A stretch of 64,000 nt of DNA, from NCBI GenBank assembly GCA_024790105.1, contig GCA_024790105.1_3053.1; one strand, given 5' to 3'. How positions within the stretch are numbered: position 1 is the first letter of the stretch; the number at the start of each line of letters is the position of its first letter. Made by a program: the position numbers and the translations under genes. This stretch comes from a phage. Below are positions 1 to 64,000 of this stretch, in pieces. Under the pieces are notes generated by a model. It worked only from the letters and a program-made list of their open reading frames with translations, searched no databases and was not told the DNA's origin.

Positions 1-278
1 TCAGGAGCATTTTCCTGTGCATATAAAGTTGCTGCATTTGAAATAATATCCTGAGCTTCACCAGTAATGATTAATCCATCACCAGATTTCTCCACCAGGC
101 CTTTTTTAATCAATACCCCAATATTACTATTAACTACTGCATTACCTAAATCTGGATGCACCTCACGAACTTCTGCAGCTGTAATGAAATCTTTCTTAGC
201 AATAGTAATTAAAATTGCAGCGGTTTTTTCATTCAGAACATCGTTAGAAGCTTTGATGATGTAAGTTACTTTAGACAT
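1..278 (-). CDS. motA: MotA middle-transcription activator, N-terminal part (3' end lies beyond window start)
   Basis: ATG at 278-276; frame open to position 1; translation MSKVTYIIKASNDVLNEKTAAILITIAKKDF... recognised as MotA N-terminal domain; early promoter cassette immediately upstream. Confidence 0.75.
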   Translation of the reverse strand, partial: MSKVTYIIKASNDVLNEKTAAILITIAKKDFITAAEVREVHPDLGNAVVNSNIGVLIKKGLVEKSGDGLIITGEAQDIISNAATLYAQENAP

Positions 279-302
279 TTTCTAATCTCCGTAATTCTGT
301 AT

Positions 303-349
303 CAGTAGTTGATAGTTGTATAGTACCACAGTATGCTTTGGTTGTAAAC
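303..349 (-). promoter_or_regulatory. early sigma70-type promoter cassette (-35 GTTTAC, -10 TGGTACTAT, conserved leader) for motA
   Basis: minus-strand GTTTAC at 349-344, TGGTACTATACAACTATCAACTAC leader; member of repeated cassette family. Confidence 0.6.
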
Positions 350-360
350 CGTTTTGTGAA

Positions 361-400
361 AAAATTTTTGAAATAAAAAGGGAGAGCCGAGGCTCTCCCT
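361..400 (-). terminator. rho-independent terminator
   Basis: GGGAGAGCC/GGCTCTCCC hairpin 379-400 followed on minus strand by U-run (361-379). Confidence 0.6.
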
Positions 401-404
401 AAAA

Positions 405-554
405 TTACTGCATGACTGTGATAACTGTCATGATAACACGTTGAATTCCGAACGCAAGAAGACCTCCTGCTACGGCTGGAACGACACCTAAACCCGCCAG
501 TAAAATGCTACCGGATACTAATGCAGCGCTTGTAATACCTATGAATGGACTCAT
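405..554 (-). CDS. small hydrophobic protein (49 aa), below ORF-track cutoff
   Basis: ATG 554-552 overlaps gene 52 stop (ATGA); MSPFIGITSAALVSGSILLAGLGVVPAVAGGLLAFGIQRVIMTVITVMQ. Confidence 0.45.
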   Translation of the reverse strand: MSPFIGITSAALVSGSILLAGLGVVPAVAGGLLAFGIQRVIMTVITVMQ

Positions 555-1879
555 TTGATTTCCTCTAAATCTTTAGTGTATTCGGTAACTACATCAGTAG
601 TTTTCCAATATTCGTTTTCTTCTTTCTTAGCTTTAGCTTCTTCAGCAAGTTTCTTTGCTTCATCAGAAGTCATGTGAAAAATATTCATTCCAATTAGTTT
701 ATCAACATAAGAAGAATACATATCGATTTTCGAAAGTTCTTCGGTCAGTTCTTTACGAGTTTTACCCTGCACAACGATTTCACCTGAAATTACTTTCTTA
801 ATGAAATGCGCCTTGGCAAAGGCTAAACGAAAAGCGGACTCAGTTTCTTTAATTTTGTTATCAATTCGTTTTTGGACATAAGTTTTACGAACTTCAACAA
901 AGTCTTTAATTAAATCAACTACGTTATCGTAAACTTGTAGTTTTCCTTTCTCATTAATAACAGTAATATTCTGAGAACGACGCTCAATCAACCCGAAGTC
1001 TTTCATAATTTTCGCGTGGCGTTCTTCTTCATTATCGCTCAAAGAATATTCTTTACGGAATTTAACTTTAAAGCCAAAACCATGCTCACCACAAGCATCA
1101 TCCCATGTAATGAAGCCTTTATCTTCAAGTGGGTCTAAGATTTTACTCACATAAGTTTCACGATCATACTTATACGGAATCTCAGTGATATTCATTTGAG
1201 TTCGTGAAGTAAACTTATATGTTCCACGAATTTCATATTGGCCATCAATCTCAACGACTTCACCACGAAATTCTGGGAATTCTACCTTCGGTTTAGTTAC
1301 TTTCTTTCCTTGAAGAGCTTGTAGTACAGCTTTCTTGACAGAAGAAACACTATGAGGAAGAATGTAAGTTGCATAACCAGTTGCAATACCGGAGACACCA
1401 TTAAGAAGAACAGTAGGAATAATAGGCAAATAGAAAGCAGGCGGAATGTGTTCTTTATCTTGATGTACCGGAGCATATTCAGTATCTTTATATACGTTAT
1501 AGAAATTTTTACTTACACGAGCAAAAATATAACGACTTGCTGCTGCTTTTTGGACGGTACGAGAACCAAAGTTTCCTTGGCCATCTAACAAAGGAAAGTT
1601 ATTATTCCAAGTATTAGCCATCAAAGCACCTGCGTCTTGCGCAGAGATTTCACCATGATGATATCCAAGGTCCGCTACACCACCTGCAATAGAAGCGAGT
1701 TTGTGAAACTTATCTTTATTTCCTCGTGCCAAATCAAGAGCTCGAGCAATAACAAATCGTTGAACTGGCTTAAATCCATCAATCATATTTGGGATAGCAC
1801 GATTTTCAACCGTGTACATAGCATAAGCCAATGCTTCATTATCAATGATACTTTTTAAATCGCGATTATTCAGTTGCAT
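551..1879 (-). CDS. 52: DNA topoisomerase II medium subunit gp52 (GyrA/ParC-like)
   Basis: 442-aa ORF, ATG at 1879; catalytic-tyrosine topo II sequence; position between motA and ndd. Confidence 0.95.
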   Translation of the reverse strand: MQLNNRDLKSIIDNEALAYAMYTVENRAIPNMIDGFKPVQRFVIARALDLARGNKDKFHKLASIAGGVADLGYHHGEISAQDAGALMANTWNNNFPLLDGQGNFGSRTVQKAAASRYIFARVSKNFYNVYKDTEYAPVHQDKEHIPPAFYLPIIPTVLLNGVSGIATGYATYILPHSVSSVKKAVLQALQGKKVTKPKVEFPEFRGEVVEIDGQYEIRGTYKFTSRTQMNITEIPYKYDRETYVSKILDPLEDKGFITWDDACGEHGFGFKVKFRKEYSLSDNEEERHAKIMKDFGLIERRSQNITVINEKGKLQVYDNVVDLIKDFVEVRKTYVQKRIDNKIKETESAFRLAFAKAHFIKKVISGEIVVQGKTRKELTEELSKIDMYSSYVDKLIGMNIFHMTSDEAKKLAEEAKAKKEENEYWKTTDVVTEYTKDLEEIK

Positions 1880-1883
1880 AAAT

Positions 1884-2024
1884 TTACCATACTAGTGAAT
1901 GTAGTGCCATAATAACATCAGAAATGAAAAGCACGACTTGAATTAATCCGAACATTACTCCATAATATAGTGCTACTAATAAAGTAGCAAGGGCTAATGA
2001 ATAGCCCAAGATTTTCTTAATCAT
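1884..2024 (-). CDS. small membrane protein (46 aa)
   Basis: ATG 2024-2022 overlaps ac stop; hydrophobic MIKKILGYSLALATLLVALYYGVMFGLIQVVLFISDVIMALHSLVW. Confidence 0.4.
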   Translation of the reverse strand: MIKKILGYSLALATLLVALYYGVMFGLIQVVLFISDVIMALHSLVW

Positions 2025-2175
2025 TAGTAGATAACAACACAAATGTTAAATATGCACACATACCCTGGGCTAAAGCTTGTGAAAACACGCTGCTGGCATC
2101 AATACAGATAGTTAAAACACATGCTACTATCCAACAAATAAATGAAATAACTCCTAATAATTTTGCGATATTCAT
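2017..2175 (-). CDS. ac: small membrane protein, acridine-sensitivity (ac)-like (52 aa)
   Basis: ATG 2175-2173; MNIAKLLGVISFICWIVACVLTIC...; position between stp and gene 52 as in T4. Confidence 0.6.
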   Translation of the reverse strand: MNIAKLLGVISFICWIVACVLTICIDASSVFSQALAQGMCAYLTFVLLSTND

Positions 2176-2182
2176 ATTTTTC

Positions 2183-2263
2183 TCATTGGCGTCCGAAGAC
2201 GCCTTTAGTTTTAAGATTGTTACGATAGAACTGCATCACATGTTCGTTATGGAAATTACTCAT
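2183..2263 (-). CDS. stp: Stp peptide (26 aa)
   Basis: translation [26 protein letters not shown] recognised as T4 Stp; ATG overlaps ndd stop (TAATG). Confidence 0.85.
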
Positions 2264-2721
2264 TAATATGCCTGCAAAACGAATTTAAAGTTATCAGCCA
2301 GCATACGGTTCATTTCTTCAAGTGTTTGATACTCAGAATGATGATTACGAGTAAACGCTAAAGCTAACTGTCCTTTTCCAAATCCCGTCGTCAGAGGTTT
2401 CATCTTAGAAGCAGGCAGATAAAACACTGTGTATGGAACATTGTTATTTGCAATAGTACGTGCAAGCTGAGACCGACGTTGACGAATATGACTTAGAACT
2501 GCACTGAATCCTTGCTTAGAACGCTGATTACCTACATAAAATCGTGCTGACACACATGGATTACTAAATGGACGACCATCTAATTTACTTACTAAAAAGT
2601 AAAATCCAGGTTTAGATAAAATATCTTTATGCGGAGTTCCCAAAAACCATTCACCATTCTTGATTGTACCAATAACAGTAGCGCCTGCATTATTCAGATC
2701 AGTAACAGTCATATATTTCAT
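2263..2721 (-). CDS. ndd: Ndd nucleoid disruption protein
   Basis: 152-aa product from ATG at 2721 ([13 protein letters not shown]...) preceded by GAGG SD; ORF-track start is an upstream non-ATG. Confidence 0.85.
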
Positions 2722-2779
2722 ATTAATTTCCTCTAAATTATTTTCTACTCCAAGGCCGCATGAATACGCGGCCATTAAA

Positions 2780-2995
2780 TTAATCGTCGCAGTCGACGCT
2801 CAATTCCCAAAACTCTTCTACGGTATAAGTTTCAGTATCATTTTCAATACAGAAACGTTCATTACTATTGTTTGCTAAAGTAGCGTTAACTGTCATTTTT
2901 TCGCTAGTGCTCTTAAGAGGTGAAATACGAATTAACTGATCGCCGTTATCTAAACAAAAAATTTCACCAACTTTTACATCTTTAAAGATTTTCAT
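2780..2995 (-). CDS. hypothetical protein (71 aa)
   Basis: ATG 2995 with GAGGTG SD. Confidence 0.6.
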
Positions 2996-3003
2996 AATTC
3001 ACC

Positions 3004-3114
3004 TCAAGGAGTATAAAATCCGAATGCAGTTGTTGACCATCCCATCCAATATGGAAAATTTGCACCAATGTAAAACATAAGAATATAAAACCAACCGCTC
3101 AACAAATTCATCAT
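3004..3114 (-). CDS. tiny hydrophobic ORF (36 aa)
   Basis: ATGATG at 3114; overlaps stop of upstream gene; Trp-rich membrane-like peptide. Confidence 0.3.
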   Translation of the reverse strand: MMNLLSGWFYILMFYIGANFPYWMGWSTTAFGFYTP

Positions 3115-3308
3115 TTTACACCATTCCAAATTGTTTCAACCACAGATTTTAAACCATTTTGATGAATATCAATTCCGACTACTGTCATCAAATAAATTCC
3201 AACTACAACTGAACCTAAGGCAAAAATCAGCATAAAAATGAATAAAGCCGGAAAAATATTATCGAAAAACCATTCAATAAATGTAAAAGCACTGCGTTTA
3301 CGCTTCAT
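3111..3308 (-). CDS. small membrane protein (65 aa)
   Basis: ATG 3308 with GAGGAAAAT SD; hydrophobic; ORF-track start lies upstream. Confidence 0.55.
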   Translation of the reverse strand: MKRKRSAFTFIEWFFDNIFPALFIFMLIFALGSVVVGIYLMTVVGIDIHQNGLKSVVETIWNGVK

Positions 3309-3315
3309 ATTTTCC

Positions 3316-3429
3316 TCACATAAATCCAAAGTAAACGTTTAATACATCAATCATTAAAACGATTGGGAATATACTCAAAACTATTAGTATTATAACTACA
3401 TTCCATATAGCTTTAACAATCTTTTTCAT
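3316..3429 (-). CDS. small membrane protein (37 aa)
   Basis: ATG 3429 directly after promoter-leader GGAGGAACAGAAA; MKKIVKAIWNVVIILIVLSIFPIVLMIDVLNVYFGFM. Confidence 0.45.
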   Translation of the reverse strand: MKKIVKAIWNVVIILIVLSIFPIVLMIDVLNVYFGFM

Positions 3430-3440
3430 TTTCTGTTCCT

Positions 3441-3487
3441 CCGTAGTTGATAGTTGTATAGTACCACAGAGGAACAGTCTTGTAAAC
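3441..3487 (-). promoter_or_regulatory. early promoter cassette
   Basis: GTTTAC (3487-3482), TGGTACTATACAACTATCAACTACGGAGG leader supplies the SD. Confidence 0.6.
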
Positions 3488-3493
3488 AACTTT

Positions 3494-3592
3494 TTAAAAA
3501 TATTCGTAATAAATGTGAATACCAATCACCACTGCTGAAACCTGTGCAACCCACCACGCACAAGCAATAAGTACAGAATTCAAAATTTTCAT
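3494..3592 (-). CDS. tiny hydrophobic ORF (32 aa)
   Basis: ATG 3592 overlapping upstream stop (ATGA); MKILNSVLIACAWWVAQVSAVVIGIHIYYEYF. Confidence 0.3.
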   Translation of the reverse strand: MKILNSVLIACAWWVAQVSAVVIGIHIYYEYF

Positions 3593-3675
3593 AATAACCT
3601 CATCACAAAAGTAAATGTTAAACAAATTAATGGAATACTAATTAACCAAACGAAACACCACCATAATGAACTCAT
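3589..3675 (-). CDS. tiny hydrophobic ORF (28 aa)
   Basis: ATG 3675 overlaps upstream stop (ATGA); MSSLWWCFVWLISIPLICLTFTFVMRLL. Confidence 0.3.
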   Translation of the reverse strand: MSSLWWCFVWLISIPLICLTFTFVMRLL

Positions 3676-3935
3676 AGCTCAATCTCAGCGATTTTCATTT
3701 CATTACTATTAATAGCCGCTTTAAGACTATCTGAAAGAATTACATTCCAATGGTCATTCATATGACCATTAACTAAGCGTGTAATTTCTTCGGGAGTTGA
3801 AAAATAAGGCGTATCAGACTCCCAATGCGATAATCCTAAGCGAGTATAAATCATACCTTCATCATCGCTAGAATATTCAACTGACATAAACTCATCAGTT
3901 ATTTTATGTTTAGCGTAATAAAATTTAAATTTCAT
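3672..3935 (-). CDS. hypothetical protein (87 aa)
   Basis: ATG 3935 after GGAGGAGCGGAAA leader. Confidence 0.65.
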   Translation of the reverse strand: MKFKFYYAKHKITDEFMSVEYSSDDEGMIYTRLGLSHWESDTPYFSTPEEITRLVNGHMNDHWNVILSDSLKAAINSNEMKIAEIEL

Positions 3936-3945
3936 TTTCCGCTCC

Positions 3946-3993
3946 TCCGTAGTTGATAGTTGTATAGTACCACAGTCCTTGTGGTATGTAAAC
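3946..3993 (-). promoter_or_regulatory. early promoter cassette
   Basis: GTTTAC 3993-3988, conserved -10/leader block. Confidence 0.6.
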
Positions 3994-4010
3994 CGTTTTG
4001 TGAAAATTTT

Positions 4011-4568
4011 TTAAATGGAAAGATACCATCCGTTGTAGTTGCTTTTTCTTACAACCTTACGAAGGTCTTCTCTATCACCGATGAACTTCGGAGTGTACTG
4101 GATGACACCTGGGTGAATTTCTTTAGTGTTGAATATAATTATACAGTCAGCGACCTGATGATTCAGAATGGGCCCTAGATTTATTCCAGAACCGTATGGA
4201 TACTCTCCGCTACATCCTGTTGTTACAGAAATCCAACGTGAGTCAGTTTGATGTGTCTTAACTTCTACACGAAGCCCGCAGTATCTTGGATGCGCCAATA
4301 CATCCCATGCGTATGTATACGGGTCATTAACGTCCTCTTGGCCTTTGTTAACATACCCGCTTAGCCAATCTGCTACAAAAAACTCTGCGTACACCGCGAT
4401 ACGGCATCTTTCGATAACTTCTGCCTTATCCTGATTTGGATTTTGTTTTAAAGAGTATCTTGCTGTATCAGCAATTTTGACCTTCATTTCACTAGTCAAG
4501 TCACTGTTAGATAGGGTAAATGATGGAATCTGAAATAGTCTCTGCAAACCCGGATTTGTTTTCTGCAT
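4011..4568 (-). CDS. denB: endonuclease IV (DenB)
   Basis: 185-aa ORF, ATG 4568 with AAGGAAAG SD; length and position match T4 denB. Confidence 0.8.
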   Translation of the reverse strand: MQKTNPGLQRLFQIPSFTLSNSDLTSEMKVKIADTARYSLKQNPNQDKAEVIERCRIAVYAEFFVADWLSGYVNKGQEDVNDPYTYAWDVLAHPRYCGLRVEVKTHQTDSRWISVTTGCSGEYPYGSGINLGPILNHQVADCIIIFNTKEIHPGVIQYTPKFIGDREDLRKVVRKSNYNGWYLSI

Positions 4569-4626
4569 TTAAACTTTCCTTTATGTCGGAATCACTGATA
4601 TTCATATAATAAATCATAATTTCTCT

Positions 4627-4650
4627 TAAAACAAAAGGGCCGAAGCCCTT
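4627..4650 (-). terminator. C(UUCG)G hairpin terminator
   Basis: AAGGGC-cgaa-GCCCTT hairpin 4635-4650 plus U-rich tract on minus strand. Confidence 0.5.
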
Positions 4651-4653
4651 ATT

Positions 4654-4848
4654 TTATTTGAATTGTGCGATTCTTTTTTCTAAACACTCTGCGTAAGATT
4701 TCATTGAGATGAACTGTGAAAGCAGCAGTTCTTGCTCAACTGCACTAACCGTTAGAAACTTTGCGCTTTCTAAAAATTTGCTCAGTGCATTAATTTTGAG
4801 CATTAATTGATCGTATTCTTCTTTTACTCGTGCTTGATAACCTAACAT
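4654..4848 (-). CDS. hypothetical protein (64 aa)
   Basis: ATG 4848 with AAGGA SD. Confidence 0.6.
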   Translation of the reverse strand: MLGYQARVKEEYDQLMLKINALSKFLESAKFLTVSAVEQELLLSQFISMKSYAECLEKRIAQFK

Positions 4849-4876
4849 AATTTTCCTTAGTTAAGGGCCGAAGCCC

Positions 4877-5815
4877 TTATTTAAATTGTTCAGTAACGTC
4901 TTCAATTACTTCGTATTGGCAGGTACGCATTTTAGCGTCGTTGTAATCAATCGGAATTGATACTACATCACGAGGATGAACTTTAACTTTTACAACTCGG
5001 CTGGTTGAACCACCGAAGTGACGAATATAAGATTTAGAACACACATGCAGACCACGAGAACAAGTTTGTGTATCATCGTCATTTACACGAGTACGTGGCA
5101 TTTTAACTACTTTACCAGGACTGTTATCAAAGGTATTTGAGTGACAGTCAAAGTAATTGCTACGAACTACTTTCCAAGCATAGAAGTAACCATCTTCTGT
5201 AATTTCAATATCGTTTGCTACCAAGAAATCAAAAAGTCGAGATACCGCTTTCTGGCTTGGGTTTTCCAGCAGATTTTCCAAGAACGGAAAATAAAATTCA
5301 AAGTTTTCACCTTTTTCCATCGAATCGAGAATACGATCAACTAAACCAGACCGCAATTCAATATTTTGATAGAATAAGCTTCCACCTTCAATTCGAACAT
5401 CGCCGGAAATATATTTTTCAACAGCGCGACGAACGTTAATTTTTTGTGCCGCTTCTTCCAACTTATCTGCTACAAGCAGATTAAGAATTTCCTGGAAGTT
5501 TGAATGAGTATTAGGAGTTGCGTTATAAGTTACACCGTCAACAGTAATTGAAATGAATTTTTTAGATGCATTCCAAATAATGTCAGATTTAGCAACTGGA
5601 GCAATAACTGCATCGCTATTAACTTTAACTGTAATATCACCGCTAATAGTAACTTTAGAGCGTTTAGCTTCTTCAGAATTTTTCAAAACACGACGGATTG
5701 TGTCAACCGATACACCTTGCCAATCAGCCAATTCCTGTTGGGTGTAATTACCACTTGAATACAGCTTAACAATTTCAGCTTGTTCGTTTTTGGTCAGGCA
5801 TTTAATATTGTACAT
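4877..5815 (-). CDS. rIIB: rIIB membrane-associated protein
   Basis: 312-aa ORF, ATG 5815 with AAGGAAAATT SD; immediately downstream of rIIA. Confidence 0.95.
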   Translation of the reverse strand: MYNIKCLTKNEQAEIVKLYSSGNYTQQELADWQGVSVDTIRRVLKNSEEAKRSKVTISGDITVKVNSDAVIAPVAKSDIIWNASKKFISITVDGVTYNATPNTHSNFQEILNLLVADKLEEAAQKINVRRAVEKYISGDVRIEGGSLFYQNIELRSGLVDRILDSMEKGENFEFYFPFLENLLENPSQKAVSRLFDFLVANDIEITEDGYFYAWKVVRSNYFDCHSNTFDNSPGKVVKMPRTRVNDDDTQTCSRGLHVCSKSYIRHFGGSTSRVVKVKVHPRDVVSIPIDYNDAKMRTCQYEVIEDVTEQFK

Positions 5816-5826
5816 AATTTTCCTTA

Positions 5827-8004
5827 TTAGGCCGCAAGGGCCTTCATAGTTTTAGCGATTTGAGAAACTTCATCATCGCTTAAAGAGTTGCGATAACCGA
5901 TGAAGTCGGAAACAATACGGAATTTCTTGGTAAACTCAGCAACCATTTTATCACTGTTTTTTGAAGCATTATTTGATAATACATCAAAAAGATTAGTTAC
6001 TGTCCAGATGTCATGACCGATGGTATCTTTTCCACCGTTGAAATATACACCCTGTAATGAACTAACCATATTAGCGAGTCGTGTATATTCTTCAGAAACT
6101 TCATCTACACTGAAGTACTTCATCATAAAATCTAATTCAGGATACTTGATAATTTTATCAATATATCGTTTAGCTGAACTTGAATAACCTACATACTTAT
6201 CATAATCTACATCATCAAAAGCATCTACATATAAATCACGCAAAGCTTCAAAAATACATTGGCACTGACCGAGTTCTTTTACCTTTTTCTGTAAAAGCGG
6301 ACGAATAACATAAAATTCATTAATGCCAATAAGATTAGCCATACGAGTCAAAATACTCGTAGATGGATGACAAAGCGATGTAGTACCATCCATAGAGAAA
6401 ATATCAGAACGATGCATGTATGCTACATAACCAGTAATTTCATCTGCTTCTGACGTAAGTGTAAACAATTCCTCTTTTTCCCAGCGCCCGTCTTTAATTT
6501 CAAACTTAAATGCAGTAGCAGCTTTAGGACGAGGAGCTGTACTTTTTACTGCCTTTGGAATATAACTTTTAACTAAAGCTTCAATTTCTGACAAATAATG
6601 AATGTTAACTTCATCACTTTCAAACATTGTCATAATATCAGGGAGCAAATCAATCTGTGATTCTACTTCTGGATTGATAAACAGAAGACGCTCATTGTGA
6701 TGAATATTTAAGGTGTTATTAAATTCACTATCATCTAATGCATGTGCTAATCCACGGACAATATTAACACGATTTTTAATATTATCAATAACAATATTAA
6801 TTTTTGTCGTATTAATACCAAACAGACGATAACTTGATGCAACGGCTGAAGTTTCATGACTTTGCTTAATGCGTTTCAGTCGAGGGTCAAGATTTACTTC
6901 ATACACAACCCCTGCATTACATAACTTACTATCAGGTTCAAACATACTCTGCATCTTCTTATATGACAGATTTTTAGTCGTGAATTTGACTGAATTACTA
7001 ATCATATAATCTCGAGCAGAATACCCCATCTTCATCAATTCACGATATGTATGACGGGGAGATGTAGATTCTTTAAATCGTTTTACATCTTCATTAAATG
7101 CTTTCTCACTGAGTTCTTTAACTCGTTCAATAATATTTTTACGAGTACGATCATCTAGTGAAAGAGCCTCACGCGATGGAGCAATATCAAGTGAACCCAT
7201 TGGAAACTTAATGTAATTCACTTCATTGCGAATGCTCAACCAGTTACGATCTCTAATAACACCATCGATAGGATAAACAATACCGCCGTAGATAGCATAT
7301 AATCCACCACGATCTGGCCAGTATCTTTCTGGATTTACACCGTAATAATCATCAAAATCCGGAAAATAATCAATTTCACGGTCAAGACCATTAATAATAG
7401 CCAAATCTTTGAACGGTCGCATGATATAAGAAACTTCATAAGCAAAGTTTCTAAAGTCTTTTTCTTCAACTGGAACTACGATTTCAATACCAGTTTTATC
7501 ATCTGGACCCATTTCTTTTACGAATGTAGGTTTAATCTGCGGACCGTCACCATCCATGTAAGCTACATAACCACGAATTTCGCCTTTATGATATGAAGTA
7601 ATACTAAATGTATCAGTATAACTAAACGGAGATTTAGAACCTAAACCAAATCCGCCAATGAAATCGTTGGATTCAGCCTTAGATGAACTGAAGTATGAAT
7701 TATATAACCCAGGAGAATTATCATCACCCTGAATATCAAAATCGCTCATACCCGGACCAAAATCTCGACAAACAAATCGCGGATCTAATCGTCCTGGAAC
7801 TTGAATGATAAATTTTTCAGGATTTCCATTGAGAGCATGGGCGTCAATCATGTTGGTAATCAATTCACGAACTACTGCGCGAATCTTGTTTGTATACAAA
7901 TCAGATGACAGAATTTTAAATACTTTAGGAGATGCTGTGATGCTAAATGCTTTTGATTTAGAACCATTACCAAGAATTGTTTCTTTTTCAGTGGTGATAA
8001 TCAT
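5827..8004 (-). CDS. rIIA: rIIA protein
   Basis: 725-aa ORF, ATG 8004 with GAGGAAATT SD. Confidence 0.95.
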
Positions 8005-8014
8005 AATTTCCTCA

Positions 8015-8218
8015 TTAATTCATATTGCGTTTAATAACTTCAGCAACTTCTAGTAGTTCATCTTTAGTTGCGGTGTCGGATTGAATTTTATCTCTAATAT
8101 CCTTAAAGCGGTTTTTAAACTCTTCGGCTTCTCCCATATCGAAAAAGCGTTGAATGATTCTATATTCTCGGTGAACTGCTTTATCAAAAAGTTCTAAATT
8201 TACTTTATATGATTTCAT
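8015..8218 (-). CDS. hypothetical protein (67 aa), rIIA.1 position
   Basis: ATG 8218 with AAGGATATTGAA SD. Confidence 0.7.
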
Positions 8219-8243
8219 TTCAATATCCTTATTTGCCCAATTA

Positions 8244-8273
8244 ATTATACCACATCCTTGTGGTAAAGTAAAC
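8244..8273 (-). promoter_or_regulatory. early promoter (GTTTAC, 15 nt, TGGTATAAT)
   Basis: minus strand GTTTAC 8273-8268 and extended -10 TGGTATAAT at 8252-8244, inside 3' end of gene 60. Confidence 0.55.
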
Positions 8274-8805
8274 TACTGGCTCATCCATTCTTTACGAAGG
8301 TCAGCATTATCTCCCATGAGCATTTCAAAAAGCTCTTTCCAGTTCTCAGGAAGTTTAACAACATCATATACTGGGTTTTGAATCATTTCTTTATATTCAT
8401 CCCGCTGAAGTGAGCCCAATCCCTTGATGTATCGAATACTATGTTTAGGTAGAGCATCTTTAGCACTCTCATATTCAGCGACTGTATAAAACCATTCTTG
8501 TTTTTTACCTACCTGAGCGATGATTACAGGAGTTTTGACGAAGCGAATTCTTCCTTGTTCAAACAGTTCTGGCCAATTACTAAAAAATCCGAGCAGAGAA
8601 GGATAAATAGAACCTAATCCAATAATCTCTTAATTATGAGGTATTTCTATAGATAGCCCGAAGGCTATCCATCGTGATCTGCGTCTGTCATAATAGCGAC
8701 ATTCGCATAGTTCATTGAAGAGGATTTAATAGAACGACGAACATTGTTCTGCAATTTATATTTTTTCATATCAACGCTAGAAGAATCAATTTTTACAAAT
8801 TTCAT
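8273..8805 (-). CDS. 60: topoisomerase II small subunit gp60; join(8273..8617,8668..8805) with 50-nt translational bypass
   Basis: codons 1-46 (MKFVKIDSSS...TDADHDG) end at take-off GGA 8670-8668 followed by UAG; decoding resumes at UUA 8617-8615 after landing GGA 8620-8618; downstream 345-nt segment has no start codon and encodes LGSIYPSLLGFFSNWPELFEQGRIRFVKTP... Confidence 0.9.
8618..8667 (-). other. 50-nt untranslated coding gap (ribosomal hop) inside gene 60
   Basis: sequence GGA UAG CCU UCG GGC UAU CUA UAG AAA UAC CUC AUA AUU AAG AGA UUA UUG GA read directly on minus strand; take-off hairpin with UUCG loop. Confidence 0.9.
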
Positions 8806-9604
8806 TATACACCTCATAGAACTTTTCATCAGGAATCCAACCGCGTTTAAATTCATTAAATGCTCGGCCGAATAATTTTGAATTCACAGTTATATTATTA
8901 ACTGATTTCCATTTAGCAACTCCCGTTCGTTTATAATGATCGGGGTCATATTTCGTGACGTACCATTCATATAAATTTGGTATTAATTTTACAGCCTCTG
9001 GATTTGTCGCTGATTTATTATACCATGGTTTCGCTTTTTCAAGTTCAGCTGCTTTTGCAGTAGCAGCAACAGTATTTCCAATACCAACTAATTTTTCAGT
9101 TTTAATGCGTGGATCATTAACATGAAGACGAAAAACTTCGCCCTTTTCATTTTTAAAGCATGTCATGCCTTTAATTCCAGGAAGCTTAACACCTTTATTA
9201 ACACCGCACCATTCCTTTGGGTTAAATGATCCTTTAATTAATAAGGCGCATTTACCCGATTTAATATTTCTCATTAAAACTTTATCTTTCATAAAGTTTT
9301 TTGACCATTCAGATACTGCTCTTTGATGGTAAATTCTAGCAATTTCATATAATTTACTAGAACGTAAATATTTTTCAGTGTTTAACATTCTATTCATCGC
9401 ATATGCCATTTCACGATTACGATGAATTTTATATAGTAGAAAATGTGCTAAAAAGTGTTCACGAAAAGTCAGTTTCACCAAATTTTCTTTATCATCAGAA
9501 CCTCCCATTGATCTTGGAAGGATATGATGAATTTCACCCTTAAATTTAGAAACGCGGGTTTTACCCCGCACTATTAAGTCATTATAGATTTTTTCGTAAT
9601 TCAC
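8786..9604 (-). CDS. mobA: HNH homing endonuclease (MobA-like) inserted between genes 39 and 60
   Basis: 272-aa ORF with EIHHILPRSMGGSDDKENLV...H motif; ORF-track start at 9604 is GTG without SD, first in-frame ATG at 9508, so true start uncertain. Confidence 0.7.
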   Translation of the reverse strand: MNYEKIYNDLIVRGKTRVSKFKGEIHHILPRSMGGSDDKENLVKLTFREHFLAHFLLYKIHRNREMAYAMNRMLNTEKYLRSSKLYEIARIYHQRAVSEWSKNFMKDKVLMRNIKSGKCALLIKGSFNPKEWCGVNKGVKLPGIKGMTCFKNEKGEVFRLHVNDPRIKTEKLVGIGNTVAATAKAAELEKAKPWYNKSATNPEAVKLIPNLYEWYVTKYDPDHYKRTGVAKWKSVNNITVNSKLFGRAFNEFKRGWIPDEKFYEVYNEICKN

Positions 9605-11132
9605 CTACTGTTATCCATTTACCATTAATCTGTACTTCATCATTTTCATTTACGATAATTGTATCGCCATTTAGCTCGAAAGTAAACCACTCGCCATCTT
9701 CTTTTTCTTCAAACGCTTTTTCACCAAGAACTAATCCAGTGATTGCGCAAATATCAAACAGTTCTTTGTTTTTAAGCATATCAGCATATGACATACCCCA
9801 ACTGTTGAGAACTTTACCACGCAATGGATAACCACCGTGAAGTTCTTTATCACGAACATCAATAAGATATCCGATAGCAGAATCACCCTCAGTCAAGAAA
9901 AGAGTAGTGTCAGCATCTTTACTACAAAGATTCGCTTTGATATGTTTATGAACCTTAGCTTTAGAAGCCTTTTTAGCTGCTTTAGTTTCTGCTGCTTTCT
10001 CTGCCGCCAATTTACGAGCCAAAGCAGCTTCAATAATCGGCATCAGAATTGCTTCATTATTTAGAATAGCGCGTGAAATCTTTTTAGCATCAAGTTGAAT
10101 ATGACTACGAATTTCACCGAATGGAGAAGTCAAACGCTCTTTAGTTTGAGAATCAAATCGCATGTTTTTCATATCACGAACAAACATAACGATAGTCAAA
10201 CATTCTTTAACGCGTGCTTTAGTTACATCAATTTTGAACTTACGTTTGATTTGTGGAATAAGGTCTTCACAAATATCATCCATAACACAGTCAATGTGAT
10301 GGCCACCATTCTTAGTGTGAATGTTATTCACGTAAGTTAATTGACGAAATCCATCCGGTGAACGACCAACCGCAATAGAGCAATTTTCCTGTTCTTGAAC
10401 GATAGCATGCTCATCATACTGGCGTGCATACTTCTTAAAATTGCCCTGAACCTTTTTACCGTTAAAGGTAAATTGAATATCAGGATAAACTACTGCAAGT
10501 GTCTGGAGACGATCTAGTGTAATGTCAAGATAAACTTGAGATAGCTCATTAGTTTCAAATGACATAAAATCAGGAATGAAAGTAACGCGAGTTCCTTTCC
10601 ATTTTCCAGGAATAGTTTCCCATGATTTATTTTCCATGCCGTTTGAACAACGAACTACAATATTATTTTGACCGTCGCCAGTTTCACCGACAAACATCAC
10701 AGAAAAAATGTTAGTTAAACTAGAACCAACACCGTTCATACCACCGGTGACACGTTCTTTATCATCACCAAAGTTACCACCCGCTTTTGGAATAGTCCAC
10801 GCAGCAACAGGACCAGGAATTTCTTCACCGGTAGGTGTTTTAACCATCGCCTGTGGAATACCGCGACCGTTATCTTCAACTGTTACTTGATTATTTTTAA
10901 TAGTAACATTAATTTTATTCGCGAATTTAAACTTAGTACGAATACCTTCATCTACCGAGTTATCGATAATTTCATCAATAAGCTTAACAAGACCAGGTAC
11001 ATACTGAACACTTTCCCATTTACCAAACAGAAAGCGCTCATGCATTTCATTAGCAGAAGAGCCAATATACATGCCGCTACGCTTTTTGATATGTTCAATA
11101 TCGCTCAGAATTTTAATTTCATTCTTAATCAT
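9582..11132 (-). CDS. 39: topoisomerase II large subunit gp39 (GyrB-like ATPase), truncated form completed by gp60
   Basis: 516 aa from ATG 11132 (MIKNEIKILSD...) with GAGGATAA SD; ORF-track start is GTG one codon upstream. Confidence 0.95.
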   Translation of the reverse strand: MIKNEIKILSDIEHIKKRSGMYIGSSANEMHERFLFGKWESVQYVPGLVKLIDEIIDNSVDEGIRTKFKFANKINVTIKNNQVTVEDNGRGIPQAMVKTPTGEEIPGPVAAWTIPKAGGNFGDDKERVTGGMNGVGSSLTNIFSVMFVGETGDGQNNIVVRCSNGMENKSWETIPGKWKGTRVTFIPDFMSFETNELSQVYLDITLDRLQTLAVVYPDIQFTFNGKKVQGNFKKYARQYDEHAIVQEQENCSIAVGRSPDGFRQLTYVNNIHTKNGGHHIDCVMDDICEDLIPQIKRKFKIDVTKARVKECLTIVMFVRDMKNMRFDSQTKERLTSPFGEIRSHIQLDAKKISRAILNNEAILMPIIEAALARKLAAEKAAETKAAKKASKAKVHKHIKANLCSKDADTTLFLTEGDSAIGYLIDVRDKELHGGYPLRGKVLNSWGMSYADMLKNKELFDICAITGLVLGEKAFEEKEDGEWFTFELNGDTIIVNENDEVQINGKWITVGELRKNL

Positions 11133-11201
11133 CACTTATCCTCGTTTGGTTTCGGGAATATTATACTCCGGTAGTCATAAAGCTAAAGGCCCGAAGGCCT
11201 T

Positions 11202-11462
11202 TTATTTAAAGCGAATAGTCGAATCCTTGAAGAATAGTCCAGAACATACTGTTCCTTCTACTTTCTGTCCAGTAGGTCCAATAGCACGAAATCCAGTATG
11301 CTGGAAATCATTTTCAGAGCAACCGAACCAATTATATCCAGTGATTTCAATATTAGTAAAACCACTTGAAGACAAAACTTTGGTTGCATTATCAGCATCA
11401 GTACATCCTATTAAAGACACTGCTAATACTAATGCTGCAATAGAACGATTAATATATTTCAT
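11202..11462 (-). CDS. putative lipoprotein (86 aa)
   Basis: signal peptide with lipobox LIGC; ATG 11462 with AAAGGG SD. Confidence 0.6.
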   Translation of the reverse strand: MKYINRSIAALVLAVSLIGCTDADNATKVLSSSGFTNIEITGYNWFGCSENDFQHTGFRAIGPTGQKVEGTVCSGLFFKDSTIRFK

Positions 11463-11464
11463 AA

Positions 11465-11641
11465 TTACCCTTTAAGCAAGTCGTAAAATCCGCCATTCAC
11501 ATGCTTAGGGGCAGAGACTAACCGAATAGCAATCCGATGACAATCAGGACATACATCAGTATCTCTTTCAGAAATTTTCTTGATTTTTTCGTATTCTTTT
11601 GCGCAATCTTCGGATTGGCATTTATAATCATAAAGCGGCAT
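11465..11641 (-). CDS. small zinc-ribbon protein (58 aa), below ORF-track cutoff
   Basis: MPLYDYKCQSEDCAKEYEKIKKISERDTDVCPDCHRIAIRLVSAPKHVNGGFYDLLKG; two CxxC pairs; ATG 11641. Confidence 0.45.
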   Translation of the reverse strand: MPLYDYKCQSEDCAKEYEKIKKISERDTDVCPDCHRIAIRLVSAPKHVNGGFYDLLKG

Positions 11642-11643
11642 AA

Positions 11644-12057
11644 TTATTCCTTAAAGTGAGCTTTCAACATCTGATACAAGGACCATGCTTGTTCATTATT
11701 TTCAATAGTAACTTTCATTACCGGGAATTCAGATGGTTCAGTTACTGGTGCAGGGTCTTCCTGCTCTTCAGCAGCCTGATATGGATTTTCCACTTCATTA
11801 AAGAACTCGGCTTCGTTGCTAGAAAGCCAGATAAAGTTTTCATCAAGGATATCACCGCCTGTTGCGTATCTAACCATGCCAGTAGATGTCACAATTTTAG
11901 TAGGACGCCCGTAATAGTCAACATCTAAAATTTTAAAAGGTTCCATACCTAAACGCCGCGCATAGATTCCGTTATCAGTATGGTCTTTAATAAAATTTTC
12001 TTGAGCTTGTTTATTTTTAAATTGATACCATTTATTAACTTCAAATTTAATAGCCAT
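11644..12057 (-). CDS. hypothetical protein (137 aa), goF position
   Basis: ATG 12057 overlapping upstream stop (TAATG). Confidence 0.65.
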
Positions 12058-12272
12058 TAATAAATTTCCTTCCAGTAAGTTGTGCCATCTTCAGTAATTT
12101 CACGAAATACGCCGTAAATTGGCTGTTTATCACCAACCTTTTCGTAAACATAAACCGAAGTCAAGTGAGTAAACTTAATGGTGTGTTCCTTTTGAACCAC
12201 TACCAAATCTGGATCGAATAATACATCTTCAAATTCGTCATTAGTGCATTTCTGAACAGTTTTACGTTTCAT
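12057..12272 (-). CDS. hypothetical protein (71 aa), cef position
   Basis: 71-aa ORF; length and position match T4 cef. Confidence 0.6.
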
Positions 12273-12360
12273 TACAATTTCCTCATTAATTGAACAGTGG
12301 AGCGATGCGTTTCAGAAGAGTAGCAGCACCTTTGGCAAATTTTCCATTTTATTCTCCAAG

Positions 12361-12420
12361 TTGTTTTCTGTATCAGTAGTTGATATTGATATAGTACCAT
12401 AATCAACTACTGATGTATAT
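12361..12420 (-). promoter_or_regulatory. degenerate early-promoter cassette carrying an inverted repeat
   Basis: TCAGTAGTTGAT...ATCAACTACTGA palindrome flanking the -10-like block; lacks canonical GTTTAC. Confidence 0.3.
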
Positions 12421-12445
12421 AGTTTTATGAAAAAAAATTTAAACT

Positions 12446-12943
12446 TTATGCACAGCGAGCTTTGCTATAGTGTTTAATCCAACTTTCAGGAATGACTTTG
12501 TATGTTCCTAAAAATACCGCGTTGTACAACTTAACGCCATCTTCTACCCATTGATCGGTAATGTATGCACACATAGCACGAGTACGATGTTTTTGAACAA
12601 CCCCTTCCTCATCTTCGGTAAATTCGAATTCATAAGGAGCAATGAACTTAATAGCCTGACCGAGTTTCCACTTAAAGTCTACACCTACATGCGAAGTATC
12701 AATCGTTTCAATTCCTTTAGCAGGAACAGCTTTCAAAAACGCAGACTCAAGAAATTTCGCACGAACATAGCCAAACTGAGGTTTAGACTTTCCATCTTTA
12801 GGAATGATACGCACTTTTACTTCAGAATCTTCATCTTTAACACCGTGTTTAAGCTGAATGCTTACAATTTCAACCAATTTTCCTGCTGCTTTAGAACGGG
12901 ATTTATCAGATACACGAGCAATTTCACCAATATTAATAATCAT
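12446..12943 (-). CDS. hypothetical protein (165 aa), MotB position
   Basis: ATG 12943; C-terminal ITDQWVEDGVKLYNAVF region paralogous to next gene. Confidence 0.65.
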   Translation of the reverse strand: MIINIGEIARVSDKSRSKAAGKLVEIVSIQLKHGVKDEDSEVKVRIIPKDGKSKPQFGYVRAKFLESAFLKAVPAKGIETIDTSHVGVDFKWKLGQAIKFIAPYEFEFTEDEEGVVQKHRTRAMCAYITDQWVEDGVKLYNAVFLGTYKVIPESWIKHYSKARCA

Positions 12944-12969
12944 AGTTATCTCTCACTTGTTAAAAAGAT

Positions 12970-13017
12970 TTTATACTCCACAGGACCATTATACTCTGGT
13001 CCCAAGAGTTTGTAAAC
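12970..13017 (-). promoter_or_regulatory. early promoter
   Basis: GTTTAC at 13017-13012 with downstream -10-like block. Confidence 0.45.
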
Positions 13018-13019
13018 TA

Positions 13020-13565
13020 TTAATTCAAAATAGCTACCACTGCACTACGAGGTACTACGCTAAAATCACCTGCATGAACCACGTTCAAAAGTTCAACACC
13101 ATCTTCAATCCACTGGTCTGTTACCCAACCACAGATAGGATTATCAAAAGGACGACGGATAGACACAGCAGCACACAACAGGTCTGTAGGGTCTTGTTCT
13201 TCAACTTCTTGGAACAGGATGAACTCTGCTTCATAAACCAGGATTTTCTCTATTTTGTTATTGTCTAAACGACGACCGTGGACAATATAAGATTTAGTAA
13301 ACCATTTACTTTTTTCAAAGTCTTCAACGGTAAATTCGCCTTCGCCAAAAACATCAGTCAGAATTTTATGGCCGGAAATCAAGGCATTAGTTTTAATTTC
13401 AGGTTCAACCAGTTTGTAGGTTTTGCCGATTTCAATAGCGGTAGTCATAGTAGGTTCCTTAATTTCCAGCGGTTTAACAGGGCATACATAAGTGCTTACA
13501 ACATCAAAATCAATCAGTTTAGCTACCGGATTTGGTGTGTATTCAGGATTATAATTAAATTTCAT
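13020..13565 (-). CDS. hypothetical protein (181 aa), paralog of preceding gene
   Basis: ATG 13565; shares C-terminal VTDQWIEDGVELLNVVHAG motif. Confidence 0.65.
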   Translation of the reverse strand: MKFNYNPEYTPNPVAKLIDFDVVSTYVCPVKPLEIKEPTMTTAIEIGKTYKLVEPEIKTNALISGHKILTDVFGEGEFTVEDFEKSKWFTKSYIVHGRRLDNNKIEKILVYEAEFILFQEVEEQDPTDLLCAAVSIRRPFDNPICGWVTDQWIEDGVELLNVVHAGDFSVVPRSAVVAILN

Positions 13566-13567
13566 AA

Positions 13568-14068
13568 TTATCTCATTTCAATAAAATCTACAAGTTCAGC
13601 ATGCGATTTGCGGAACATTACTTGGTGCCCGCCAATGATAACTTGATCATCTGGAACTTCGTATATAGCGAGATAAAATCCTTTAGAAGATAATTCTTCC
13701 CGCTCTTCTCGTGTGAACCATCTCATCATATCATATTCACTAGCGAAAGCAAAATGATAAAGAGCTATAAACCATCCTGGAATATGATATTCTACTCCAA
13801 CATAATCTTTCTTGAACTTAGTATTAATTACTATATTAGCGTTTTTAACTAATAGCTTATCTTCGTGTGGTAAAGGAATTCTTTTATTATTATCGCTATG
13901 GTGCATAAAATTAGGTCTGTCATAACCTACGTGTAATAACCACTCTTCGCTCCATGAATCTATTATACTCCTGTACGGCGTTATTTGAACACAAAGATTT
14001 CGACGTATTGTTATAGCATCTTCATAATTAAGAATACTAAAAGATGATTCAACACGATAAATTTTCAT
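13568..14068 (-). CDS. hypothetical protein (166 aa)
   Basis: ATG 14068 with GAGGATAATAAA SD. Confidence 0.65.
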   Translation of the reverse strand: MKIYRVESSFSILNYEDAITIRRNLCVQITPYRSIIDSWSEEWLLHVGYDRPNFMHHSDNNKRIPLPHEDKLLVKNANIVINTKFKKDYVGVEYHIPGWFIALYHFAFASEYDMMRWFTREEREELSSKGFYLAIYEVPDDQVIIGGHQVMFRKSHAELVDFIEMR

Positions 14069-14091
14069 TTTATTATCCTCAGTAGCTATGG

Positions 14092-14124
14092 TGTTATAAT
14101 ACCATAACTAACCGAGGAAGTAAA
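14092..14124 (-). promoter_or_regulatory. early promoter
   Basis: GTTTAC 14124-14119, -10 TATTATAA. Confidence 0.5.
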
Positions 14125-14131
14125 CAACTTT

Positions 14132-14815
14132 TTATCGTTTTGTTGGAAGAGACAGAGGATCGCATTCTTCCTCTGATGGAGCATCTTCAAGACCCATGGC
14201 ATAGCGCAAAGCATACTTCATCATCAGGATGTCTTTCGCACAGTCATGAATAGAATCATGTGCAACGAATCCATCTAAAGTTCCCTTTGGAAGAGGACAC
14301 GTGGTCATATCACGAACAAGGAGAAGTGCTTCAATTCTGGTACGAATATCACGCTGATTCCAGAATTTACATGGTTCTAACTTAAATGTGTCAAGTTCAT
14401 TCTCAGAAACGCCGTTAAGACGTTGAATATCGCGAATGAGATCGACTAAAATTGGAAAATCAAATGACATTCCACGGCACCAGCCATGAGATTTCCAAGG
14501 ATCGATGTTATGTGCATTGATGTAATCATTAAATTTTACAATACCATCGATAGTGCTTACATCTTCATCTGACGGCGCAATATTTTTTCGAGCTTCAGGA
14601 GACTGATTTTTCCACCATTCGATAGTGCTTTTAGTAAAAAGACGTTGTCCTTTTTGGCTTTTTAAATCAAATTTGATTTTAATGCCGCGTGAAACTAATT
14701 CATCAAATGTTTCAACTACTTCTGGGTTAGGGTCAAAGGCAATAACAGCCAAATCAATAACAGCTGCTTTTTCACCGCTTCCCATTGTTTCAAAATCTAT
14801 AATAAAATCAAACAT
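14132..14815 (-). CDS. dexA: exonuclease A (DexA)
   Basis: 227 aa from ATG 14815 (MFDFIIDFETMG...) with GAGGAAAATTTA SD; ORF-track start is TTG upstream. Confidence 0.85.
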   Translation of the reverse strand: MFDFIIDFETMGSGEKAAVIDLAVIAFDPNPEVVETFDELVSRGIKIKFDLKSQKGQRLFTKSTIEWWKNQSPEARKNIAPSDEDVSTIDGIVKFNDYINAHNIDPWKSHGWCRGMSFDFPILVDLIRDIQRLNGVSENELDTFKLEPCKFWNQRDIRTRIEALLLVRDMTTCPLPKGTLDGFVAHDSIHDCAKDILMMKYALRYAMGLEDAPSEEECDPLSLPTKR

Positions 14816-15057
14816 TAAATTTTCCTCGCTAAATCGCAAATTTGACCTACAGTATAATCTTGGATATAAACTTTATTAATAGGCTCATCAATAAATTTTG
14901 CCATAGATTCAATATCTTTTTGTATCTCTTCAAGACTGTATACTATCTTTGAAGCTTTTTCGCGAATAGTAACATTATCAGGTCCTGGATTTTCCTCAAT
15001 GACAGCTTTAACATTTGTCATAAGAGATTTAAATTGGTGTAAACTTAATTCAATCAT
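14815..15057 (-). CDS. hypothetical protein (80 aa), tandem paralog
   Basis: ATG 15057 (MIELSLHQFK...); ORF-track start 15090 is GTG. Confidence 0.55.
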   Translation of the reverse strand: MIELSLHQFKSLMTNVKAVIEENPGPDNVTIREKASKIVYSLEEIQKDIESMAKFIDEPINKVYIQDYTVGQICDLARKI

Positions 15058-15295
15058 TAATAACCGCCTTATAAAGATGGCTAATTTCACCTAAAATATA
15101 ATCACTTATTGTAACAGTTTTCACTTCACCACAAAAGAATTCTAACGCAATCAAATCTCGTTCAATTTCTTCCAATTGAAGCATTAACTTGCCTGATTCA
15201 ATTTTCACGTTTTTGCGATTTTTACTATAAGCTATTTCATAAATTTCGCTCACTTTATCTTGAAGTAGATAAAACTGGTCTTTAGTTATTTCCAC
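15050..15295 (-). CDS. hypothetical protein (81 aa), tandem paralog
   Basis: no in-frame ATG near 5' end; GTG 15295 preceded by GAGGAAG SD; LEEIERDL...ISDYILGEI motif shared with neighbour. Confidence 0.5.
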   Translation of the reverse strand: MEITKDQFYLLQDKVSEIYEIAYSKNRKNVKIESGKLMLQLEEIERDLIALEFFCGEVKTVTISDYILGEISHLYKAVIND

Positions 15296-15316
15296 GAATA
15301 GCTTCCTCAAATTTAA

Positions 15317-16636
15317 TCATACATAAAACACATCATAACGACCACGTGTTACACCAACATAAAGAAGCTGCTGTGCTAGTTCAGCATCTGCATAATGAAT
15401 ACAAGGCGTATAGATGAAAGCACGGTCTACAGACATACCTTGCGTCTTATGGATTGTTGATGCAGGAAGTGCTTTCACTTTACTAAATTGTGATTTAGCA
15501 TCCCAAAAATCACTCCACGGAGCTTTTCCACCTTTATTCCAATTTTTGTAAGTTTCTGCCGTTTTACCTAAAAATAAGTTAAACTTATACAGCTCTTCAT
15601 CAGATGAAATTATTTTAATCTTTTCACGATAATATTCATCATCGCCGTAAGTTTCTACTGTTAAATCCCAATGACGAATTAAGTATTCTCCAGAAACACC
15701 ACGAGCTTTAACAAAGGTTGATGTATACTCTGCTTCTATAATACGAACTAATTGTCCGTTATTAAAAATAATTTCTGACACAGGCTTTCCATCAATTTTA
15801 TATGTTTTAATTAATGGTTCCTGCATTACAATAATTTCACCGACAATAAAATCTTTATCAGTTTCAAAAATCTTTTTACGAATAATGCTATTTAACTTGT
15901 CAACAGATTTATTCGTAAATGCCATTACGCGATTTTCAAATAAATCATCTAGTGATTTGACGATTGAAAAATAATTTACCATAAAATCGCGTAAAGCGGT
16001 ATCACCGGTAAATCCACGTACTCCATGCCCGTCAACAACTTTATCATAAATCCACTTACCGTTGCGAACATCAGTAGCTACATCAATAATAGGAGCATTA
16101 CTGCGTTTAACTTCAGTAAGTTCACACTGATAAAAATCTTTGTGTGTAAAGAATGGACTGATATAAGCAGTATTTTCTCCTGGATCAACAGGTCTAATTT
16201 GCTTATTATCACCTATTCCAATTATAGTACACCAGGGTGGAATAGTTGAAAGCAGAATTTTAAATAGCTTTCTATCATACATTGACACTTCGTCGCAGAT
16301 TAATACCCTGCATTTAGCTAAATCTGGTACTTCCTTCTGTTCAAAAAGAACATTTTCTTCATATGTTACTGGGTTAATTTTAAGAATACTATGAATAGTA
16401 CTCGCTTCTTTCCCCGACAGTTTTGAAAGAATCTTTTTAGCTGCATGTGTAGGAGCTGCTAAAATAATACCAGTTTCACCCGTAGATATTAAAGCTTCAA
16501 TGATGAACTTGGTAAGAGTAGTCTTACCAGTACCAGCAGGTCCATTAATAGTTACATGATGTTTCTTTTCTTTAATAGCCCTCATAACAATGTTAAAGGC
16601 ATTTTTCTGGCCTTCGGTCAAATCATCAAATGTCAT
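15317..16636 (-). CDS. dda: Dda DNA helicase (SF1)
   Basis: 439 aa, Walker A GPAGTGKT; ATG 16636. Confidence 0.95.
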   Translation of the reverse strand: MTFDDLTEGQKNAFNIVMRAIKEKKHHVTINGPAGTGKTTLTKFIIEALISTGETGIILAAPTHAAKKILSKLSGKEASTIHSILKINPVTYEENVLFEQKEVPDLAKCRVLICDEVSMYDRKLFKILLSTIPPWCTIIGIGDNKQIRPVDPGENTAYISPFFTHKDFYQCELTEVKRSNAPIIDVATDVRNGKWIYDKVVDGHGVRGFTGDTALRDFMVNYFSIVKSLDDLFENRVMAFTNKSVDKLNSIIRKKIFETDKDFIVGEIIVMQEPLIKTYKIDGKPVSEIIFNNGQLVRIIEAEYTSTFVKARGVSGEYLIRHWDLTVETYGDDEYYREKIKIISSDEELYKFNLFLGKTAETYKNWNKGGKAPWSDFWDAKSQFSKVKALPASTIHKTQGMSVDRAFIYTPCIHYADAELAQQLLYVGVTRGRYDVFYV

Positions 16637-16944
16637 CGTAAATTCCCTGCAATTGGTATACTAACAATACGCCCAGTATCTAAAATTCGCTGATATAATC
16701 TTTGTGTGTCTACATCAGGCTTAACATGTTTAACTTCTATTTTATTAAACCAAAATTTACGTGGAGTCTCAACTAATCTTGGAATTCCCTTACCTAAAGC
16801 TAGTTGATACTGCTCTTTAAGAGTGGTAAATACTTTATCAGCAATCTCCCTTTCAAAAAATACAGCAGGACGATGTTCATCAAGCGGAACTGGCGCCGTA
16901 AATCCGTCTTTGTCTCGGTAAACTATCGCATATACATAAACCAT
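16633..16944 (-). CDS. hypothetical protein (103 aa)
   Basis: ATG 16944 with GAGGATAAT SD; ATGA overlap with dda. Confidence 0.65.
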   Translation of the reverse strand: MVYVYAIVYRDKDGFTAPVPLDEHRPAVFFEREIADKVFTTLKEQYQLALGKGIPRLVETPRKFWFNKIEVKHVKPDVDTQRLYQRILDTGRIVSIPIAGNLR

Positions 16945-16945
16945 A

Positions 16946-17692
16946 TTATCCTCGGATAAGTTTAAAAATTGAACAATTCAGCGGGTATCCTCTTTTCAGT
17001 TTAAGTTTATCAATAAAAGACAAGTTTTGATACCGCTCTACACCTTGAATAATTTTATCACACATGTCATATTGCATTTCTGCTTCTGACAACTTTTTCA
17101 CAGTTTTCCAATCCGAGCCTTTAAGAAGAACGTTCAATTTAACAACTTCAGCGCCTTCTGCTATACGAGAACCATCAATACGAGCTTTAAGTGCTATAAT
17201 CGTTAGCTTAACGTCAGAAGTTTGTTTTGATTTAGAAAGCTGAGAAATGTGTTCAATTCGATTTTCACGTTTTTTCTGTATAGCTTTAATTTGATTATAA
17301 GTCTTTTTGATTTTAGCCCATTTCTTTTCATCTAAATTTAGTTTATGAACTTTTTTCGCAGATGAACGACCAATTCGCAAAGCAAATAAATCACGCTTTT
17401 CAATCAACTCTTCTAAAGTATAATCAGAACGAAATGTATTATACTTTTTCTTTACTGCAATAACATTCCCTTTAATGTATCCAACGTTATTATCAAAACG
17501 TTCTAATGATAATTTCTCTCCTTCAATACGATTATCAAAAGGTTCTCCCGAGTAAGCACAAACTTTTTGGTCTAAAATATTCTTAATGTAATTGAAGTCT
17601 AAGTTAAAATCTTTAGAACGTCTTTTTGCAGATGCCTGAGTATGCTCTAGACGACGTTTAATTTTACGAATTTGGTTATTAGACAGCTTCAT
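16946..17692 (-). CDS. hypothetical basic protein (248 aa), Srd position
   Basis: ATG 17692 with GAGAAAAAT SD. Confidence 0.65.
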   Translation of the reverse strand: MKLSNNQIRKIKRRLEHTQASAKRRSKDFNLDFNYIKNILDQKVCAYSGEPFDNRIEGEKLSLERFDNNVGYIKGNVIAVKKKYNTFRSDYTLEELIEKRDLFALRIGRSSAKKVHKLNLDEKKWAKIKKTYNQIKAIQKKRENRIEHISQLSKSKQTSDVKLTIIALKARIDGSRIAEGAEVVKLNVLLKGSDWKTVKKLSEAEMQYDMCDKIIQGVERYQNLSFIDKLKLKRGYPLNCSIFKLIRG

Positions 17693-17730
17693 ATTTTTCT
17701 CACATCTTACGGACGATTTAATACTTTATT

Positions 17731-17760
17731 ACTATAACATTTTTACCTTAACTTGTAAAC
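17731..17760 (-). promoter_or_regulatory. early promoter
   Basis: GTTTAC 17760-17755, -10 TGTTATAGT. Confidence 0.5.
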
Positions 17761-17773
17761 AACTTTATGTAAA

Positions 17774-17800
17774 AATGCTTTAAAAATTTCATGGTATAAT
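17774..17800 (+). promoter_or_regulatory. MotA-box middle-promoter-like element on plus strand, antisense to modA
   Basis: aaTGCTTTA (17776-17782), 12-nt spacer, TATAAT (17795-17800) on plus strand. Confidence 0.35.
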
Positions 17801-17817
17801 GAATCTAAGTCCTTCCA

Positions 17818-18420
17818 TTATAGATTAAATCTTTCAAAATCAAGAGTATAGATAGTGTATGTTGAATACTTTTTGTACTCATATCTATCTGCAATTCTAA
17901 ATACACTTCCAGCTGGTATCATTACTTCTTGTTCATCTGAAACTAATTCCATATTACGATAACGATGGCTATCCGGAAACTTAAAGTTTGGATTGTATTC
18001 TTTACAGCGTAGAGCTTTTATAGCATACTCCTGGAAATTGAATACCATAGGAGCTTTGAATTCAAAAATAACTTGTGTGTTATACTCTAAACCGGAAGCA
18101 AAATGTAGAGCTATATTTTTATCATATGAAGCTGATACGACTTTATCAAATATAATAATATCAATTCCTTGATTTAACACTTGCTTAGTCTCGACTGGAA
18201 CACCTCTCCAAAGAGGTTTATCGTTTGGAACCAAACGAGATTTGATTATTTCATTTAACCAAGTATGGTCATCTGGCTTATTGGTAATACAATGAATTAA
18301 AAGTTCAATTTCAGATAAATTAAACCCTTCAGAAAGCAATTCTTCACGAATAGAAGCACGCACCGATGCATCCATTGATTTTATTTTAAAATCTTTTAGT
18401 TGCATTACTGAGTATTTCAT
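17818..18420 (-). CDS. modA: ADP-ribosyltransferase ModA
   Basis: 200 aa; ATG 18420 overlapping modB stop; length and position. Confidence 0.8.
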   Translation of the reverse strand: MKYSVMQLKDFKIKSMDASVRASIREELLSEGFNLSEIELLIHCITNKPDDHTWLNEIIKSRLVPNDKPLWRGVPVETKQVLNQGIDIIIFDKVVSASYDKNIALHFASGLEYNTQVIFEFKAPMVFNFQEYAIKALRCKEYNPNFKFPDSHRYRNMELVSDEQEVMIPAGSVFRIADRYEYKKYSTYTIYTLDFERFNL

Positions 18421-19040
18421 TCAACTACCTCAATATCATAAACTTTAAATGTTCCAAATGAATCGTGTAATTTTTCTTTTGAAATAGAAGTTATTTTATA
18501 CTTTCCAATTGGAATCATCCATTCTTGTTCACGCACAATCATCATTAAGTTATCAGTACGCTCTGAATCTAGCCCATCAGTATCTTCATACGTGTACTTG
18601 AACTCAGTATTAGGAGAAGAAAGTATAATATCGCTGATATGGTCAGAGTAATTAAAAGCTTTATCAGTTTTTAAACGAAATATTATTTCAGTGAAATACT
18701 CAACATAAGAAAAAGAACATGCTGTGTGCAAACTAGTAGTAAATGAATCTACCCTGTTCGTTGAAAACACTTCTCCAACTTGTAAATCTTTAATGAGCTC
18801 TTTTGTCGATTTTGATATACCACGATATAACTGATAAGGCGATTTAGTTAAATGCTTTTTAATGATTTTATTCAACTGTCTGTGAAGAGCTTCATTCTTT
18901 TTGGCTTCCATACATTGCCAAAGAATTGACTGTTCAAAGTCAGTAAATTTTTCACAAACCTTTTTATACATATCATATTGAAAATCAACGCTTTCAGCTT
19001 TTATAGATAACTGTTCAACATCTGCAAGATTAATAATCAT
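18417..19040 (-). CDS. modB: ADP-ribosyltransferase ModB
   Basis: 207 aa; ATG 19040 with GGAGG SD. Confidence 0.8.
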   Translation of the reverse strand: MIINLADVEQLSIKAESVDFQYDMYKKVCEKFTDFEQSILWQCMEAKKNEALHRQLNKIIKKHLTKSPYQLYRGISKSTKELIKDLQVGEVFSTNRVDSFTTSLHTACSFSYVEYFTEIIFRLKTDKAFNYSDHISDIILSSPNTEFKYTYEDTDGLDSERTDNLMMIVREQEWMIPIGKYKITSISKEKLHDSFGTFKVYDIEVVE

Positions 19041-19065
19041 GATAGCCTCCGTATACTTCAGAAGC

Positions 19066-19096
19066 TATCATATCATCGTTAAAAAGGAAAGTAAAC
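19066..19096 (-). promoter_or_regulatory. early promoter
   Basis: GTTTAC 19096-19091, -10 TGATATGAT. Confidence 0.5.
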
Positions 19097-19107
19097 AACT
19101 TTTTGAA

Positions 19108-19290
19108 TTATTTTGCCCAGGGAGCCCAAGGCGGAGGGTCAAGATGGTATGAAGCTAGTTCTTCTAGAAGAGCATCTGGGGCTTCAATTCCATAATTCTG
19201 TAATACTATACGGTACTCTTTCTTATAATCACTAGAATCATTCTGGATATTCGTAGAATGATTATTTTCTAACATCTCAAATAAATCCAT
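19108..19290 (-). CDS. hypothetical protein (60 aa)
   Basis: ATG 19290 with AGGAAT SD. Confidence 0.55.
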   Translation of the reverse strand: MDLFEMLENNHSTNIQNDSSDYKKEYRIVLQNYGIEAPDALLEELASYHLDPPPWAPWAK

Positions 19291-19298
19291 ATTAATTC

Positions 19299-19769
19299 CT
19301 AGCGATAAAAACCAAAGTGACGATTAGCTTCAACAATCTTTCTTTCTTCTTCAGACATTCTCCAGCGTAGTCCAACATCAAAATGAGCCCAGACCATCCT
19401 AACAAATGCATTTATATCTTTAATATCTTCAATAATGAATGTTTTACTTTTAGAAGGTTGACTCGCTAATTTAACTTTATCGTCTTCAAACATGTCAAAA
19501 AGACCATATTCATGAGCTCTTTTATAGCCTTTAATAGTTAAAGCTTCAGAAGAAGAAAACGGTGAATCAGTATTCTGCAAAATATCTTCAGTATGCTTTA
19601 TAATTAGAATAATATTTTCTGGATATTTTCTTTCTTTTATATCTTTAATTAAAATATCCGGATTTTCTGCTAAAGGAATAATTAACGAGCATTTTTTATC
19701 AAGTGTATTTACTGATTTACCTTCTTTGGACATAAATTCTATTGAATAGTGTTTTGCTACTTCAATCAT
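19299..19769 (-). CDS. hypothetical protein (156 aa)
   Basis: ATG 19769 with AAGGAAAT SD. Confidence 0.65.
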
Positions 19770-19914
19770 GGGATTTCCTTTTGCCTACTAATGGACCATC
19801 AGGAATTTTGTTTTCCTGGATATATTTCTCATTTTCTTCCATCATTTTACTACCGATTTTAAGAAGCAAATCCAACGCTTCATTTGCTTTAACCTTAGCT
19901 TCTTCTAATGTCAT
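19762..19914 (-). CDS. small ORF (50 aa)
   Basis: ATG 19914; stop overlaps next start; weak SD. Confidence 0.3.
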
Positions 19915-19922
19915 ATCTTTGT

Positions 19923-20126
19923 TCACGATTTATCCCCATAGATGTCTCTCATCAATTTAAGCGCTGAGCGTTCTAGTTTCTTTTCTTTCTCAGCACTAAT
20001 CATTGATTTCATCCATTCTTCTGATTCATTCTGCATTTCTTTATTTGCTTGTTCAACCCAACCATCGTCAATGTACATTGAGTTTGGTCTATTGAACCAT
20101 TCAAACATTTTCTTCAGAACTTTCAT
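19923..20126 (-). CDS. hypothetical protein (67 aa)
   Basis: ATG 20126 with AGGTAAAA SD. Confidence 0.5.
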
Positions 20127-20586
20127 TTGTTTTACCTAAAACAACAGTAGGAGCATCATCAAATTCATGAATTTTTAGCAAATTTGGATGTAAACTATTC
20201 CATACAGAAGAAATAAAGTATGATAACGCATCTTCACTCGCAATTATAAATTTGTTTCCTTTGTCTATTTTCCAGTTATATACTGAATCGTACGAATAAA
20301 AAGATAAGGGTTTATCATTATATTGTTCTGCGCTAACATTAATGTATTCGGATTTAGTAAATGCTTCAATTGCTCTAAATGGAATATTTGGTACAGTTTC
20401 AATAATACCAATCTTTTTAAGTTTTATTTCAGCATCTTCTGGAACTGGCATTGAAACGAAATTTTCTACGAGATACATTGGGTCACAATAACCCTTATCA
20501 ATCATTACGGCTACAGTAATTGGAACATCTTTAGCAAACGACATGCTATTACTGCTAATATACATTTCAAACAAAATCGCTTCCAT
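20101..20586 (-). CDS. hypothetical protein (161 aa)
   Basis: ATG 20586 with GAGGAAAATT SD; ORF-track start is TTG. Confidence 0.6.
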
Positions 20587-20594
20587 AATTTTCC

Positions 20595-21098
20595 TCAATC
20601 GCAAGATGTAGATGAACAACCAGAATCACAAGAACTTCCACATGAATCACCAGTCCAAGAACTAACAGCCGTGGCTGTTATAATAGGAGCGGTATCGATA
20701 TAGCTTTCTGAACGTCTTGAATCTAAATGTTCTTTTAACTTTTTAGAATTCAATGGAAGCGCACCTGCACCAACATTACCAGCTTTTTCTGGTTGACGAA
20801 TAATTTCTTCCATCGTATCGTCGCTCGCATAAACATTAGTATCATATGAATCAGAACTAGACTGTGTATTCTGTGTGTTAGATGATGTAGTAGGTGTTGA
20901 CCAGCGCCAAGGATTTTTATAATATTCTTGGGCTTCTTCATAAGTCATAGTAACTGCTTCTACTGTTCCATCTCCCATATAAACATATTCAACTACAGTT
21001 AAAGGAAGGTAGTCATTTGAAATAGGAACTACACCTTCCCCAGGAGTCGTAGAGAAAAAATCCGTAAAGAAACTTTTAAACCAATTAAAGATAAACAT
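20595..21098 (-). CDS. hypothetical protein with Ser/Thr-rich and Cys-rich C-terminus (167 aa)
   Basis: ATG 21098; low-complexity [17 protein letters not shown] tail. Confidence 0.6.
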
Positions 21099-21310
21099 TA
21101 CAAAAAGCCTCTTTGAAATTCGACTCTTTGAAATCCACCCCAGTCAGTATATCGCATTTCAGCATTGAACTCGACTGAACCATCTGCATGCATCATGAAT
21201 GAATGCGTGACGACATCGCAATCCCAGCTTTTCATACCCCATTTATCAGCGATAGCTTTATCAAGAACCTTCTGGAGGTCTTCATTTGGTTTAATCCAAC
21301 GATTTAACAT
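21098..21310 (-). CDS. hypothetical protein (70 aa)
   Basis: ATG 21310 with GAGGAGAG SD. Confidence 0.6.
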   Translation of the reverse strand: MLNRWIKPNEDLQKVLDKAIADKWGMKSWDCDVVTHSFMMHADGSVEFNAEMRYTDWGGFQRVEFQRGFL

Positions 21311-21370
21311 AGTGCTCTCCTCTATAAGATAATTCTATTATACCACACTCATTTTGGAAAGTAAACCATA

Positions 21371-21401
21371 AAATGAAAAAAGGACTCCCGAAGGAGTCCT
21401 T
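21371..21401 (-). terminator. rho-independent terminator downstream of soc
   Basis: AAGGACTCC-cgaa-GGAGTCCTT hairpin then U-run on minus strand. Confidence 0.65.
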
Positions 21402-21407
21402 GAATTA

Positions 21408-21644
21408 TTAACCACCTATTGCTGTAGGCGTAAACATTGCAGCATTCTTAGTTTTCCAAGTTGCTGCATCAGAAACTACAGTAGAATATGCCGCCTTTTC
21501 AGAAGGAAAGGTCTGATAATGAGAATCTGCAATACGGTGTTCATTTGAATATACATCAAATGCTACAGAAACTTCCATACCTTTAACTTCTTTGCCTTCA
21601 CCTGCTGGATGAGTAAAGGTCTTGATGTTAACGAAACCACCCAT
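21408..21644 (-). CDS. soc: small outer capsid protein Soc
   Basis: 78 aa, ATG 21644 with AAGGAG SD; late promoter TATAAATA 32 nt upstream; Soc-like sequence. Confidence 0.8.
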   Translation of the reverse strand: MGGFVNIKTFTHPAGEGKEVKGMEVSVAFDVYSNEHRIADSHYQTFPSEKAAYSTVVSDAATWKTKNAAMFTPTAIGG

Positions 21645-21675
21645 AATAAACTCCTTTGTTGTTTAATTACAAGTG

Positions 21676-21683
21676 TATTTATA
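21676..21683 (-). promoter_or_regulatory. late promoter TATAAATA for soc
   Basis: minus-strand TATAAATA (plus-strand tatttata) upstream of soc start. Confidence 0.6.
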
Positions 21684-21857
21684 TCAGTCTTCAATGAAAA
21701 CTTGTGCCAGGAATTCGTGTTCATCTTGAATTTGTTTATATAAAGCCATTACAGCATTTATATTAGAGCTATCTACTTTAAGTTGATAAGCATACCACTC
21801 GTATAAATTAATTAAAGCTTTTTGACGTCTAATAAATTCTTCTTTGGATATTTTCAT
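21684..21857 (-). CDS. small ORF (57 aa)
   Basis: ATG 21857 overlapping upstream stop (ATGA). Confidence 0.4.
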   Translation of the reverse strand: MKISKEEFIRRQKALINLYEWYAYQLKVDSSNINAVMALYKQIQDEHEFLAQVFIED

Positions 21858-22063
21858 TTTGAATGCTCTATAATTAATTTTAAGGCTTCTTCGCTGACAA
21901 AAATTTCATCAGGACCTTCTTCTACAACCCAATCAACCCAATCAACCGTACGAAGCTGATTAGATAAGAGCTCACATACGAGCTCTTTGTCATAATCTTT
22001 AAATAGCTGGTTAATACGTTTCTTGCGGGCTTTCTTAAGCTGGCGTTTATTTAAACGAGCCAT
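21854..22063 (-). CDS. hypothetical basic protein (69 aa)
   Basis: ATG 22063 with GAGGTTATTG SD; overlaps gene 56 stop. Confidence 0.55.
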   Translation of the reverse strand: MARLNKRQLKKARKKRINQLFKDYDKELVCELLSNQLRTVDWVDWVVEEGPDEIFVSEEALKLIIEHSK

Positions 22064-22581
22064 CAATAACCTCGGTCTTGACGTGCGAAATTTTCGGCAT
22101 TTTTCAGATAATAAAGTTTAAAGATTTCTTCAGCTGTAAGACCAAGACCCTGGAACATATTCAGAACGAAATGAAGAATATCAATCATTTCAAATTTAAT
22201 TTCTAATTGGTCTTGCGGAGACAGTTCATCGATACGACGATTTCGATATTCAGCATGTTGTGCTTTCCATGGCTTCCATACACTGCTAGCGGCTTTTTCG
22301 CCATTGCTCATACCACCAAGAGAAGTCAGAAGTTCGCGGAATTCATCATCAATATAGTCTTTCTGATTGCGCAGCCAATCAACAACTTCACCTGCGGTAG
22401 CCAAATCATCAGGATGACGGTTATATTCAGGTTTATCTTTAGCTAAACGAATCTGCAGAGATTTCTGCATGTCAAGCATTACCTGCAGCGGGTCTTTTTC
22501 ATCACCGAGAATATCCCAATATTCATTTTGAGCTTTATCAGCGCCTTCGATCAGTTGACTACATTCGTTAAAGTAAGCCAT
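22063..22581 (-). CDS. 56: dCTP pyrophosphatase gp56 (MazG-like)
   Basis: 172 aa from ATG 22581 (MAYFNECSQ...) with AAGGAAAAATA SD. Confidence 0.85.
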   Translation of the reverse strand: MAYFNECSQLIEGADKAQNEYWDILGDEKDPLQVMLDMQKSLQIRLAKDKPEYNRHPDDLATAGEVVDWLRNQKDYIDDEFRELLTSLGGMSNGEKAASSVWKPWKAQHAEYRNRRIDELSPQDQLEIKFEMIDILHFVLNMFQGLGLTAEEIFKLYYLKNAENFARQDRGY

Positions 22582-22641
22582 TATTTTTCCTTTCAATTCA
22601 TCAATAAGTTAAATAATTATATCATTTGAGTATGTAAGCAA

Positions 22642-23981
<1,340 letters not shown>

Positions 23982-24004
23982 TATATCATCCTCAGCAATT
24001 TATT

Positions 24005-24036
24005 TTATAATACCATAACAAGCTGAGAAAGTAAAC
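24005..24036 (-). promoter_or_regulatory. early promoter
   Basis: GTTTAC 24036-24031, -10 GGTATTATAA. Confidence 0.5.
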
Positions 24037-24071
24037 AAATTTATGATAAATATTAATTTAAAGGAGGACAT

Positions 24072-24272
24072 ATGGTACAAAAATTAATGGCACTTGTTAA
24101 TGCCATCAAAGGTAATAAAAAGCGTATAGCTTTTACTATTTCTGCTATGATAGGAATTTTACTTTGGAATTTTGTTTTATCGCCAGTTGCTATTGCTCAT
24201 GGCGTTAGTATTCCAGTAGTTACTCTTGATACATTCGTAGATTTAGCATTTGCTTTAGTTGGGTTAATTTAA
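24072..24272 (+). CDS. small membrane protein (66 aa) on plus strand
   Basis: strong SD AAGGAGGA 6 nt before ATG 24072; hydrophobic; convergent with gene 61. Confidence 0.5.
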   Translation: MVQKLMALVNAIKGNKKRIAFTISAMIGILLWNFVLSPVAIAHGVSIPVVTLDTFVDLAFALVGLI

Positions 24273-25297
24273 ATCTTAGCATATTTAGATAACCGCATTT
24301 TAGCCATTAACCCCTGGGCAATATTATTTTTCATATATTCCATAATTTGTTCAGGGGTTGCACCTTCCTTTCTAATCATATCATTAACATCTTTTGATTT
24401 CCAGGGAGATTTATCCCAAAACATAACCCTTTCTCCTGCATCAACTAATTTAGTCATTCGTTTAATAGTGTCAGGGTGACGAGGTTCATTATCTAAGACC
24501 CACACTCGTCTATCTTTAAATGGAACAACTTCTAGGTCTAATTGACCACCCGTAATAGCTATACCATTTTCAATAAAAAGTGAATCTATAGGTCCTTCTA
24601 GAACATATACATCACCATCTTTAACTCGTTCGACTCCATAGATTTTTGTTGCCTCAGGATAAGCTTTGATGGTGATATATTTTTGAGGAGCATCTTTCTT
24701 TAATGCACGTCCTTGAAAAGACTCAGCTTTTCCATTAGCATTATAAATTGGAATAACAAGACGAGGCTCAGAAATTTCCTTTTTATATGTTCCCGGTACT
24801 ATGCTATTAACCAATTTAGGCCATTCGGTTGTAAACCAAAGATATTTCCATTTATCCTTTGGAATACAACGAGCTTTTACATATTTTATAATTGGATGGT
24901 CTTCCGCCAGTTTATCTAATCTAACACATGACGGAAGAGATTTAATTATTTTCTTCTCAGGTTGTTTAGGAAGTTCTTTAGGTTTTTCTACTGGACGACT
25001 TTTACCTTTTTCTTTTCTTATTTCAAAGATATACTCACGATATAAATCAGGTTCAAACTCCTTTAAATATATTCCGATTGGTGCATGATAGTTACAGTTA
25101 TAACAATGAATATTTCCTTCATTATTATCACCATAATACCATCCACGGGCTTTATTTTGGTCGGTTTTTGAATCTCCACACACTGGGCATCTAAACCGTA
25201 ATTTAAAAGTTGAACTATTATTTACTTGTGTGAATTTAGGTAAATGAGCTAATGCACGGTATGCAAACTCATTATCAATCCAAGGTATTGATGACAT
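24269..25297 (-). CDS. 61: DNA primase gp61
   Basis: 342 aa with zinc-binding CPVCGD...CYNC; ATG 25297. Confidence 0.95.
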   Translation of the reverse strand: MSSIPWIDNEFAYRALAHLPKFTQVNNSSTFKLRFRCPVCGDSKTDQNKARGWYYGDNNEGNIHCYNCNYHAPIGIYLKEFEPDLYREYIFEIRKEKGKSRPVEKPKELPKQPEKKIIKSLPSCVRLDKLAEDHPIIKYVKARCIPKDKWKYLWFTTEWPKLVNSIVPGTYKKEISEPRLVIPIYNANGKAESFQGRALKKDAPQKYITIKAYPEATKIYGVERVKDGDVYVLEGPIDSLFIENGIAITGGQLDLEVVPFKDRRVWVLDNEPRHPDTIKRMTKLVDAGERVMFWDKSPWKSKDVNDMIRKEGATPEQIMEYMKNNIAQGLMAKMRLSKYAKI

Positions 25298-25299
25298 TT

Positions 25300-25464
25300 T
25301 TACTCTTCTTTTTCTTTAGATTCCTCTTTTTTCTTTTTAGGAATCTGTTCAGGACCTTTATTTACTACAGCGCCTGATGTTGTTCCAGTAGAGATATTTT
25401 CAGGACTACCACCTGAATCTCCAGCGACCATATCTTCTTTGATAAATTCTTTAAATGTTTTCAT
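25300..25464 (-). CDS. small acidic/lysine-rich protein (54 aa)
   Basis: ATG 25464 with AGAGGTTAAT SD. Confidence 0.45.
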   Translation of the reverse strand: MKTFKEFIKEDMVAGDSGGSPENISTGTTSGAVVNKGPEQIPKKKKEESKEKEE

Positions 25465-25465
25465 A

Positions 25466-25822
25466 TTAACCTCTATTCATAAAAGCATTAAAAATTTGGT
25501 CATCAATAGATGGTACAGTAATATTTTCTGCATCATTTAGCAAATCGTTAATTTCATCAGATAGCATAACACATGTACCTTTATTTCCTGTAATTGTTAC
25601 TGCGCAATTACGAACGTTTTCTTTATTAAATTTTAGGTTAATATTTTCGTAATGAAAATCCTTTAATGCTGAATATACTTTTAAAATAAAATTGTCTTTT
25701 ACTACAATAAACCCAACCTCACTATTAAAACGTGGTTCATGGAAACTGTAATAAACCTTTTCATCTATAAAATCGTATGAAATTTTTTCCATTTTTAAAT
25801 ATGAAAATTCAGAACTATACAT
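25466..25822 (-). CDS. hypothetical protein (118 aa)
   Basis: ATG 25822 with AGAGGTTAAT SD. Confidence 0.65.
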   Translation of the reverse strand: MYSSEFSYLKMEKISYDFIDEKVYYSFHEPRFNSEVGFIVVKDNFILKVYSALKDFHYENINLKFNKENVRNCAVTITGNKGTCVMLSDEINDLLNDAENITVPSIDDQIFNAFMNRG

Positions 25823-25834
25823 ATTAACCTCTAA

Positions 25835-26128
25835 TTACTCACCTACCACTTCAGCGATGATATTTTTATTATTAAAGTTTTTATCGCAATACAGAACATA
25901 ATTATACTGCATTACACCACCAGACTTAAGCTGTTTTTGCACTTCAGCTTTCATTTCAGGACGATCACGCTTAACGATATTCATAATATCTGCTTCAATT
26001 TGAGTTTCAACCTCAGTCTGATCCGCAGTCATAGACCATTCGCACAAATCTTTATCATAACCTGCCATAGCAGGCTGAGCAGCACAAGAAGCCAAAGCAA
26101 AAATTGTAGCAAAGATAAATTTTTTCAT
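25835..26128 (-). CDS. sp: periplasmic protein Sp (spackle)-like, 97 aa with signal peptide
   Basis: ATG 26128 (MKKFIFATIFALASCAAQPAMA...) with GAGGAG SD; ORF-track start upstream. Confidence 0.7.
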   Translation of the reverse strand: MKKFIFATIFALASCAAQPAMAGYDKDLCEWSMTADQTEVETQIEADIMNIVKRDRPEMKAEVQKQLKSGGVMQYNYVLYCDKNFNNKNIIAEVVGE

Positions 26129-26151
26129 GATTAATCTCCTCAGTAGTTTAT

Positions 26152-26187
26152 GTTTATATAGTATCTCAATTTCCAACAAAAGTAAAC
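26152..26187 (-). promoter_or_regulatory. early promoter
   Basis: GTTTAC 26187-26182, -10 TACTATATA. Confidence 0.5.
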
Positions 26188-26189
26188 AG

Positions 26190-26447
26190 TTATTTTAAAA
26201 CTTTTGCGTAATCACATGTTACAAACTGTTTCTCTAGCTTAACGATCTTACGAAAGTATCTTTTGCATTGGCGAATCTGCCGCTTCGTAGGGCGAACAGC
26301 AAACTTAATAAATTCTACTCGACCAGATGGAGGACTTTCTTCTGGTGGAATATCTAACACCAATTCCCACGTATCTGCAATAAGTGCTTTGAATTGCGTA
26401 TTTTTCCTGACATTATACGGAGTAGGTTTAAATAAAACAATATGCAT
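26190..26447 (-). CDS. hypothetical protein (85 aa)
   Basis: ATG 26447 with GAGGATAAT SD. Confidence 0.55.
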   Translation of the reverse strand: MHIVLFKPTPYNVRKNTQFKALIADTWELVLDIPPEESPPSGRVEFIKFAVRPTKRQIRQCKRYFRKIVKLEKQFVTCDYAKVLK

Positions 26448-26448
26448 A

Positions 26449-26631
26449 TTATCCTCGGCAATCCACTTCACATACTTTCTTGTCATCAATGAAAGCTTTA
26501 ACTAATGCTTTATTAACTTCAGCATATTGAGTAGTAGCCCATTGAACGTCATCTTTCATCATTGTGGTTTCTTTAGTAAACATGCTTTCATTCTTAAACC
26601 ACCCCATAAAAACTACCTTTACCAATTCCAT
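26449..26631 (-). CDS. dmd: Dmd (discriminator of mRNA degradation)-like, 60 aa
   Basis: ATG 26631 with AAGGAG SD; length and position upstream of gene 41. Confidence 0.7.
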   Translation of the reverse strand: MELVKVVFMGWFKNESMFTKETTMMKDDVQWATTQYAEVNKALVKAFIDDKKVCEVDCRG

Positions 26632-26659
26632 AACAATCTCCTTATTTAACCAACAAGAC

Positions 26660-26690
26660 TACTATACCATAGTCTTGTCAGCTTGTAAAC
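26660..26690 (-). promoter_or_regulatory. early promoter
   Basis: GTTTAC 26690-26685, -10 ATGGTATAG. Confidence 0.45.
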
Positions 26691-28117
26691 TAAAATTTTA
26701 ATTCATTTGCCAAAGCATCTAACTGAGCTCGAGTGGATTCATTTCTTTGATAGCGATTCTGCTCAGCCTGAATCTGTTGTGAACCTGCTACTTCACTCAC
26801 TTCTGTTGGAGTAGAATCTTGTTCAATTTCTACCCATTTTTGATTTCCCTTTTGAACACCCATCAAAAACTTATTCCACTTATTCTTATCGCCATATCGT
26901 GATTTGATTTGCTTAATGAGTTGTTGTTCAGCAGCTGCTAGCTCCTCGGTTTCAATGACCGCAAGCATAAAATCAGCTGTTGCTGGAAGACCAGCAGATT
27001 CTGCAATATCGCTCATGTTAACATCGGAAGAGTCCCAAGCTTGTTTACCAACCTGTGCTGCAGTCCAAAGAACAGTTTCGGTTTCAACAGCCAGAGCACG
27101 CAATTCCTCTGCAATAGCTTTAACAGTTGTGTAACTGTTTTCTGAATAAACTCTAATGCGGCAAGATTTACAAATACCTAGATAGTCGACAATAATGATT
27201 GTTGGAACAAAATTCTTTTTAAGCTTCAATTCATTCAAGAGAGACCTGAATGTATTAGCATCTGCTCCACCAGTAGGGTACTGTTTAACGATTAAACGAC
27301 CAAGAGTAGATTTCTCACGCCATTTTTCCATTTTTCCTTTATACTCAGCGTAAGAAATATGTCCATCATCAATATCGTCAAGAGAAACGTCAAGCATATT
27401 AGCATCAATACGTTTAGCACAGACTTCTTCTGCCATTTCCATGGAAATGTAAAGAACATTATGTCCGAGCTGCAAATAATCTGCTGCCAATGAACACAGA
27501 CCTAATGACTTACCAACGTTAACACCAGCCATTAAAACGTTCAGTGTTCCAGTTTCAGCTCCGCCTTTAGTAATTTTGTTTAGAATTCTGAGTTTAAATG
27601 GAACCTTACGAGCTTTATTCATATAAGATAGCCAGCGTGCTTCGTAGTCATCCATCCAATCATGACCAACATAACTATCAAATGAAATTGATAATGCTTG
27701 ACGCATGATGTCAGGAATAGCACCAACATCCGGCATTTTCTTATTTCGTTTTTCTGGAGGAAGCTCAGCATTAGTTTGAATTTCGATTATTTTAGACGTA
27801 GCATTAAACATCGCCCTTTGCTGAACATATTTTTCTGTTTCTTTTATTAACCAACTGTGGTCTTCCGGAGAATCAGCTAGTTTTGAAATAAGTGTTTTTA
27901 CACCAGAATATTCTGTTTCAGTAAATGAACTATTTTCTAATGCAACATTTAACGCATTAATAGATGGAACGCTATGGTACTCATTAACATGAGATTTAAT
28001 TAATTTGAATGTATTTTTAGCTGGACCACTTTCAAAATATTCTGAATCCATATATGGCCAAACTTTTGAAAAATAAGCTTGATCAAATATGAGATGAGAA
28101 AGAATAATTTCTACCAC
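26690..28117 (-). CDS. 41: replicative DNA helicase gp41 (DnaB-like)
   Basis: 475 aa; start GTG 28117 preceded by AAGGAG SD; Walker A GVNVGKS. Confidence 0.95.
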   Translation of the reverse strand: MVEIILSHLIFDQAYFSKVWPYMDSEYFESGPAKNTFKLIKSHVNEYHSVPSINALNVALENSSFTETEYSGVKTLISKLADSPEDHSWLIKETEKYVQQRAMFNATSKIIEIQTNAELPPEKRNKKMPDVGAIPDIMRQALSISFDSYVGHDWMDDYEARWLSYMNKARKVPFKLRILNKITKGGAETGTLNVLMAGVNVGKSLGLCSLAADYLQLGHNVLYISMEMAEEVCAKRIDANMLDVSLDDIDDGHISYAEYKGKMEKWREKSTLGRLIVKQYPTGGADANTFRSLLNELKLKKNFVPTIIIVDYLGICKSCRIRVYSENSYTTVKAIAEELRALAVETETVLWTAAQVGKQAWDSSDVNMSDIAESAGLPATADFMLAVIETEELAAAEQQLIKQIKSRYGDKNKWNKFLMGVQKGNQKWVEIEQDSTPTEVSEVAGSQQIQAEQNRYQRNESTRAQLDALANELKF

Positions 28118-28126
28118 ACTTACTCC

Positions 28127-28471
28127 TTAAAAGAATTTAAACTTTTTCTTTGACCTTTTATTAAATGCATCTTGTAGTTGCATTGTAATACATTTTTCTA
28201 CATGAGGAGCTAACTCAGCTTTTCTTTCTTGGTCAAGAACAGCAAAGTCCATTACGACTTTTCCATCAACCCAATCTAATTTTGTCACATACACAATGTG
28301 TGTAGAACCATCTTCTAGTTTAATGACAATCTCCTGGATAACATTTTCCATGGCAGATTTAATTATCTTAAGAGATTCATTAAAAAGACGTTCTTTTCTT
28401 TCTTCTTCCCCCTCCGAAGAGGGGGATTCATCGATAATTTCTAGATCTAAGTCTAAATCATCTTTATTCAT
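28127..28471 (-). CDS. 40: gp40-position protein (114 aa)
   Basis: ATG 28471 with GGAAG SD; ORF-track start is GTG. Confidence 0.6.
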   Translation of the reverse strand: MNKDDLDLDLEIIDESPSSEGEEERKERLFNESLKIIKSAMENVIQEIVIKLEDGSTHIVYVTKLDWVDGKVVMDFAVLDQERKAELAPHVEKCITMQLQDAFNKRSKKKFKFF

Positions 28472-29639
28472 TAAATTCTTCCATATCACTTAACTGTTCG
28501 AGGTCAGTTTCTAAATCAGCTGCTGATTTACTTTTACTTTCTGGGGATTTAAATTTTTCAACCTTTGAGTTAATCAATTCATCAACTTCAGCTTCAACAA
28601 TTTCATTACTATCAATAGCACCTAACTGATAAGCACGTTTAATAGCATCTCGGAATGGTTGATGCTTAAATAAAGGACCCCAGAATGTAGTGCAGTTAGT
28701 ATCTTTTGCACGCCAAGATTTTTCTTCGCGAATCATCTCGCCGGTTTCTTCATCAAGAAATTCACGAGCATACCAGCCATTTTTAGGTTTTACCACGAAT
28801 CCTAATTCTAGAGCCATATCTAACAATCCAGAATAAGGATCGATACCACCGTCAAATTTAACATCAATAAAGAATTTACTTTTTTCTTTAACGGTACGAG
28901 ATTTTTCTACATTTAGAACAAATTGATACCCCTGAAGATCAGAACCATCTTTAATCTGGCGCTTACCAATAATGAATACGGTATCAGCCGAATACATCGG
29001 TCCAGTACCACCTCCCATAACTGTTTTACTAAACATTTCTTGTGTTTCGTATGTATGATTAATAGCAATACATGGAATATTTTTAGTACTAAAATAGGGA
29101 GTTACGATACGAAATAAGCTTTTCATTGTTTTAGCTCTAGTCATATCACTAACAACTTTTTCATTTAAAGCATCTTCAGTTTCTTTCTTAGAAGCTAAGT
29201 TACCAAGTGAATCGATAAAAACGACTACCTTTTCGCCGCGTTCAATTGCATCCAATTGATTAACCATGTCAATACGTAATTGCTCAAGTGATTGAACCGG
29301 AGTATGAATTACTCGTTCTGGATCGACTCCCATAGACCGCAAATAAGCAGGAGTAATACCAAATTCACTATCATAAAACAAACATACTGCATCAGGATAT
29401 TGACGCATGTAAGATGACACCATTGTTAATCCAAAGTTTGATTTAAATGATTTTGATGGACCTGCCAAAATTAACAGACCAGATTGCATACCACCAGTAA
29501 TTTCACCAGAAAGTGCAATATTCATCATAGGAATTTTTGTTCGAACTACATCCTTTTCATTAAAGAATTTAGATGCTGTTAATTCTGCAGTCAATTTAGA
29601 AGTAGAAGCTTTAATCAAACGAGATTTTAAATCAGACAT
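28464..29639 (-). CDS. uvsX: UvsX recombinase (RecA-like)
   Basis: 391 aa; ATG 29639 with AAGG SD. Confidence 0.95.
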   Translation of the reverse strand: MSDLKSRLIKASTSKLTAELTASKFFNEKDVVRTKIPMMNIALSGEITGGMQSGLLILAGPSKSFKSNFGLTMVSSYMRQYPDAVCLFYDSEFGITPAYLRSMGVDPERVIHTPVQSLEQLRIDMVNQLDAIERGEKVVVFIDSLGNLASKKETEDALNEKVVSDMTRAKTMKSLFRIVTPYFSTKNIPCIAINHTYETQEMFSKTVMGGGTGPMYSADTVFIIGKRQIKDGSDLQGYQFVLNVEKSRTVKEKSKFFIDVKFDGGIDPYSGLLDMALELGFVVKPKNGWYAREFLDEETGEMIREEKSWRAKDTNCTTFWGPLFKHQPFRDAIKRAYQLGAIDSNEIVEAEVDELINSKVEKFKSPESKSKSAADLETDLEQLSDMEEFNE

Positions 29640-29647
29640 ATAATACC

Positions 29648-30313
29648 TTATAGTAGTGTTCTTGTTCCACGAAATACTTCGAGCATTCTTGCATAAGATT
29701 TATTTGGAAATCCAGCTTCAATTGCTAATTTTTTAAGCTTAATAGCACCGGGTTTTCCAGAGTTTTCCCATATTTCTTTAATCTTTTCAATGTTATCCCA
29801 CATTATTGGGTCACGTTTATGTGATGGTTTATTTCTATTATAACCATATGGATTATTAAGCAAAGCTTCTTTTCGTTTTGCTTTAGTTTCTTCTGACTGC
29901 TTTTTGCCTAGCTGGGCTTTCCGGCAAACATCACTAAATCCAAGATGTTTTGGTTTTCCTTTTTGAGCTTTTGAAATTTTTTCTTTGGTTTCTGATGAAA
30001 CTCTATAACCAATTCTTCTACCACCCTCTCCACCAATTTTTAAATTATAAGTCATAGGATCATTTACCACATCTATTGTTACTAATTCTCTTTCAGCATC
30101 ACGGGCTGATTTAAAATCTTTATAAAACCCAAGAATGCTTAAATTAAAATTTTTCTTACCATACTTTTTCTTGGCTTGTGCTAATAAAGTTCCTGATCCC
30201 ATATAACCATCATTTAAATCATCGGTTGAATGAGTTCCATAGTAAATTTTATTATTAACTAAATTAGTTATAACATAAGTATAATTATATTTCTTTTCTT
30301 TATGTCTTTTCAT
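29648..30313 (-). CDS. segA: GIY-YIG homing endonuclease SegA
   Basis: 221 aa from ATG 30313; YVITNLVNNKIYYGTHS GIY-YIG motif; between uvsX and glycosyltransferase. Confidence 0.8.
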   Translation of the reverse strand: MKRHKEKKYNYTYVITNLVNNKIYYGTHSTDDLNDGYMGSGTLLAQAKKKYGKKNFNLSILGFYKDFKSARDAERELVTIDVVNDPMTYNLKIGGEGGRRIGYRVSSETKEKISKAQKGKPKHLGFSDVCRKAQLGKKQSEETKAKRKEALLNNPYGYNRNKPSHKRDPIMWDNIEKIKEIWENSGKPGAIKLKKLAIEAGFPNKSYARMLEVFRGTRTLL

Positions 30314-30317
30314 GTCA

Positions 30318-31160
30318 TTAATCAACTGCTATTGGATGAATAGCATTAAACTTATGAAATGCTTCTGATTTTTCTTTACGCGAAACACACATGCGAAGAA
30401 CCTTTAATGGCTCGTCTTCTTCACCCAATGATTTTCGTTTTTCAATATTCGATGTTTTCCAACGAGCTTGCTCTGGAAACTCTCTATTGATTTGCTCAAG
30501 CGCTCTATTATGTTTAGAATTACTACGAATTGAACTACACCCACCGGGAGCCTGTGATTTTCCAGATACAACTAGATATTTGAACAAGGCCAAATGCGGA
30601 TAACCTTGATTAATTAAATTGAGAAATGCATACATATCTTCACATAAATCAATTTTTCCATACCCAATTTGTTCTGTCGTAAGTTTTCCGAGGTCATACC
30701 ATGTATTCGTGAATCCATATGAGTTTTCACGATAATTACCCCAAGATGAAGTAATTTTAAAAATTGGTAGACGAGCATGACCGTGATAATACCCGCAATC
30801 CATGGCATCTTCAACGTATTGAATTAATTCATAGAACTGTTCACGAGTTAATTGATTAATTTTATCTACACGCCGTTTATCGTCTCTCTTTCGTATTGAA
30901 CTCATACGAATAGTAGTATCATCATCAATCATCCAGATTCGTTGACCTGCATACATATCAGTAATTGCTTTACGAGTACCGGAAATTCCATTAACATCAT
31001 CAGGAATAGTTACAATTTTAGCTCTAGACCCATAAGCGTCATGATAAGCTTTTTCTTCATGTTCACGCACTACAATATGGGGTTCATAATCAGTCGGAAA
31101 CATATTAAGGGCAGAAACTGCCCCTACACGTTGATAGCTCGGAATTACGAATTGAATCAT
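30318..31160 (-). CDS. GT-A fold (family 2-like) glycosyltransferase at the beta-gt locus
   Basis: 280 aa from ATG 31160; VIPSYQR and IWMIDDD (DxD) motifs; does not resemble T4 beta-gt; ATGA overlap with gene 42. Confidence 0.7.
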   Translation of the reverse strand: MIQFVIPSYQRVGAVSALNMFPTDYEPHIVVREHEEKAYHDAYGSRAKIVTIPDDVNGISGTRKAITDMYAGQRIWMIDDDTTIRMSSIRKRDDKRRVDKINQLTREQFYELIQYVEDAMDCGYYHGHARLPIFKITSSWGNYRENSYGFTNTWYDLGKLTTEQIGYGKIDLCEDMYAFLNLINQGYPHLALFKYLVVSGKSQAPGGCSSIRSNSKHNRALEQINREFPEQARWKTSNIEKRKSLGEEDEPLKVLRMCVSRKEKSEAFHKFNAIHPIAVD

Positions 31161-31897
31161 TTCCACTCACCGTTATAATCTTTTTTCATAATATGAGTTT
31201 CGCCAGTATTCCACCAATGATCAACCAAGTAAAAATGACGAGAATATACATGAAGACTTCCAACATTCCATATAATAGAACCTGCTTTATACTGACGAGT
31301 TGAATCGCCTGCATTCAAATCAGATACTAATTTATCTAATACGTATTTTTGCCATGCATAGTCATTACGATAGCCTGCCCAACAGTCATTGCTTCTCATA
31401 TTAACAACCGCATTGACTTTCTTATCACGAATCAGGTACTGTACTGTATTAGTACACATGAAATCTGACATACCATCTTTATTGTAGTCAAATTGCATGG
31501 ATGGACGAGTATAAATCATGATACCACGTCGAGAATCAGGATTTTGACCAAGTTCAGCTAAACACATATCATACTGGGCATAGTTATCTTCTGACCAGAT
31601 AGCCCAACCATAATTCGAGTTAATTTCACCTTTAGAAGATGCTACCTGCTGCCAAATCTTCGGTGTTTCACCCGGAATATCTTTAACGAACAAGCTCTTA
31701 GATTTATACCATTCAAGTTCACGCTGAATGTATTCATCATTAAGAGCGCCAAAAATAAACGGTTCATCTGCTACAAATGATGCGCCAATAATTTCAATAG
31801 TTTTAACACCAGTTTTATCAACTACGAAATCTTTTTCTTTTAATGCAAGCCCCAAATGAAGACGGATTTCTTCAACTGTCATAGAGTCACTAATCAT
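31157..31897 (-). CDS. 42: dCMP hydroxymethylase gp42
   Basis: 246 aa; ATG 31897 with GAGGT SD. Confidence 0.9.
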   Translation of the reverse strand: MISDSMTVEEIRLHLGLALKEKDFVVDKTGVKTIEIIGASFVADEPFIFGALNDEYIQRELEWYKSKSLFVKDIPGETPKIWQQVASSKGEINSNYGWAIWSEDNYAQYDMCLAELGQNPDSRRGIMIYTRPSMQFDYNKDGMSDFMCTNTVQYLIRDKKVNAVVNMRSNDCWAGYRNDYAWQKYVLDKLVSDLNAGDSTRQYKAGSIIWNVGSLHVYSRHFYLVDHWWNTGETHIMKKDYNGEWK

Positions 31898-31904
31898 TTA
31901 AACC

Positions 31905-32054
31905 TCAATTGATACATTCATATTTAACTTGTAACAGTAATAAACCCCAACCTAAAATAATAGTTGGAATCATAAGAGGAACCGTTACACTATAGTATAT
32001 ACTTATTATAACCATCAAGATTAAAAGCAATGCTGTTATAATTTTGCTTTTCAT
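31905..32054 (-). CDS. small membrane protein (49 aa)
   Basis: ATG 32054 overlaps imm stop (ATGA); re-translated codon by codon. Confidence 0.35.
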   Translation of the reverse strand: MKSKIITALLLILMVIISIYYSVTVPLMIPTIILGWGLLLLQVKYECIN

Positions 32055-32302
32055 TCCTTCTCTCTGATGATAATTACCTGATTTGGCTGCGCAGACTTTT
32101 TAGTTTCACCTGCAATTGACCAAATAAATGTAATAAACCAACCAATAATTGACCAGTTAAACAGTAAAGATGTGAAAAAGATTCCTACTGTCGATTTTGA
32201 CCCACGCATCAAGGCGATAAACCATGGAAGCATGTATATAATAATAGCCAACACGCCTGAAACTAAAACCATAAAAATTGAACCTGCTACTAAAGTTTCC
32301 AT
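32051..32302 (-). CDS. imm: Imm superinfection immunity membrane protein
   Basis: 83 aa, two TM helices; ATG 32302 with GAGGAAAAC SD. Confidence 0.8.
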   Translation of the reverse strand: METLVAGSIFMVLVSGVLAIIIYMLPWFIALMRGSKSTVGIFFTSLLFNWSIIGWFITFIWSIAGETKKSAQPNQVIIIREKE

Positions 32303-32309
32303 GTTTTCC

Positions 32310-32690
32310 TCACTTAGTTAAATTTTTTACGCATGAATTATAAGAATTCACTACATACTCCATCGGAGCATTTTTACCAGTACGCCATTGGTAATTATTA
32401 GCCCAATTAGCCCAAAGTTCTGCACAGTAATTTTCAATTTTTTCTTCGCGTGTAATTACATCCGAATTACGATATGCTTGAGCAGATTCATCTGGACGAA
32501 TAGCTTCGTCAAAATTCGCCTGCATTTGTTCTACTGTTTGCTTTGGAGCTTCTTTATAACACTTGACATTAGGATTATAAAATTTGCTTGAACAGTTTAC
32601 AATTTTTCCTACATCAGACTGATTTACTACCGGTCCTTGAGCTACACAACCAGTAAGACCTAATGCAATAACCAAAATAGCGATTTTCAT
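32310..32690 (-). CDS. putative lipoprotein (126 aa)
   Basis: ATG 32690 with GGAGAATGAA SD; lipobox LTGC. Confidence 0.65.
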   Translation of the reverse strand: MKIAILVIALGLTGCVAQGPVVNQSDVGKIVNCSSKFYNPNVKCYKEAPKQTVEQMQANFDEAIRPDESAQAYRNSDVITREEKIENYCAELWANWANNYQWRTGKNAPMEYVVNSYNSCVKNLTK

Positions 32691-32708
32691 TTCATTCTCC
32701 AAATCCGT

Positions 32709-32757
32709 ATCAGTAGTTGATAGTTGTATAGTACCATAGAAGAACAGGGATGTAAAC
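32709..32757 (-). promoter_or_regulatory. early promoter cassette
   Basis: GTTTAC 32757-32752 with conserved -10/leader block. Confidence 0.6.
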
Positions 32758-32840
32758 AGTTTTGTGAAAAAAAAATTTTTAGGGAATCAAAAGGGTCCAG
32801 AATCATCTCTTTTTCATAAGTATAGATTTATATTACTTGT

Positions 32841-32865
32841 ATGAAAAAGGGACCTGGAGGTCCCT
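32841..32865 (-). terminator. rho-independent terminator downstream of gene 43
   Basis: AGGGACC-tgga-GGTCCCT hairpin then U-run on minus strand. Confidence 0.6.
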
Positions 32866-32877
32866 AGATTTATTCTA

Positions 32878-35574
32878 TCAGCCAAACAGGAAGTCTAACG
32901 AAGCTTTTTCTTCATAGTCCATGCCAGCCGATTCACACATACCCGCAAGCGGTTTAACAAACGATTTTTGGAACAAAGTTGAGTGGTCAATCCAAGATAG
33001 TACGTCAGAACGAATTTCTTTTGGAAGTTCTGTACCCGACGGCCAAGCAATGCACTTGTCACCAAATGGATTTCCTTCACGTAATGGAAGAACCATTACC
33101 TTATTTCCATCCAAAATTGGAGCTACACCTAGACCACTAACAGCTCGACGATAAGTTAGCACCCCACGAATGTGGAACGGGCATTTAAATCCTGGCCAAC
33201 CTTTATCATCATATTTCGCTATATCGTTCGCAGTTTTTACTTCAGCAATAACTTTATAGTCGAGTTGACGATATTCTTTCTCGAAGTTCTTGTAGTATTC
33301 TTGGACAGACTCTTCGCCTTCCTGAAGAATACGACGAATACTTTCTTCGAGAGCTTCTTGTACTGCTTTTGGTGTTGAACTCTGCTGAGTTTCCATACCC
33401 ATGATTTTTAGATGCGGTTCAGCAAATCGCTTATCTTCCATATCATAAACGTTCAGAGCATAACGCTTTTTCGCTTTCCAAAATCCACCAACGCCCTTTG
33501 AACCAAGCGGAGGGCAAGAAATAGCTTCACGGTCCATATGCATCAGATGCTCGCGGTTATTCATATAATCACATAACTCACGATATGCAACATCAATCAT
33601 AGGTTCCATCTTTTTCTTACCGAACTGATTCATGAATTCAACTAAATCGTTCTGCTCTTTGAATCGGTCAAGACCAACTTTTTCAATAACTTTATCTACG
33701 CAAACATATACCGAATCAGTATCACCTGCTGCGATGAAATCTTCATCATTAGTTCCGCATACTTTATTCAGATATTCATTAATTTTACGAGCAATCCACT
33801 GAATACCAACTTGGCCGAAAATTGTGATAGCAGTAGCATTTCGCAAATCATAGTAACGGAAATGAATATTACCAAGAGCACCATAAAGACTGTTAATAAG
33901 AATTTTACGGTTCAGCTGATTTGTATTAGCAAGTGTAGCTGCTTTTTCACATTCTTCAATCAGACTATTAAGAACAGATTCAGTATAATTCGATAGTTCA
34001 TTTAAGAAATCATCATTGAACTTAACATATCGTTCAACTTCTGGTTTAGTTGAACAAGACCCTGCGCCTTTCATAATAATCTTTTTAATAGCTTCGGCAT
34101 TCATTTCTTCAGCGAACATTTTCTTTTTCCAGTCTTTACGCTGGAAAAATACTTTAGCAATTTCCTTTGGAATGATACCTTCTTGATGCTTATCATACAT
34201 CCATCCATTCGGAGAACAAGAATATTCATCACTCGGTTTAGGAGCTGTTCCTGCGATATATTCATGAATTGGATGAACTTTAAACTGACCACGAATAGTC
34301 TCAGGACTAATGTTAACCTGACGAATAATGCTCGGATACAGAGACGTCAAGTCAAAACTCATAATATATCGACGAGCAATTGGTTTAGGTTCAAACACAA
34401 ATGCACCCGGAAAACTTTGTTTAACGTGCGAACCTTGTTGAGGAATAACCTTATGTTCACCTTTCAATGAGTTAAAAATAATAGCATCCCAAGTTTTAAT
34501 AGGACTCATTACACCGGAAAAAGGCATTTTAGCGTAATAAGACATACTTAAAACTAGATCGATAAACCCGCGAATTTTATCAATTGCTTGAACTGATTCT
34601 ACGTCAATGATGTTATAACTAATGTATCGTTGATGATTAGTCTCACGAAGTTTATTAATAGGACCGTCGTATGGTAATTTACCTTTTTTGGTTTCATGCT
34701 GAGCAACTGATTCCAAAGAGAATGACGGCAAATTAGTAAAAGCGAATTTCTTGTACAAATCTAAATAATCAAGAATAGATACGCCATCAATAGAATAAAT
34801 TTCTTTGCTACCGTACACATTTTGAATTAGTTTAGATTTTACTCGACCGATTGGAGAGAAGCGTTTCATACTACGTTCACCGAGAACCATTTTAACACGA
34901 TTCATGATATATGGAACGTCAAATCCCTCAATATTCCAACCGGTAAAAATAGCAGGTCGTTTCTGTTCCCAAAGATTAATATATTCCATGAGCATATCAC
35001 GCTCATTATCAAATGGCATATAAATTACTCGGTCAAGAATTTCTTGAGGAACTTCATCACCACCTTCACAGTCAAGCTTAGCAGCTAACTTTGCATCCCA
35101 TTTTGATACTGAACCGTACATTGAATTCAAAAGGTCGAAAACATAAAAACGATCATCAATTGAATCGTAATGAGTGATAGCATCAATTTCATATTCAGCT
35201 TTCATTGGGTCAGGAAATTTATCACCAGTAACCTCAATGTCGCAGTTAGCTACACGAACAAATTTTCGGTCATAAACAATTTCTGAACCATATGTATCAC
35301 TGATGTAAGCGAGTTTAAAATCGTTCATACCGAGAGCTTCGAGACCGATGTCTTCCATTCGCTTCATCCAGTCTCGAGCATCTTTCATTGATGGAAATTT
35401 TTGAGGAGCGCAGTTTTTACCATAGATGTCTTTGTACTTTGACTCTTCCTTACAATGTCTAAACATAGTCGGAAGATATTCTACTTCGCGAGTACGTTCC
35501 TTTCCGTTTTCATCAATATAACGTTCAACAATGTTATTTCCGACTGTTTCAATAGAGATATAAAATTCTTTCAT
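32878..35574 (-). CDS. 43: DNA polymerase gp43 (family B)
   Basis: 898 aa; ATG 35574 with AAGGAA SD. Confidence 0.97.
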   Translation of the reverse strand: MKEFYISIETVGNNIVERYIDENGKERTREVEYLPTMFRHCKEESKYKDIYGKNCAPQKFPSMKDARDWMKRMEDIGLEALGMNDFKLAYISDTYGSEIVYDRKFVRVANCDIEVTGDKFPDPMKAEYEIDAITHYDSIDDRFYVFDLLNSMYGSVSKWDAKLAAKLDCEGGDEVPQEILDRVIYMPFDNERDMLMEYINLWEQKRPAIFTGWNIEGFDVPYIMNRVKMVLGERSMKRFSPIGRVKSKLIQNVYGSKEIYSIDGVSILDYLDLYKKFAFTNLPSFSLESVAQHETKKGKLPYDGPINKLRETNHQRYISYNIIDVESVQAIDKIRGFIDLVLSMSYYAKMPFSGVMSPIKTWDAIIFNSLKGEHKVIPQQGSHVKQSFPGAFVFEPKPIARRYIMSFDLTSLYPSIIRQVNISPETIRGQFKVHPIHEYIAGTAPKPSDEYSCSPNGWMYDKHQEGIIPKEIAKVFFQRKDWKKKMFAEEMNAEAIKKIIMKGAGSCSTKPEVERYVKFNDDFLNELSNYTESVLNSLIEECEKAATLANTNQLNRKILINSLYGALGNIHFRYYDLRNATAITIFGQVGIQWIARKINEYLNKVCGTNDEDFIAAGDTDSVYVCVDKVIEKVGLDRFKEQNDLVEFMNQFGKKKMEPMIDVAYRELCDYMNNREHLMHMDREAISCPPLGSKGVGGFWKAKKRYALNVYDMEDKRFAEPHLKIMGMETQQSSTPKAVQEALEESIRRILQEGEESVQEYYKNFEKEYRQLDYKVIAEVKTANDIAKYDDKGWPGFKCPFHIRGVLTYRRAVSGLGVAPILDGNKVMVLPLREGNPFGDKCIAWPSGTELPKEIRSDVLSWIDHSTLFQKSFVKPLAGMCESAGMDYEEKASLDFLFG

Positions 35575-35592
35575 AGATATTCCTTAGTTTAT

Positions 35593-35610
35593 AGCCCGAG
35601 TTATTAGGCT
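35593..35610 (-). promoter_or_regulatory. gp43 translational operator hairpin
   Basis: mRNA AGCCUAAUAACUCGGGCU stem-loop just 5' of the gene 43 SD, matching the known autoregulatory operator. Confidence 0.6.
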
Positions 35611-35652
35611 CTTGATATATTATACTCCAAATAAGGGCCGAAGCCCCATTGC

Positions 35653-36021
35653 TTAATTACCAATCGTATATTTAGGAACGAGTTTCCATTCATGTTTTTG
35701 TTTAAAAGAAATAACTCGGAAGTTATTAGTTAAATCTTTCATAAAAGTTCTTTGACCAGGAACGATTTCAATCAGTCCCCAATCTTCTAATAGCCATGCA
35801 ATCGAATCACGACGAACTTCATCTTCTTCTGTCATTTCAACTTGACGACCATCCATACGAAGCATTTCTTTAAAATGAACGATATAGTATAGTCCTTTTT
35901 TCTGAAGAATATGACAGGATTGATACAGAACTTTATCTTTATTATTAGCAATTCCCATACGAGTCAAAGTTTCTTTTACTTTCAGAAAATCTTCAGGTTT
36001 TTTAAGAGTAATTTCAATCAT
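35653..36021 (-). CDS. regA: translational repressor RegA
   Basis: 122 aa; ATG 36021. Confidence 0.9.
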   Translation of the reverse strand: MIEITLKKPEDFLKVKETLTRMGIANNKDKVLYQSCHILQKKGLYYIVHFKEMLRMDGRQVEMTEEDEVRRDSIAWLLEDWGLIEIVPGQRTFMKDLTNNFRVISFKQKHEWKLVPKYTIGN

Positions 36022-36022
36022 T

Positions 36023-36586
36023 TTACCATTCCAATGCTAGTTTTTTGAGTTGTTTCTGTTCTTTTACGTTCTTAGTCACTTCTTTCAAAAAATCATCCGT
36101 GACTAATCCTTTAAGTTCTTTTAATACTAAAGGAAGTTTTCCATTTTTAGTAAGAATTGATTTATAGTTAATTGCATCATTTGTATTAACTTGATACCGC
36201 TTAGCAAGTAACTTAATAATCAATACTTCGGTGGAATCTTCAACTAGTTTTGCCCATTTACCATATCTTTTACCACGAGGAACTGCAGCCATTAGATAAT
36301 TAAAATGAGCTTCATCACTTAAGCCTGATCCAATTAAATTCATAGCATATACAGCTGGCATGCACTCTGGAAATTGTGATAATGCATTTTCAACCATGAA
36401 TTTTGAATAATCTTTTTGAGCAATAGAGCATTTAGTTTTATTATTAATAGCTCCAATTATTTCAAAAAACTCATTTTCAGCTTTTTCTTTAAAAGAATCA
36501 GCAGCGGATTGGACAGCTGTCCAATCTTTTGAATACCAAGCAACTTGATGCTCGTTTAATTGAATATCATCTTCAAATAAGCTCAT
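36023..36586 (-). CDS. 62: clamp loader small subunit gp62
   Basis: 187 aa from ATG 36586 (MSLFEDDIQ...), one nt after gene 44 stop. Confidence 0.9.
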
Positions 36587-36587
36587 A

Positions 36588-37547
36588 TCACTTCCACTGC
36601 ATTTCACATGCTAACTGAATGAAAAGATAAGCTAGATGCAATTCAGTATTAGCTGCAATACCATGATACTGGTTATTTTCACCAACAATTTCATACATAC
36701 GAATAATACTTTGCGGAGTTACGCGTGTATAAATTTCTTCGGCAAGTTTACCAACGAACCACGAATAATCAGCCGCATATTTTGGTGCTAAAGCTCTGAG
36801 TTGTTTAACATCTTTATTTTTGAGAGACTCAAGAACATCATCAATAGCACCACGATCGTTAGTAACCAGTGATAAAATACCAGCATCCAAAACACCTTTA
36901 GATGAATAACTATCGAGCTCGCCAATAGTTTTACGAAAATCAGGAAAATTCTTTTTAACCAAAGCTGCTACAACTTTCATATCAGCTATAGCAATTCCTT
37001 CATGCTTACAGATTTCAGTCAACCGACGAATCATCTGCTTCATCATTTCAATTTTATCTTCATCGGTCGGTTGACCGAATGTAATAACTCGGCAGCGTGA
37101 CTGAAGCGGTTTAATAATACCATCAATATTGTTAGCAGTAATAATAATACTACAGTTTGAACTATAAGCTTCCATAAAGGAACGAAGATGTCGCTGAGAC
37201 TCTGCTAATCCTGAGCGGTCAAATTCATCAATAACGATTACTTTTTGACGACCATCAAATGAAGCGGCGCTGGCAAAATTAGTCAAAGGACCGCGAACGA
37301 AATCAATTTTACAATCTGATCCATTCACAAACATCATATCAGCATTTACATCATGACACAATGCTTTTGCTACAGTTGTTTTACCTGTTCCTGGAGAAGG
37401 AGAATGAAGAATAATATGTGGAATCTTACCTTTACTTGTAATAGATTTAAAGGTTTCTTTATCAAAGGCGGGAAGAATACATTCATCGATAGTAGATGGA
37501 CGATATTTCTGTTCAAGAATGTGTTCTTTTTCATTTACGGTAATCAT
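36588..37547 (-). CDS. 44: clamp loader ATPase subunit gp44
   Basis: 319 aa from ATG 37547 with GAGGAAATT SD; Walker A GTGKTT. Confidence 0.9.
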
Positions 37548-37570
37548 AATTTCCTCATTCAAGTTTTAGT

Positions 37571-37595
37571 GTAAATTATAAAGGGCCGAAGCCCT
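37571..37595 (-). terminator. C(UUCG)G hairpin between genes 45 and 44
   Basis: AGGGC-cgaa-GCCCT hairpin with U-rich 3' tract on minus strand. Confidence 0.5.
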
Positions 37596-37598
37596 CTA

Positions 37599-38285
37599 TT
37601 AAAAATCGTGGGTAGAATCAGCTTCAAGAGCTACTACATAATTCGCGTGTTCACCTTCAAATTTAGCAGCGCCTTGTTTACCTTTTGCCCAAAGCAGAAG
37701 TTTATAATTTCCTGGTTGCATTTTCATATTTGCCATATTGATAATGAAATTAAATGTATTTTCACCATCATAATCACCAAGAGTCAAAGAATATTTAACA
37801 CGGGTAAGAGCAGAATCTTCTACTTTATTAAAACCGTTAATTACGATTTTACCTTCTTTTACCGTGATAGCAATTGTATCAATTTGCAGACCACGAGATA
37901 CACGCAATAGTTGTTGAAGGTCTTCAGCTTTAATTTCAGTAACAACAGATGCTACCGGGAATGGAATTGGTTTATTAGGAGCAACTACTGTACTCGGATC
38001 GGCTGCTGGCCAAAAAATTGTTGAACGAGCATCAGCAATTTTAATATTTCCATCTTCTGACTGGGAAATTTCTGCATCGTCATTAACTAGAGACAGAATA
38101 CCGAGAAAACCGTTCAAATCGTAAATTGCTACATCAAAATCAATAACGTCAGAAATATTTGCTTCCGCATAAGTTGTACCATTAACTGCGCGAGTCATAA
38201 TAAATTGACCAGATTTAAGCATAATGCCAGAGTTAATAGTAGCGAAATTTTTCAAAATATTCAGTGTGTCTTTAGATAATTTCAT
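37599..38285 (-). CDS. 45: sliding clamp gp45
   Basis: 228 aa; ATG 38285 with AGGAAATTGAA SD. Confidence 0.95.
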   Translation of the reverse strand: MKLSKDTLNILKNFATINSGIMLKSGQFIMTRAVNGTTYAEANISDVIDFDVAIYDLNGFLGILSLVNDDAEISQSEDGNIKIADARSTIFWPAADPSTVVAPNKPIPFPVASVVTEIKAEDLQQLLRVSRGLQIDTIAITVKEGKIVINGFNKVEDSALTRVKYSLTLGDYDGENTFNFIINMANMKMQPGNYKLLLWAKGKQGAAKFEGEHANYVVALEADSTHDF

Positions 38286-39169
38286 TTCAATTTCCTATTT
38301 ACATAATAGTTAGACCAGGACCGTACAGCACCCTGATAAGATTCGTCGTTAAACCCATTAGCTACTGCAATTTTACGAAATTTATTATAACTCGGTTTTC
38401 CGTAAGCATGCCATAAAGATTTTAATTCATCTTCATGTTCAATCCAAGTTCCTCTAGCTTTAGATTTTCTAAATTTTGATTTGAATTCCGGTAAATTATT
38501 TCTAACAGTTGCTTGAATTGAAGCTCTCTGTCTTCTTTCAGCATTATTCCATAATTCTTTTTGAGATTTAGAAATTTTTGATCTTACACTTTCTGAATTC
38601 ATTATATCACTAAACTTTTTAGCATAACTACAATCAAGATATTTCAATTTCATCTTATTTGAGAGTTTAAGCTTTTTCTCATCGGTCCAGTGATTCTTCA
38701 TTGAATTAGATATTTTGTATTTTACCTCAGAACTATGTTTGTAACCTTTACGAATACCGACATACTCAGGCGTAATTTCAGATTGCGAAAGCTTTACAAT
38801 TTTTCCAGTTAAAACATTTTTATATGTTCCATATCCTTTAGCACCAATTAAAGTATTTTCATCCGCGTATGCTTTATTAAAATATTTTATATTACTTTTT
38901 GCTTTAACTTTTAATTGAAAAAATCTTTCCAATTTTCTTGGATCTAATATAGTTTCAGCTAAAATTTTGACGGTATATTTAGTGGTTTTAATAAGCTCAA
39001 AATATTCATCACTATAACTAGATGACACGCTTCCAGTATAAATCTTTCCAGCTGAATCAATTATATTTGTTCCATCGAAAATTGCGTTAATTTTTGAACC
39101 TATATAATAACACGGAAAAATATTTTTAGCTTCCCGCTCTGGAAAGCTAATAAGATATACTAAATTCAT
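38282..39169 (-). CDS. Seg-like GIY-YIG homing endonuclease (295 aa) between gene 45 and rpbA
   Basis: VYLISF...YYIGS motif, NUMOD-like repeats, C-terminal domain resembling SegA; ATGA overlaps with both neighbours. Confidence 0.75.
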
Positions 39170-39555
39170 TTATTAAAATCAGCTGCGATTGTTTCGGCAA
39201 CAATTTGTGCAGCAACAATTAGACGTTCATCTGCATTACCGCAATATTCATCTTCTAAACGTTCACCGCATGAAGTCATAATAAATTTAGCAGCGGCGTT
39301 TAGGGATTCTGCAGTATGTTTGCGCATTAGTTCAATCCATTTATTACTTACTTCACGATCGATAGCTTCATAATACGCATGACGAGCAGGTGCAGATTTA
39401 ATTTTGTTCTGAATAACTTCCATTGCGTTATCAGAAAGAGACGAAACCCATGCGCGACGAATTTTATTTTGGTTTTGCGGATTTGAGTCAGAACGCACGT
39501 GTTTTGGCTGAATATCTTTTACATCAACAGTATAATTCACAGTAATTTTAGTCAT
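39166..39555 (-). CDS. rpbA: RNA polymerase-binding protein RpbA-like (129 aa)
   Basis: ATG 39555 with AAAGGTG SD; length and position. Confidence 0.7.
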
Positions 39556-39564
39556 AATACACCT

Positions 39565-39756
39565 TTAGTCATAATAATCAGTAACAGTCCAAGCTTCATT
39601 TCTATTGGACATTATTTTTGTATATTCTGCTTTAAATGCATTCCTAAGCATAGATTCAGTAACTATATGCTCTTCATTAGAAAAATTATTTCTCAGAATA
39701 TATCGTTTTATTTCAGGAAAAGTTAATAGATGCTGTCCAGTTGAATATTCTGCCAC
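39565..39756 (-). CDS. hypothetical protein (63 aa)
   Basis: GTG 39756 preceded by GGAGGAACT SD. Confidence 0.5.
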   Translation of the reverse strand: MAEYSTGQHLLTFPEIKRYILRNNFSNEEHIVTESMLRNAFKAEYTKIMSNRNEAWTVTDYYD

Positions 39757-39766
39757 AGTTCCTCCG

Positions 39767-39774
39767 TATAAATA
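39767..39774 (+). promoter_or_regulatory. late-promoter-like TATAAATA on plus strand
   Basis: TATAAATA 34 nt upstream of the plus-strand HNH gene start. Confidence 0.4.
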
Positions 39775-39807
39775 TGCTTATCACTCGCTGTATCAAAAGG
39801 ATATGTT

Positions 39808-40524
39808 ATGAATTATAAACTAATTTATGAAAAGTTAATATCTAATGCTAAATCTCGAAAACTTGATTGCTATACTGAATCTCATCACATTATACCGCGC
39901 TGTTTAAATGGAAGTGATGATGCTTCAAACTTAGTAGATTTAACACCAGAAGAGCACTATGTAGCTCATCAACTTTTAGTAAAAATTTATCCTTCTGAAC
40001 CAAAATTAGTCTATGCTGCTAACATGATGACAGTTTCTACGAAATACGCTAAACGCAACAATAAAACTTTCGGTTGGATTCGTCGTAAACTCTGGGAAAT
40101 AGAAAAGAACAAAGAATTCTCCCAGGAGACACGAAAGAAAATGTCTGATGCAGTAGCTAATAAAGCAAGACTAACTTGTCCTCATTGCGGTAAGTCTGGA
40201 TTAAGCGGGAATATGAATCGTTGGCATTTTGATAACTGCCCAAATCACCCTAATCCTAAAGTTAGACCACCAATGTCTAAAGAACACAGAAATAATATCT
40301 CAAACGGGCTTAAAGCAATCGTTCTTGAAGAAACATCCTGCGAATTCTGCGGAATGATAGGCAAGAAATGCGTTATCGCAGCGCATAGAAATTTCTGCAA
40401 GAAAAATCCAAATGGACGCAAGAAAACTGAAAAGACTGGTACTTGCGTCCATTGCGGTAAAGTTACCACTTTCGGAAATTTATCAAGGTGGCATAATGAT
40501 AACTGTAAATATAAACCTAGCTAA
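39808..40524 (+). CDS. Mob-family HNH homing endonuclease (238 aa) on plus strand
   Basis: ATG 39808 with AAGGAT SD; ESHHIIPRCLNGSDDASNLV...H motif similar to MobA N-terminus; duplicated CxxC...WHxDNC modules. Confidence 0.8.
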   Translation: MNYKLIYEKLISNAKSRKLDCYTESHHIIPRCLNGSDDASNLVDLTPEEHYVAHQLLVKIYPSEPKLVYAANMMTVSTKYAKRNNKTFGWIRRKLWEIEKNKEFSQETRKKMSDAVANKARLTCPHCGKSGLSGNMNRWHFDNCPNHPNPKVRPPMSKEHRNNISNGLKAIVLEETSCEFCGMIGKKCVIAAHRNFCKKNPNGRKKTEKTGTCVHCGKVTTFGNLSRWHNDNCKYKPS

Positions 40525-42205
40525 TCTTAGCTAAACTAAATCTACCAACTTTTTCCATCTGAATATGCTGACCATATTCTTGTGGGTCATGGTCTTTATG
40601 CGAAATTATGAAGAAGTTGGTATCCTTCAAACCATCTAAAATTTTAGCTACATTTTTAATGCCTTCAGCATCAAATGCACCATCATACACTTCATCAAGA
40701 AATAAACAACTTATTTTAACACCTGAAACTTTTTCAGCAATATCACGCCAAGTAAATAAAAGAGCAATATCAATTCGTGCTTTTTCGCCTTGACTAAATG
40801 AAGCATAACTAAAATCTTCACGACCACGGGATTTAATTGTCTCATTAAATTCTTCATCTAATGTAAACACATAATCCGCTTCCATTATTTTAAGATAATG
40901 GTTAATCTGCTTATTAAATAATGGAATGTACTTTTTAATAATAGCACCTTTAATACCAGAATCTTTGAGCATATCAGTCAAAATTCCTCGGTGGTATTTT
41001 TCCATTACTAAATTAGTTTTTGTCTTAACAATTTTATCAAGTTCTTCTTGAAGCAGTGCTATTTCATCAGCATGGTCAATAAACTCAGAAGATGCTTTTT
41101 CTATAGCTGCTTTAACTTTTTTAGCTTTATCTACCGTCGTGATTAGAGATTGCTTTTTATTGCGAATATCATTTGCCAACGACTGCTGGGTTTTAATATT
41201 ATCTCGGTATTCATCAACAAGAACTTTTAAATTATCACGATGTGTTGAAAGCTGTTCAAACGAATGCGTACATTCAGAAACTTTATCTTTAATTTTAGAA
41301 ACAACTTTATCACCGGAACTTAATTGTGACAGACAGGTTGGACATAATCCGCCTTCGTGATACATATTAATGACTTTATTATACGAGTCAATTTTTGATT
41401 TAATTAAAACTGCTTCTTGACCGATTTTATTAAATGCATCAGTCGGGTCTTCATCCAAAACAATATTAACTAATCTTTCATTAGCTTCTTCTATTTCCGA
41501 TTTTAGCGTTCTAGCTTCTTTTGCCAAATCATCATACATATTTTGTAGACGAGTAAGGTTGTCACCCGTTAATTTTTTCTGGCGTTCAACGTTATCATTA
41601 TATATTTTAATTTGTTGGATAATACTATCTTTTTTAACATCAAGCACTTGGTTTTGTGAATTTAATTCACGTATTAGTGCTTTATTAAGCTTATCCATTT
41701 CAGCTAATGTTCCTACCTCAAGCAGGTCTTCCACAAGCTTTCTTCGCGCAGGGGTCGACAAACCCATGAAAGGGGTATACCCTGCTGTACCAAGGACAAC
41801 AATCTGCTTGAAACTGGCATATGACATTCCGATAAGCTGTTCAAATTCTGCTTGGAAATCTTTACTGCTGGCAGATTCATTAAGACGTGTACCGTTAACG
41901 GTGATTTCGAAAACGTTTGGTTTTTGTCCTCTTTTGATATAGTACTTTTTCTCATCATATTCCATCCACAGTTCAACTAAAAGTTCTTTCTTATTTGTGC
42001 TGTTTATTAATTGACCTTTCTTTACATCACGAAATGGCTTGCCAAAAAGCCCAAATGTGATGGCTTCTAACATAGTAGACTTACCACCGCCATTTCGTCC
42101 AGTAATAAGAGTTTTTTGAACCTTATCTAATTGAATGTCAATCCCATTTTGACCAACTGACATTATATTTTTATATTTTACTCTGTTAAGTTTAAAATTC
42201 TTCAC
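40517..42205 (-). CDS. 46: recombination nuclease subunit gp46 (SbcC/Rad50-like)
   Basis: 562 aa; GTG 42205 overlapping upstream stop with AAGGAA SD; Walker A GRNGGGKST. Confidence 0.9.
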   Translation of the reverse strand: MKNFKLNRVKYKNIMSVGQNGIDIQLDKVQKTLITGRNGGGKSTMLEAITFGLFGKPFRDVKKGQLINSTNKKELLVELWMEYDEKKYYIKRGQKPNVFEITVNGTRLNESASSKDFQAEFEQLIGMSYASFKQIVVLGTAGYTPFMGLSTPARRKLVEDLLEVGTLAEMDKLNKALIRELNSQNQVLDVKKDSIIQQIKIYNDNVERQKKLTGDNLTRLQNMYDDLAKEARTLKSEIEEANERLVNIVLDEDPTDAFNKIGQEAVLIKSKIDSYNKVINMYHEGGLCPTCLSQLSSGDKVVSKIKDKVSECTHSFEQLSTHRDNLKVLVDEYRDNIKTQQSLANDIRNKKQSLITTVDKAKKVKAAIEKASSEFIDHADEIALLQEELDKIVKTKTNLVMEKYHRGILTDMLKDSGIKGAIIKKYIPLFNKQINHYLKIMEADYVFTLDEEFNETIKSRGREDFSYASFSQGEKARIDIALLFTWRDIAEKVSGVKISCLFLDEVYDGAFDAEGIKNVAKILDGLKDTNFFIISHKDHDPQEYGQHIQMEKVGRFSLAKIS

Positions 42206-42465
42206 AAAAGATTCCTTTTAATGTATCTTTTAGACCATTCTATCATATCATCATAATCTAAAAAGTATTCATCAAATTCAGCCATGCAAACAACACCTTG
42301 TGCTGTTTTTGATGTGATATAAATTATTCCAACATATCTAGAATCTTCTTCGGTATAATCAATATTTGCTATGAATTCATCGTTAATGTCAAATGTCGAA
42401 AACTTCACAGTATGCATCCTTAATACAAGATACAGCCATATCTCGTAATGATTTGGGTGTGTCAT
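42202..42465 (-). CDS. hypothetical protein (up to 87 aa; start uncertain)
   Basis: ORF overlaps upstream ORF by 77 nt; alternative ATG at 42417; no good SD for either. Confidence 0.45.
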   Translation of the reverse strand: MTHPNHYEIWLYLVLRMHTVKFSTFDINDEFIANIDYTEEDSRYVGIIYITSKTAQGVVCMAEFDEYFLDYDDMIEWSKRYIKRNLL

Positions 42466-42652
42466 TATCTAAAATGTTGAAGTTAAAAGATACAGCCCAG
42501 TCAGTGCAGACCGTAACCTTTTTAATACAATTATCTTCAACCTCTAGCGGTTCAAACCAATATTCAATAATTTCTTTATGCCCAATATCATCTTTTACTT
42601 CGCATTCAAAATGCTGACTCATCATAACATTTTTAAATTCATCAAAAGTCAT
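42389..42652 (-). CDS. hypothetical protein (87 aa)
   Basis: ATG 42652 with AGAGG SD; ATGA overlap with gene 47. Confidence 0.6.
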   Translation of the reverse strand: MTFDEFKNVMMSQHFECEVKDDIGHKEIIEYWFEPLEVEDNCIKKVTVCTDWAVSFNFNILDNDTPKSLRDMAVSCIKDAYCEVFDI

Positions 42653-43668
42653 TGTGTTGCCTCTACATATAACTGATTTGCATATTGAATAAGTGCTTCA
42701 CGGTCAGAATCAGTGATGTCTGGAATTGCATTAATGTATTCTTCCATCAACGTCTGAAGAGATTGAACTTCAACTTCTTCACTATCATCTGACTCGACAG
42801 AGTTATCAATCTTTGACACAACTCGTAATGAATGCACAACTTTTTCTAGTTCAGATTCGAACTTCGTTAGATTTTTGTCTACCTCAGTTACTATAACACG
42901 TACTGATAGATTTGTAAAATCTTTATAGTCAATTTTTCCCTTAAATGGATATTGAATTCGACGATGCCAGGTGGTGTTGTTTGGAATAAATTCCATTCGT
43001 TCTGTTTCTGTATCAAACATCCAGAACCCACGAGGGTCATTCTCGTCACCTGCAGTTAGTGTCCATGGTGTCCCAATATATCTGACGTTAGCAGCCTCAG
43101 AGATAGTATGGAAGTGACCAGACCACACCTCTTTATAAGTCTTAAGGAAATCAGGTTCAAGACCGTGAGATTTCATTCCTTTATAAAAATAAAATCCATT
43201 CAATTCCCAGTGACCAACACAAAAAGAAGCAGATGAAGTTTTGATGTGTTCAAGAATTTCACCAGTGTTTTCTTCACACATCCAAGGAATCAAATCAATC
43301 AAACATCCGTCAAAATCTACTGTAGTAGGCTTATCATATACTTTAACATTAGGATATTTAGCCAAAAGCTCAGTAGAGGCATTTGGATGCATTACATTTT
43401 TGTAGTGAAGATCGTGATTTCCTACAATAGTATGTAATGTGATTCCAGCACCATCAAGCATTTGAACTATTTCACGGGCAAACTCCATAGTTTTATGCGT
43501 GATTGCTTTTCGCACATCAAAAATATCACCGTATTGAATCCAGGTAGTAATTCCATTTTTCTTAGAATATTCTATTGCTTGTTTAATTCCATCAATTTGA
43601 ATACCGCGAATCCACTCATCATCAGCTTTAACGCCTAAATGCCAATCACCTAAATTTAAAATTTTCAT
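42649..43668 (-). CDS. 47: recombination nuclease subunit gp47 (SbcD/Mre11-like)
   Basis: 339 aa; phosphoesterase motifs DWHLG, GDIFD, GNHD. Confidence 0.9.
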   Translation of the reverse strand: MKILNLGDWHLGVKADDEWIRGIQIDGIKQAIEYSKKNGITTWIQYGDIFDVRKAITHKTMEFAREIVQMLDGAGITLHTIVGNHDLHYKNVMHPNASTELLAKYPNVKVYDKPTTVDFDGCLIDLIPWMCEENTGEILEHIKTSSASFCVGHWELNGFYFYKGMKSHGLEPDFLKTYKEVWSGHFHTISEAANVRYIGTPWTLTAGDENDPRGFWMFDTETERMEFIPNNTTWHRRIQYPFKGKIDYKDFTNLSVRVIVTEVDKNLTKFESELEKVVHSLRVVSKIDNSVESDDSEEVEVQSLQTLMEEYINAIPDITDSDREALIQYANQLYVEATQ

Positions 43669-43805
43669 ATATCAAGAACCGTCATTGAAATGCAAAATAA
43701 AATTATTGAAATAAATCCATCTGGAGTGCTAAAGAACCCAATCCAACATGCTCTAGTGAATAGATAAAATGCAAGAAAAAGTATCACATATCCAAGAAAT
43801 ATCAT
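43665..43805 (-). CDS. tiny hydrophobic ORF (46 aa)
   Basis: ATG 43805, stop overlaps gene 47 start (ATGA). Confidence 0.3.
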   Translation of the reverse strand: MIFLGYVILFLAFYLFTRACWIGFFSTPDGFISIILFCISMTVLDI

Positions 43806-43828
43806 TATATCAAACTCTGTATAAAGCT
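43804..43828 (-). promoter_or_regulatory. MotA-box middle-promoter-like element
   Basis: minus strand aGCTTTAt then 12 nt then TATAAT. Confidence 0.4.
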
Positions 43829-43846
43829 AAAGGGCCGAAGCCCTTT
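43829..43846 (-). terminator. C(UUCG)G hairpin at a-gt stop
   Basis: AAAGGGC-cgaa-GCCCTTT overlapping a-gt stop codon. Confidence 0.5.
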
Positions 43847-45047
43847 ATTTTGTAATAATGTCAAACTGTTCTTTAAAGCAGAAGCTTGAATCTTGGTGCT
43901 GATACAAAAATTCATATGCTTTTTCTCGCTCGCGGTCATAAAGAGCTCGGTCAGATGACAGTTCTTTAATACGTTCAAATGTTGATTCCATGTCATTTTC
44001 ATCAAACCAAATGATACCGCTATCATGCGAGGTCAAAGGAGTATTATCAACACGGAATTTTAAATTTTCGCCAGTAGATTTCCAAAATACCGGAATTGTT
44101 CCACATGCACCAAGCTCGAGATGAGTATATTCTAAAGAACGTTGCAGATATTTTTTATCCAACTTACTCAACTGATAACCAAAACCGGATTTACTCATGC
44201 GTTCAAGCATTTCGCTATTTACATAACGGTCAAGAATTTGCGTTGGCAAATTAGGAGCAATTTTAATTTGGTCTACTTGATGAAGACGATAATACTCGTA
44301 TGGAATTCCCTTTTCTTTAATAGGAATGAACGCTGGAGAACGTTCCAGACCTTCCATAATAGTACTTAGTCCTGCAGGTTTAAGATGTTTTTCGTGAAAA
44401 TCAAACATCTGATAAAAGCCTTTCCATGTAGTAGTACGACCAATCCAACGGTTGATATTCATGTTAATTTCAGAAACATCTTTCCAATAGGTTGATCGAA
44501 CCTTCGCAATATCCATAGGAGGCTGGAAGTTATATACGGTCGGTGCTTCTTCAATATCATCAAACAGAGAAACTGTTTCTGGATACCATTCTTTCATTAA
44601 AACTTTATTAAAATCACCATTATCAGAATGACTAAAAATAACATCAGCTCGACGAACAGTTTCTTCTAATCCCAAATTTCGGCGCAAAGAAAGAGAAGAA
44701 TGGTCATGCTGATAAACTACAACACGAACCGAAGGTTTAATGTTATCAATAATTTTTTTATAGTTATTGATGGTGTCTTCTTCAACCGAAGTAGCAGGAA
44801 CTGAATTGATAATTAGAATATCACAATCATTTACCAGCTTAAGTGTTTTATCATATTCTTTTGCCAATAAAACCGGAATTGAAAATGATTTATAATCATG
44901 CGCGCAATTACGAGTAAATGATTTATCTTTAGCATAAACCAAAGTTACTTCATGACCATTTTTAATAAACCAATCACGTTGCTCGAGTGAGAATTTTGTT
45001 ACACCACAACCTTCAAGACCTCGAGCCAGAAAAATGCATACTTTCAT
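43845..45047 (-). CDS. a-gt: DNA alpha-glucosyltransferase
   Basis: 400 aa; ATG 45047 with GAGGATATTA SD; recognised sequence. Confidence 0.9.
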   Translation of the reverse strand: MKVCIFLARGLEGCGVTKFSLEQRDWFIKNGHEVTLVYAKDKSFTRNCAHDYKSFSIPVLLAKEYDKTLKLVNDCDILIINSVPATSVEEDTINNYKKIIDNIKPSVRVVVYQHDHSSLSLRRNLGLEETVRRADVIFSHSDNGDFNKVLMKEWYPETVSLFDDIEEAPTVYNFQPPMDIAKVRSTYWKDVSEINMNINRWIGRTTTWKGFYQMFDFHEKHLKPAGLSTIMEGLERSPAFIPIKEKGIPYEYYRLHQVDQIKIAPNLPTQILDRYVNSEMLERMSKSGFGYQLSKLDKKYLQRSLEYTHLELGACGTIPVFWKSTGENLKFRVDNTPLTSHDSGIIWFDENDMESTFERIKELSSDRALYDREREKAYEFLYQHQDSSFCFKEQFDIITK

Positions 45048-45077
45048 TTAATATCCTCATTGTTTTGGTTTATTTTA

Positions 45078-45118
45078 CCAAAAAAATTATAAAGCAATAT
45101 AGGAGCCGAAGCTCCTAT
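45078..45118 (-). terminator. rho-independent terminator
   Basis: ATAGGAGC-cgaa-GCTCCTAT hairpin followed by U-run on minus strand. Confidence 0.55.
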
Positions 45119-45288
45119 CCACATAATACGCCATACAGAGGCTCGTTAGAACTTTTAAATTTTATGCGCTTATATGTTATAGTTCCTTCTGCTTTAGCTT
45201 TATCATGAGACTCTTTAAAGCGTCTCATCATTTCTACTTTAGAGGAACGAATTTTATTATAATCTATTTCAGAAGTCTGGGTGTTCAT
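45115..45288 (-). CDS. small ORF (57 aa)
   Basis: ATG 45288; stop lies inside terminator hairpin. Confidence 0.4.
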   Translation of the reverse strand: MNTQTSEIDYNKIRSSKVEMMRRFKESHDKAKAEGTITYKRIKFKSSNEPLYGVLCG

Positions 45289-45291
45289 CTT

Positions 45292-45495
45292 TCACAGTTG
45301 CCACCATTTTTTGACTTGATAAGAATCAACCCACACTTTCATATTAGGGTCTGCTCTTACAATAGGAGGATTAACTTCTTTAATTGAACTATCATGGTAT
45401 TCTTTTTCAGAAATTTTCACACAAAGATGACCATTCAAAGATTCAGTAAATCCTGCATTAATTTTAAGACGCTTGAATTTTACGTGTGTAAGCAT
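45292..45495 (-). CDS. hypothetical protein (67 aa)
   Basis: ATG 45495 with GAGGATATGATTG SD. Confidence 0.5.
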   Translation of the reverse strand: MLTHVKFKRLKINAGFTESLNGHLCVKISEKEYHDSSIKEVNPPIVRADPNMKVWVDSYQVKKWWQL

Positions 45496-45781
45496 CAATC
45501 ATATCCTCAATTTGCGATCTAGTAGTCTTCCAAAGAATACTGATGAGTTCATCGTTATATGGCTGTTTTAGAATATCCCGACTTTTCTTGATAGCATATT
45601 CGTATTGAGCAAAATTATTGTTTTCAGCTGCAATCTGAGCGTGCTTATAAAGACGATTCAGTTCGCGTTTGTTTTTAGACAATAACTTATTTGCTTTTCT
45701 TTCTGCTTCAAGACGGTTCTTTTCTTCAATAGAAGAAATAAGCTTTTCCACTTCATCATTAATTTCGGGTTTATCAGTCAT
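45464..45781 (-). CDS. hypothetical protein (105 aa)
   Basis: ATG 45781 with AGAGAAATAAT SD. Confidence 0.6.
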   Translation of the reverse strand: MTDKPEINDEVEKLISSIEEKNRLEAERKANKLLSKNKRELNRLYKHAQIAAENNNFAQYEYAIKKSRDILKQPYNDELISILWKTTRSQIEDMIDAYTRKIQAS

Positions 45782-45782
45782 A

Positions 45783-46001
45783 TTATTTCTCTAATATAAA
45801 ATAAAAATCATCATCTGTTAAATGATACCGATAGTTTAATTCTACACCATTAGATTTAAAAGCGGTATCATACGGATTTTCTGGATCAATATCAATGTCA
45901 AGAGCTAAAACTTCCCTGAGATACATTTTAAGTAAATAGGGAATAGCTTCAACTTCAGGTATTTCTTCCAAGAATCCGGAGAGGTTAATCGTTAGCCTCA
46001 T
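45783..46001 (-). CDS. hypothetical protein (72 aa)
   Basis: ATG 46001; overlaps gene 55 3' end. Confidence 0.55.
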
Positions 46002-46542
46002 ATAAAAAATCCAAACTAGGAGAATCGTCTACAACACTTTTCTTTTCAGCCCCCGGTGTTCTATAGGTTGATTCTTCGTAATGCGTCATTTTATCGTAGA
46101 TGTCTTGAATAAAAGTTTCATCTACTAACGCAACCATATCGTCGTCACGACTGTCATAGACATTGTGAACGAAGTAACTATATTTCTTTGCAACTTCCTT
46201 ACGTTCTTTTTTAATACGCTGGACGAATGCATTAAAACAAGCTTGAGTTATATATGCATGCGGGTTTTTATATTTCGTTTCATCAAAATTGTGAAGCCCC
46301 TTAATAGAAGCTTCTATACCATCTGCAATCATTTCTTGTTTCCAAGACTGGGTGTATCCTGAAAAGTTGAAACGTTTAGATAAGCCTTCTGCAATAAGCA
46401 TAATGGCTAATCCGATAGTATCATTCTGACGAACTACTTTATTTGGGTCTTTATTATTTGCTAATTCTGTTTTCCAATCAATAATAGCTTGTAAAAGCTC
46501 TTTATTGTTTACGTAATTATATTTAGGCTTAGTTTCTGACAT
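45985..46542 (-). CDS. 55: late sigma factor gp55
   Basis: 185 aa from ATG 46542 ([20 protein letters not shown]...) with AGAGGTGAAA SD. Confidence 0.9.
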
Positions 46543-46620
46543 TTTCACCTCTTAGCTCAATTCATAGATCTATTATATCATAATATTTGAAGATCTATCT
46601 TAAAGCATAGAGGATATCAG

Positions 46621-46890
46621 TTATCTAAGTAAACAGTATGCTTGGAACACTTTCTCCATCATCTTTTTAAATTCATGAATATCTATATAATGACTAGTTA
46701 AATCAGCATGATATAAAAAGTCTAAAAACTTTTCATGTGTACTAACATATTCACTTTCATTTAATTCAGAAACATGGCTTTCCCAATATCCAACACCAGT
46801 CTTATTTGGGAAAAATGAAATTTTCATGTATTGGTCAACATAGAAAATGCCATAATTTTCAATAGTAATAGAAATATTAATAAATTTCAT
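46621..46890 (-). CDS. hypothetical protein (89 aa)
   Basis: ATG 46890, ATGA overlap. Confidence 0.6.
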   Translation of the reverse strand: MKFINISITIENYGIFYVDQYMKISFFPNKTGVGYWESHVSELNESEYVSTHEKFLDFLYHADLTSHYIDIHEFKKMMEKVFQAYCLLR

Positions 46891-47102
46891 ACATTCATCA
46901 ACTTAGCCGCTTCAAGAGCTGCATCTAGTGAATCAAATTGGTCAACATATTCAATCAATTCGCCGTAATTGGCATATAACCACCATTGGCTAAATTCATA
47001 CTCAAGGATGAATCCGTTTCCTTCAATTTGAGTTAAACCAATGCCATTTGTATTTACTTCATATCCAGCAAGACGCAAATCGTTAATAAGAGCTTCGTTC
47101 AT
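46887..47102 (-). CDS. hypothetical protein (71 aa)
   Basis: ATG 47102 with AAGGT SD. Confidence 0.6.
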   Translation of the reverse strand: MNEALINDLRLAGYEVNTNGIGLTQIEGNGFILEYEFSQWWLYANYGELIEYVDQFDSLDAALEAAKLMNV

Positions 47103-47104
47103 AA

Positions 47105-47431
47105 TTATACCTTAGTAATTTTCAGGTCTGCAAATTTTTTCTTACGTTGATTTTTCATGCGACGAATAGTTTTATCGGAAATTTCATGCTTTTGATAAGC
47201 TTTAGATTCTACACCAAAAGCTTTAACATCAAATTCTGACAAGATATATTGAACCAACAATTCACGGACAGTATTGCGTCCAATCTTCTGATCATTCTGT
47301 TTCATCGTCTGATGAAGCTCTTTTTCCCATTTATCCAAAATTTGAGGAGTTACAATATCGCCTTTTTCTAGCAAAGAAACTACTTTATCATATGCGTAAG
47401 AATTGATGGCGTTTTTAATTTGAATAGTCAT
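47105..47431 (-). CDS. hypothetical protein (108 aa)
   Basis: ATG 47431 with GAGGATAATGT SD. Confidence 0.65.
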   Translation of the reverse strand: MTIQIKNAINSYAYDKVVSLLEKGDIVTPQILDKWEKELHQTMKQNDQKIGRNTVRELLVQYILSEFDVKAFGVESKAYQKHEISDKTIRRMKNQRKKKFADLKITKV

Positions 47432-47460
47432 ACATTATCCTCAATTACGTTAAAATTTTA

Positions 47461-47485
47461 TTATCCAAAAAGGGCCGAAGCCCTT
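47461..47485 (-). terminator. C(UUCG)G hairpin terminator
   Basis: AAAGGGC-cgaa-GCCCTT plus U-run on minus strand. Confidence 0.55.
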
Positions 47486-47684
47486 AGCTAAACTTTTTGG
47501 CACCCTTCCAGCCTTCGTACATCATTGCGACTGACAATGACAATGCTCCTTCACATGCTGCATACTTATTATTCCAGAACCAATTTAGAAAAACTTCATC
47601 CTCAATACCATTGTGTTTCATGTTCTGGAAAAATTTGGCGCGTTCTTCAGCAATTCGCTGCGATAATTTAGATTCAGGATTCAT
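47484..47684 (-). CDS. hypothetical protein (66 aa)
   Basis: ATG 47684. Confidence 0.6.
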   Translation of the reverse strand: MNPESKLSQRIAEERAKFFQNMKHNGIEDEVFLNWFWNNKYAACEGALSLSVAMMYEGWKGAKKFS

Positions 47685-47816
47685 TTAAATTTCCCAATTA
47701 CCATTTTCATCAATAAATTTAATCCAGTCATTTACTGACCACTTAGTTGTATCGCCTTTTGGAGTAGCATTTAAAGTATATAGCCCTTGCTTAAAAAGCA
47801 TTCGTTTGGTATTCAT
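47685..47816 (-). CDS. small ORF (43 aa)
   Basis: ATG 47816 with GAGGAAAAT SD; ORF-track start is TTG upstream. Confidence 0.4.
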   Translation of the reverse strand: MNTKRMLFKQGLYTLNATPKGDTTKWSVNDWIKFIDENGNWEI

Positions 47817-47823
47817 ATTTTCC

Positions 47824-48117
47824 TCAGCTGTAACGATAGCACTCGTTTGATTTACGTTTAGCAACTCGTTGAGAAATATTATAATCAAAATCATCGTCAA
47901 TGTAAACTGATTTTTTCAACTTTCTTACTTCACCACGTAATTGACGATTCAATTCATTCTTAACCTCTGAATCAACACCTCGCATACGTCGCCATTTATC
48001 TGAGCGAAAAATGTTTTCAACCATATCTTTATGACTTACACCATCAGGAGCTTTACGCTTTCCGAAATAGTCATAATCACGAACTTTCAAGTCTTTACGA
48101 CGATACGTTTTACCCAT
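47824..48117 (-). CDS. hypothetical basic protein (97 aa)
   Basis: ATG 48117 with AAGGAAATT SD. Confidence 0.55.
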   Translation of the reverse strand: MGKTYRRKDLKVRDYDYFGKRKAPDGVSHKDMVENIFRSDKWRRMRGVDSEVKNELNRQLRGEVRKLKKSVYIDDDFDYNISQRVAKRKSNECYRYS

Positions 48118-48292
48118 GGAGTTTAATTTCCTTAGCAACTGAACTAAATGCAGCACGATCGCAAATCATGCGTTTATGTAACTTGAGTATAATATAGCAA
48201 ACTTCAAAACTATTTACATGAGTAACACGAACAGCATTACCATTAATGAGATAATACTGTCCATTTTTAATTTCTTTATCAACCATAACCAT
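48110..48292 (-). CDS. hypothetical protein (60 aa)
   Basis: ATG 48292 with GAGGAATTGAT SD. Confidence 0.55.
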   Translation of the reverse strand: MVMVDKEIKNGQYYLINGNAVRVTHVNSFEVCYIILKLHKRMICDRAAFSSVAKEIKLHG

Positions 48293-48317
48293 ATCAATTC
48301 CTCAAAGGCAATTCATA

Positions 48318-48352
48318 TGTTAATAATACCACAGTTTGAGCTTGTTGTAAAC
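48318..48352 (-). promoter_or_regulatory. early promoter
   Basis: GTTTAC 48352-48347, -10 GGTATTATTA. Confidence 0.5.
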
Positions 48353-48450
48353 AACTTTGTGAAAATTATTTTAGGGAATGATAAGAAGGGAACGATAGCT
48401 TAGAATGGTAATATACAGAATGTGAGAAAGAAAGGCCCAGAGGGCCCGTC

Positions 48451-48774
48451 TTAGTCTTCTATGATATCTCTATCATATCCAAGTGAAATGAGAGTTTCTT
48501 TGAAGTGTTTAATGTTCTTTTGTCTAGAATCATTAATGAAAATGACTGGATAACGAATGTTAAGAGATGTGAATCCAGCGCGTTTAGCAAGAGATACAAT
48601 CAGCGGACGATCATACTCAATCTTACCGTTATTTGTAAGAACTTTATAGAAAGTAAAAGGAGCATTGAGCTCCTTTAGAAGTTTTGTAACTGATTGACAT
48701 CCAGGACAACGACCTACTTCTTCGGGGATGCCATAGATTTCAATCTTATTCTTTAAGTTCGAGTTTTGTTCCAC
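48451..48774 (-). CDS. glutaredoxin-like protein (CPGC active site), NrdH position
   Basis: KIEIYGIPEEVGRCPGCQ; no ATG near; GTG 48774 preceded by AAGGAA SD. Confidence 0.55.
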   Translation of the reverse strand: MEQNSNLKNKIEIYGIPEEVGRCPGCQSVTKLLKELNAPFTFYKVLTNNGKIEYDRPLIVSLAKRAGFTSLNIRYPVIFINDSRQKNIKHFKETLISLGYDRDIIED

Positions 48775-49057
48775 GAGAAATAATTCCTTGATAAGCCCAG
48801 TATGGCGGGTTAACAGAATCCTCACCAGAGTTTTCTTCAGGAAAATAAACCTGGATAACAAATCCAGATGCATCAAAGGTAAAATAAACCGTAGGCAGTT
48901 CACCTAACAACTCGGCACGAGCGTTGATTTCTTCGAGGTCTTGTTCACGTCCAGCCCAGAAGCTTGGGTTCAGACTACATTCATAGAAATAATAGTCATT
49001 ACCGAACATATCAAAACCCTTCCAACTCTCTACTACATACCGCTCAAAACTAATCAT
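48746..49057 (-). CDS. hypothetical protein (103 aa)
   Basis: ATG 49057. Confidence 0.6.
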   Translation of the reverse strand: MISFERYVVESWKGFDMFGNDYYFYECSLNPSFWAGREQDLEEINARAELLGELPTVYFTFDASGFVIQVYFPEENSGEDSVNPPYWAYQGIISRGTKLELKE

Positions 49058-49059
49058 AA

Positions 49060-49275
49060 TTAAGCCTTTTTATCAAGAACAGCATTCAGCTTGTTAATAA
49101 TTTTATCCAGACGCTCATTAAACTCACTAGAAGATAAGCCCTTTTCTGGAGAAATTAAACTAATCACGAAAAATATAGCAATAAAAGGAATAAGGAAAAT
49201 AGCTCCAACTGCCATAAACAGAAAGAATGTTACAGTTGTAAGAAAATCAGCTAAACCTTTACGAAATTTATACAT
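49060..49275 (-). CDS. small membrane protein (71 aa)
   Basis: ATG 49275 with AAGGGTAAAAT SD. Confidence 0.6.
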   Translation of the reverse strand: MYKFRKGLADFLTTVTFFLFMAVGAIFLIPFIAIFFVISLISPEKGLSSSEFNERLDKIINKLNAVLDKKA

Positions 49276-49391
49276 ATTTTACCCTTAATTGATTAACCAA
49301 GCATTGATAAGCACTAAACTATATTGGGAATAAAATTCTGGACCAAAAATGAAAAATCATATCATTTATAGTATCCATAATGTAATTCAAT

Positions 49392-49862
49392 TTAATCATG
49401 TTTCCACACCCCATCGGTATTTGACCAAAGTCGCTGATTATCTGATCCTCGCCACAGCTTTTTAGTCGGAAGATTTTTCTCATACTTCCCATCAATAATA
49501 ACATCAACATATTTAAGCATTTCTAGTTGTTTAATATCCTCAAACTTATATCCTGTCCACAACCAAATGCTTTTATTTGGATAAAGATTTTTTACTGTTT
49601 GAACAATGCAATGAATAACATCTCGGTTATCAGGATAGAGAGGGTCTCCTCCAGTTATAGTCAATCCTTCTATATAATCATTATTCAAACATTCAATTAA
49701 TTGTTCCAGTGTTTCACCAGTGAATGGAACGCCATTTCTAGCATTCCATGTTGATTTATTATAACACCCTTCGCATTTATGCAAACAACCAGTAACGAAA
49801 AGAACTGTCCTGCATCCAGGACCATTAACAAAGCAGCACGGGTATATTCTGTCATAATTCAT
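49392..49862 (-). CDS. nrdG: anaerobic ribonucleotide reductase activating protein NrdG (radical SAM)
   Basis: 156 aa; CLHKCEGC motif; ATG 49862. Confidence 0.9.
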   Translation of the reverse strand: MNYDRIYPCCFVNGPGCRTVLFVTGCLHKCEGCYNKSTWNARNGVPFTGETLEQLIECLNNDYIEGLTITGGDPLYPDNRDVIHCIVQTVKNLYPNKSIWLWTGYKFEDIKQLEMLKYVDVIIDGKYEKNLPTKKLWRGSDNQRLWSNTDGVWKHD

Positions 49863-50691
49863 TTATATATTTCCAATTATAGCCTTCAACACTTTTACGT
49901 TCGCCATTTAAACATTTTAAAATATTTCCTTTGCTAGAAATATTAAAATATTTTGCTGCGTCTGGTATATAATTAAATGTTTTTAAAAGAACACCATCTT
50001 TATATGCGCCAAATAAATTAAGAGTATATTTTTCTCGAAGACGCTGATGTTTCCTTTTCATAACCTCAGGATTTGCATACGCCAACTTCAATGAATTTCT
50101 GTGTTTTTCTTTTACTTCAGGTTTTTGCATTGCTAACTTAGTTAGCCTGGAAATTTTATTTCTAACTTCGTCAGTTTTCATTGCATTTGACAAATTTAAT
50201 AAAGTTTTATTTCTAACTTCAGGTTTTTGCATTGCTAACTTAGTTAGTTCTCTATGTCTTTTTCTAAAATCGTCATCCTTCCATATATTTTTCGATAATT
50301 TTGACATAGAGCGGTGAAATAATTCCTTTTCACTGGAATACAATTTAAAAATTTCATCCAATTCATCCGCATTAAATCTATCGGTATTCGAGTTTATCAT
50401 TCTATGAAAGGCATAACACATTTTACTATTGCTTGTTTTAGCTAAATAGTAATGAGCTAACGCATGGTCATAATATGACAAATTAACAATATTCCATTTA
50501 TCTGTTTTATATTCAGGAAATATAGATTTGGGAAGCACGTGATGTGCTTCCGTTTTTCCTTTTATTTTAGGATTATTATAATTTTTTGTTATCAAATCAA
50601 CATATGACAATAGTAAATCATTATTTTCTTCAAATATTAAAGATAATTTATCATTCACAAAATCGCAAGGATAAAATCTATCATAATTCAT
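49852..50691 (-). CDS. HNH homing endonuclease (MobC-like) between nrdD and nrdG
   Basis: 279 aa; EAHHVLPKS...DHALAH motif; N-terminus MNYDRFYPCDFVN duplicates nrdG N-terminus. Confidence 0.8.
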   Translation of the reverse strand: MNYDRFYPCDFVNDKLSLIFEENNDLLLSYVDLITKNYNNPKIKGKTEAHHVLPKSIFPEYKTDKWNIVNLSYYDHALAHYYLAKTSNSKMCYAFHRMINSNTDRFNADELDEIFKLYSSEKELFHRSMSKLSKNIWKDDDFRKRHRELTKLAMQKPEVRNKTLLNLSNAMKTDEVRNKISRLTKLAMQKPEVKEKHRNSLKLAYANPEVMKRKHQRLREKYTLNLFGAYKDGVLLKTFNYIPDAAKYFNISSKGNILKCLNGERKSVEGYNWKYINEL

Positions 50692-50703
50692 TGGTGTTTA
50701 ACC

Positions 50704-53566
50704 CTATGCATGTTTTACTCGTTTTACCATTTCTTTCATTTTACCTAAATTCCATGGGACAACGCTAGGAGTTCCAAGATATCCGCATGTTCTTCTTATT
50801 GTGTTCATCTTTTTAGGATCAGTTTCTCCACAAATAGAACAAACAAATCCGTTTTCAGTAGGAGTCATTTCATGGGTACTTCCACATGTAAAACATTTAT
50901 CTACTGGCATGTTAACACCAAAATAATCTAAATGTTGTACAGCATAATCCCATACAGCCTCAAGACCTTTTAGGTTATTTTTCATATCAGGAAGTTCAAC
51001 ATAAGAAATGTGACCACCTGTCGCAATGAAATGATATGGCGCTTCACGAGAAATCTTTTCAAACGGAGTAATATTTTCTTCTACTGAAACATGGAAACTG
51101 TTAGTGTACCAGCCTTTATCGGTAACATCCTTTACACTTCCATATTTTTCTGTATCAAGTTTACAGAAGCGATAACAAAGGTTTTCAGCAGGAGTCGAAT
51201 ATAAACTAAAAGCAAATCCAGTTCTTTCAGTCCACTGTTTAAGATGAGCATTCATTTTAGTTAAAATTTCCTGTCCAATATCACGACCGACAAGAATATT
51301 CAATTCATGAATACCAATGTATCCTAGGGACACTGAACTTCTACCATTTTTAAATAACTCAATTATATCGTCATCAGGTTTAAGACGAACCCCGAATGCA
51401 CCTTCTTGGTAAAGAATAGGAGCAACAGTCGCTTTAACTCCTTTTAAGGAACTAATTCTACACATCAAAGCTTCAAAACACAGATCCATTCGTTCATTGA
51501 ATAATTCAGTAAATTTCTGTTCATTGAACTGTGTTCCAATATAAGAATCTAACGCAATACGAGGAAGATTCAGTGTTACAACACCAAGATTATTACGTCC
51601 ATCAAGAATTTCATTACCAGTCGAATCTTTCCATACGCTCAAGAAACTACGGCAACCCATTGGAGAAACAGGAACAGATGAACCAGTGATAGCTTTATTG
51701 TTCTTAGCTGAAATAATATCAGGATACATCCTTTTGCTTGCACACTCTAGAGCAAGCTGTTTAATATCATAGTTCGGATCGTCTTTGTAAAGATTAACGC
51801 CTTCTTCGACGAACATAACAAGCTTAGGGAAAATAGGAGTTATCCCATCACGACCGAGACCTTTAATACGATTTTTCAGAATTGCTTTCTGAATCATTCG
51901 TTCAGTCCAGTCAGTTCCTGTACCAAATGTAATTGTTACAAAAGGTGTTTGTCCGTTTGAACTGAAAAGTGTATTTACTTCATCATTATATTCAGCATGA
52001 GTCGCAAATTCATGCCCGTTTATATGAAACGACAAAATTTGGATAGTCCATAGATATGCAACGTTCTTTTATAGTGCTAGGATGAAAATTTAGCGCTTTA
52101 GCTGCTTCTATATAAGACGTATACTTAATACCGTCAACAACCACATATTCAGGAACTTTATGAATAGTAGTCTTAATACTCAAAACAAGAGGATGAGTTT
52201 CGACTTCACTTTCAGTGCAATTTAAATATTCCGCTGCTTTTTTAAAACTTCTAAAAGTTTTATTTTTAAGCTTTATCGATACTTGTTTTTTACTTTTTCG
52301 ACTATTGATATTATTTTGCACATGTTCCTTAGATCTTCTGTTTTTAGCATAATATTCAGCCACAGAAGATTTTATATTGTTTTTATGAGATTCGGATAAC
52401 ACTTTACCCTTATGAGCATCTCTTAATTTTTGAATATGTTCTTCAGTATCCGGATGCTTATAAAACTTTTTACCGCCTATGGATTTATTTAAACATTTTT
52501 TGCTATAAAAATATTTACGTATGACCTCTTCTTCATGTTTTAATGCATCTTTATAACTATCAAATGTTTTTAAAATTATCCATTTAGTAGGTGTATCAGT
52601 TTTTAAGCGTTCATTTATATACTTAGATGACGTTGTGTAAGTTTTCCAGTTTGTGGGCTTGTTTTTAACTGTTCTAAATTTTTTATAACCGATATAAATG
52701 TCGCCATTAGAAAACTTAACTAAGTATGTAAATGCGTCTTTATCTTTTATTTTAGTACAACGTCTTTTTATCCATTTCATTGTTTCACCTCGTATTCATA
52801 AGATAATCTTATTTATACAAGATGACTGCTGCATGTCGCCATGCAGATTAGACTATATCTTCATCTTTCGATGCCGGCCGTTTCGAATAGCATTAGCTTC
52901 TATTCTACACCGCTACATTCATCACGGTTAGTCGTTAGGCATTTAGTTCAAAAGAACATTTAGCACGGGATTGTCTACTAGAGAGGTTCCCCGTTTAGAC
53001 CGGTTTTACATGAGCCTGAATTAAATTAACTCATACGCCTGGAATGCATCGTATACGTCTTTTTCTGTTTTAGATTGAGCATAATTCAACGCATCAGCGA
53101 TTTGCCATTTTTCTGCATCTTCAATATGTTTTGCATAGGTGCGTTTAACATAAGGAGAAAGTACTTTATCTACATTAGCAAAAGTCGTTCCGCCGTATTG
53201 GTGAGAAGCAACCTGTGCAGTAATTTGCGCCATAATTGCAGTAGCAACGCCAATTGATTTAGGAGTTTCAATCTGCGCATTACCAAGCTTAAATCCGTTC
53301 TCAAGCATTCCTTTTAAATCTACTAAACAGCAATTAGTAAAAGGAAGAGCAGGGGAATAATCAATATCGTGCACGTGAATAATTCCGCTTTCATGCGCTT
53401 TCATAATAAAAGACGGGACCATATTTTTGGCAATGTGTTTAGACACAATACCAGCCATAAGGTCCCGTTGAGTTGGAAAAACACGAGAATCTTTATTAGC
53501 ATTCTCGTTTAAAAGGTCTTTATTAGTTTTATGAATCAATCCTTCAATTTCTTTTTCAATTGTCAT
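50704..53566 (-). CDS. nrdD: anaerobic ribonucleotide reductase NrdD, interrupted by a group I intron; inferred join(50704..51983,53029..53566)
   Basis: exon 1 ORF from ATG 53566 and exon 2 ORF ending in glycyl-radical RRTCGYLG and Zn ribbon; splice coordinates inferred from U/G boundary rule assuming a 605-aa product. Confidence 0.8.
51984..53028 (-). mobile_element. group I intron (sunY/nrdD type) with 3'-located endonuclease ORF; boundaries approximate
   Basis: ribozyme core CUAAACGGGGAACCUCUCUAGUAGACAAUCCCGUGCUAAAU...AAAUGCCUAACGACUA...GAGAUAUAGUCU...CUGCAUGGCGACAUGCAGC read at 52781-53020. Confidence 0.7.
52010..52780 (-). CDS. intron-encoded GIY-YIG-type homing endonuclease (256 aa)
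   Basis: ATG 52780 with GAGGTGAAACA SD; TYLVKFSNGDIYIGY motif and NUMOD-like repeats. Confidence 0.75.
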   Translation of the reverse strand: MKWIKRRCTKIKDKDAFTYLVKFSNGDIYIGYKKFRTVKNKPTNWKTYTTSSKYINERLKTDTPTKWIILKTFDSYKDALKHEEEVIRKYFYSKKCLNKSIGGKKFYKHPDTEEHIQKLRDAHKGKVLSESHKNNIKSSVAEYYAKNRRSKEHVQNNINSRKSKKQVSIKLKNKTFRSFKKAAEYLNCTESEVETHPLVLSIKTTIHKVPEYVVVDGIKYTSYIEAAKALNFHPSTIKERCISMDYPNFVVSYKRA

Positions 53567-54036
53567 TTTAAACTCTTTCTAAGCTGCTTCTTGAATGAAG
53601 CTATTAATTGTGTTTTGGTGTCAGATTCATTATATTCAAATCCTCTTTGAAGCATCTCGGCCATCATTTCCTCTTTTCCTAAACGAGAAAATTCCTTTGA
53701 TTTATCTCCAACAAAGTTAGGGTGAATATTATTTTGGGTGTAATCGGATTTTAAATAAGTAAGTAAATTTTCTAACCATTCAAGATAATCAACACCTTGT
53801 CCCTTTAAGCCAGAACGATTAAATTTATGCTTCATTTGACCTTCTGCGGCATTGCATAGATTACAAAGCAATCCACGTACCTTTCCTGCTTTTGGTCCAT
53901 TTAATTCATGGTCATGATCAAGATGATTAGCTTGAACATCAGGATTTAGTTCTCGTTGGCAAATTAAGCATTTACCATTTTGTGCATCATAAAATTTCTG
54001 TTTTTCTTCTTTATATAATTTGCCAGTCAATAACAT
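53563..54036 (-). CDS. 49: endonuclease VII gp49 (Holliday junction resolvase)
   Basis: 157 aa; zinc-binding CLICQ...CNLCN; ATG 54036. Confidence 0.9.
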   Translation of the reverse strand: MLLTGKLYKEEKQKFYDAQNGKCLICQRELNPDVQANHLDHDHELNGPKAGKVRGLLCNLCNAAEGQMKHKFNRSGLKGQGVDYLEWLENLLTYLKSDYTQNNIHPNFVGDKSKEFSRLGKEEMMAEMLQRGFEYNESDTKTQLIASFKKQLRKSLK

Positions 54037-54077
54037 AATAAACCCTTACCTTAAATAGATAAGGGTATTTATTATTT

Positions 54078-54563
54078 TCAAGTATTGTAAAACATTTGAT
54101 TCAATCGCTTATATTGCCGAATCTTTTGGTCAGAAAAAGAAATTTGAGTTTCAAGCCATTCAATATATTCTGCCGCAGCTTGCATCAGGTTACCTTCATA
54201 GCCATCGTTATTTTCTTGTGCAGCTAATTTAGCTAATGCGTATGAAATACGTTCACCTTGAAAAGCGGCTTTAGGTATTTGAACATCTTGACTAGTTCTC
54301 TCTACAACTTCTTCAATTTCGCCATTTTCGACTGATTCAGTATTCCACAAGCACCAATACGTAATTGGCTTATCGTAGATGTTAATAATCTTTCCGTCGG
54401 AAAGTTCAATTTCAATAATTCCAGTATCAGGTTCTATATCATCTTCACATTCTTTTGCAAGTTCACGAACTTTAAAGACAGTACCTGCGCTAAGTTCCGG
54501 CCAGTAATTACATAGCCCTGTATCAGCACGATTAATTCTAAACCACTTATCTACTGTAATCAT
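54078..54563 (-). CDS. pin: Pin (Lon protease inhibitor)-like protein, 161 aa
   Basis: ATG 54563 with GGAGA SD; length and position. Confidence 0.65.
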   Translation of the reverse strand: MITVDKWFRINRADTGLCNYWPELSAGTVFKVRELAKECEDDIEPDTGIIEIELSDGKIINIYDKPITYWCLWNTESVENGEIEEVVERTSQDVQIPKAAFQGERISYALAKLAAQENNDGYEGNLMQAAAEYIEWLETQISFSDQKIRQYKRLNQMFYNT

Positions 54564-54603
54564 GTCCCATCTCCATATCAATTAAGTCATTTATTGTAGG
54601 TTC

Positions 54604-54633
54604 ATTATATACTGTTTCTTCATCAGTGTAAAC
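54604..54633 (-). promoter_or_regulatory. early promoter
   Basis: GTTTAC 54633-54628, 16-nt spacer, TATATAAT. Confidence 0.5.
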
Positions 54634-54685
54634 CGGTTCTTCCGGCTCTGGCTCTACAGTTTCCCATCTAACCGCCCACCAGGGT

Positions 54686-54856
54686 TTAACCCCGAAGCTT
54701 ATTAAGTTCTTCATAATCAATCCAGGATTCTAATCCTGATGGCAAATCAGATTCAATTTCCCAAAGAAGTTCTTCAATTTTCTGAAGACGATCTAATTCT
54801 TCGGCTGGAATAGTAACCATTGACGGAGTTCTTGATACATTAATATCGTAAATCAT
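54686..54856 (-). CDS. small acidic protein (56 aa)
   Basis: ATG 54856 with GGGGTAAAT SD. Confidence 0.45.
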   Translation of the reverse strand: MIYDINVSRTPSMVTIPAEELDRLQKIEELLWEIESDLPSGLESWIDYEELNKLRG

Positions 54857-54858
54857 AT

Positions 54859-55074
54859 TTACCCCAGTTTGACCATGCAATCGCCGTATTTCCATTTAGA
54901 AATAGACTTTTCGCCATTAGAATAATAAACTTCGAGTTTAGCACGATTATTTTTAATTTGAATAACCTTGGCTGTCATCAAAGTTCCATACCCATAGTAA
55001 ACTGCAACTTCATCACCTACATATACCGCGCTTCCACGGTAATCATGGATATAGTCAGTTCCTTCGAGCATCAT
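54859..55074 (-). CDS. hypothetical protein (71 aa)
   Basis: ATG 55074 overlapping nrdC stop. Confidence 0.6.
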   Translation of the reverse strand: MMLEGTDYIHDYRGSAVYVGDEVAVYYGYGTLMTAKVIQIKNNRAKLEVYYSNGEKSISKWKYGDCMVKLG

Positions 55075-55334
55075 TTAAAGTATTCCCGCAATTGGTCAAA
55101 TCCACCAATATGACTTCCATCAGGAGCAAATACCTGAGGCATTGTCAAGCCGATTTGAGTATCACGACCTAGTTTAGTCAGAAGCTCAGCAATTTTCTCA
55201 TCATCAAAAACACCTTTTTCCGGCATAATGTTGATAAATTCAAATGGCTGTTTCTTCACGGTCAAAAGACGTTTTGCATTATCGCAATACACACATTTAT
55301 GGATGTTGCTATCATAACCATATACTTTAAACAT
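55071..55334 (-). CDS. nrdC: thioredoxin/glutaredoxin NrdC
   Basis: 87 aa with CVYC active site; ATG 55334 with AAGGAATAAT SD. Confidence 0.85.
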   Translation of the reverse strand: MFKVYGYDSNIHKCVYCDNAKRLLTVKKQPFEFINIMPEKGVFDDEKIAELLTKLGRDTQIGLTMPQVFAPDGSHIGGFDQLREYFK

Positions 55335-55335
55335 A

Positions 55336-55578
55336 TTATTCCTTAATTCCTAGTACTTGTTTAAAAGTCTCGTCGTAATCAAGACTTTGGCCCGTTTGTT
55401 CTTTATGTTTGTATATAATATCACTTACTTCTGATAGCATATTTTTATATGAACGAGTTAAAGCAGATTTAAGCACGCTGTATCTATCAGGAAATTTACC
55501 ATGTTCATTATAATACGCTATTGCTAATTCACGGACTGCCTTTTCAGCAGCCTCCATATATTCTTTACGCTTGGTCAT
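55336..55578 (-). CDS. hypothetical protein (80 aa)
   Basis: ATG 55578. Confidence 0.6.
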
Positions 55579-55580
55579 TT

Positions 55581-55793
55581 TTAATCCAAAATATTATTAG
55601 GCATTGGTTGAACACTCACAAGTTCTTTAAAGAACTCAGTAGAGTCAGGCAATTTAACCATTTCCGGAGCATGCTTACTGAATTTATGTTTACATTGACG
55701 GCATTTATATTCAAGCTCTGGTTTACGCCAGTTAATCAATTGAACTTGTTCAGCACCGCATTCAGGGCAATTAGGAACGTTTTTAGAAGCTCT
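55581..55793 (-). other. start-less zinc-ribbon reading frame in -1 frame relative to upstream 275-aa ORF (candidate frameshift fusion or decayed gene)
   Basis: open frame RASKNVPNCPECGAEQVQLINWRKPELEYKCRQCKHKF... lacks ATG/GTG/TTG before first CxxC; overlaps upstream ORF 3' end by 55 nt; A5 run at 55780-55784. Confidence 0.4.
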
Positions 55794-56563
55794 TCAATTT
55801 GCTTATTAAAATAATCAATTTGTTCAGAATGTTTTTCATTACTACGAACTGGTACAGGTTTTGTAGGCAATTTAATTGAACTGGATTCATCCGGGCGATA
55901 AATTAAAATACAACTTGAACCAATAGGGCATTTTGCACTAGATGAATATTCTAATGTTCCGGCTTCTTTTAAAATTTCAAAAGCTAAACAGAGATGATGA
56001 CCCATATTGGCATAATCTGTAGAGTGAGCTCTAACGTAATAATCATCTCCACGAGTGCTAAATTTAAAGCATTTAAGGTCTTCTGTATTATTAGTTTTAA
56101 AAATCATTTGTTTATCTAGACCTTTAGCCAATCGAGCACCTAATGCTAATAATCGTCGTTGATTTTCCCACAAATCCGCAATCATTTGATCGAATGACAA
56201 TTTCGGCATTAGTCGACCATAAAGGTCGTATCCTTTATTATAATTGCGAAGGATTTCACTCGCGTTAATACGAGACAATGCTCCAATTTTATTAAGGGCT
56301 TTCATAATGCGATTAGATAAACTCATTCCAGATCCGTTTGTTCGCTGTAAATGTTTTTCTAATCCAAATCCAATATCAACTTTAAACTTATCTAAAATTT
56401 CGGCATGAACATCTTTATCAATAACATTCAAATCCAAAGTTGGGTTAAATCTATGAAAAAATTTATCTGGCTCTCCACGACGAAGTACAGTCCATTCATT
56501 CATCATTTTCTTATTAACTAAAGATTTAATTACTGCATTGACATTATTAATTACTACTGACAT
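55736..56563 (-). CDS. hypothetical protein (275 aa)
   Basis: ATG 56563 with GAGGAAAAT SD; ORF-track start is TTG. Confidence 0.65.
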   Translation of the reverse strand: MSVVINNVNAVIKSLVNKKMMNEWTVLRRGEPDKFFHRFNPTLDLNVIDKDVHAEILDKFKVDIGFGLEKHLQRTNGSGMSLSNRIMKALNKIGALSRINASEILRNYNKGYDLYGRLMPKLSFDQMIADLWENQRRLLALGARLAKGLDKQMIFKTNNTEDLKCFKFSTRGDDYYVRAHSTDYANMGHHLCLAFEILKEAGTLEYSSSAKCPIGSSCILIYRPDESSSIKLPTKPVPVRSNEKHSEQIDYFNKQIEELLKTFLIALNAVLNKFN

Positions 56564-56570
56564 ATTTTCC

Positions 56571-56978
56571 TCACTCAATTTCAATTTTACTAAATATACA
56601 GAATAAGATGGAACAGACTATATAAGCACCACACACAGATTGAACTAATACCATTCCAAAGAACCAAACAATATTATCAAACAATGTCTGTTTTACGTCG
56701 AAAGGACGTAAACTTACAGTAATATTATCACCTTTTTCTATTGATGAATACATCTCTGGCGAAATATATTCGCTAAATCTATAACCGTCTTTGAGTTCAT
56801 ATACGGCAATAAACGATAAACTAGATCCCTTTCCTTGTGTTCCTGTAATGGTATTAACTACAGTAACATCATAATCTTTATAATGCATATAATCATTAAT
56901 TGCGTAATAACCATATGCAATTACTATACATAAACAACATATCAATAAATTCAATCTTTTAATTATCAACTGTTTCAT
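56571..56978 (-). CDS. membrane protein (135 aa)
   Basis: ATG 56978; N- and C-terminal TM segments. Confidence 0.65.
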   Translation of the reverse strand: MKQLIIKRLNLLICCLCIVIAYGYYAINDYMHYKDYDVTVVNTITGTQGKGSSLSFIAVYELKDGYRFSEYISPEMYSSIEKGDNITVSLRPFDVKQTLFDNIVWFFGMVLVQSVCGAYIVCSILFCIFSKIEIE

Positions 56979-57007
56979 AATAATCTCAATTAAAAGGGCT
57001 TAGAACC

Positions 57008-57031
57008 ATTATACCATCCTTGGTATAAAGC
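57008..57031 (-). promoter_or_regulatory. MotA-box middle-promoter-like element
   Basis: minus strand cGCTTTA then 12 nt then TGGTATAAT. Confidence 0.45.
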
Positions 57032-57033
57032 GG

Positions 57034-57561
57034 TTATGCGAGTACCGTCTTTAACCGTTCTTCAAATTTCCGAAGAGTATTCTGGCGTTCAGCTCTTTGC
57101 TTTTTGTAAGTTTCAATACGCTCTGAAATGAGAGTGTATCGTTCATTTACTGATTCTTTCATAAAATCAGGAATTTCACGAGAAGCTTTAATCTCATCAA
57201 ATTTATCAATAACAGCTTGCTCTTCAGCAATTAAGTTATCATACATCAAAATATCTTTCTTGATGAACTCAATATCTTCTTGAGTTACACGAGATAATTT
57301 AGATGCTTTATCCTTTTTGTACTGCTCATTGGTGTCACGAGACCAGTGTAATGTACGATTTTTATTCGTATTCTTGTAAATTTCTACAATACCAATCTCA
57401 TCGATAATAACGATCCAATTCCAACGAGATTTGTAAATTTGTCCTCCATCAACAGTGATTTCACCTCCGATTGAGATGTCATTAAAGAACTTGCTTTGAG
57501 CTTCAGATTTAAATTTACCATCGTTATAATTTACCAGGTTGAAAATATCTTTAGCGTTCAT
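57034..57561 (-). CDS. hypothetical protein (175 aa)
   Basis: ATG 57561 after GGAGGAACAAAA leader. Confidence 0.65.
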   Translation of the reverse strand: MNAKDIFNLVNYNDGKFKSEAQSKFFNDISIGGEITVDGGQIYKSRWNWIVIIDEIGIVEIYKNTNKNRTLHWSRDTNEQYKKDKASKLSRVTQEDIEFIKKDILMYDNLIAEEQAVIDKFDEIKASREIPDFMKESVNERYTLISERIETYKKQRAERQNTLRKFEERLKTVLA

Positions 57562-57571
57562 TTTTGTTCCT

Positions 57572-57618
57572 CCGTAGTTGATAGTTGTATAGTACCACAG
57601 AGGAACGGTCTTGTAAAC
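57572..57618 (-). promoter_or_regulatory. early promoter cassette (near-identical copy of 3441-3487)
   Basis: GTTTAC 57618-57613 with conserved -10/leader. Confidence 0.6.
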
Positions 57619-57620
57619 AA

Positions 57621-57923
57621 CTAAAAGAAACTTCTTTCACAATTTTTTCCACTGAACCAAGCGCTCACTGCTTTCTTAGTCTCAGGAGCCGTGTTATCCA
57701 TAAACCACTCAAAGGCAGCCTTTTTATGATTCTGGAGAGCTTCTCGGGCTTTAATCTGCTCACGGTCTATTAACACTAACATATGAGCCTTTCTTGTCAC
57801 CAGGGGCTTCTTATGATTCTTGGAGTATTCCCAGTCATTTGTCCATCGCATTGTTGTTGCGAATTGAAGCACAGCTTCTTTAATCTTAGTTTCGTAAATT
57901 TCACGAGCCTTTGAGTATAACAT
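57621..57923 (-). CDS. hypothetical protein (100 aa)
   Basis: ATG 57923 with GGAGGT SD. Confidence 0.55.
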   Translation of the reverse strand: MLYSKAREIYETKIKEAVLQFATTMRWTNDWEYSKNHKKPLVTRKAHMLVLIDREQIKAREALQNHKKAAFEWFMDNTAPETKKAVSAWFSGKNCERSFF

Positions 57924-58025
57924 CATTACCTCCATTCACCAGTTTAATTCTAGTCATCTTTTTAATGGCAGTCCATATAATCTATTTCTGAACTGCCTTT
58001 TTGTCTTAGAAGGCCTCTTATGAAT

Positions 58026-58994
58026 TTATTTCAGAAGAGTAACCTCAGCGATTTCTTGCCAACCGTTTTTGTCGGTCATAATAAAGTCAGCAAGATAAAG
58101 TGCAGTACGCAGTGAAACATTGCGTAAACGATTAACATTGACTTTCATCCATGATAATGCTTTATAAGTTTCTTCATCAGAAAGACCGCGCTTTTGCATC
58201 ATGTCAGTTGAAAGAATAACATCTTCAACCCTGACCATAATTTCTTCATTAGTGTGAACACCCAAATCCAAATAAACTGAGCGGGACACTAATGCTTGTA
58301 AATGTGGAGCAAGTTTAGTACCACGGTCTAATTCGCGGTCAATGTCAACGTTTGTGATAAAAACAATCGTTCCTTTAAATTCAAACTCACGCTCAATGCC
58401 TTTTTCTTCTAAGTAAGAAGATGCGGTGCTCCAGCAGACTTTACGGGTCTCTCCAGTGTCCAGAGCAGCTTTTAGAAGATTAAGAATGTCCATATCAGAG
58501 AAAACATCCACATCGTCAATCAAAAGGACAGAATTCTCTTCACGATTATTCCAGAGTTGTTCATAAAGACCGATACCGGAGATTTTACCGTTAATGCTTT
58601 TATATTCAATGTATCCAATATCATTTGCTTTATTTAAAGCTTTATCTAAAGAATACGTTTTACCAATACCCGCCGCACCAGAGATAATTAATGAACGAAT
58701 GTTTCCGTTAATAATACCATTCGTCATCATTCCCATAACATTAAATCTTTTATTAATGCGGGTTTTCATATCTTCATATGATTCTTTAACTTCTTCAACT
58801 TTTACACCATCATATGAAATGTCTGATTTGTAAACCCAAACACCGCGACGCTTACCGTCAATTTCAACAAAAACTTTACCATCTCCTTGTGCATCTACCG
58901 GAGCATTATCTGGGAACCATTCACCTAAGAGCTCAAAAGTTCCAGAGATTTCTTTACCGAAGTAGATACCCTTATTGATAGTTACAGTTTTCAT
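58026..58994 (-). CDS. P-loop ATPase (AAA+-like), 322 aa
   Basis: ATG 58994 with GGAGAATAAA SD; Walker A GAAGIGKT, Walker B VLLIDDVD. Confidence 0.7.
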   Translation of the reverse strand: MKTVTINKGIYFGKEISGTFELLGEWFPDNAPVDAQGDGKVFVEIDGKRRGVWVYKSDISYDGVKVEEVKESYEDMKTRINKRFNVMGMMTNGIINGNIRSLIISGAAGIGKTYSLDKALNKANDIGYIEYKSINGKISGIGLYEQLWNNREENSVLLIDDVDVFSDMDILNLLKAALDTGETRKVCWSTASSYLEEKGIEREFEFKGTIVFITNVDIDRELDRGTKLAPHLQALVSRSVYLDLGVHTNEEIMVRVEDVILSTDMMQKRGLSDEETYKALSWMKVNVNRLRNVSLRTALYLADFIMTDKNGWQEIAEVTLLK

Positions 58995-59010
58995 TTTATT
59001 CTCCAAATCT

Positions 59011-59061
59011 GTATCAGTAGTTGATAGTTGTATAGTACCATAAAGCTTTATGCTTGTAAAC
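59011..59061 (-). promoter_or_regulatory. early promoter cassette
   Basis: GTTTAC 59061-59056 with conserved -10/leader. Confidence 0.6.
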
Positions 59062-59070
59062 AGTTTTGTG

Positions 59071-59112
59071 AAAAAATTTTTGAAATAAAAAGGGGGACCT
59101 CTAGGGCCCCCT
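59071..59112 (-). terminator. rho-independent terminator
   Basis: GGGGGACC/GGGCCCCC hairpin plus U-run on minus strand. Confidence 0.55.
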
Positions 59113-59120
59113 TTATGCTT

Positions 59121-59606
59121 TTATTCCATTTCTATTATATGCATGTTCTTTTTGCTATCAAAATATATGTTTTTAACTGTTAACTCCGAATTAATTGGCA
59201 ATAAAAACTCTCTTTCATAATCTACCATACAAAGGTTATCATAAAGCTTGTTAAGCTTATCATCATCAGTTTGGCCAGATTCTTCAATTGCGATTAAATT
59301 TTCTAAAATGTCAATCATAGCAGTTGAATAGTCAAAAACGTTTGCATTTTTTAACACTACTAAAACATTAGTCATATAGCGTTCTGCAGCAAACGTTTCA
59401 GCTATATGAGACTCACTGCTAAAGGAAGTTATTCTTTTAAATTTGATTCTCCTATTAACTTCAAACTTATGAGATAGTACTTCCTCTATTGTAAGTCCTC
59501 TAAAAAGCACGTCTTTAATCTCAAGTTTGTCTTTAATGTAATCATTAACACGCTTATGATTAAAATCATTAATTTTGTTGCCAAGGCATTTCATTAAAAT
59601 ATGCAT
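59121..59606 (-). CDS. hypothetical protein (161 aa)
   Basis: ATG 59606 with AAGAGAAACACA SD. Confidence 0.6.
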   Translation of the reverse strand: MHILMKCLGNKINDFNHKRVNDYIKDKLEIKDVLFRGLTIEEVLSHKFEVNRRIKFKRITSFSSESHIAETFAAERYMTNVLVVLKNANVFDYSTAMIDILENLIAIEESGQTDDDKLNKLYDNLCMVDYEREFLLPINSELTVKNIYFDSKKNMHIIEME

Positions 59607-59649
59607 TGTGTTTCTCTTCAATTTTTAAAGAACAATTAATTAACTACAA

Positions 59650-59683
59650 ATATATTATAATATGCTTTATGATAGAAGTAAAC
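59650..59683 (-). promoter_or_regulatory. early promoter
   Basis: GTTTAC 59683-59678, -10 TATTATAATAT. Confidence 0.5.
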
Positions 59684-59700
59684 AACTTTGTGAAAAATTT

Positions 59701-59731
59701 TTGAAATAAAAAAGGGAGCCCGAAGGCTCCC
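59701..59731 (-). terminator. rho-independent terminator
   Basis: GGGAGCC-cgaa-GGCTCCC hairpin plus U-run on minus strand. Confidence 0.6.
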
Positions 59732-59733
59732 TA

Positions 59734-60612
59734 TCATTTATAATAACTTCGGTGGTTTTCAAGATAGACCTTCTCAAGGAAGTCATCCCAGAAACTCATG
59801 TCTACTTTTTGCTGCATACCGTTCTTAGAAGCTTCAGTAGATGCTGCTTCTACTTGATCGACCACATCTTCCAAAAACTCTTGAACTGTTTTAAATGGAT
59901 GTTTACCCAACTTCACGTCGAGAATAAATGGAGCGTCTTGAAGTGGATAAACCAAGTCACCAGTTTTGTAAATTTCCAATAGTTGAAGTCCACCACGACA
60001 AGCATGGCTCAGAGCTTTCCAGTCGATGCCTTCATTGGCTTCGGCCTTACGAGCGCGTTCACCATATTCAGCATTTAATTTGTTCAGTGACTGCTTAAGC
60101 TCAATAAGAGAAAGCGTTGTCTGATATTTACGACCCAACACAGTGTAGAACGTTTGTGGGCCTGTTTTCTCATGATTATGGAACACCCATTCACAGAATT
60201 CGTTTTCTGGAAGACGATGCTTAATATCTTCAACTTTAGTGCGACGCTGCTTAATGGAACCGTCTTCTTGGTAATCAACCCATTGCTCGGGGATTTGATT
60301 AACTACTTTCAATACATCACGTAATGCAGCCAAACGAGAACCCTTGACACCGTATTTAGAAGCTTGCTTGCGGACATATCCTAAATATGATTTCATGTTA
60401 GTCGTATAAAAACGAGAACGGTTGTCTTGAATAAACTTCCACACATCAGGCAAATCAGATTTAACCACTAGTTCAGGTGGAGTGTGAAGCATATCCAATG
60501 CTGCAGTTTCACCATCTGCTGCTAATTTAAAGAAATACTTAAGACTATACAATTCGTGGTCAATATCATCTTTAGTGTTTTTAGATGATGTGTTGTTAGT
60601 GTTTTTACTCAT
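59734..60612 (-). CDS. hypothetical protein (292 aa)
   Basis: ATG 60612. Confidence 0.7.
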   Translation of the reverse strand: MSKNTNNTSSKNTKDDIDHELYSLKYFFKLAADGETAALDMLHTPPELVVKSDLPDVWKFIQDNRSRFYTTNMKSYLGYVRKQASKYGVKGSRLAALRDVLKVVNQIPEQWVDYQEDGSIKQRRTKVEDIKHRLPENEFCEWVFHNHEKTGPQTFYTVLGRKYQTTLSLIELKQSLNKLNAEYGERARKAEANEGIDWKALSHACRGGLQLLEIYKTGDLVYPLQDAPFILDVKLGKHPFKTVQEFLEDVVDQVEAASTEASKNGMQQKVDMSFWDDFLEKVYLENHRSYYK

Positions 60613-60727
60613 GTGCTCTTTGACGTTTCCGATAAGAATATCGCGAGCAGGAGGAACAAAAATTTCTTTAAAATCTACATCAGATTCTGGGGTAGAAGTT
60701 CCATAAAGATGACTACCAAAATAAGAC

Positions 60728-60916
60728 TTAACTACTCCACCTAATCATTTCAAGATATTGAACTAACTTAGCTTTAGATTTATCCAAATCCTTTTTAGCT
60801 GCTTCTATACCGTCGTATGAATATCCTTCACAATGCTCAACTGCTAATTGATATGAATCTATTTCAATATCACGTGCTAATTTAATGATTTTTTCAAACT
60901 GTTCGCATGTTAGCAT
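60728..60916 (-). CDS. hypothetical protein (62 aa)
   Basis: ATG 60916 with GAGAG SD. Confidence 0.55.
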   Translation of the reverse strand: MLTCEQFEKIIKLARDIEIDSYQLAVEHCEGYSYDGIEAAKKDLDKSKAKLVQYLEMIRWSS

Positions 60917-60918
60917 AC

Positions 60919-61101
60919 TTAAACTCTCGTATTATGATCGATAATTTCATCAAGAAACATATCTAACGCTTCTAAAGCATTATCAACTTTAGCTTCAAAT
61001 TCTTCAATACCTGATAAGGCAAAGTTAATGCGCTCCTCATCTGCTTTACGAATTAAAGCTACCAATTCCTTAATTTTATCAGCTTGTTCGATACTAATCA
61101 T
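60919..61101 (-). CDS. hypothetical protein (60 aa)
   Basis: ATG 61101 with GGTGGA SD; ORF-track start is GTG. Confidence 0.5.
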   Translation of the reverse strand: MISIEQADKIKELVALIRKADEERINFALSGIEEFEAKVDNALEALDMFLDEIIDHNTRV

Positions 61102-61289
61102 TATTCCACCACATATGAAAGAGAGAATATTGCACACGCCATGTGAGTTGCAACTTCATCACACATATTATAACGTTTCTTAAGAAGTTCTACAAGTTCT
61201 TCACTAGTAACTTCATCCATGTCGACGAAAAAATCACCATTAATGATGACGTAGATATTTCCTTCTTGATTGAGTGCTTCAATTTTCAT
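61101..61289 (-). CDS. hypothetical protein (62 aa)
   Basis: ATG 61289 with AAGAGGAG SD directly after promoter cassette. Confidence 0.55.
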
Positions 61290-61310
61290 GATGTTCTCCT
61301 CTTTATCCGA

Positions 61311-61347
61311 TAGTTGTATAGTACCACAGCTCAAACGGAAAGTAAAC
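61311..61347 (-). promoter_or_regulatory. early promoter cassette
   Basis: GTTTAC 61347-61342, TGGTACTATACAACTATC. Confidence 0.6.
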
Positions 61348-61353
61348 CGGTAA

Positions 61354-61380
61354 AATGAAAAAAGTCTCCCGAAGGAGACT
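61354..61380 (-). terminator. rho-independent terminator
   Basis: AGTCTCC-cgaa-GGAGACT hairpin plus U-run on minus strand. Confidence 0.6.
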
Positions 61381-61384
61381 AATG

Positions 61385-61771
61385 TTATTCGAGGGAAAGA
61401 AGATACTTACTCTGGTAAAACATTCCAGTAATATCATCTATCGTGCTTTGAATGGCTGGAGGCATTTCTTTATAAATGCTGTTAGATTGGTCTAGTATGT
61501 GATCAATCATTTTAATTGTGTCGGTAGGAAGTTTACTGGCATCTGGAATTGAAGGTGTGTATTTTCTACCAGAATACCCCAAATATTGCTCACCAAATTT
61601 ATCAATCAAATCTGGCAACTCGGAGAAAATAAAATCGTATGCTTTGTGTCTAGCATAACTTTTAGTTTCAAAATGTGCAGAATGAAAATAAGCTTGTGCA
61701 GCCATTAATAAACCTAAGTATTCATCTGCCTTTGAAGGTTTTCCACTTTGTGAAAAGTCGCTGAATTTCAT
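61385..61771 (-). CDS. hypothetical protein (128 aa)
   Basis: ATG 61771 with GGAGACTGA SD. Confidence 0.65.
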
Positions 61772-62061
61772 TCAGTCTCCAATTTAATGTTCATAATTCT
61801 AGCGTATGATTGTGCCATCTCCGCGCCTCGTTCTATACATTCAAAATCAGAAGAGCACGGGTCATTTTTATAGGTCGTTCTCATAAAACTATAGAATTGT
61901 TCAGACGATTCTACGCTTTTATTTTCAAAAAGCATATAAACGTGCCTAATACCAGATTCCATAAATTTATCAAAATGAGGATCGACATTCGCTTCAATTG
62001 ATGGAGATAAAACAAATGACAATCCTAGCATGGCAAATAGTGCCGTTGCTTTTAAGGCCAT
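61768..62061 (-). CDS. rI: lysis-inhibition protein RI-like (97 aa, signal-anchor)
   Basis: ATG 62061 with GGAGG SD; N-terminal hydrophobic segment; length and position upstream of tk. Confidence 0.7.
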   Translation of the reverse strand: MALKATALFAMLGLSFVLSPSIEANVDPHFDKFMESGIRHVYMLFENKSVESSEQFYSFMRTTYKNDPCSSDFECIERGAEMAQSYARIMNIKLETE

Positions 62062-62073
62062 AAAGGCCTCCTA

Positions 62074-62286
62074 TCATTTTTGTCCTGTATTTACTTTATG
62101 CCGATGCACGGCCTTAACTTTATCAAGGTATTTTTCAAAATTTCGCAATCTAGTATAGTCTGCCGGAGATTGGTTGAGTGATACTTCTCGACGCAAAGCT
62201 GAAATGATATTTCCAACTTCCCTACGAATTTCATCTAATTGAAGCACAGTAAGATTGCGAAGTTGCTTTTCAGTTAATTGTAGCAT
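62074..62286 (-). CDS. hypothetical protein (70 aa)
   Basis: ATG 62286 with AAAGGGG SD. Confidence 0.6.
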
Positions 62287-62328
62287 ATATACCCCTTTAG
62301 TTAGATAAACCTATTTATAACTTTTGCA

Positions 62329-62910
62329 CTAACCGAGCTTTTTAGTTAATTCATTCCAATGTTTTCTGCACAAAGAAACATAAATTTCATCACCAATACA
62401 GATTTGATTACCTTCTTTAACTGGTGTTCCATCTTCCATTAATCGAGCTGTCATAATCGCTTTTTTGCCGCAATGACAGACTGCTTTCAGTTCAATAAGT
62501 TTATCTGCAATCGCTAAAAGTTCTTTAGAACCTTCAAACAATTTTCCAGCGAAATCAGTCCTTAATCCATAAGCCATAACAGGAACATTATATGTATCAA
62601 CAATTCGGCTCAATTGATGTACTTGTTCAGTTTTTAAAAACTGAGCTTCATCTACAAATACGCAATGAATATCTTTTTGTGCTTCAGCCCATTTATAGAA
62701 TTCGAAAATGTCCATATCATCTGTAATAATATTCGCTTCCTGCTTAATTCCAATGCGAGAAACGACTTCACAGACAGAATCGCGAGTATCAATAGCAGGC
62801 TTAAGAACTAATACACTCATTCCACGTTCTTTATAATTATGTGCAGCAGTCAAAAGAGAAGCAGATTTTCCAGCATTCATTGCTGCATAAGTAAAAATTA
62901 AACTCGCCAT
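62329..62910 (-). CDS. tk: thymidine kinase
   Basis: 193 aa; P-loop AMNAGKS and zinc CHCGK...C motif; ATG 62910. Confidence 0.9.
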   Translation of the reverse strand: MASLIFTYAAMNAGKSASLLTAAHNYKERGMSVLVLKPAIDTRDSVCEVVSRIGIKQEANIITDDMDIFEFYKWAEAQKDIHCVFVDEAQFLKTEQVHQLSRIVDTYNVPVMAYGLRTDFAGKLFEGSKELLAIADKLIELKAVCHCGKKAIMTARLMEDGTPVKEGNQICIGDEIYVSLCRKHWNELTKKLG

Positions 62911-62919
62911 ATCACCTTC

Positions 62920-63105
62920 TTAAAGCGTATTCACATAAGCTATTAATTCGTTTTCTTTCTTATCAAACCGATCAGCAAATTCTTCCTGCTGTTCGGGAGA
63001 TAGCGGGCCATATTCATCATAAAAGGTGTTTGCTTCTGTATGCTCATCTAGAAGTTCATGGATAAGCTCAAACAATTTATCTTTTTGTTCTTTACTTAGA
63101 CTCAT
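62920..63105 (-). CDS. hypothetical acidic protein (61 aa)
   Basis: ATG 63105. Confidence 0.55.
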   Translation of the reverse strand: MSLSKEQKDKLFELIHELLDEHTEANTFYDEYGPLSPEQQEEFADRFDKKENELIAYVNTL

Positions 63106-63275
63106 ATATTAATTTCCAGGAGTTTTAAAATAATTCGCTTTTGCTTAAATATTTCCATAGTTAAATGACCAGTATCTTTTTGACCGATTCCAATGGCAAA
63201 ACCTTTATTAACAGCGAGTTCAATTAAATTATCAAGCTCACGTAACACTTCGTATTGTAACTCAAAACTATTCAT
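63102..63275 (-). CDS. small ORF (57 aa)
   Basis: ATG 63275 with AAGAAGGTAAA SD; ATGA overlap with downstream gene. Confidence 0.45.
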   Translation of the reverse strand: MNSFELQYEVLRELDNLIELAVNKGFAIGIGQKDTGHLTMEIFKQKRIILKLLEINI

Positions 63276-63484
63276 TTTGGTTTACCTTCTTTAACGAAAT
63301 CAGGATAAGGATAAAATCCTGAATAAAATCCTTCACCTTTATGATTGATGCATCCTTTATTAGAACAATAGCACCAATAATCGAAATCACAAGCCATTTC
63401 ATCGTTGCATAAAGCAAAAACAACAGGCCACTTACACTTTTCACAGTGGGCATTTTTAAGAATACTAGTTTGGCTCATAACCAT
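63272..63484 (-). CDS. Cys-rich small protein (70 aa)
   Basis: ATG 63484 with AAAGG SD; multiple CxxC-like pairs. Confidence 0.5.
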   Translation of the reverse strand: MVMSQTSILKNAHCEKCKWPVVFALCNDEMACDFDYWCYCSNKGCINHKGEGFYSGFYPYPDFVKEGKPK

Positions 63485-63687
63485 GTAACCTTTAAGCAAT
63501 ATTCTTCTACATGTTGTTTACGACCTTTCTTATCAATAAAGGTATATTCAACGAATGTTCCAATGTAGTCTTTATCTACATCATGTGGACTATTAATTGG
63601 ACATTTAGTACGGCAAATGCGTTCCCATTGACGAATAATTTCCACTTTGTTTTTAGGATCAAACGGATGTGGGTAATGTACTTTCAT
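63475..63687 (-). CDS. hypothetical protein (70 aa)
   Basis: ATG 63687 with GGTGGATT SD. Confidence 0.6.
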   Translation of the reverse strand: MKVHYPHPFDPKNKVEIIRQWERICRTKCPINSPHDVDKDYIGTFVEYTFIDKKGRKQHVEEYCLKVTWL

Positions 63688-63949
63688 AATCCACCACTAT
63701 TAAATCAATATCAGGAGTAAACATGTCGATTAATTTAGAAACCTTATCCCAATCACCGCCAGCAATACCACAACCTATGCGTGGAATATAAATTACTGGT
63801 TTAAACAAAAGGGTTTCTGCCTGTAGATTTAATTCTATCATGCAGTTTACTAAAGCACCATAATCAAGATTAGGACCTGGTTCGTATTGCGTATACAAGT
63901 TATAACATATGCCAAAACCATTAGGTTTATGTTTAAAAACAATAGACAT
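63659..63949 (-). CDS. hypothetical protein (96 aa; frame stays open to window end, so may extend upstream)
   Basis: ATG 63949 with GGTGAT SD; no in-frame stop between 63950 and 64000. Confidence 0.5.
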   Translation of the reverse strand: MSIVFKHKPNGFGICYNLYTQYEPGPNLDYGALVNCMIELNLQAETLLFKPVIYIPRIGCGIAGGDWDKVSKLIDMFTPDIDLIVVDYESTLPTSV

Positions 63950-64000
63950 ATCACCGAGTTTTTCACGCGAACCATATTCAGTTGTGGTCTTATCTATTTC

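Follow-up and report, generated by a model that had tools for sequence, protein, structure and literature searches.

A plus-strand endonuclease gene in an early-gene region

The window, by which we mean the whole 64-kb stretch of phage DNA that was analysed (64,000 nucleotides), is the early-gene region of a T4-like phage (Tequatrovirus). The genes rIIA, 39, dda, 41, uvsX, 43, 62/44, 45, rpbA, 45.2, 46 and 47 follow one another in T4-like order, all on the minus strand, and the closest public records over positions 39000-41200 were those of Tequatrovirus BCH953P4, phage N2 and Salmonella phage F13076 (97-98% identity). Between 45.2 and 46 lies an open reading frame (ORF) of 238 amino acids with an ATG start (39808..40524, plus strand), in the opposite orientation to every neighbour. 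This ORF, which an earlier note on the same DNA had reported, is real, and we refer to it as HEG, a putative HNH homing endonuclease gene. The earlier note had also called it one of only two plus-strand genes in the window. That description was supported for HEG but no second gene could be confirmed: when the other plus-strand ORFs of at least 110 amino acids in the window were checked, the candidate at 11071-11475 and three others had no family match and ran antisense to known minus-strand genes.

Gene 46 (40517..42205, minus strand, 562 amino acids) encodes the Rad50-like subunit of a nuclease that processes DNA breaks. The ORF coordinates bear out the claim that HEG converges on this gene. 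The two 3' ends share 8 nt (40517-40524); what had been described as overlapping stops is an overlap of the ORF ends, whereas the stop codons themselves are separate (TAA at 40522-40524 for HEG; TAG, the complement of 40517-40519, for gene 46).

The same gene occupies the same locus in phages RB32 (RB32ORF054w, accession DQ904452; 99.6% protein identity) and RB51 (RB51ORF057, accession FJ839693; 97.9% identity). The RB51 product differs in having 237 amino acids and ending in KHKH, with a 4-nt overlap with gene 46 rather than 8 nt. The RB32 record is annotated as 'putative site-specific intron-like DNA endonuclease, similar to mobB', and RB51 likewise. Table 5 of Petrov et al. 2010, which gives counts only, lists two mob-like HNH genes in RB32 (PMC2993671), and RB32ORF054w appears to be one of them. 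HEG is already catalogued, having been in GenBank since 2006 with an annotation that is essentially right, and its family is well studied; no experimental study of HEG or RB32ORF054w was found in the literature searched.

A conserved late promoter-like octamer precedes HEG

The T4-type late promoter octamer TATAAATA was identified at 39767..39774 on the plus strand, its last base 34 nt from the A of the HEG start codon (33 nt between). This is the position given in the earlier note, and it is the placement expected of a T4-type late promoter, in which the octamer lies at about -10 upstream of the gene. The octamer occurs four times in the window on both strands together, compared with 9.9 copies expected, and 98 of 100 shuffled sequences contained at least four. 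The motif is therefore depleted in the window and not a chance product of A+T-rich DNA. The copy upstream of HEG is the only one on the plus strand. Of the three minus-strand copies, one lies upstream of a soc-like late gene and another (52810) upstream of a GIY-YIG-type homing endonuclease gene (52010-52780); these two make sense as late promoters.

Analysis of orthologous loci revealed a perfect octamer at the same position in Tequatrovirus, Dhakavirus, Mosigvirus and Klebsiella phage Roth78, where the proteins outside Tequatrovirus are 57-64% identical to that of HEG. Depletion and conservation together argue against a chance origin. Cronuts and phT4A, which carry the most distant orthologues, have an imperfect form of it (CTAAATA or TTAAATA), and we count this against a late-expressed homing endonuclease. 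Taken together, these data point to a late promoter from which gp55/gp33/gp45-dependent transcription would start.

The predicted 5' leader (39775..39807, plus strand) carries the Shine-Dalgarno sequence AAGGA (39797-39801), 6 nt before the ATG, and the elements TTATC and GTATCAAA. The pattern TATC ... TATCA.A was invariant across seven orthologous leaders. Because TTATC is found after two further late promoters of the window, it is probably part of the start-site context; GTATCAAA is conserved among the orthologues and placed downstream of the octamer. Two forms of post-transcriptional or autogenous control known from related genes were considered for the leader and rejected. For an RNA structure hiding the ribosome site, as in mobE and I-TevI, RNAalifold returned no pairs and single folds gave z scores of -1.1 to +1.2. 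To look for an autorepression operator like that of I-TevI, we compared positions 39757-39812, which cover promoter and leader, with a sequence made up of the T4 empty site and 300 bp of gene 46. The top local match scored 9, compared with 9.8 +/- 1.3 for shuffled sequences, and consisted of the shared ribosome site alone. A small hairpin with the Shine-Dalgarno sequence in its loop recurs in four lineages and is not significant.

A scan for intrinsic terminators downstream of the HEG ORF found none, and the late transcript therefore probably runs on antisense into gene 46. Short hairpins straddle the stop codons; they have 7 bp and are G+C-rich in MX01, ESCO47 and Roth78, and are A+T-rich in the window.

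HEG encodes a Mob-type HNH domain and three zinc fingers

To place the HEG protein we combined profile searches, BLASTP and an AlphaFold2 model. The protein matched PHROG 655 'homing endonuclease' (E 8.6e-69) and PHROG 12434 'HNH endonuclease' (E 1.6e-10). The Pfam HNH profile PF01844 scored 16.9 bits (E 0.0072), below its gathering cutoff of 21.4, and this we count against the homing endonuclease assignment; PF01844 is present in some homologues. The Mob-type HNH catalytic domain spans amino acids 1-100 (39808..40107, plus strand), and its H26, H27, N41, H50 and H54, which form the HNH catalytic and metal motif, were invariant in 80 homologues.

In BLASTP searches the N-terminal 110 or so amino acids matched T4 MobB (44% identity, E 3e-29), MobE (42.5% over 120 amino acids, E 2e-28), MobD (53% over 75 amino acids, E 5e-23), MobC (37%, E 7e-22) and an intact MobA-like ORF of the window itself (38%, E 1e-18). 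The description of HEG as related to MobA is thus true at the family level alone, since the MobA-like ORF of the window matches at 38% and the RB32 record reads 'similar to mobB'; MobB, MobE, MobD and MobC all match better. The protein shares the N-terminal HNH domain of the T4 Mob family and, like members of that family, its gene is free-standing between conserved genes (45.2 and 46) and sporadic among close relatives.

Two NUMOD3-like helices follow the catalytic domain. The first (FSQETRKKMSDAVA; 40117..40158, plus strand) is helical at residues 106-117 of the model and the second (MSKEHRNNISNGLKA; 40273..40317, plus strand) at residues 158-170, and both follow the pattern S-x-E-x-R/K-x-K-x-S. 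The Pfam NUMOD3 profile PF07460 had no match in the HEG protein at E <= 0.1; it is carried by most homologues at 35-45% identity.

The earlier note had described tandem CxxC...WHxDNC modules together with an HNH motif. Both are present, but the fingers number three and the second reads AHRNFC, while the first and third carry RWHxDNC. Finger 1 (C124-x2-C127-x12-H140-x3-C144; 40177..40239, plus strand) forms a beta-beta-alpha unit in the model, with its residues conserved in at least 90% of homologues. Finger 2 (C178-x2-C181-x11-H193-x3-C197; 40339..40398, plus strand) is degenerate and has 38% identity to the T4 I-TevIII remnant over 63 amino acids (E 2e-7). Finger 3 (C213-x2-C216-x12-H229-x3-C233; 40444..40506, plus strand) has four ligands that are invariant in 80 homologues. 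In BLAST searches the fingers matched the T4 I-TevIII remnant (38-50% identity) and a finger that T4 encodes in nrdB.1, immediately downstream of mobE. The AlphaFold2 model had a mean pLDDT of 93 and a beads-on-a-string arrangement. Whole-model fold searches gave weak matches to zinc-finger arrays and small HNH domains, which again was counted against the homing endonuclease reading, and a search of solved structures by sequence returned nothing significant.

This architecture resembles that of I-TevIII of phage RB3, which joins an HNH catalytic domain to C-terminal CX2CX12-13HX3C fingers that bind zinc and DNA (PMC1865063). Fingers 1 and 3 of HEG fit this motif exactly, and the spacer of finger 2 has 11 residues. 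I-TevIII is encoded by a group I intron of nrdB, has two fingers and makes a double-strand break as a dimer; in contrast, HEG is free-standing and has three fingers. The HEG ORF is intergenic, runs antisense to its neighbours and interrupts no gene. HEG is like I-TevIII in architecture and is not an intron endonuclease.

HEG is sporadic among close relatives and under purifying selection

The earlier note had proposed a comparison of the rpbA-46 interval in related phages. This comparison revealed a sporadic distribution: HEG was present at >=95% nucleotide identity in about 60 of the 623 Tequatrovirus records matching the region and absent from about 90%, with empty sites in T4, T2, wV7 and sb4. 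The note had set a conserved non-mobile function against its own proposal; the absence of the gene from most close relatives argues against such a function. The ORF was full length in all of the approximately 60 Tequatrovirus copies sampled.

Orthologues convergent with gene 46 were found in at least five other lineages. These include MX01 and 04086 (Dhakavirus; 64% protein identity), ESCO47 (Mosigvirus; 57%), Klebsiella phage Roth78 (63%), and phT4A (Slopekvirus) and Cronuts (Pseudotevenvirus; 42-44% for these two). The neighbour on the other side differs in phT4A and Cronuts, so the stable partner is gene 46. In many Mosigvirus records 45.2 and 46 form an uninterrupted junction, so the distribution is sporadic in that genus too. 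Identity between genera was 57-64% for HEG, compared with 66-82% for gp46, 60-77% for gp45 and 38-45% for RpbA. A divergence similar to that of its neighbours would fit long residence in each lineage as well as recent spread, which we count against the homing endonuclease reading, and the comparison gave no sign of recent transfer across genera.

The ratio dN/dS was 0-0.11 among close Tequatrovirus alleles and 0.1-0.2 between genera, and the HEG allele differed from that of phage N2 by 17 synonymous and no non-synonymous changes. These values indicate that the protein is kept functional by strong purifying selection. Persistence at one locus in several genera, together with purifying selection, is what one would expect if a homing endonuclease were still spreading. 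The ESCO47 copy has HY in place of HH, so that some copies may be inactive, a further point against the homing endonuclease reading. Phage Ac3 had been considered as an extreme case of purifying selection (98% amino acid versus 77% nucleotide identity) and was set aside, as its sequence looks recoded or back-translated; this block, known from a single record, encodes a protein 100% identical to that of RB51 with a GC3 of 60% and serine codon-class switches of 40-50%.

The inserted cassette replaces parts of both neighbouring genes

The edges of the insertion were defined by junction alignments of four carriers and four non-carriers (T4, T2, wV7 and sb4). The whole inserted cassette is 786 bp long (39751..40536) and replaces 72 bp of the T4-type 45.2/46 junction, which forms a clean 72-bp empty site in all four non-carriers. 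The 45.2 flank beyond it is 99-100% identical to T4.

The cassette supplies new ends for both neighbours. At the 45.2 side it carries a start region (39754..39765, minus strand) in which GTG-GCA replaces ATG, with GGAGGAA upstream; the N-terminus of gp45.2 accordingly reads V-A-E-Y-S in 4/4 carriers and M-E-Y-S in 4/4 non-carriers. At the other side it supplies the last codons of gene 46 (40517..40536, minus strand; …VGRF-SLAKIS*), antisense to the 3' end of HEG. The gp46 tail after VGRF is SLAKIS in the RB32 type and SVATIN in the RB51 type, compared with TVMV in T4, T2, wV7 and sb4.

A MotA-type middle-promoter-like motif of the T4 spacer, TGCTTTAATTTATTAGAGTATAAT, is lost in carriers, and promoter displacement is a hazard of invading endonuclease genes according to Edgell et al. 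(PMC2988022). By pattern matching, a candidate MotA-type middle promoter, TGCTTTAAGCCCGTTTGAGATATTAT, was located inside HEG on the minus strand (40292..40317); it is identical in RB32, N2 and RB51 and absent from the other genera, and about 0.1 such match is expected by chance in 717 bp. It is conceivable that this antisense motif substitutes for the lost spacer promoter. We leave this as speculation because the motif is kept only among near-identical alleles and because of the chance expectation of about 0.1 match.

HEG is linked to a diverged 3' end of gene 46

Next to the cassette, gene 46 ends in a diverged block of about 230 bp (40537..40760, minus strand) that is linked to HEG and shows 62-88% identity between carriers and non-carriers. 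In contrast, the remaining 1.4 kb of gene 46 is 97-100% identical between the two groups. All 25 fixed differences between carriers and non-carriers fall within 40522-40708. A database search with 40530-40760 split the records cleanly into two classes: 60 matched at >=95%, all others reached 90% or less, and the interval of 90-95% was empty. The number of records with the carrier block (60) compares with 59 copies of HEG at >=95% nucleotide identity, so the linkage is near-perfect. In the Rad50-like gp46 this block corresponds to the conserved segment ...FIISHKDHDPQ..., and homing endonucleases would tend to recognise constrained sequences of this sort.

The asymmetry of the locus, with a diverged gene 46 end on one side and a T4-like 45.2 on the other, is the trace that free-standing homing endonucleases usually leave, and the gene 46 block likely holds both the target and the immunity polymorphisms. 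Naive genomes would be cut in the conserved neighbour gene, and the changes that protect the element's own genome would be co-converted with HEG during repair. MobE provides a precedent, as it nicks the conserved neighbouring gene nrdB and co-converts flanking DNA (PMC2790892). MobE is further like HEG in being a free-standing Mob-type HNH protein with a NUMOD3-like helix and, together with the nrdB.1 frame, a CPHCGK...RWHxDxC finger. The two also differ: mobE lacks its own promoter, is co-oriented with the genes around it and contains an internal terminator (PMC2790892), and MobE has one finger and targets nrdB, compared with the three fingers and the predicted gene 46 target of HEG.

Proposed mechanism and alternative explanations

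The intact HNH/zinc-finger gene with its octamer, the insertion polymorphism, the cassette edges and the linked gene 46 allele can all be read directly from the DNA. We propose, with a probability of roughly 0.7, that HEG is an active, late-expressed, free-standing HNH homing endonuclease of the T4 Mob/I-TevIII family that acts on phages without the gene, with its target at the gene 46 3' end or the 46/45.2 junction. Late in infection, RNA polymerase modified by gp55/gp33/gp45 would start at TATAAATA, and the short-leader mRNA would be translated from AAGGA-N6-ATG. By analogy with I-TevIII, the NUMOD3-like helices and the three CCHC fingers would bind a long site in DNA and the N-terminal HNH domain would nick or cut nearby; the sequence fits either a nicking enzyme of the MobE kind or a dimeric, double-strand-cutting enzyme of the I-TevIII kind. 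The linkage suggests that the target, in co-infecting relatives without HEG, is the conserved gene 46 3' end or the 46/45.2 junction. Recombination repair would then copy the 786-bp cassette together with about 230 bp of the donor gene 46 3' end, and the footprint expected of this is seen in the occurrence of both in the same approximately 60 records. The cassette is adapted to its host, with a new gp46 tail and a new 45.2 start codon and ribosome site visible in its sequence, and the late transcript would probably read through antisense into gene 46. The suggestion in the earlier note that this is an independently regulated selfish element is supported by the sporadic distribution, the empty site, the gene 46 block, the family membership and the conserved octamer.

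HEG could instead have been domesticated or put to dual use, its late antisense-oriented transcription unit or its protein benefiting the phage, for example by damping late gene 46/47 expression or by disabling the recombination nuclease gene of competitors; homing would then not be the main cause of its persistence. Such a role would suit the finding of the gene convergent with gene 46 in at least six lineages, the divergence similar to that of the neighbours and the strong purifying selection, as well as the lack of a terminator after the ORF, which makes antisense read-through into gene 46 likely. We nevertheless consider it unlikely, because about 90% of Tequatrovirus records lack the gene, 45.2 and 46 are contiguous in many Mosigvirus records, and the carrier-specific gene 46 block is a classic footprint of homing or marker exclusion. 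The association with the gene 46 3' end spans several genera and the conserved late promoter points antisense into 46/47, and for these reasons we also raise the doubtful idea of a competition device that would break a rival's recombination-nuclease gene and convert it to its own allele, or of a late antisense RNA that would tune 46/47. If this idea were true, the element would evolve jointly with a piece of about 230 bp of an essential gene, the two forming a single unit.

A further explanation is that TATAAATA is unused and that HEG is near-silent, or otherwise expressed, and persists by linkage. Near-silence has been proposed for segD, the only T4 homing endonuclease gene that is oriented against its neighbours and one with no identified promoter (PMC2988022), and the octamer is imperfect in Cronuts and phT4A. 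However, the octamer is rarer than expected in the region and has no other copy on the plus strand, four lineages with coding sequences only 57-64% identical keep it at an unchanged distance, and a silent gene would not give a dN/dS of 0-0.1. We regard this explanation as very unlikely. That HEG is a decaying relic, an inactive endonuclease remnant hitch-hiking with a gene 46 allele, has counterparts in the defective mobA and I-TevIII remnants of T4 itself and in the HH to HY change of the ESCO47 copy, but is highly improbable given a full-length ORF in all of the approximately 60 Tequatrovirus copies sampled, invariant catalytic residues and zinc ligands, and a dN/dS of 0-0.11.

Significance

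All T4 homing endonuclease genes are co-oriented with their neighbours except segD, and endonuclease-specific promoters in T4 comprise five middle and two late cases (PMC2988022). segD is of the GIY-YIG type and lies among late genes, whereas HEG has a conserved late promoter octamer of its own. The combination of the rare inverted orientation with a conserved late promoter is a variation within a known theme and not a new kind of element.

The locus illustrates cleanly how a free-standing homing endonuclease gene fits into its host genome: a middle-promoter-like motif, the start codon of 45.2 and the tail of gp46 are all overwritten by the cassette, which supplies replacements and brings a private allele of the gene 46 3' end with it. 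Its main value lies in a sharply defined predicted target region and in a cassette that mends the damage to its neighbour genes. The three-finger DNA-binding array might be of interest for compact nuclease engineering.

Homing endonuclease-like genes beside gene 45, gene 39 and nrdD

The interval between gene 45 and rpbA is occupied by another homing-endonuclease-like ORF, which encodes 295 aa (window 38282-39169, minus strand; PHROG 655, E 4e-33; PHROG 7504, E 5e-18) and overlaps the gene on each side by 4 nt. Because of its position, rpbA-45.2 is flanked by two endonuclease genes. T4, RB32 and RB51 lack the ORF, and its database coverage was limited to four records. In T4 a MotA-type motif lies in the rpbA/45 spacer, whereas in the window this spacer is replaced by the 295-aa ORF. 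A MotA-type middle-promoter-like motif (TGCTTACGGAAAACCGAGTTATAAT) was identified inside the 3' end of the ORF (38384-38408, minus strand), with gene 45 approximately 100 nt downstream; a motif of this type also lies at 8634-8658 (minus strand) of comparison record L001. TGCTTACGGAAAACCGAGTTATAAT may represent a replacement promoter brought by the cassette.

Three further genes or ORFs of homing endonuclease type were identified, all on the minus strand. An intact MobA-like HNH gene (8786-9604; 272 aa, GTG start; PHROG 655, E 3e-57) adjoins gene 39; in contrast, T4 retains just a 37-aa mobA remnant at the same place. The mobC position in the nrdG/nrdD interval is taken by a 279-aa Mob-type HNH ORF (49852-50691; PHROG 655, E 5e-37), and nrdD also neighbours a GIY-YIG-type gene (52010-52780; PHROG 314, E 2.6e-29). 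A perfect TATAAATA late promoter octamer (52810-52817, minus strand) lies 30 nt upstream of the ATG of the GIY-YIG-type gene, and thus two of the four copies of TATAAATA in the window serve homing endonuclease genes.

Orthologues of the 238-aa endonuclease

Examination of the orthologues revealed a leader element, GTATCAAA (window 39786-39793), a short distance upstream of the Shine-Dalgarno sequence and kept in the orthologous leaders of every lineage examined. The HNH motif carries an otherwise invariant HH, which is replaced by HY in the Mosigvirus ESCO47 orthologue (record L007, 2535-3251). The HY substitution may mark an inactivated copy. Close relatives in the protein database retained HH.

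In phage Ac3 (GenBank OK040907; record L004, 2552-4950), the endonuclease and gp46 match their RB51 counterparts at 100% protein identity; however, DNA identity across this block was only 75-77%. The block extends exactly from the endonuclease ATG to the gene 46 start, and has a GC content of 47-48% (compared with 33-36% otherwise) and a GC3 of 60% (compared with ~25% otherwise). TCN <-> AGY codon switches were present at 40-50% of its conserved serines. The block occurs in this record alone. It looks like recoded or back-translated sequence rather than natural divergence.

A related architecture in T4

In the T4 nrdB.1 reading frame (record L017, 5717-5968), a NUMOD3-like stretch is accompanied by a CCHC finger (CPHCGKKVNKGNALRWHYDKC) that shares homology with those of the 238-aa endonuclease. 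The annotated mobE (141 aa) lies just upstream of nrdB.1 and is read in another frame. Taken together, T4 mobE and nrdB.1 look like a single HNH-NUMOD3-finger architecture.

Follow-up and report, generated by a model that had tools for sequence, protein, structure and literature searches.

The nrdD/nrdG junction of the phage DNA analyzed here, a 64,000-nt stretch (the window) from a T4-like phage (Tequatrovirus), raises the question of how a homing endonuclease gene (HEG) can enter the boundary of two genes that overlap in HEG-less relatives (ATGA) and thus leave no intergenic space, and which of the two copies of the nrdG 5' end that accompany it is the resident one. Turnover of HEGs at this hotspot has been known since 2005, and the biology itself is expected, since both the type of mobile gene and its site are familiar. 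The window provides a base-level view of a selfish endonuclease colonizing such an overlapping junction.

The HEG is a complete ORF of 279 amino acids at 49852..50691 on the minus strand, with the N-terminal start MNYDRFYPCDFVN, and nrdG (49392..49862, minus strand) begins MNYDRIYPCCFVN. The two first 13 codons match in register at 11 of 13 amino acids and 32 of 42 nucleotides (binomial P about 8e-11), and the two ATG codons lie 829 nt apart. An independent repeat search returned the same relationship as a 41-nt direct repeat (49823-49863 / 50652-50692, 78% identity). Chance similarity was considered and ruled out, since this pair has the top score among 10,011 ORF-start pairs in the window (the runner-up scores 29). 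The HEG ends with a TGA at 49852..49854, within nrdG codons 3-4, giving an overlap of 11 nt (49852..49862); both this overlap and the duplicated nrdG start had been proposed in the initial annotation and are reproduced here. A HEG copy in KP01 has no overlap with nrdG. Pfam assigns the flanking genes to nrdD (NRDD, 2.7e-122) and nrdG (Fer4_12, 2.9e-48), and the HEG lies between nrdD exon 2 and nrdG in the same orientation as its neighbors, outside any intron or intein; strictly, its insertion point is 40 nt into nrdG. No alternative conserved HEG start was found upstream of M91.

Comparison of junctions from ten HEG-less Tequatrovirus genomes, one HEG-less Jiaodavirus genome and nine HEG-bearing (HEG+) genomes supports a link between the duplication and the insertion. 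In every HEG-less junction the nrdG 5' end is present once and follows immediately on nrdD or the upstream gene, whereas all nine HEG+ genomes carry the duplication with the same left (..AATG|ATAA..) and right junctions. Among the relatives examined, we found no duplicated leader without an endonuclease. We consider it probable, from comparative sequence evidence, that a HEG at this hotspot inserted at nrdG nt 40/41, captured the nrdG start and brought a spare 5' end that rebuilds nrdG, and that it spreads by homing.

The distribution of the element bears on whether it moves. Genes labelled 'homing endonuclease' or 'mobC' match the window HEG with 99.9% identity in about 22 Tequatrovirus records, and copies with 85% identity are found in about 10 records of Klebsiella Jiaodavirus; the full HEG occurs in 32 records, against 801 records matched by a 1,601-nt query that includes the nrdG and nrdD flanks. 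In the sequences compared, its presence at this fixed site is sporadic among close relatives. The HEG body has no match in RB32, T4, LZ2, T6 or ELT1 and is 99.9% identical in PST and T4_ev240. A scan of IMG/VR yielded no HEG copy and only HEG-less nrdG starts matching the 13-aa leader, which served as controls. Between the two genera, dS is 0.85-0.9 for the HEG and about 2.1 for nrdG; this difference indicates horizontal transfer and shows that it took place after the host genes had diverged.

These data can be set against a one-off illegitimate insertion, by which the duplication would be accidental, neither the leader nor the recoded copy would serve a function, and the element would be inherited and no longer mobile. 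To our knowledge, homing by break repair does not of itself generate duplications, a point in favor of such an event, whereas the identical junctions recur in two genera between which synonymous sites of nrdG have reached saturation. The frameshifted HEG of BF15 (a HEG+ genome) and the entry for T4 MobC in a review, with activity 'not determined' and target 'unknown' (PMC2988022), would also agree with an immobile element, but the low HEG dS, a leader that matches the local nrdG in each genus, a paralogue at gene 46 with the same architecture and a HEG dN/dS of 0.08 speak against this reading, and we regard the one-off event as unlikely.

The protein encoded by the ORF is, on the homology evidence, a free-standing Mob-type HNH homing endonuclease. 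It matches PHROG 655 ('homing endonuclease', 5e-37) and PHROG 12434 ('HNH endonuclease', 7e-15), and BLASTP aligns the T4 MobC HNH core to it with 38% identity over 60 aa. The predicted HNH core (residues 45-84, 50440..50559, GKTEAHHVLPKS...WNIVNLSYYDHALAHYYLA) contains a His-(His)...Asn...His motif, with H50, H51, N67, H76 and H80 invariant in the homologue alignments. A profile of the HEG family reaches E=0.0066 against the McrA HNH domain in an alignment that superimposes the motif, and T4 MobC itself matches the IscB HNH region (1.4e-6). The HNH label of the initial annotation thus has indirect support from the PHROG, MobC, invariant-residue and McrA evidence but none from the curated HNH models of Pfam and NCBIfam, which gave no match to the HEG even with the E-value limit set at 0.01 or 1. 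The GerD and GltG matches returned by the Pfam and NCBIfam scans were rejected as spurious. A phmmer search of the PDB with the HEG gave nothing relevant, and fold searches with the whole HEG model were dominated by helical noise.

Outside the core, internal helical modules (LTKLAMQKPEV..) at 50104..50247 contain a 42-nt direct repeat (90% identity, spacing 102 nt) and are probably NUMOD3-like DNA-binding repeats, an assignment made by eye; the homologue P0003 has one module fewer. A putative C-terminal NUMOD1 / I-HmuI-like DNA-binding domain (residues 235-272, 49876..49989) is suggested by Pfam matches below the cut-off (PF22083, E=2.4e-4, 21.1 bits against a cut-off of 27 bits; PF07453, E=5.8e-3), in a region where the structure model has low confidence. 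Homologues at other loci have unrelated N-termini, and similarity within the family starts near residue 15.

A review notes that embedded expression signals favor the keeping of such genes (PMC2988022), and the nrdG start does lie inside the 3' end of the HEG ORF. The gene could accordingly be a domesticated or decaying endonuclease, carrying the nrdG initiation context, with no nuclease role of its own and kept because its deletion would harm nrdG expression. We regard this, too, as unlikely, since strong purifying selection extends over the full ORF with its HNH core (dN/dS 0.05-0.08; 0.08 in the comparison with the Jiaodavirus copy), the catalytic residues do not vary among homologues, and a need for nrdG expression would not in itself keep 279 codons under constraint.

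For the favored reading, in which an active element captured the nrdG start, the decisive question is which copy of the nrdG 5' end travelled. The leader (50652..50691, minus strand; ATG..GTGAATG), which supplies the HEG start codon and first 13 codons, is together with the 21-24 nt upstream of it 100% identical to three HEG-less Tequatrovirus junctions (L009, L010, L012), and the identity breaks at nrdG nt 41. The Jiaodavirus HEG leader is identical at 40 of 40 positions to nrdG of the HEG-less JY1 (MNFDRIYPSDFVN), and leader polymorphisms follow the local haplotypes across the nine HEG+ genomes. The functional nrdG of HEG+ Jiaodavirus genomes, in contrast, begins with the Tequatrovirus-like MNYDRIYPCCFVN and is only 72-75% identical to the local allele over this tract.

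The same boundary appears within nrdG. Against RB32, the window nrdG is 77.5% identical over nt 1-40 and 97.0% over nt 41-471 (Fisher P=2e-5); in five comparisons of HEG+ nrdG with a HEG-less relative the two ranges are 72-78% and 94-97%, with Fisher P of 1e-6 to 1e-4 in the three of these that were tested, and the contrast also appears in three Jiaodavirus HEG+ genomes. In SmallBear, nrdG has an additional T4-like tract at nt 61-150. Recoding of the spare copy affects 9 of its 40 nt, with a change of GAT to TGC among them. Of the 60 best database matches to the replacement allele, at least 53 are linked to a HEG; two HEG-less phages, U5 and ESh24, carry the allele as well, and its tie to the element is therefore not strict. 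Flanking host sequence is co-converted, in that nrdG nt 1-40 always accompanies the HEG.

Sequence comparison thus shows the upstream copy to be the resident nrdG nt 1-40 and the diverged downstream copy to have been imported with the HEG, which places the insertion between nrdG nt 40 and 41. The reverse polarity, with a mobile leader and the element sitting cleanly between nrdD and a resident nrdG, is formally equivalent from the window alone but highly improbable given the leader identities to HEG-less junctions in both genera and the Tequatrovirus-like downstream copy in Jiaodavirus. On the favored polarity the element consists of a HEG-specific body of 789 nt (49863..50651, minus strand), missing from HEG-less relatives and without a start or stop codon of its own, followed on its 3' side by the replacement nrdG nt 1-40 (49823..49862, minus strand), the 'CC allele'; nrdG, which encodes the anaerobic RNR activase, is a hybrid of replacement nt 1-40 and resident nt 41-471. 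The initial annotation had called the duplication a typical scar of homing-endonuclease insertion. Its connection with HEG insertion is retained, but the repeat does not behave as a passive scar, and its precedent is found in the mobile ORFs (mORFs) of fungal mitochondria (PMC3630166), not in phage HEGs.

This arrangement suggests how the element would work. The resident nt 1-40 remain directly behind nrdD and run in frame into the endonuclease, which therefore uses the nrdG start codon and initiation region, and the spare nt 1-40 on the 3' side joins resident nt 41-471 to give an intact nrdG. The endonuclease would cut HEG-less DNA in or near the junction, with nrdG as the presumptive cleavage target, and the break would be repaired from a co-infecting HEG+ genome, with left homology in nrdD and nrdG nt 1-40 and right homology from nrdG nt 41 onward; repair over these homologies would necessarily copy the spare 40 nt along with the HEG body. 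The recoding of the spare copy could limit repeat-mediated deletion, self-cleavage, or both. Translation may be chained from nrdD to the HEG to nrdG through overlapping or closely spaced stops and starts.

The nrdD 3' end beside the HEG, which the initial annotation did not mention, is also duplicated and recoded. The native end remains as 21 nt at 50692..50712 (minus strand, CATGCATAGGGTTAAACACCA). These match exactly the 21 nt that precede the nrdG ATG in RB32, PST and L006-L012, where they encode ..MHRVKHQ*; in the window they form the nrdD stop codon and an untranslated spacer of 12 nt between it and the HEG ATG. An alternative recoded tail, ..GTPSVVPWNLGKMKEMVKRVKHA in place of the native ..GNPNERGFNLGKNKEIMHRVKHQ, occupies 50704..50785 on the minus strand. 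This tail is 100% identical to the segH phage LZ2 and the mobC phage ELT1, and it has no match in RB32, T4 or PST, whereas the part of nrdD that lies upstream is 96-97% identical to LZ2, ELT1, RB32, T4 and PST alike. The tail has the 3' geometry of the mORFs, but its database association is with segH and T4-type mobC. A scan for sigma-70 promoters stayed at chance level (8 found, 10.2 expected), a minus-strand 'terminator' proved to be a palindrome within nrdG, and Rfam returned no family over 49000..54500, the nrdD group I intron included.

These observations have practical consequences. The leader probably causes mis-annotation, as for the HEG of Klebsiella phage UTI-K1, which is labelled NrdG activase. 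Phylogenies of nrdG and nrdD would be distorted by two foreign patches, the imported 40 nt in the one and the recoded tail in the other. The contrast between leader and spare copy provides a simple in silico test of which DNA is mobile, and from it nrdG nt about 25-60 emerges as a candidate target site for the HNH class found at the MobC site.

The junction corresponds to the mobC/segH site of T4-like phages (PMC2988022). T4 MobC resembles the window HEG in its nrdD/nrdG locus, orientation, membership of PHROG 655 and alignable HNH core. It also begins with the first codons of nrdG (MNYDRIY) and ends ..WKYKDEL* inside nrdG, so that the two proteins share the ending ..WKY(K/I)(D/N)EL*, the TGA in nrdG codons 3-4 and the 11-nt overlap. 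In contrast, T4 MobC has 210 aa against 279, its nrdG-derived leader is shorter or degenerate (about 21 nt against 40 nt), and T4 nrdG carries a Jiaodavirus-like tract of roughly 300 nt in place of the 40-nt patch of the window nrdG. A T4 MobC leader of 13 codons with a one-codon deletion was considered and rejected, because the family alignment puts YSNLVN on the conserved Y..LI motif, and an nrdG origin is therefore claimed for its first 7 codons only. Orthology of the two genes was likewise rejected, since DNA similarity is confined to the flanks and the protein similarity is local, limited to the 60-aa core; the HEG is a different PHROG 655 member at the mobC site, and the GenBank label 'mobC' in PST is thus positional.

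SegH, a free-standing HEG of the GIY-YIG family, reportedly replaces mobC in T6, LZ2 and RB3-type phages. It shares with the window HEG the hotspot and a recoded gene end, the LZ2 tail being the alternative nrdD tail of the window, and T6 carries the nrdG replacement allele. Apart from its nuclease family, SegH differs in that the nrdD 3' end, not nrdG, is duplicated or recoded: segH begins at the native nrdD codons ATGCATAGG and is inserted upstream of the nrdG ATG, and it accordingly has no nrdG leader. SegH is also said to cut HEG+ DNA at this locus, in which case immunity conferred by the allele may not apply.

The architecture recurs in a Mob HEG paralogue, 37% identical to the window HEG, encoded by T6 ORF054 (the P0005 family) between 46.1 and gene 46. 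This ORF begins with the resident nt 1-18 of gene 46 (GTGAAGAATTTTAAACTT) at a GTGA overlap with 46.1, and the recoded 5' end of T6 gene 46 is identical at 13 of 18 positions, as compared with 98% for the remainder, with AAT changed to TCA among the differences. It differs from the window HEG in its locus, its 18-nt leader and a 15-nt spacer instead of a downstream overlap. The context of a distant homologue, P0007, lacks leader capture, and the feature is therefore not universal in the family.

As a more tentative generalization, which we hold to be possible though somewhat less than an even prospect, the PHROG 655 Mob-type HNH subfamily may be dedicated to an intron- and intein-free life inside coding sequence, entering the second gene of a translationally coupled pair a few codons from its start and capturing that start and initiation region. 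The recoded spare 5' end would then serve in rebuilding, immunity and protection against deletion, the insertion point would lie within the recognition site (here the conserved nrdG segment encoding DFVNGPGC), and the elements would be a phage 5' mirror of the mORFs. If so, the codon swaps GAT to TGC in nrdG and AAT to TCA in gene 46 would represent selected target-site recoding.

A precedent for the exchange of a gene end is found in fungal mitochondria, where mORFs have produced gene hybrids in Allomyces atp6 and in Glomus atp6, atp9, cox2 and nad3 (PMC3630166; Paquin et al. 1994 cited there). The window HEG differs from these in its nuclease family, in its phage instead of organellar setting, and in reusing the native 5' end as its own start. 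In both systems an endonuclease ORF lies in a coding region with an imported, diverged replacement gene end, and the native end is kept alongside, near-identical to element-free relatives (PMC3630166); the mORFs exchange the 3' end of the gene they enter and the HEG exchanges the 5' end, so that the two arrangements are mirror images.

In this T4-like Tequatrovirus region, the minus strand carries nrdD exon 1 (53021..53566), an I-TevII-type intron ORF (GIY-YIG, 256 aa; 52010..52780), nrdD exon 2 (ending at 50704), the 279-aa ORF (49852..50691) and nrdG (49392..49862). The near-identical starts of the HNH ORF and NrdG reported in the initial annotation are confirmed: they read MNYDRFYPCDFVN and MNYDRIYPCCFVN, and at the DNA level the two ORFs agree in register at 32 of their first 42 nt (P ~8e-11), the highest score among 10,011 ORF-start pairs in the window. 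A repeat search also returns the two starts as a 41-nt direct repeat with 78% identity. The spacing of ~830 bp and the 11-nt overlap with nrdG hold as well, the ATG-to-ATG distance being 829 nt. Two other ORF pairs in the window have similar 5' ends and are probably paralogues, namely 12446..12943 and 18417..19040 (29/42 nt; MIINIGEIARVSDK and MIINLADVEQLSIK) and the adjacent tandem ORFs 60728..60916 and 60919..61101 (26/42 nt, the first starting MLTCEQFEKIIKLA).

The feature is real, and its reading as a scar of homing-endonuclease insertion is essentially right, with the refinement that the upstream copy is the resident one and the downstream copy was imported with the homing endonuclease gene (HEG). 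RB32 and seven IMG/VR contigs represent the HEG-less Tequatroviruses; their nrdD ends ..ATCATGCATAGGGTTAAACACCAATGA and their nrdG (ATGAATTATGATAGATTTTATCCTTGCGATTTTGTGAATGGT..) begins at the ATG of the terminal nrdD ATGA. Alignment of such nrdD-nrdG junctions shows that identity to the leader, the upstream copy of nrdG nt 1-40, ends at nrdG nt 41 (..GTGAATG|ATAAATTATC). Three of these junctions (L009, L010 and L012) are 100% identical to the window over the 21 nt that precede the ORF and over its first 40 nt, so the upstream copy is the 5' end of the resident nrdG, left where it was.

Jiaodavirus offers the decisive control for the polarity of the copies. The HEG-less Jiaodavirus JY1 has a distinct nrdG start, ATGAATTTCGACAGAATCTACCCTTCTGACTTTGTGAATGG (MNFDRIYPSDFVNG), and in the HEG+ phage SmallBear the endonuclease ORF begins with exactly these 40 nt of JY1, preceded by the same upstream sequence and followed by the same HEG body; the leaders of UTI-K1 and KP01 differ from JY1 at one position. 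In these HEG+ phages the functional nrdG begins with the Tequatrovirus-like MNYDRIYPCCFVN. Both the left and the right junctions are the same in 9/9 HEG+ genomes examined, and the leaders of these nine show polymorphisms of their own lineages (GTG or GTT, TAT or TAC, CCT or CCC). Between HEG+ genomes and HEG-less relatives, nrdG nt 1-40 are just 72-78% identical and nt 41-471 are 94-97% identical (five pairs compared, three of them tested: Fisher P of 2e-5, 1e-4 and 1e-6). Together, the junction identities and the divergence of nt 1-40 show that the mobile unit is the HEG body of 789 nt together with a spare copy of nrdG nt 1-40, inserted between nrdG nt 40 and 41.

The HEG body has neither a start nor a stop codon of its own. 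The captured ATG of nrdG is the only start that is conserved; the next Met is residue 91, past the catalytic histidines. The TGA that ends the HEG lies in TA-TGA-C, within codons 3-4 of the spare copy of nrdG. This TGA is missing from native Jiaodavirus nrdG (ATGAATTTCGAC), which is consistent with the spare copy having come in together with the HEG. A perfect palindrome with a 6-bp stem (GTCCTG-GATG-CAGGAC; 49807..49822) runs from nrdG nt 41, the first base past the insertion point; it is 7-bp in RB32, keeps its pairing in the GGC..GTC haplotype via a T-A to C-G change, and is absent from EcMI02 and TB004.

By family, we accept the 279-aa protein as a putative HNH homing endonuclease of the Mob type. 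Curated HNH profiles and a phmmer search against PDB gave no match to it. The indirect evidence agrees with an HNH assignment: PHROG 12434 'HNH endonuclease' matched at 7e-15. H50, H51, N67, H76 and H80 are invariant in eight database homologues and T4 MobC, and a family profile aligned with the McrA HNH domain (TEAHHVLPKS..N..L...H..AH, E=0.0066) and with further HNH domains at E ~0.3. The AlphaFold model (mean pLDDT 69; ~90 over residues 10-130) places strand 47-51, strand 68-72 and helix 73-84 in the expected beta-beta-alpha order. Helical modules recur in the middle of the protein, and its C-terminus has sub-threshold NUMOD1 / I-HmuI-like matches.

The ORF is 99.8-99.9% identical to genes of PST, T4_ev240, Ozark, UFV-AREG1 and others that are labeled 'homing endonuclease', 'putative homing endonuclease' or 'mobC'. 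The same site carries the HEG in ~22 Tequatrovirus records, and ~10 Klebsiella Jiaodavirus phages have copies that are ~85% identical. In other relatives the GIY-YIG gene segH occupies the site; Sandegren et al. (2005) are said to have found that segH replaces mobC in several phages. Most relatives have an empty site, with ~3/4 of Tequatrovirus rows spanning only 755 nt in a spread sample of database matches to the nrdG-HEG-nrdD query. T4 has a different gene there, mobC (210 aa), listed in a review of T4 mobile elements as free-standing, HNH, inserted at nrdG/nrdD, with activity 'ND' and target 'unknown' (PMC2988022). Both proteins belong to PHROG 655 and have the HNH core alone in common (38% identity over 60 aa); on sequence comparison the 279-aa ORF is not a T4 MobC orthologue. 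The HEG of UTI-K1 (701..1537) is annotated 'RNR class III activating protein', a mislabel probably caused by the nrdG-derived leader.

The HEG is under purifying selection: comparing its Tequatrovirus and Jiaodavirus versions gives a dN/dS of 0.08 for the ORF and 0.05 for the HNH core. It was also exchanged between the genera after their divergence, with insertion at the same exact nucleotide: dS between genera is 0.85-0.9 for the HEG and ~2.1-2.2 for nrdG. By inspection, the six differences between the spare 40-nt copies of the two genera are all synonymous. Decay occurs too, the HEG being frameshifted in BF15 (701..1541) and ended just 5' of the nrdG ATG by a 2-nt insertion in KP01.

The replacement nrdG allele differs from the native one at 9/40 nt, including a full codon swap, GAT to TGC (D10C). 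Searching the phage collection with the 5' 70 nt of the window's nrdG, we find an overlapping endonuclease (mob type or SegH) listed for 50 of the best 60 matches (at least 91% identity), and a separate search identified three more as HEG+. Among these 60, nrdD directly adjoins the replacement allele only in the HEG-less U5 and ESh24, which have the native nrdD tail followed by that allele; in U5, part of the alternative nrdD tail is present as well. Both phages are candidate products of precise HEG loss, for which this type of junction is expected from recombination within the 11 nt that the two repeats share at their start, or of partial co-conversion without the HEG; the two alternatives give the same product. 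The nrdG beside the T4-type mobC (T4 and ELT1) is chimeric, being RB32-like at nt 331-471 and Jiaodavirus-like at nt ~90-330, where each 30-nt window matches JY1 at 26-30 positions and RB32 at 11-24. The Jiaodavirus-like part resembles a long tract co-converted from another genus.

The other flanking gene is altered at its 3' end. The last 82 nt of nrdD (50704..50785) encode ..GTPSVVPWNLGKMKEMVKRVKHA and a stop, an alternative tail ending ..MKEMVKRVKHA, versus the native ..GNPNERGFNLGKNKEIMHRVKHQ and stop. They are 100% identical in the segH phage LZ2 and the T4-type-mobC phage ELT1 and have no match in RB32, T4 or PST; upstream of them, nrdD is 96-97% identical to all of these phages. Directly 3' of the alternative tail lies a 21-nt native-tail remnant, CATGCATAGGGTTAAACACCA (50692..50712); part of it is read in another frame as the TAG stop, and the remainder is the 12-nt spacer before the HEG ATG. 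The segH start in segH phages is the native ATGCATAGG. Both HEG-flanking genes thus have duplicated, recoded ends. The window is a mosaic, combining an nrdD tail and an intron ORF of the ELT1/LZ2 type with a HEG and an nrdG of the PST type; its exact combination is taken as absent from the collection because the best match over a 1.6-kb query (49300..50900) is just 97.1% identical. The intron ORF, 99.4% identical to that of ELT1 and only ~65% identical at the nucleotide level to I-TevII of T4 and PST, is a distinct intron endonuclease variant; no Rfam group I intron model matched at the nrdD intron.

A second instance is found in T6, where the paralogous HNH HEG ORF054 (284 aa, homologue family P0005; 1242..2096 of T6 locus L025), 37% identical to the 279-aa protein, lies between 46.1 and gene 46. 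The window has no HEG there, and its gene 46 begins GTGAAGAATTTTAAACTTAAC at 42205, overlapping the 46.1 stop as the native GTGA (42202..42205). Compared with the window, T6 is identical at 196/200 positions upstream of ORF054, and ORF054 itself starts with the same 18 nt (resident gene 46 nt 1-18) before diverging. Gene 46 of T6 has a recoded 5' end and starts ATGAAATCATTTAAACTT, identical at 13/18 positions and including a codon swap, AAT to TCA; its nt 19-1200 are 98% identical to the window. T4 MobC likewise begins with MNYDRIY and has its stop codon within codons 3-4 of nrdG. Start-codon capture with a recoded spare 5' end thus recurs at overlapping gene junctions in this HEG family. Leader capture is not universal in the family, as nothing like it was seen at the locus of the metagenomic homologue P0007.

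The analysis establishes the anatomy of the insertion, which copy is resident, the conservation of its junctions, the purifying selection and the transfer between genera. Beyond that, a route can be proposed by analogy with the homing of T-even free-standing endonucleases (PMC2988022), in which the putative enzyme would break HEG-less DNA nearby. The HEG+ genome would serve as the repair template, with left homology in nrdD and nrdG 1-40 and right homology from nrdG 41 onward, and the HEG body and spare 40 nt between them would be copied along. The spacing of stop and start codons suggests that the HEG is expressed via the nrdG initiation region and that nrdG is re-coupled to the HEG stop. The duplication itself must first have arisen by a different, illegitimate event. 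By having diverged, the spare copy would plausibly make deletion between the two 40-nt repeats and/or self-cleavage less likely. SegH, according to what Sandegren et al. (2005) reportedly described, cuts its own genome.

In kind, the element belongs to the free-standing phage HEGs and occupies a known hotspot: the gene is annotated in many genomes, and the nrdD/nrdG hotspot is textbook material for the field. No description of the base-level architecture or of the gene 46 recurrence was found in the literature covered, which did not include Sandegren et al. 2005. A survey of phage RNR genes reports no interrupted nrdG (PMC3653736); formally, the nrdG of the window is interrupted and repaired. 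The closest architectural precedent is provided by fungal mitochondrial mobile ORFs, which insert into atp6, atp9, cox2 or nad3 with a foreign replacement C-terminus and leave alongside the native C-terminus, matching relatives (PMC3630166). The phage element is a 5'-end mirror image of these ORFs, and only in the phage element has the displaced native end been turned into the start of the endonuclease.

Follow-up and report, generated by a model that had tools for sequence, protein, structure and literature searches.

A group I intron with an I-TevII-family endonuclease gene at the sunY position of a phage nrdD gene, diverged from the T4 intron

The group I intron in the nrdD (sunY) gene of phage T4, with its GIY-YIG homing endonuclease, has been a textbook element since the late 1980s. 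The key studies on its distribution are said to be those of Sandegren and Sjoberg (2004, JBC) and Sandegren et al. (2005, NAR), which reportedly are also the source of the nrdD sequence of phage U5. An earlier case of one site occupied, in close phages, by two diverged lineages of intron and endonuclease was reportedly provided by Goodrich-Blair and Shub in 1996 for the DNA-polymerase introns of SPO1 and SP82 (I-HmuI and I-HmuII), the difference being that those enzymes are said to be HNH nickases that cut the intron-containing DNA of the other phage. The T4 intron itself is a classic self-splicing intron (PMC2988022).

Here we describe an insertion in the nrdD gene of another, T4-like phage, located in a window of 64,000 nucleotides (NCBI GenBank assembly GCA_024790105.1). 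In this window, the minus strand carries two nrdD ORF blocks parted by an intervening sequence, as seen in the ORF list and by Pfam, and we consider it very probable that the insert is a group I intron of the phage IA2 type, mobile and self-splicing, located at the T4 nrdD (sunY) position. An earlier note, made from the sequence alone, had also proposed a group I intron in nrdD; the proposal now finds support in an Rfam RF00028 match of 70.6 bits and in an intron-less relative, MLF4, from which exactly this insert is missing. The closest deposited phage is 96-97% identical to the window over 24 kb, and none is identical.

Exons, junctions and the spliced product

The two ORF blocks, on either side of an insert at the coordinates given in the earlier note, and the exons and intron derived from them are as follows.

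53566-53021, minus strand: nrdD ORF block 1, 181 aa, Pfam NRDD model positions 1-141
52035-50704, minus strand: nrdD ORF block 2, 443 aa, NRDD model positions 145-562 plus Gly_radical
53029..53566, minus strand: nrdD exon 1, 179 codons and the first base of codon Tyr180; its last base is the splice-site U 53029
51984..53028, minus strand: complete group I intron, 1045 nt, missing to the base from intron-less MLF4
50704..51983, minus strand: nrdD exon 2, 426 codons and stop, glycyl-radical domain included
53021..53023, minus strand: UAA stop, two codons inside the intron, at which the reading frame of exon 1 ends (ORF list)

In a four-way alignment, intron-less MLF4 is collinear with the exons of the window, and the gap corresponds exactly to 53028..51984, in agreement with the earlier prediction of U 53029 as the last base of exon 1 and G 51984 as that of the intron. 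The bases at the two boundaries are unlike (exon T and intron G at one side, intron T and exon A at the other), and therefore no sliding of the junction is possible. Joining 53029 to 51983 yields 1818 nt, encoding 605 aa plus stop, which is the NrdD length that had been assumed. This product aligns with T4 NrdD (PDB 1H78) without gaps over residues 1-604, with an identical junction sequence, ...DAFQAYEYEVNTLF..., and the contiguous exon junction is present in 620 phage records. Exon 1, which is collinear with MLF4 up to 53029, is 97.8% identical to T4 exon 1, and the UAA at 53021..53023 is aligned with a stop codon in T4. Strong purifying selection acts on the two exons (dN 0.004), and the frame needed for splicing is maintained.

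The ribozyme core and the 3' end of the intron

Scanning a 1.4-kb stretch with permissive filters retrieved a match to RF00028 (Intron_gpI) at 53064-52829 on the minus strand (70.6 bits, gathering score 50 bits; E 1.5e-17) that covers model positions 1-253 of 253. A default Rfam scan of the whole window at the gathering threshold gave no match and missed the intron. The matched ribozyme portion is the 5' 200 nt of the intron, so that the core lies in the 5' part of the insert as the note had it. The following elements were read from the sequence (P1) or derived from the Rfam and structural alignments (the core).

53010..53034, minus strand: P1, exon AUGAGU (53034-53029) paired with the internal guide GCUCAU (53015-53010)
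53020-53017 with 51982-51979, minus strand: possible P10 pairing of UUCA, just 5' of the guide, with exon-2 UGAA
52829..53003, minus strand: ribozyme core
53003-52998 / 52879-52874, minus strand: P3
52994-52989 / 52970-52965, minus strand: P4
52984-52982 / 52976-52974, minus strand: P5
52964-52963 / 52940-52939, minus strand: P6
52957-52954 / 52949-52946, minus strand: P6a
52935-52929 / 52855-52850, minus strand: P7
52928-52924 / 52913-52909, minus strand: P7.1
52905-52900 / 52890-52885, minus strand: P7.2
52872-52870 / 52865-52863, minus strand: P8
52846-52840 / 52835-52829, minus strand: P9
51984..52015, minus strand: 3'-terminal element, a P9.2 hairpin (52015-52010 / 52000-51995) and then UGAAUAUAAUG, whose last base is the terminal G 51984

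At the 5' splice site P1 presents a U-G wobble (U 53029 opposite G 53015), and the final intron base, 51984, is a G. P1 is paired in 100% of cases across 7 related introns. To examine the remaining helices we used a structural alignment of the window intron with seven related phage introns (8 sequences, 60 pairs, 474 pair cells), which was helix-anchored and fitted by hand to the expected helices, so that its pair counts are biased towards structure. Standard pairs occupy 96.8% of the 474 cells in this alignment, as compared to 35-40% (about 36%) when partners were slid; both sides have changed in 29 of the 60 pairs, and none of 500 shuffles attained any of these measures. An automatic MAFFT alignment of the eight cores mis-registered P1/P2, P6a, P7.1/7.2, P8 and P9.2 and was dropped.

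The eight introns thus demonstrate a conserved, covarying RNA structure, and the comparison with MLF4 demonstrates the intron boundaries. Covariation supports the P3-P9 helices including the P3/P7 pseudoknot, with all controls far lower; P7 and P6 are invariant and therefore contribute no covariation signal of their own. The extra helices of subgroup IA (phage type) come after P7 and before the 3' strand of P3: P7.1 (5 bp) and P7.2 (6 bp) are 100% paired over the 8 sequences, with 3 doubly changed pairs apiece. P5 and P8 of the window have just 3 bp each, the fourth P5 pair being a C-U mismatch, as in td introns.

At the 3' end, the P9.2 hairpin overlaps the stop codon of the endonuclease ORF. 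The layout of this hairpin followed by UGAAYAYAWUG appears in 7 of the 8 aligned introns (the window counted), and 5 of the 6 P9.2 pairs have changed on both sides in the same alignment. A search by eye for an L7.2-L9.2 pairing that would account for selection of the 3' splice site found none that was convincing.

The endonuclease gene and its upstream region

The 3' part of the intron contains a complete ORF, preceded by a compact regulatory region.

52010..52780, minus strand: homing endonuclease ORF of the I-TevII family, 256 aa, with a GIY-YIG domain at the N-terminus and a NUMOD1 / helix-turn-helix region at the C-terminus
52785..52825, minus strand: hairpin whose 3' arm contains the Shine-Dalgarno GAGGUG (52791-52786) of the endonuclease ORF
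52810..52817, minus strand: TATAAATA, the T4 late-promoter consensus, within the 5' arm of this hairpin, which sequesters the ribosome-binding site
52785..52804, minus strand: 20-nt stretch ATCTTATGAATACGAGGTGA resembling the intron-less homing site (comparison with the MLF4 junction)

The earlier description of a full-length, 256-aa GIY-YIG-type ORF was corroborated by Pfam PF19835 (SegE_GIY-YIG), which matches residues 9-86 at 27.0 bits (cut-off 25); the motifs FTY...(10)...YIG are visible, while the generic GIY-YIG model PF01541 reaches only 10.8 bits and NCBIfam has no matching model. The ORF also matches PHROG 314 "homing endonuclease" (E 2.6e-29), and along its entire length it is collinear with T4 I-TevII (55.6% identity, E 3e-101). 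The NUMOD-like repeats that had been noticed were recovered in part: NUMOD1 exceeds its cut-off (25.1 bits versus 22.8; best stretch residues 171-193), with a second stretch appearing only at a lenient threshold, and Pfam detected no NUMOD3 in the protein. A weak helix-turn-helix match at residues 216-241 may be the same module as the second NUMOD1 stretch.

HEE (residues 82-84) and LNKSIGG (97-103) are conserved with I-TevII. A MAFFT alignment with I-TevI placed the GIY motif out of register and was too unreliable at the N-terminus to assign the catalytic Arg, Glu and Asn of the GIY-YIG fold with confidence. Between window and T4 the endonuclease ORFs show dN 0.38 and dS about 1.5 (dN/dS about 0.25). 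The ORF of the window is intact and under purifying selection.

The regulatory motifs are conserved as well, with the late promoter and the ribosome-binding-site hairpin kept as in T4. TATAAATA occurs at the same place in the aligned T4 sequence, and a near-identical copy of the motif is annotated as a T4 late promoter in phage SA20RB. The hairpin folds at -17.3 kcal/mol (z -5.15; 0 of 200 shuffles equally stable), its T4 counterpart at -15.6 kcal/mol. The stretch ATCTTATGAATACGAGGTGA matches positions -11..+8 of the MLF4 junction in 16 of 20 bases, a similarity reached by 1 of 2000 shuffles, and its 19-nt core TATGAATACGAGGTGAAAC is identical in T4, with diverged flanks. It is a putative operator or, alternatively, a putative relic of the insertion of the endonuclease gene.

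A second lineage at the sunY site

Alignment with the T4 nrdD intron (I-TevII; NC_000866, 44815-45847), which the note had suggested as a check, shows both introns inserted at the same point, between bases 1 and 2 of codon Tyr180, with 66% nucleotide identity. The two share the P1 guide GCUCAU, the lack of P2, an ORF located 3' of P9, a late promoter within the hairpin that sequesters the Shine-Dalgarno, and a P9.2 hairpin with a terminal motif ending in G. Their GIY-YIG endonucleases are nearly equal in length (256 and 258 aa). However, the introns differ in length (1045 nt in the window, 1033 nt in T4), and their identity is no more than 75% for the core, 63.5% for the ORF and 61.5% for the 3' tail, as compared to 96-98% in the exons, where several silent positions in the flanking bases differ. 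Of the 60 pairs, 40 are identical, 17 compensatory, 2 one-sided and 1 broken; the sequences of P6a, P7.2, P8 and P9.2 are unrelated between the two lineages, and upstream of the ORF 9 inserted nt give rise to an additional inner hairpin. The endonuclease genes differ with a dS of about 1.5, and the flanking exons with a dS of 0.16. Judging from these comparisons, the window element is evidently a lineage separate from that of T4, and far older than the divergence of the surrounding host genes.

At this nrdD site, the phage collection contains about 45 window-type, 25 T4-type and 620 intron-less records in a patchy distribution that speaks for mobility, and the database copies form two tight clusters with no intermediates. 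The copies of U5, RB55, RB59 and PST are at least 99.2% identical to the T4 intron, with which the window intron shares 66%; in the collection, the U5 nrdD sequence (AY262145) is T4-type at 99.7%. About 40 window-type copies are 98.8-99.6% identical in otherwise mosaic genomes, which suggests recent spread. Position -2 reads GAA in 19 of 19 intron-less alleles examined and GAG, which base pairs in P1, in all intron-bearing ones, a pattern that appears to fit co-conversion and/or selection for P1 pairing. In the literature searched, to which the Sandegren distribution papers do not belong, we found no description of a second nrdD intron lineage.

The ribozyme core itself looks mosaic, made up of pieces that other phage introns also carry, and combines td-type P4-P6, the P7.1/P7.2 of nrdD introns from unrelated coliphages, and an nrdD-type P1 and 3' end. 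The T-even td intron (I-TevI) belongs, like the window intron, to the IA2 family. Its ORF-less form in phage HMD-9 is identical to the window intron in P5 and the whole 3'-P4-P6-P6a-P6 stretch (47/47), and the td introns of T6, RB9 and many others are 100% identical to positions 30-71 of the window intron. The td intron nevertheless differs in host gene, insertion site, guide sequence, P7.1, P7.2 and P8, in having P2, and in carrying its ORF, if present, in the P6a loop rather than after P9. The nrdD introns of VB-EcoM-WM (with an HNH endonuclease) and PD114 (an ORF-less relative) share the host gene family, an identical P7.1 (20/20), a similar L7.2 loop (AAGCUNAUG) and about 80% core identity with the window, but occupy another nrdD insertion site in other phage genera, with the HNH endonuclease located within the P6a loop.

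Given these resemblances, could the insert be just the T4 intron with I-TevII? Insertion site, architecture and regulatory design are the same, but the low intron and protein identities next to near-identical exons, the separate database clusters and the wholly unlike P7.2, P6a, P8 and P9.2 refute this, and we regard it as practically precluded. Hardly more credible is an insertion that does not splice, leaving nrdD truly split or dead and NrdD produced as two fragments or not at all. Many database records do annotate two separate nrdD CDSs, but these are gene-caller artefacts; the ribozyme structure is complete and covarying, both exons are strongly purified (dN 0.004) in the frame that splicing requires, and the homologous T4 intron at the same site is the classic self-splicing one (PMC2988022).

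An unlikely alternative, although less so than these two, is that the intron splices while its endonuclease has lost its homing activity, being in decay or kept only as a repressor or maturase, with the intron now inherited vertically or moved by ordinary recombination. Sister copies of the window lineage carry ORF frameshifts (F1, FN, 236Ecol005PP) or a 568-nt internal deletion (215Ecol030PP), and thus decay does occur within the lineage; the catalytic residues are not confidently mapped, and NCBIfam gives no match. The window copy, however, is full-length, with start codon and Shine-Dalgarno, scores higher with SegE_GIY-YIG (27.0 bits) than the experimentally active T4 I-TevII (21.6 bits), and retains a dN/dS of about 0.25 across a deep divergence, and the near-identity of about 40 copies in mosaic genomes suggests recent spread.

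For the favoured reading, a mobile self-splicing intron, we infer splicing chemistry, expression timing and cleavage specificity from the homologous T4 intron as follows. Pre-mRNA would be made from promoters upstream of nrdD, and ribosomes on exon 1 would halt at the UAA two codons into the intron. The 200-nt core would then fold, with guanosine attacking after U 53029 within the P1 U-G wobble; the 3' end, about 845 nt downstream, would be returned by the P9.2 hairpin, the terminal motif and P10, and the terminal G 51984 would serve exon ligation, restoring codon Tyr180 and the 605-aa NrdD. In early transcripts the endonuclease ribosome-binding site is predicted to be locked in the hairpin, and the late promoter in the 5' arm would generate a shorter, translatable RNA. 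The I-TevII-family enzyme would cut intron-less nrdD of co-infecting phages, and repair would introduce the intron along with adjacent exon markers.

A more tentative idea, which we consider possible but rather doubtful, is that two anciently diverged intron/endonuclease lineages compete for one nrdD site in present T4-like phages, the window lineage taking part in ongoing natural domain exchange between introns. The window and T4 endonucleases might differ in specificity, or each might even act on the alleles of the other. Since the td intron of the HMD-9 type bears the P6a of the window intron and co-occurs with the window-type intron (in N2, 236Ecol005PP, GRNsp7 and SP21535), the window-type intron may have converted td introns of the same genomes into ORF-less forms.

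This kind of element has been known for long, and as it has had textbook status since the late 1980s, the finding alters no concept. In dozens of deposited genomes, genes of this kind are still wrongly annotated as two nrdD fragments by gene callers and with default Rfam filtering. The locus is of value for comparison, as a second natural version, deeply diverged, of the sunY ribozyme and of I-TevII at the identical site, in which 17 natural compensatory changes confirm the helices. The window lineage also allows the proposed operator, and the similarity upstream of the ORF ascribed to endonuclease invasion, to be tested independently, and offers a natural system for asking if two homing endonucleases with a common target compete.

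The nrdD locus and its junctions

The window comes from a T4-like (Tequatrovirus) genome, and for a 24-kb piece of it the best identity to a deposited phage was ~97% at most. The two nrdD ORF blocks lie head-to-tail on the Pfam NRDD model, and the order gene 49, nrdD, MobC-like HNH ORF is common to the window and T4.

Features of the nrdD locus
54036-53563, minus strand: gene 49 (endonuclease VII), directly before nrdD
53566-53021, minus strand: nrdD ORF block 1, Pfam NRDD model positions 1-141
53064-52829, minus strand: Rfam Intron_gpI match, 70.6 bits (gathering score 50), E 1.5e-17, whole model covered
52817-52810, minus strand: T4 late-promoter consensus TATAAATA, within the 5' arm of the Shine-Dalgarno hairpin
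52780-52010, minus strand: 256-aa endonuclease ORF; SegE_GIY-YIG 27.0 (cut-off 25), NUMOD1 25.1 (cut-off 22.8)
52035-50704, minus strand: nrdD ORF block 2, Pfam NRDD positions 145-562 plus glycyl-radical domain
50691-49852, minus strand: MobC-like HNH ORF, 279 aa; PHROG 655, E 5e-37; start 13 nt past the nrdD stop codon

Intron_gpI, between the nrdD blocks, was the single Rfam match when 1.4 kb was scanned. A default Rfam scan of the entire 64-kb window at the gathering threshold gave zero matches, so that the intron is lost to the speed filters; default Rfam filters can thus overlook a group I intron in AT-rich phage DNA when it carries a long 3' ORF.

An earlier note, made from the sequence alone, had read nrdD as split by a group I intron with junctions at 53029 and 51984, and it was right both in what it observed and in how it interpreted this. 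The intron-less phage MLF4 lacks exactly window positions 53028-51984 in a four-way alignment, and the junction cannot be shifted because the boundary bases differ. A 300-nt query joining 53029 to 51983 found an uninterrupted match in 620 phage records. The joined exons measure 1818 nt (605 codons plus stop), the protein length that the note had assumed, and NrdD residues 1-604 align gap-free to T4 NrdD in the crystal chain 1H78, the sequence at the junction being the same in both. In the alignment with the T4 nrdD intron, a check proposed in the note, T4 positions 44815-45847 are the counterpart of the window junctions; in the T4 record the nrdD CDS is annotated in two pieces that enclose I-TevII. 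Splicing of the intron, and the expression timing and cleavage specificity of its endonuclease, are what we infer from homology with T4.

The last 25 residues of NrdD (50704-50780) carry ~10 differences from T4, versus 3 in the preceding 580 residues. This divergent 3' patch adjoins the free-standing MobC-like endonuclease gene, and the glycyl-radical Gly in RRTCGYLG is kept.

Ribozyme structure and the 3' end

The ribozyme core indeed occupies the 5' part of the insert, with everything through P9 in the first 200 nt only and the 3' splice site 845 nt beyond. After ORF excision, we aligned the intron helix by helix with seven others: the T4 nrdD intron, the T6 td intron, the ORF-less td introns of phages HMD-9 and PD112, the nrdD introns of VB-EcoM-WM and PD114 (which occupy another site), and an intron in the terminase gene of Aeromonas phage 2L372X. 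For 60 proposed pairs (P1, P3, P4, P5, P6, P6a, P7, P7.1, P7.2, P8, P9 and P9.2), 96.8% of 474 cells were standard-paired, a percentage inflated by the fitting of the alignment to the expected structure; with partners slid by 1-3 columns as a control, 35-40% were paired. Both sides changed in 29/60 pairs, and any of five measures was reached by 0/500 shuffles. Against T4 alone, 40 pairs were identical, 17 compensatory, 2 one-sided and 1 unpaired, the last being the fourth P5 pair (C-U), in which the td introns are alike. Compensatory changes in P3, P4, P6a, P7.1, P7.2, P8 and P9.2 are plain in the raw sequences.

As read from the sequence, P1 forms between exon AUGAGU and guide GCUCAU and places the canonical U-G pair at the splice site, and UUCA, which directly precedes the guide, can form a candidate P10 with the UGAA opening exon 2. 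The last intron base is G, and the exon-1 frame stops two codons inside the intron, as it does in T4. A P9.2 hairpin, which overlaps the ORF stop codon and has both-side changes in 5/6 pairs, and the motif UGAAUAUAAUG directly precede the 3' splice site. Hairpin and UGAAYAYAWUG end the other aligned introns as well, except the terminase intron of 2L372X, with its uncertain 3' end. Michel et al. in 1992 reportedly found that sunY core activity requires contact with such a distant 3' element.

Relation to the T4 nrdD intron

Identity with the T4 intron itself is ruled out by the divergence of core, ORF and 3' tail between near-identical exons.

Identity to T4 by segment
Exon 1: 97.8%
Ribozyme core: 75.1%
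Endonuclease ORF: 63.5%
Intron 3' tail: 61.5%
Exon 2: 95.7%

The 256-aa ORF, which the note had called GIY-YIG-type with NUMOD-like repeats, is above the SegE_GIY-YIG and NUMOD1 cut-offs, also matches PHROG 314 'homing endonuclease', and shares 55.6% identity with I-TevII along the full length. The nrdD introns of the phage collection form two tight clusters without intermediates: a T4-type cluster (25 records, >=99.2%, including U5, RB55, RB59 and PST) and a window-type cluster (~45 records, most 98.8-99.6% identical in protein, a few frameshifted). Between window and T4, the endonuclease genes have dN 0.38 and dS ~1.5, near saturation, versus dN 0.004 and dS 0.16 for the flanking exons (Nei-Gojobori); the intron lineages therefore split long before the present host genes. 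The ORF is kept under purifying selection (dN/dS ~0.25). For T-even introns, a 'recent transfer of old introns' was reportedly proposed by Sandegren and Sjoberg in 2004, a picture that the age contrast fits. The window element is a distinct lineage of the T4 nrdD intron/I-TevII family, presumably with a like mode of working. Our literature search found no published description of the window-type lineage, which dozens of GenBank genomes carry under the generic label 'homing endonuclease' beside two nrdD fragments.

Ahead of the ORF, the Shine-Dalgarno GAGGUG is base-paired to sequence farther upstream in a hairpin of -17.3 kcal/mol (z -5.15). T4 likewise has a hairpin over the Shine-Dalgarno with a late promoter in its 5' arm; a 9-nt insertion in the window gives an added inner hairpin. 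In the T4-type design, late transcripts begin inside the hairpin, which frees the ribosome-binding site (PMC2988022). Both lineages share the 19 nt TATGAATACGAGGTGAAAC without a difference, amid diverged flanks, and the 20-mer at 52804-52785 agrees at 16/20 positions with the intron-less homing site from -11 to +8, a score equalled by 1/2000 shuffles. The site upstream of the ORF has been proposed as the endonuclease's operator (PMC2988022) and, as PMC3984707 relates it, as a relic of endonuclease gene invasion (Loizos et al. 1994). The match agrees with both ideas, as a suggestion rather than a demonstration.

The core looks mosaic, since its segments differ in their closest relatives.

Closest relatives of core segments
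P1 and guide: T4 nrdD intron, 24/29
P5 and 3'-P4-P6-P6a-P6: ORF-less td intron of HMD-9, 47/47 (T4 nrdD 32/47)
P7.1: VB-EcoM-WM nrdD intron, 20/20 (T4 nrdD 15/20)
P7.2 region: Aeromonas phage 2L372X intron, 19/24 (T4 nrdD 10/24)

Over intron positions 30-71, identity to the td introns of many T-even phages is 100%. The P6a of the HMD-9 td intron (PV287714.1, 1462-1709), GUUC-UUUU-GAAC, is identical to the P6a of the window nrdD intron, unlike the usual td P6a. HMD-9-type ORF-less td introns (96-100% identity) occur in N2, 236Ecol005PP, GRNsp7 and SP21535, each of which also holds a window-type nrdD intron; this co-occurrence suggests that within-genome gene conversion between td and nrdD introns may have removed I-TevI. 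Such shuffling between T4 introns is said to have been demonstrated experimentally by Bryk and Belfort in 1990.

Signs of mobility, decay, and nrdD as an intron target

The intron is carried by a minority of otherwise near-identical genomes. At exon position -2 (window 53030), 19/19 intron-less alleles (18 from IMG/VR and MLF4) have GAA, while in both lineages every intron-bearing allele has GAG, whose G pairs with the guide C in P1; this is the pattern expected from co-conversion together with selection for P1. None of the 19 intron-less alleles has GAG, and this sample is thus without sign of precise intron loss. The window-type intron of 215Ecol030PP (PP328843.1, 501-1277) has a clean ORF deletion from ~codon 13 to ~201, leaving 477 nt with ribozyme core and 3' tail intact, and is a natural case of endonuclease-gene loss in this lineage. 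The ORF is frameshifted in F1, FN and 236Ecol005PP.

VB-EcoM-WM (PQ014731.1, 2499-3248) has a group I intron elsewhere in nrdD, with an HNH endonuclease in the P6a loop, and in Vibrio phage F96 (OZ196197.1, 1-3700) nrdD is apparently in at least 4 pieces, and two HNH ORFs are present. Introns have nrdD as a recurrent target. Most deposited genomes with the window-type intron (e.g., MK327933, KR269718, MT682709) list nrdD as two CDSs, and several name the endonuclease 'hypothetical protein'; the two-CDS entries are a systematic annotation error.

Follow-up and report, generated by a model that had tools for sequence, protein, structure and literature searches.

The window, the whole 64-kb stretch of phage DNA analysed here, is from a T4-type phage (Tequatrovirus). 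Neighbouring ORFs encode the endonuclease VII, Pin, NrdC (glutaredoxin), NrdC.1, NrdC.7 and NrdC.8 proteins of T4-type phages, and a 20-kb stretch is ~95–96.5% identical to many Tequatrovirus genomes. Since none of the matches listed for this stretch exceeded 92% coverage or 96.5% identity, the window represents a distinct T4-like phage. The − strand encodes the genes of this region. The intact nrdC.7 gene (56571–56978), whose product is 94.7% identical to RB51 NrdC.7, is located directly 5′ of a 275-residue ORF (55736–56563), which starts at the ATG at 56563–56561, with a GAGG just 5′ of it, and terminates at the TGA at 55738–55736. A second frame, displaced by −1 relative to the 275-aa ORF, is open from 55793, directly 3′ of a TGA at 55796–55794, to the TAA at 55583–55581. 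This frame comprises 70 sense codons (translation RASKNVPNCPECGAEQVQLINWRKPELEYKCRQCKHKF...) and contains two CxxC pairs, CPEC and CRQC. The first ATG, GTG or TTG of this frame is the TTG at 55739, which itself lies 3′ of the first cysteine pair, and a run of five A residues (the A5 run) occupies 55784–55780 on the − strand. The locus had thus been described correctly in an earlier, sequence-only reading: the stop of the 275-aa ORF, the 70-codon −1 frame with both cysteine pairs and without a start before the first of them, and the A5 run within the overlap were all recovered at the same positions. Directly 3′ of the 70-codon frame lies an intact nrdC.1 gene (55336–55578), which encodes a protein 100% identical to RB51 NrdC.1 and matches phrog_2052 over its full length, followed by nrdC (55071–55334; 100% identity to RB51 NrdC). 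A promoter and terminator scan of 55000–57100 returned 12 sites, against 10.0 ± 3.3 expected, and this background level is therefore uninformative on expression of the 70-codon frame.

The 275-aa product consists of two unequal parts. Residues 1–259 correspond to NrdC.6, with RB51 NrdC.6 residues 1–259 aligning by tblastn to window positions 56563–55787 at 96.5% identity, whereas residues 260–275 (LKTFLIALNAVLNKFN) are nrdC.2 DNA read out of frame. The native 37-residue C terminus of NrdC.6 (296 residues in RB51) is thereby lost. Consistent with this, the 275-aa protein covers only positions 1–266 of the 303 in the phrog_2257 profile, whereas RB51 NrdC.6 covers positions 1–303; the C-terminal 37 profile positions of the family are replaced by 16 unrelated residues. 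The Pfam family PF26899 (Phage_T4_Y05B) is listed for the same 275-aa product on an independently assembled Logan contig, described below.

The 70-codon frame corresponds to residues 60–129 of NrdC.2. It is identical to RB51 NrdC.2 at 69 of 70 positions (98.6%) and is thus no chance open frame. Against phrog_1474, the 70-aa fragment covers only positions 54–98 of 99, whereas RB51 NrdC.2 covers positions 1–98, so that the frame encodes a fragment of a family member that has no start codon of its own. Both CxxC pairs are retained, and the fragment scored 27.8 bits against Zn_ribbon_8 (PF09723), for which the cut-off is 34.4; PF09723 is precomputed for its closest full-length homologue (P0001). 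In our local Pfam copy, NrdC.6, NrdC.4 and NrdC.3 had no match, and NrdC.2 matched zinc-ribbon families below threshold only. The A5 run belongs to native nrdC.2 codons, TCT AAA AAC (Ser-Lys-Asn), and begins 4 nt 3′ of a heptanucleotide, AAGAGCT, at which the two gene fragments meet. Intact RB51 nrdC.2 carries the identical sequence GAGCTTCTAAAAACGTTCCTAATTGCCC across this run. Moreover, runs of at least five A residues occur at ~5 per kb on the − strand, with 0.28 expected in any 55 nt, and the A5 run by itself is therefore unremarkable.

To place these fragments in context, we compared the locus with 50,697 phage records by megablast. In ~500 relatives, the match to the 275-aa ORF breaks off sharply at window position 55788, and that to the zinc-ribbon frame and nrdC.1 sets in just as sharply at 55794. 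The annotation of these relatives names the first block nrdC.6 and the second nrdC.2, and places them kilobases apart. We used RB51 (locus L003) as the reference, since the T4 record OL964745 (L002) is that of a mutant with fragmented annotation. RB51 carries the full series nrdC.8, nrdC.7, nrdC.6 (296 aa), nrdC.5 (341 aa), nrdC.4 (333 aa), nrdC.3 (308 aa), nrdC.2 (129 aa), nrdC.1 and nrdC. Pairwise BLAST aligned window positions 57000–55788 with RB51 L003 426–1639 (96.0% identity), and positions 55794–55000 with L003 5001–5795 (98.2%). The 3,368 bp that separate the two blocks in RB51, which carry nrdC.5, nrdC.4 and nrdC.3, are missing from the window; RB51 is a proxy for the parent, ~96% identical on the nrdC.6 side, and both the length and the gene content of the missing segment are inferred from it. 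In agreement, NrdC.5, NrdC.4, NrdC.3 and residues 1–59 of NrdC.2 had no tblastn match anywhere in the 64-kb window.

A three-way alignment revealed that the window tracks nrdC.6 up to AAGAGCT and nrdC.2 from AAGAGCT onwards. This heptanucleotide is present at both breakpoint sites in RB51 (L003 1633 and 5001), and a single copy is kept in the window, at 55794–55788, where the ends of homology and the RB51 sites together define the junction. The probability of a microhomology of at least 7 nt at random breakpoint pairs in the RB51 region is P = 0.001, an indication that the event was guided by homology. At the nrdC.2 site, RB51 has the heptamer, but neither ACG-C40 nor the T4 mutant record examined was found to carry it there, so that the nrdC.2 of the parent must have been of the RB51 type. 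The codon phases at the two breakpoints are 1 and 2, and 3,368 mod 3 is 2; the nrdC.2 frame is therefore expected to land at −1 relative to nrdC.6, as observed. Thus, as in microhomology-mediated deletions, both flanks are collinear with RB51 and the intervening genes are gone, and of a short direct repeat found at both RB51 sites one copy is kept.

From these comparisons, the start-less zinc-ribbon frame is very probably the scar of a ~3.4-kb deletion in the dispensable nrdC–mobD accessory region and not a product of programmed frameshifting. The scar is one of ordinary gene loss, and represents one more case of the known microhomology-deletion class. The zinc ribbon would lack a start because the 3,368-bp deletion took the first 59 codons of nrdC.2 together with the ribosome-binding site. 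The 70-codon frame (55581–55793, codons 60–129 plus TAA) is thus best regarded as a 5′-truncated nrdC.2 pseudogene fragment with neither its own start nor a ribosome-binding site, and is probably untranslated. Of the three options in the sequence-only reading, only a decaying gene came close to the mark, and in essence it holds: the frame is an nrdC.2 remnant, very probably left by a 3,368-bp deletion joining nrdC.6 to nrdC.2.

The arrangement very probably arose as follows. In an ancestor whose genes were ordered as in RB51 (nrdC.7, nrdC.6, nrdC.5, nrdC.4, nrdC.3, nrdC.2, nrdC.1 and nrdC), recombination or replication slippage would have taken place between the two AAGAGCT copies, one at codons 257–259 of nrdC.6 and the other at codons 59–61 of nrdC.2. 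Such an event would remove one repeat copy and the whole interval between the two: 37 codons from the end of nrdC.6, the complete nrdC.5, nrdC.4 and nrdC.3 genes, and codons 1–59 of nrdC.2, including the site where its translation begins. A ribosome translating nrdC.6 would then pass into nrdC.2 DNA in the wrong frame and stop after 16 codons, and the correct nrdC.2 frame would be left as an open, start-less remnant of 70 codons containing the zinc ribbon.

We considered whether the overlap of the two frames might instead support programmed −1 frameshifting on CUA-AAA-A, yielding a functional fusion of NrdC.6 with the zinc ribbon beside the 275-aa product; the sequence-only reading had raised programmed frameshifting as one option, with a −1 slip at the A5 run. 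No stop interrupts the −1 frame within the overlap, tRNA-Lys in the P site could shift back by one base from AAA onto the overlapping AAA, and the slip would give ...EELLKNVPNCPECG...; the peptides predicted are ...QIEELLKTFLIALNAVLNKFN for the 275-aa ORF and ...QIEELLKNVPNCPECGAEQVQLINWR for the −1 frameshift product. Frameshift sites of the dnaX and IS911 type likewise have an A-rich run where an open −1 frame overlaps the end of the zero frame. Unlike those sites, the window has no tandem slippery heptamer, stimulatory structure, upstream Shine–Dalgarno-like element or conservation. The zero frame reads CUU CUA AAA ACG, in which there is no X XXY YYZ heptamer and only single-tRNA A-AAA re-pairing is available, and there is no GGAG-type element 5′ of the A5 run. 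The 90 nt downstream fold with a minimum free energy of −13.6 kcal/mol, compared with a mean of −15.3 for shuffled sequences (z = +0.57), and 141 of 200 shuffled sequences were equally or more stable. Furthermore, the two-frame arrangement is unique among 506 related records, and therefore no selection shaping a frameshift signal is detectable; the A5 run is carried over without change from intact nrdC.2, which reads it in frame. The zinc-ribbon homologues found in a collection of 5.8 billion proteins are stand-alone proteins of 93–122 aa, and none is fused to a large N-terminal domain. Together with a frame offset that follows from the deletion length, the lack of a slippery heptamer, downstream structure and conservation in relatives makes programmed frameshifting exceedingly improbable, although unprogrammed slippage at a low level may occur. 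Transcriptional slippage on the A5 run was also considered and rejected, as RNA polymerase slips efficiently only on runs much longer than five A residues.

The comparison with orthologues suggested in the sequence-only reading bears on the same question. A single ORF fusing the two parts was sought and found in none of the relatives. The outcome that the sequence-only reading had set as a refutation, orthologues with the two-frame arrangement and an independent start for the zinc ribbon, was in essence obtained: the zinc ribbon resides in an independent, start-bearing gene (nrdC.2, 129 aa in RB51), and no relative has the two-frame arrangement.

The junction is rare. It is spanned in 0 of 506 related phage records, the nrdC.6 breakpoint is read straight through in 496 of 498, and nrdC.5 is full-length in 493 of 496. 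Because the long form is near-universal among relatives by these counts, the short form is a rare derived state rather than an ancestral one. We rejected the reverse polarity, in which the short arrangement is ancestral and the long form arose by insertion, on the same near-universality and on the truncation of both flanking genes relative to full-length profiles. An exact 31-mer across the junction had no match in viral contigs. A junction 19-mer gave 1 viral and 103 metagenome matches (80 of the 103 listed), which we discarded as true junctions and attribute to chance, as a 401-bp junction query matched by BLAST, among all fetched loci, only a Logan contig (L108, SRR21296878_226); the viral and metagenome scans yielded no genuine junction. 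That contig, 4,625 bp in length, is 100% identical to window positions 52970–57594, through the junction and the A run, and encodes the exact 275-aa chimeric protein. The run from which it derives, SRR21296878, may stem from sequencing of the same isolate, or the phage may have been encountered there a second time.

These data also bear on sequencing or assembly error, either as a miscounted A run that hides an in-frame nrdC.6–nrdC.2 fusion or as a misassembly that mimics a deletion. The sequence-only reading had listed a sequencing indel among its options; indel errors classically occur in homopolymer runs, and the A5 run sits in the overlap. However, the frame offset is fully explained by the codon phases of the two breakpoints (3,368 mod 3 = 2), with no need for an indel, and five A residues are present in intact RB51 nrdC.2 too. 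In addition, the 7-nt repeat is too short for assembly collapse, and the Logan contig was assembled from raw reads. As this contig reproduces the junction and the A run exactly, it is unlikely that the sequence was misassembled or that a homopolymer was miscalled in one assembly only, and on all of this evidence we consider an error of either kind very improbable.

If the 70-codon remnant were translated at all, this might occur by termination–reinitiation at the TTG at 55739. A 52-aa ORF (55581–55739; peptide MINWRKPELEYKCRQCKHKF...) begins at this codon, which overlaps the TGA of the 275-aa ORF (TTGA, 55736–55739, − strand). Nevertheless, TTG is a weak start, and no Shine–Dalgarno sequence is seen 5′ of it (GAACAAGTTCAATTG). 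The 52-aa product would lack the first CxxC pair, making a four-cysteine zinc ribbon impossible, and the stop–start overlap was made by the deletion and is not conserved. There is thus only a slim chance that the remnant is expressed in this manner.

The deletion reading fits published behaviour of T4. T4 generates deletions of 0.7–6 kb, as well as amplifications, between microhomologies of 6–10 bp (Srikant et al. 2022, PMC9391042). The T4 recombinase UvsX is needed for joining at minihomologies down to 3–4 nt in length, as described for CRISPR-escape deletions (Wu et al. 2021, PMC8262927). The window resembles these cases in being a kilobase-scale loss from a dispensable accessory region, at a short direct repeat of which one copy is kept; the repeat is 7 nt in the window, and 6–10 bp or 3–4 nt and longer in the two T4 studies. 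One published laboratory deletion likewise removed nrdC.5 (PMC9391042). Unlike the T4 deletions, that in the window belongs to a phage that is not T4 (~95–96% identity) and is seen in a sequenced genome rather than selected in a documented experiment, and its endpoints (nrdC.6 codon 259 and nrdC.2 codon 60) recur in 0 of 506 related records. The mechanism was presumably either UvsX-type minihomology recombination or replication slippage, and by analogy with the T4 work UvsX, rather than slippage, may have been used in the window's deletion.

The 11.3-kb delta-tk2 deletion of T4, extending from tk to nrdC.2 and cited in PMC3014915, is viable. Delta-tk2 resembles the window in removing a block of nrdC.x genes that ends in nrdC.2 from a phage that remains viable, which marks the region as dispensable, and differs in that it is much larger, has other endpoints and is a laboratory mutant of T4. 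Taken with the evolved T4 clones that lack nrdC.5 (PMC9391042), this published case suggests that the segment deleted here may be dispensable for growth.

A natural counterpart is found in ACG-C40 (JN986846), which has an independent deletion in the same interval, with RB51 L003 1965 to 4687 missing. Of its nrdC.5 only a stub of 71 aa remains, and nrdC.4 and nrdC.3 are gone. Unlike the window, ACG-C40 has nrdC.6 in full length (295 aa) and an nrdC.2 (104 aa) that is complete and keeps its start, and there is no start-less remnant. The existence of this separate event indicates that the nrdC.6–nrdC.2 interval has been remodelled by deletion more than once. The nrdC.2 of ACG-C40 (L001 2435–3160) is of a divergent type, ~81–83% identical in DNA.

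Several consequences may be expected from the deletion. NrdC.6 is probably truncated at its C terminus, and may or may not be functional, and NrdC.2 is probably inactivated. In intact relatives, the nrdC.2 stop codon lies a few bases before the ATG equivalent to 55578, which begins the 80-aa nrdC.1 ORF; in the window, the 275-aa ORF stops 155 nt upstream of that ATG. Because ribosomes would stop 155 nt upstream, any translational coupling to nrdC.1 would be lost. Biologically, the deletion matters chiefly through the loss of nrdC.5, which makes this phage one of very few Tequatroviruses without that gene. In the T4 study that described a laboratory deletion of nrdC.5, this gene was found to counteract the Dsr1 defence of E. 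coli ECOR17 (PMC9391042). The nrdC.5-dependent counter-defence would thus be lost and, given the reported anti-Dsr1 role, the phage is predicted to be sensitive to Dsr1-type defence, a testable effect on host range. The scar itself could be viewed otherwise: a low-level −1 slip on CUA-AAA-A might produce a useful, retained NrdC.6–zinc-ribbon chimera, a gene birth by deletion and slippage, or, separately, loss of nrdC.5 might have been an adaptive genome-size trade-off for a gain elsewhere, as in evolved T4 clones (PMC9391042). We give such outcomes very little credence.

On the preferred reading of a microhomology deletion, the junction has little mechanistic importance, and provides a clean natural example of how such deletions remodel T4-type accessory regions. 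For annotation, the label that suits the 275-aa product is a truncated, chimeric NrdC.6, and that for the zinc-ribbon frame is a pseudogene fragment of nrdC.2; neither should be called a frameshift gene.

The surrounding region shows further variation among these phages. Start calls for nrdC.1 disagree: the gene encodes 80 aa from the ATG at 55578 in the window, in the Logan contig and in ACG-C40, and 73 aa from an internal methionine in RB51 (annotated at L003 5238–5459). The pin–nrdC interval (54547–55074, − strand) contains three short overlapping ORFs of 57, 69 and 71 aa, which are closer to the ACG-C40/RB32-type set (DUF7205, Phage_T4_Y04J) than to the T4 49.1–49.3 set, suggesting another mosaic segment. 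Further along, nrdD is split, with exon 1 ending near 53021–53064 and the remainder at 50704–52035. A group I intron (RF00028, 70.6 bits, full model) was detected in nrdD at 52829–53064 on the − strand; the whole-window Rfam scan at the gathering threshold had missed it, and a targeted scan scored it above gathering. The intron is followed by a 256-aa I-TevII-like ORF (52010–52780), as in T4, whereas RB51 nrdD is uninterrupted. Directly 3′ of nrdD exon 2, a 279-aa ORF (49852–50691, − strand) contains an HNH-like motif (HHVLPKS...DHALAH) and probably encodes a free-standing homing endonuclease of the Mob type.
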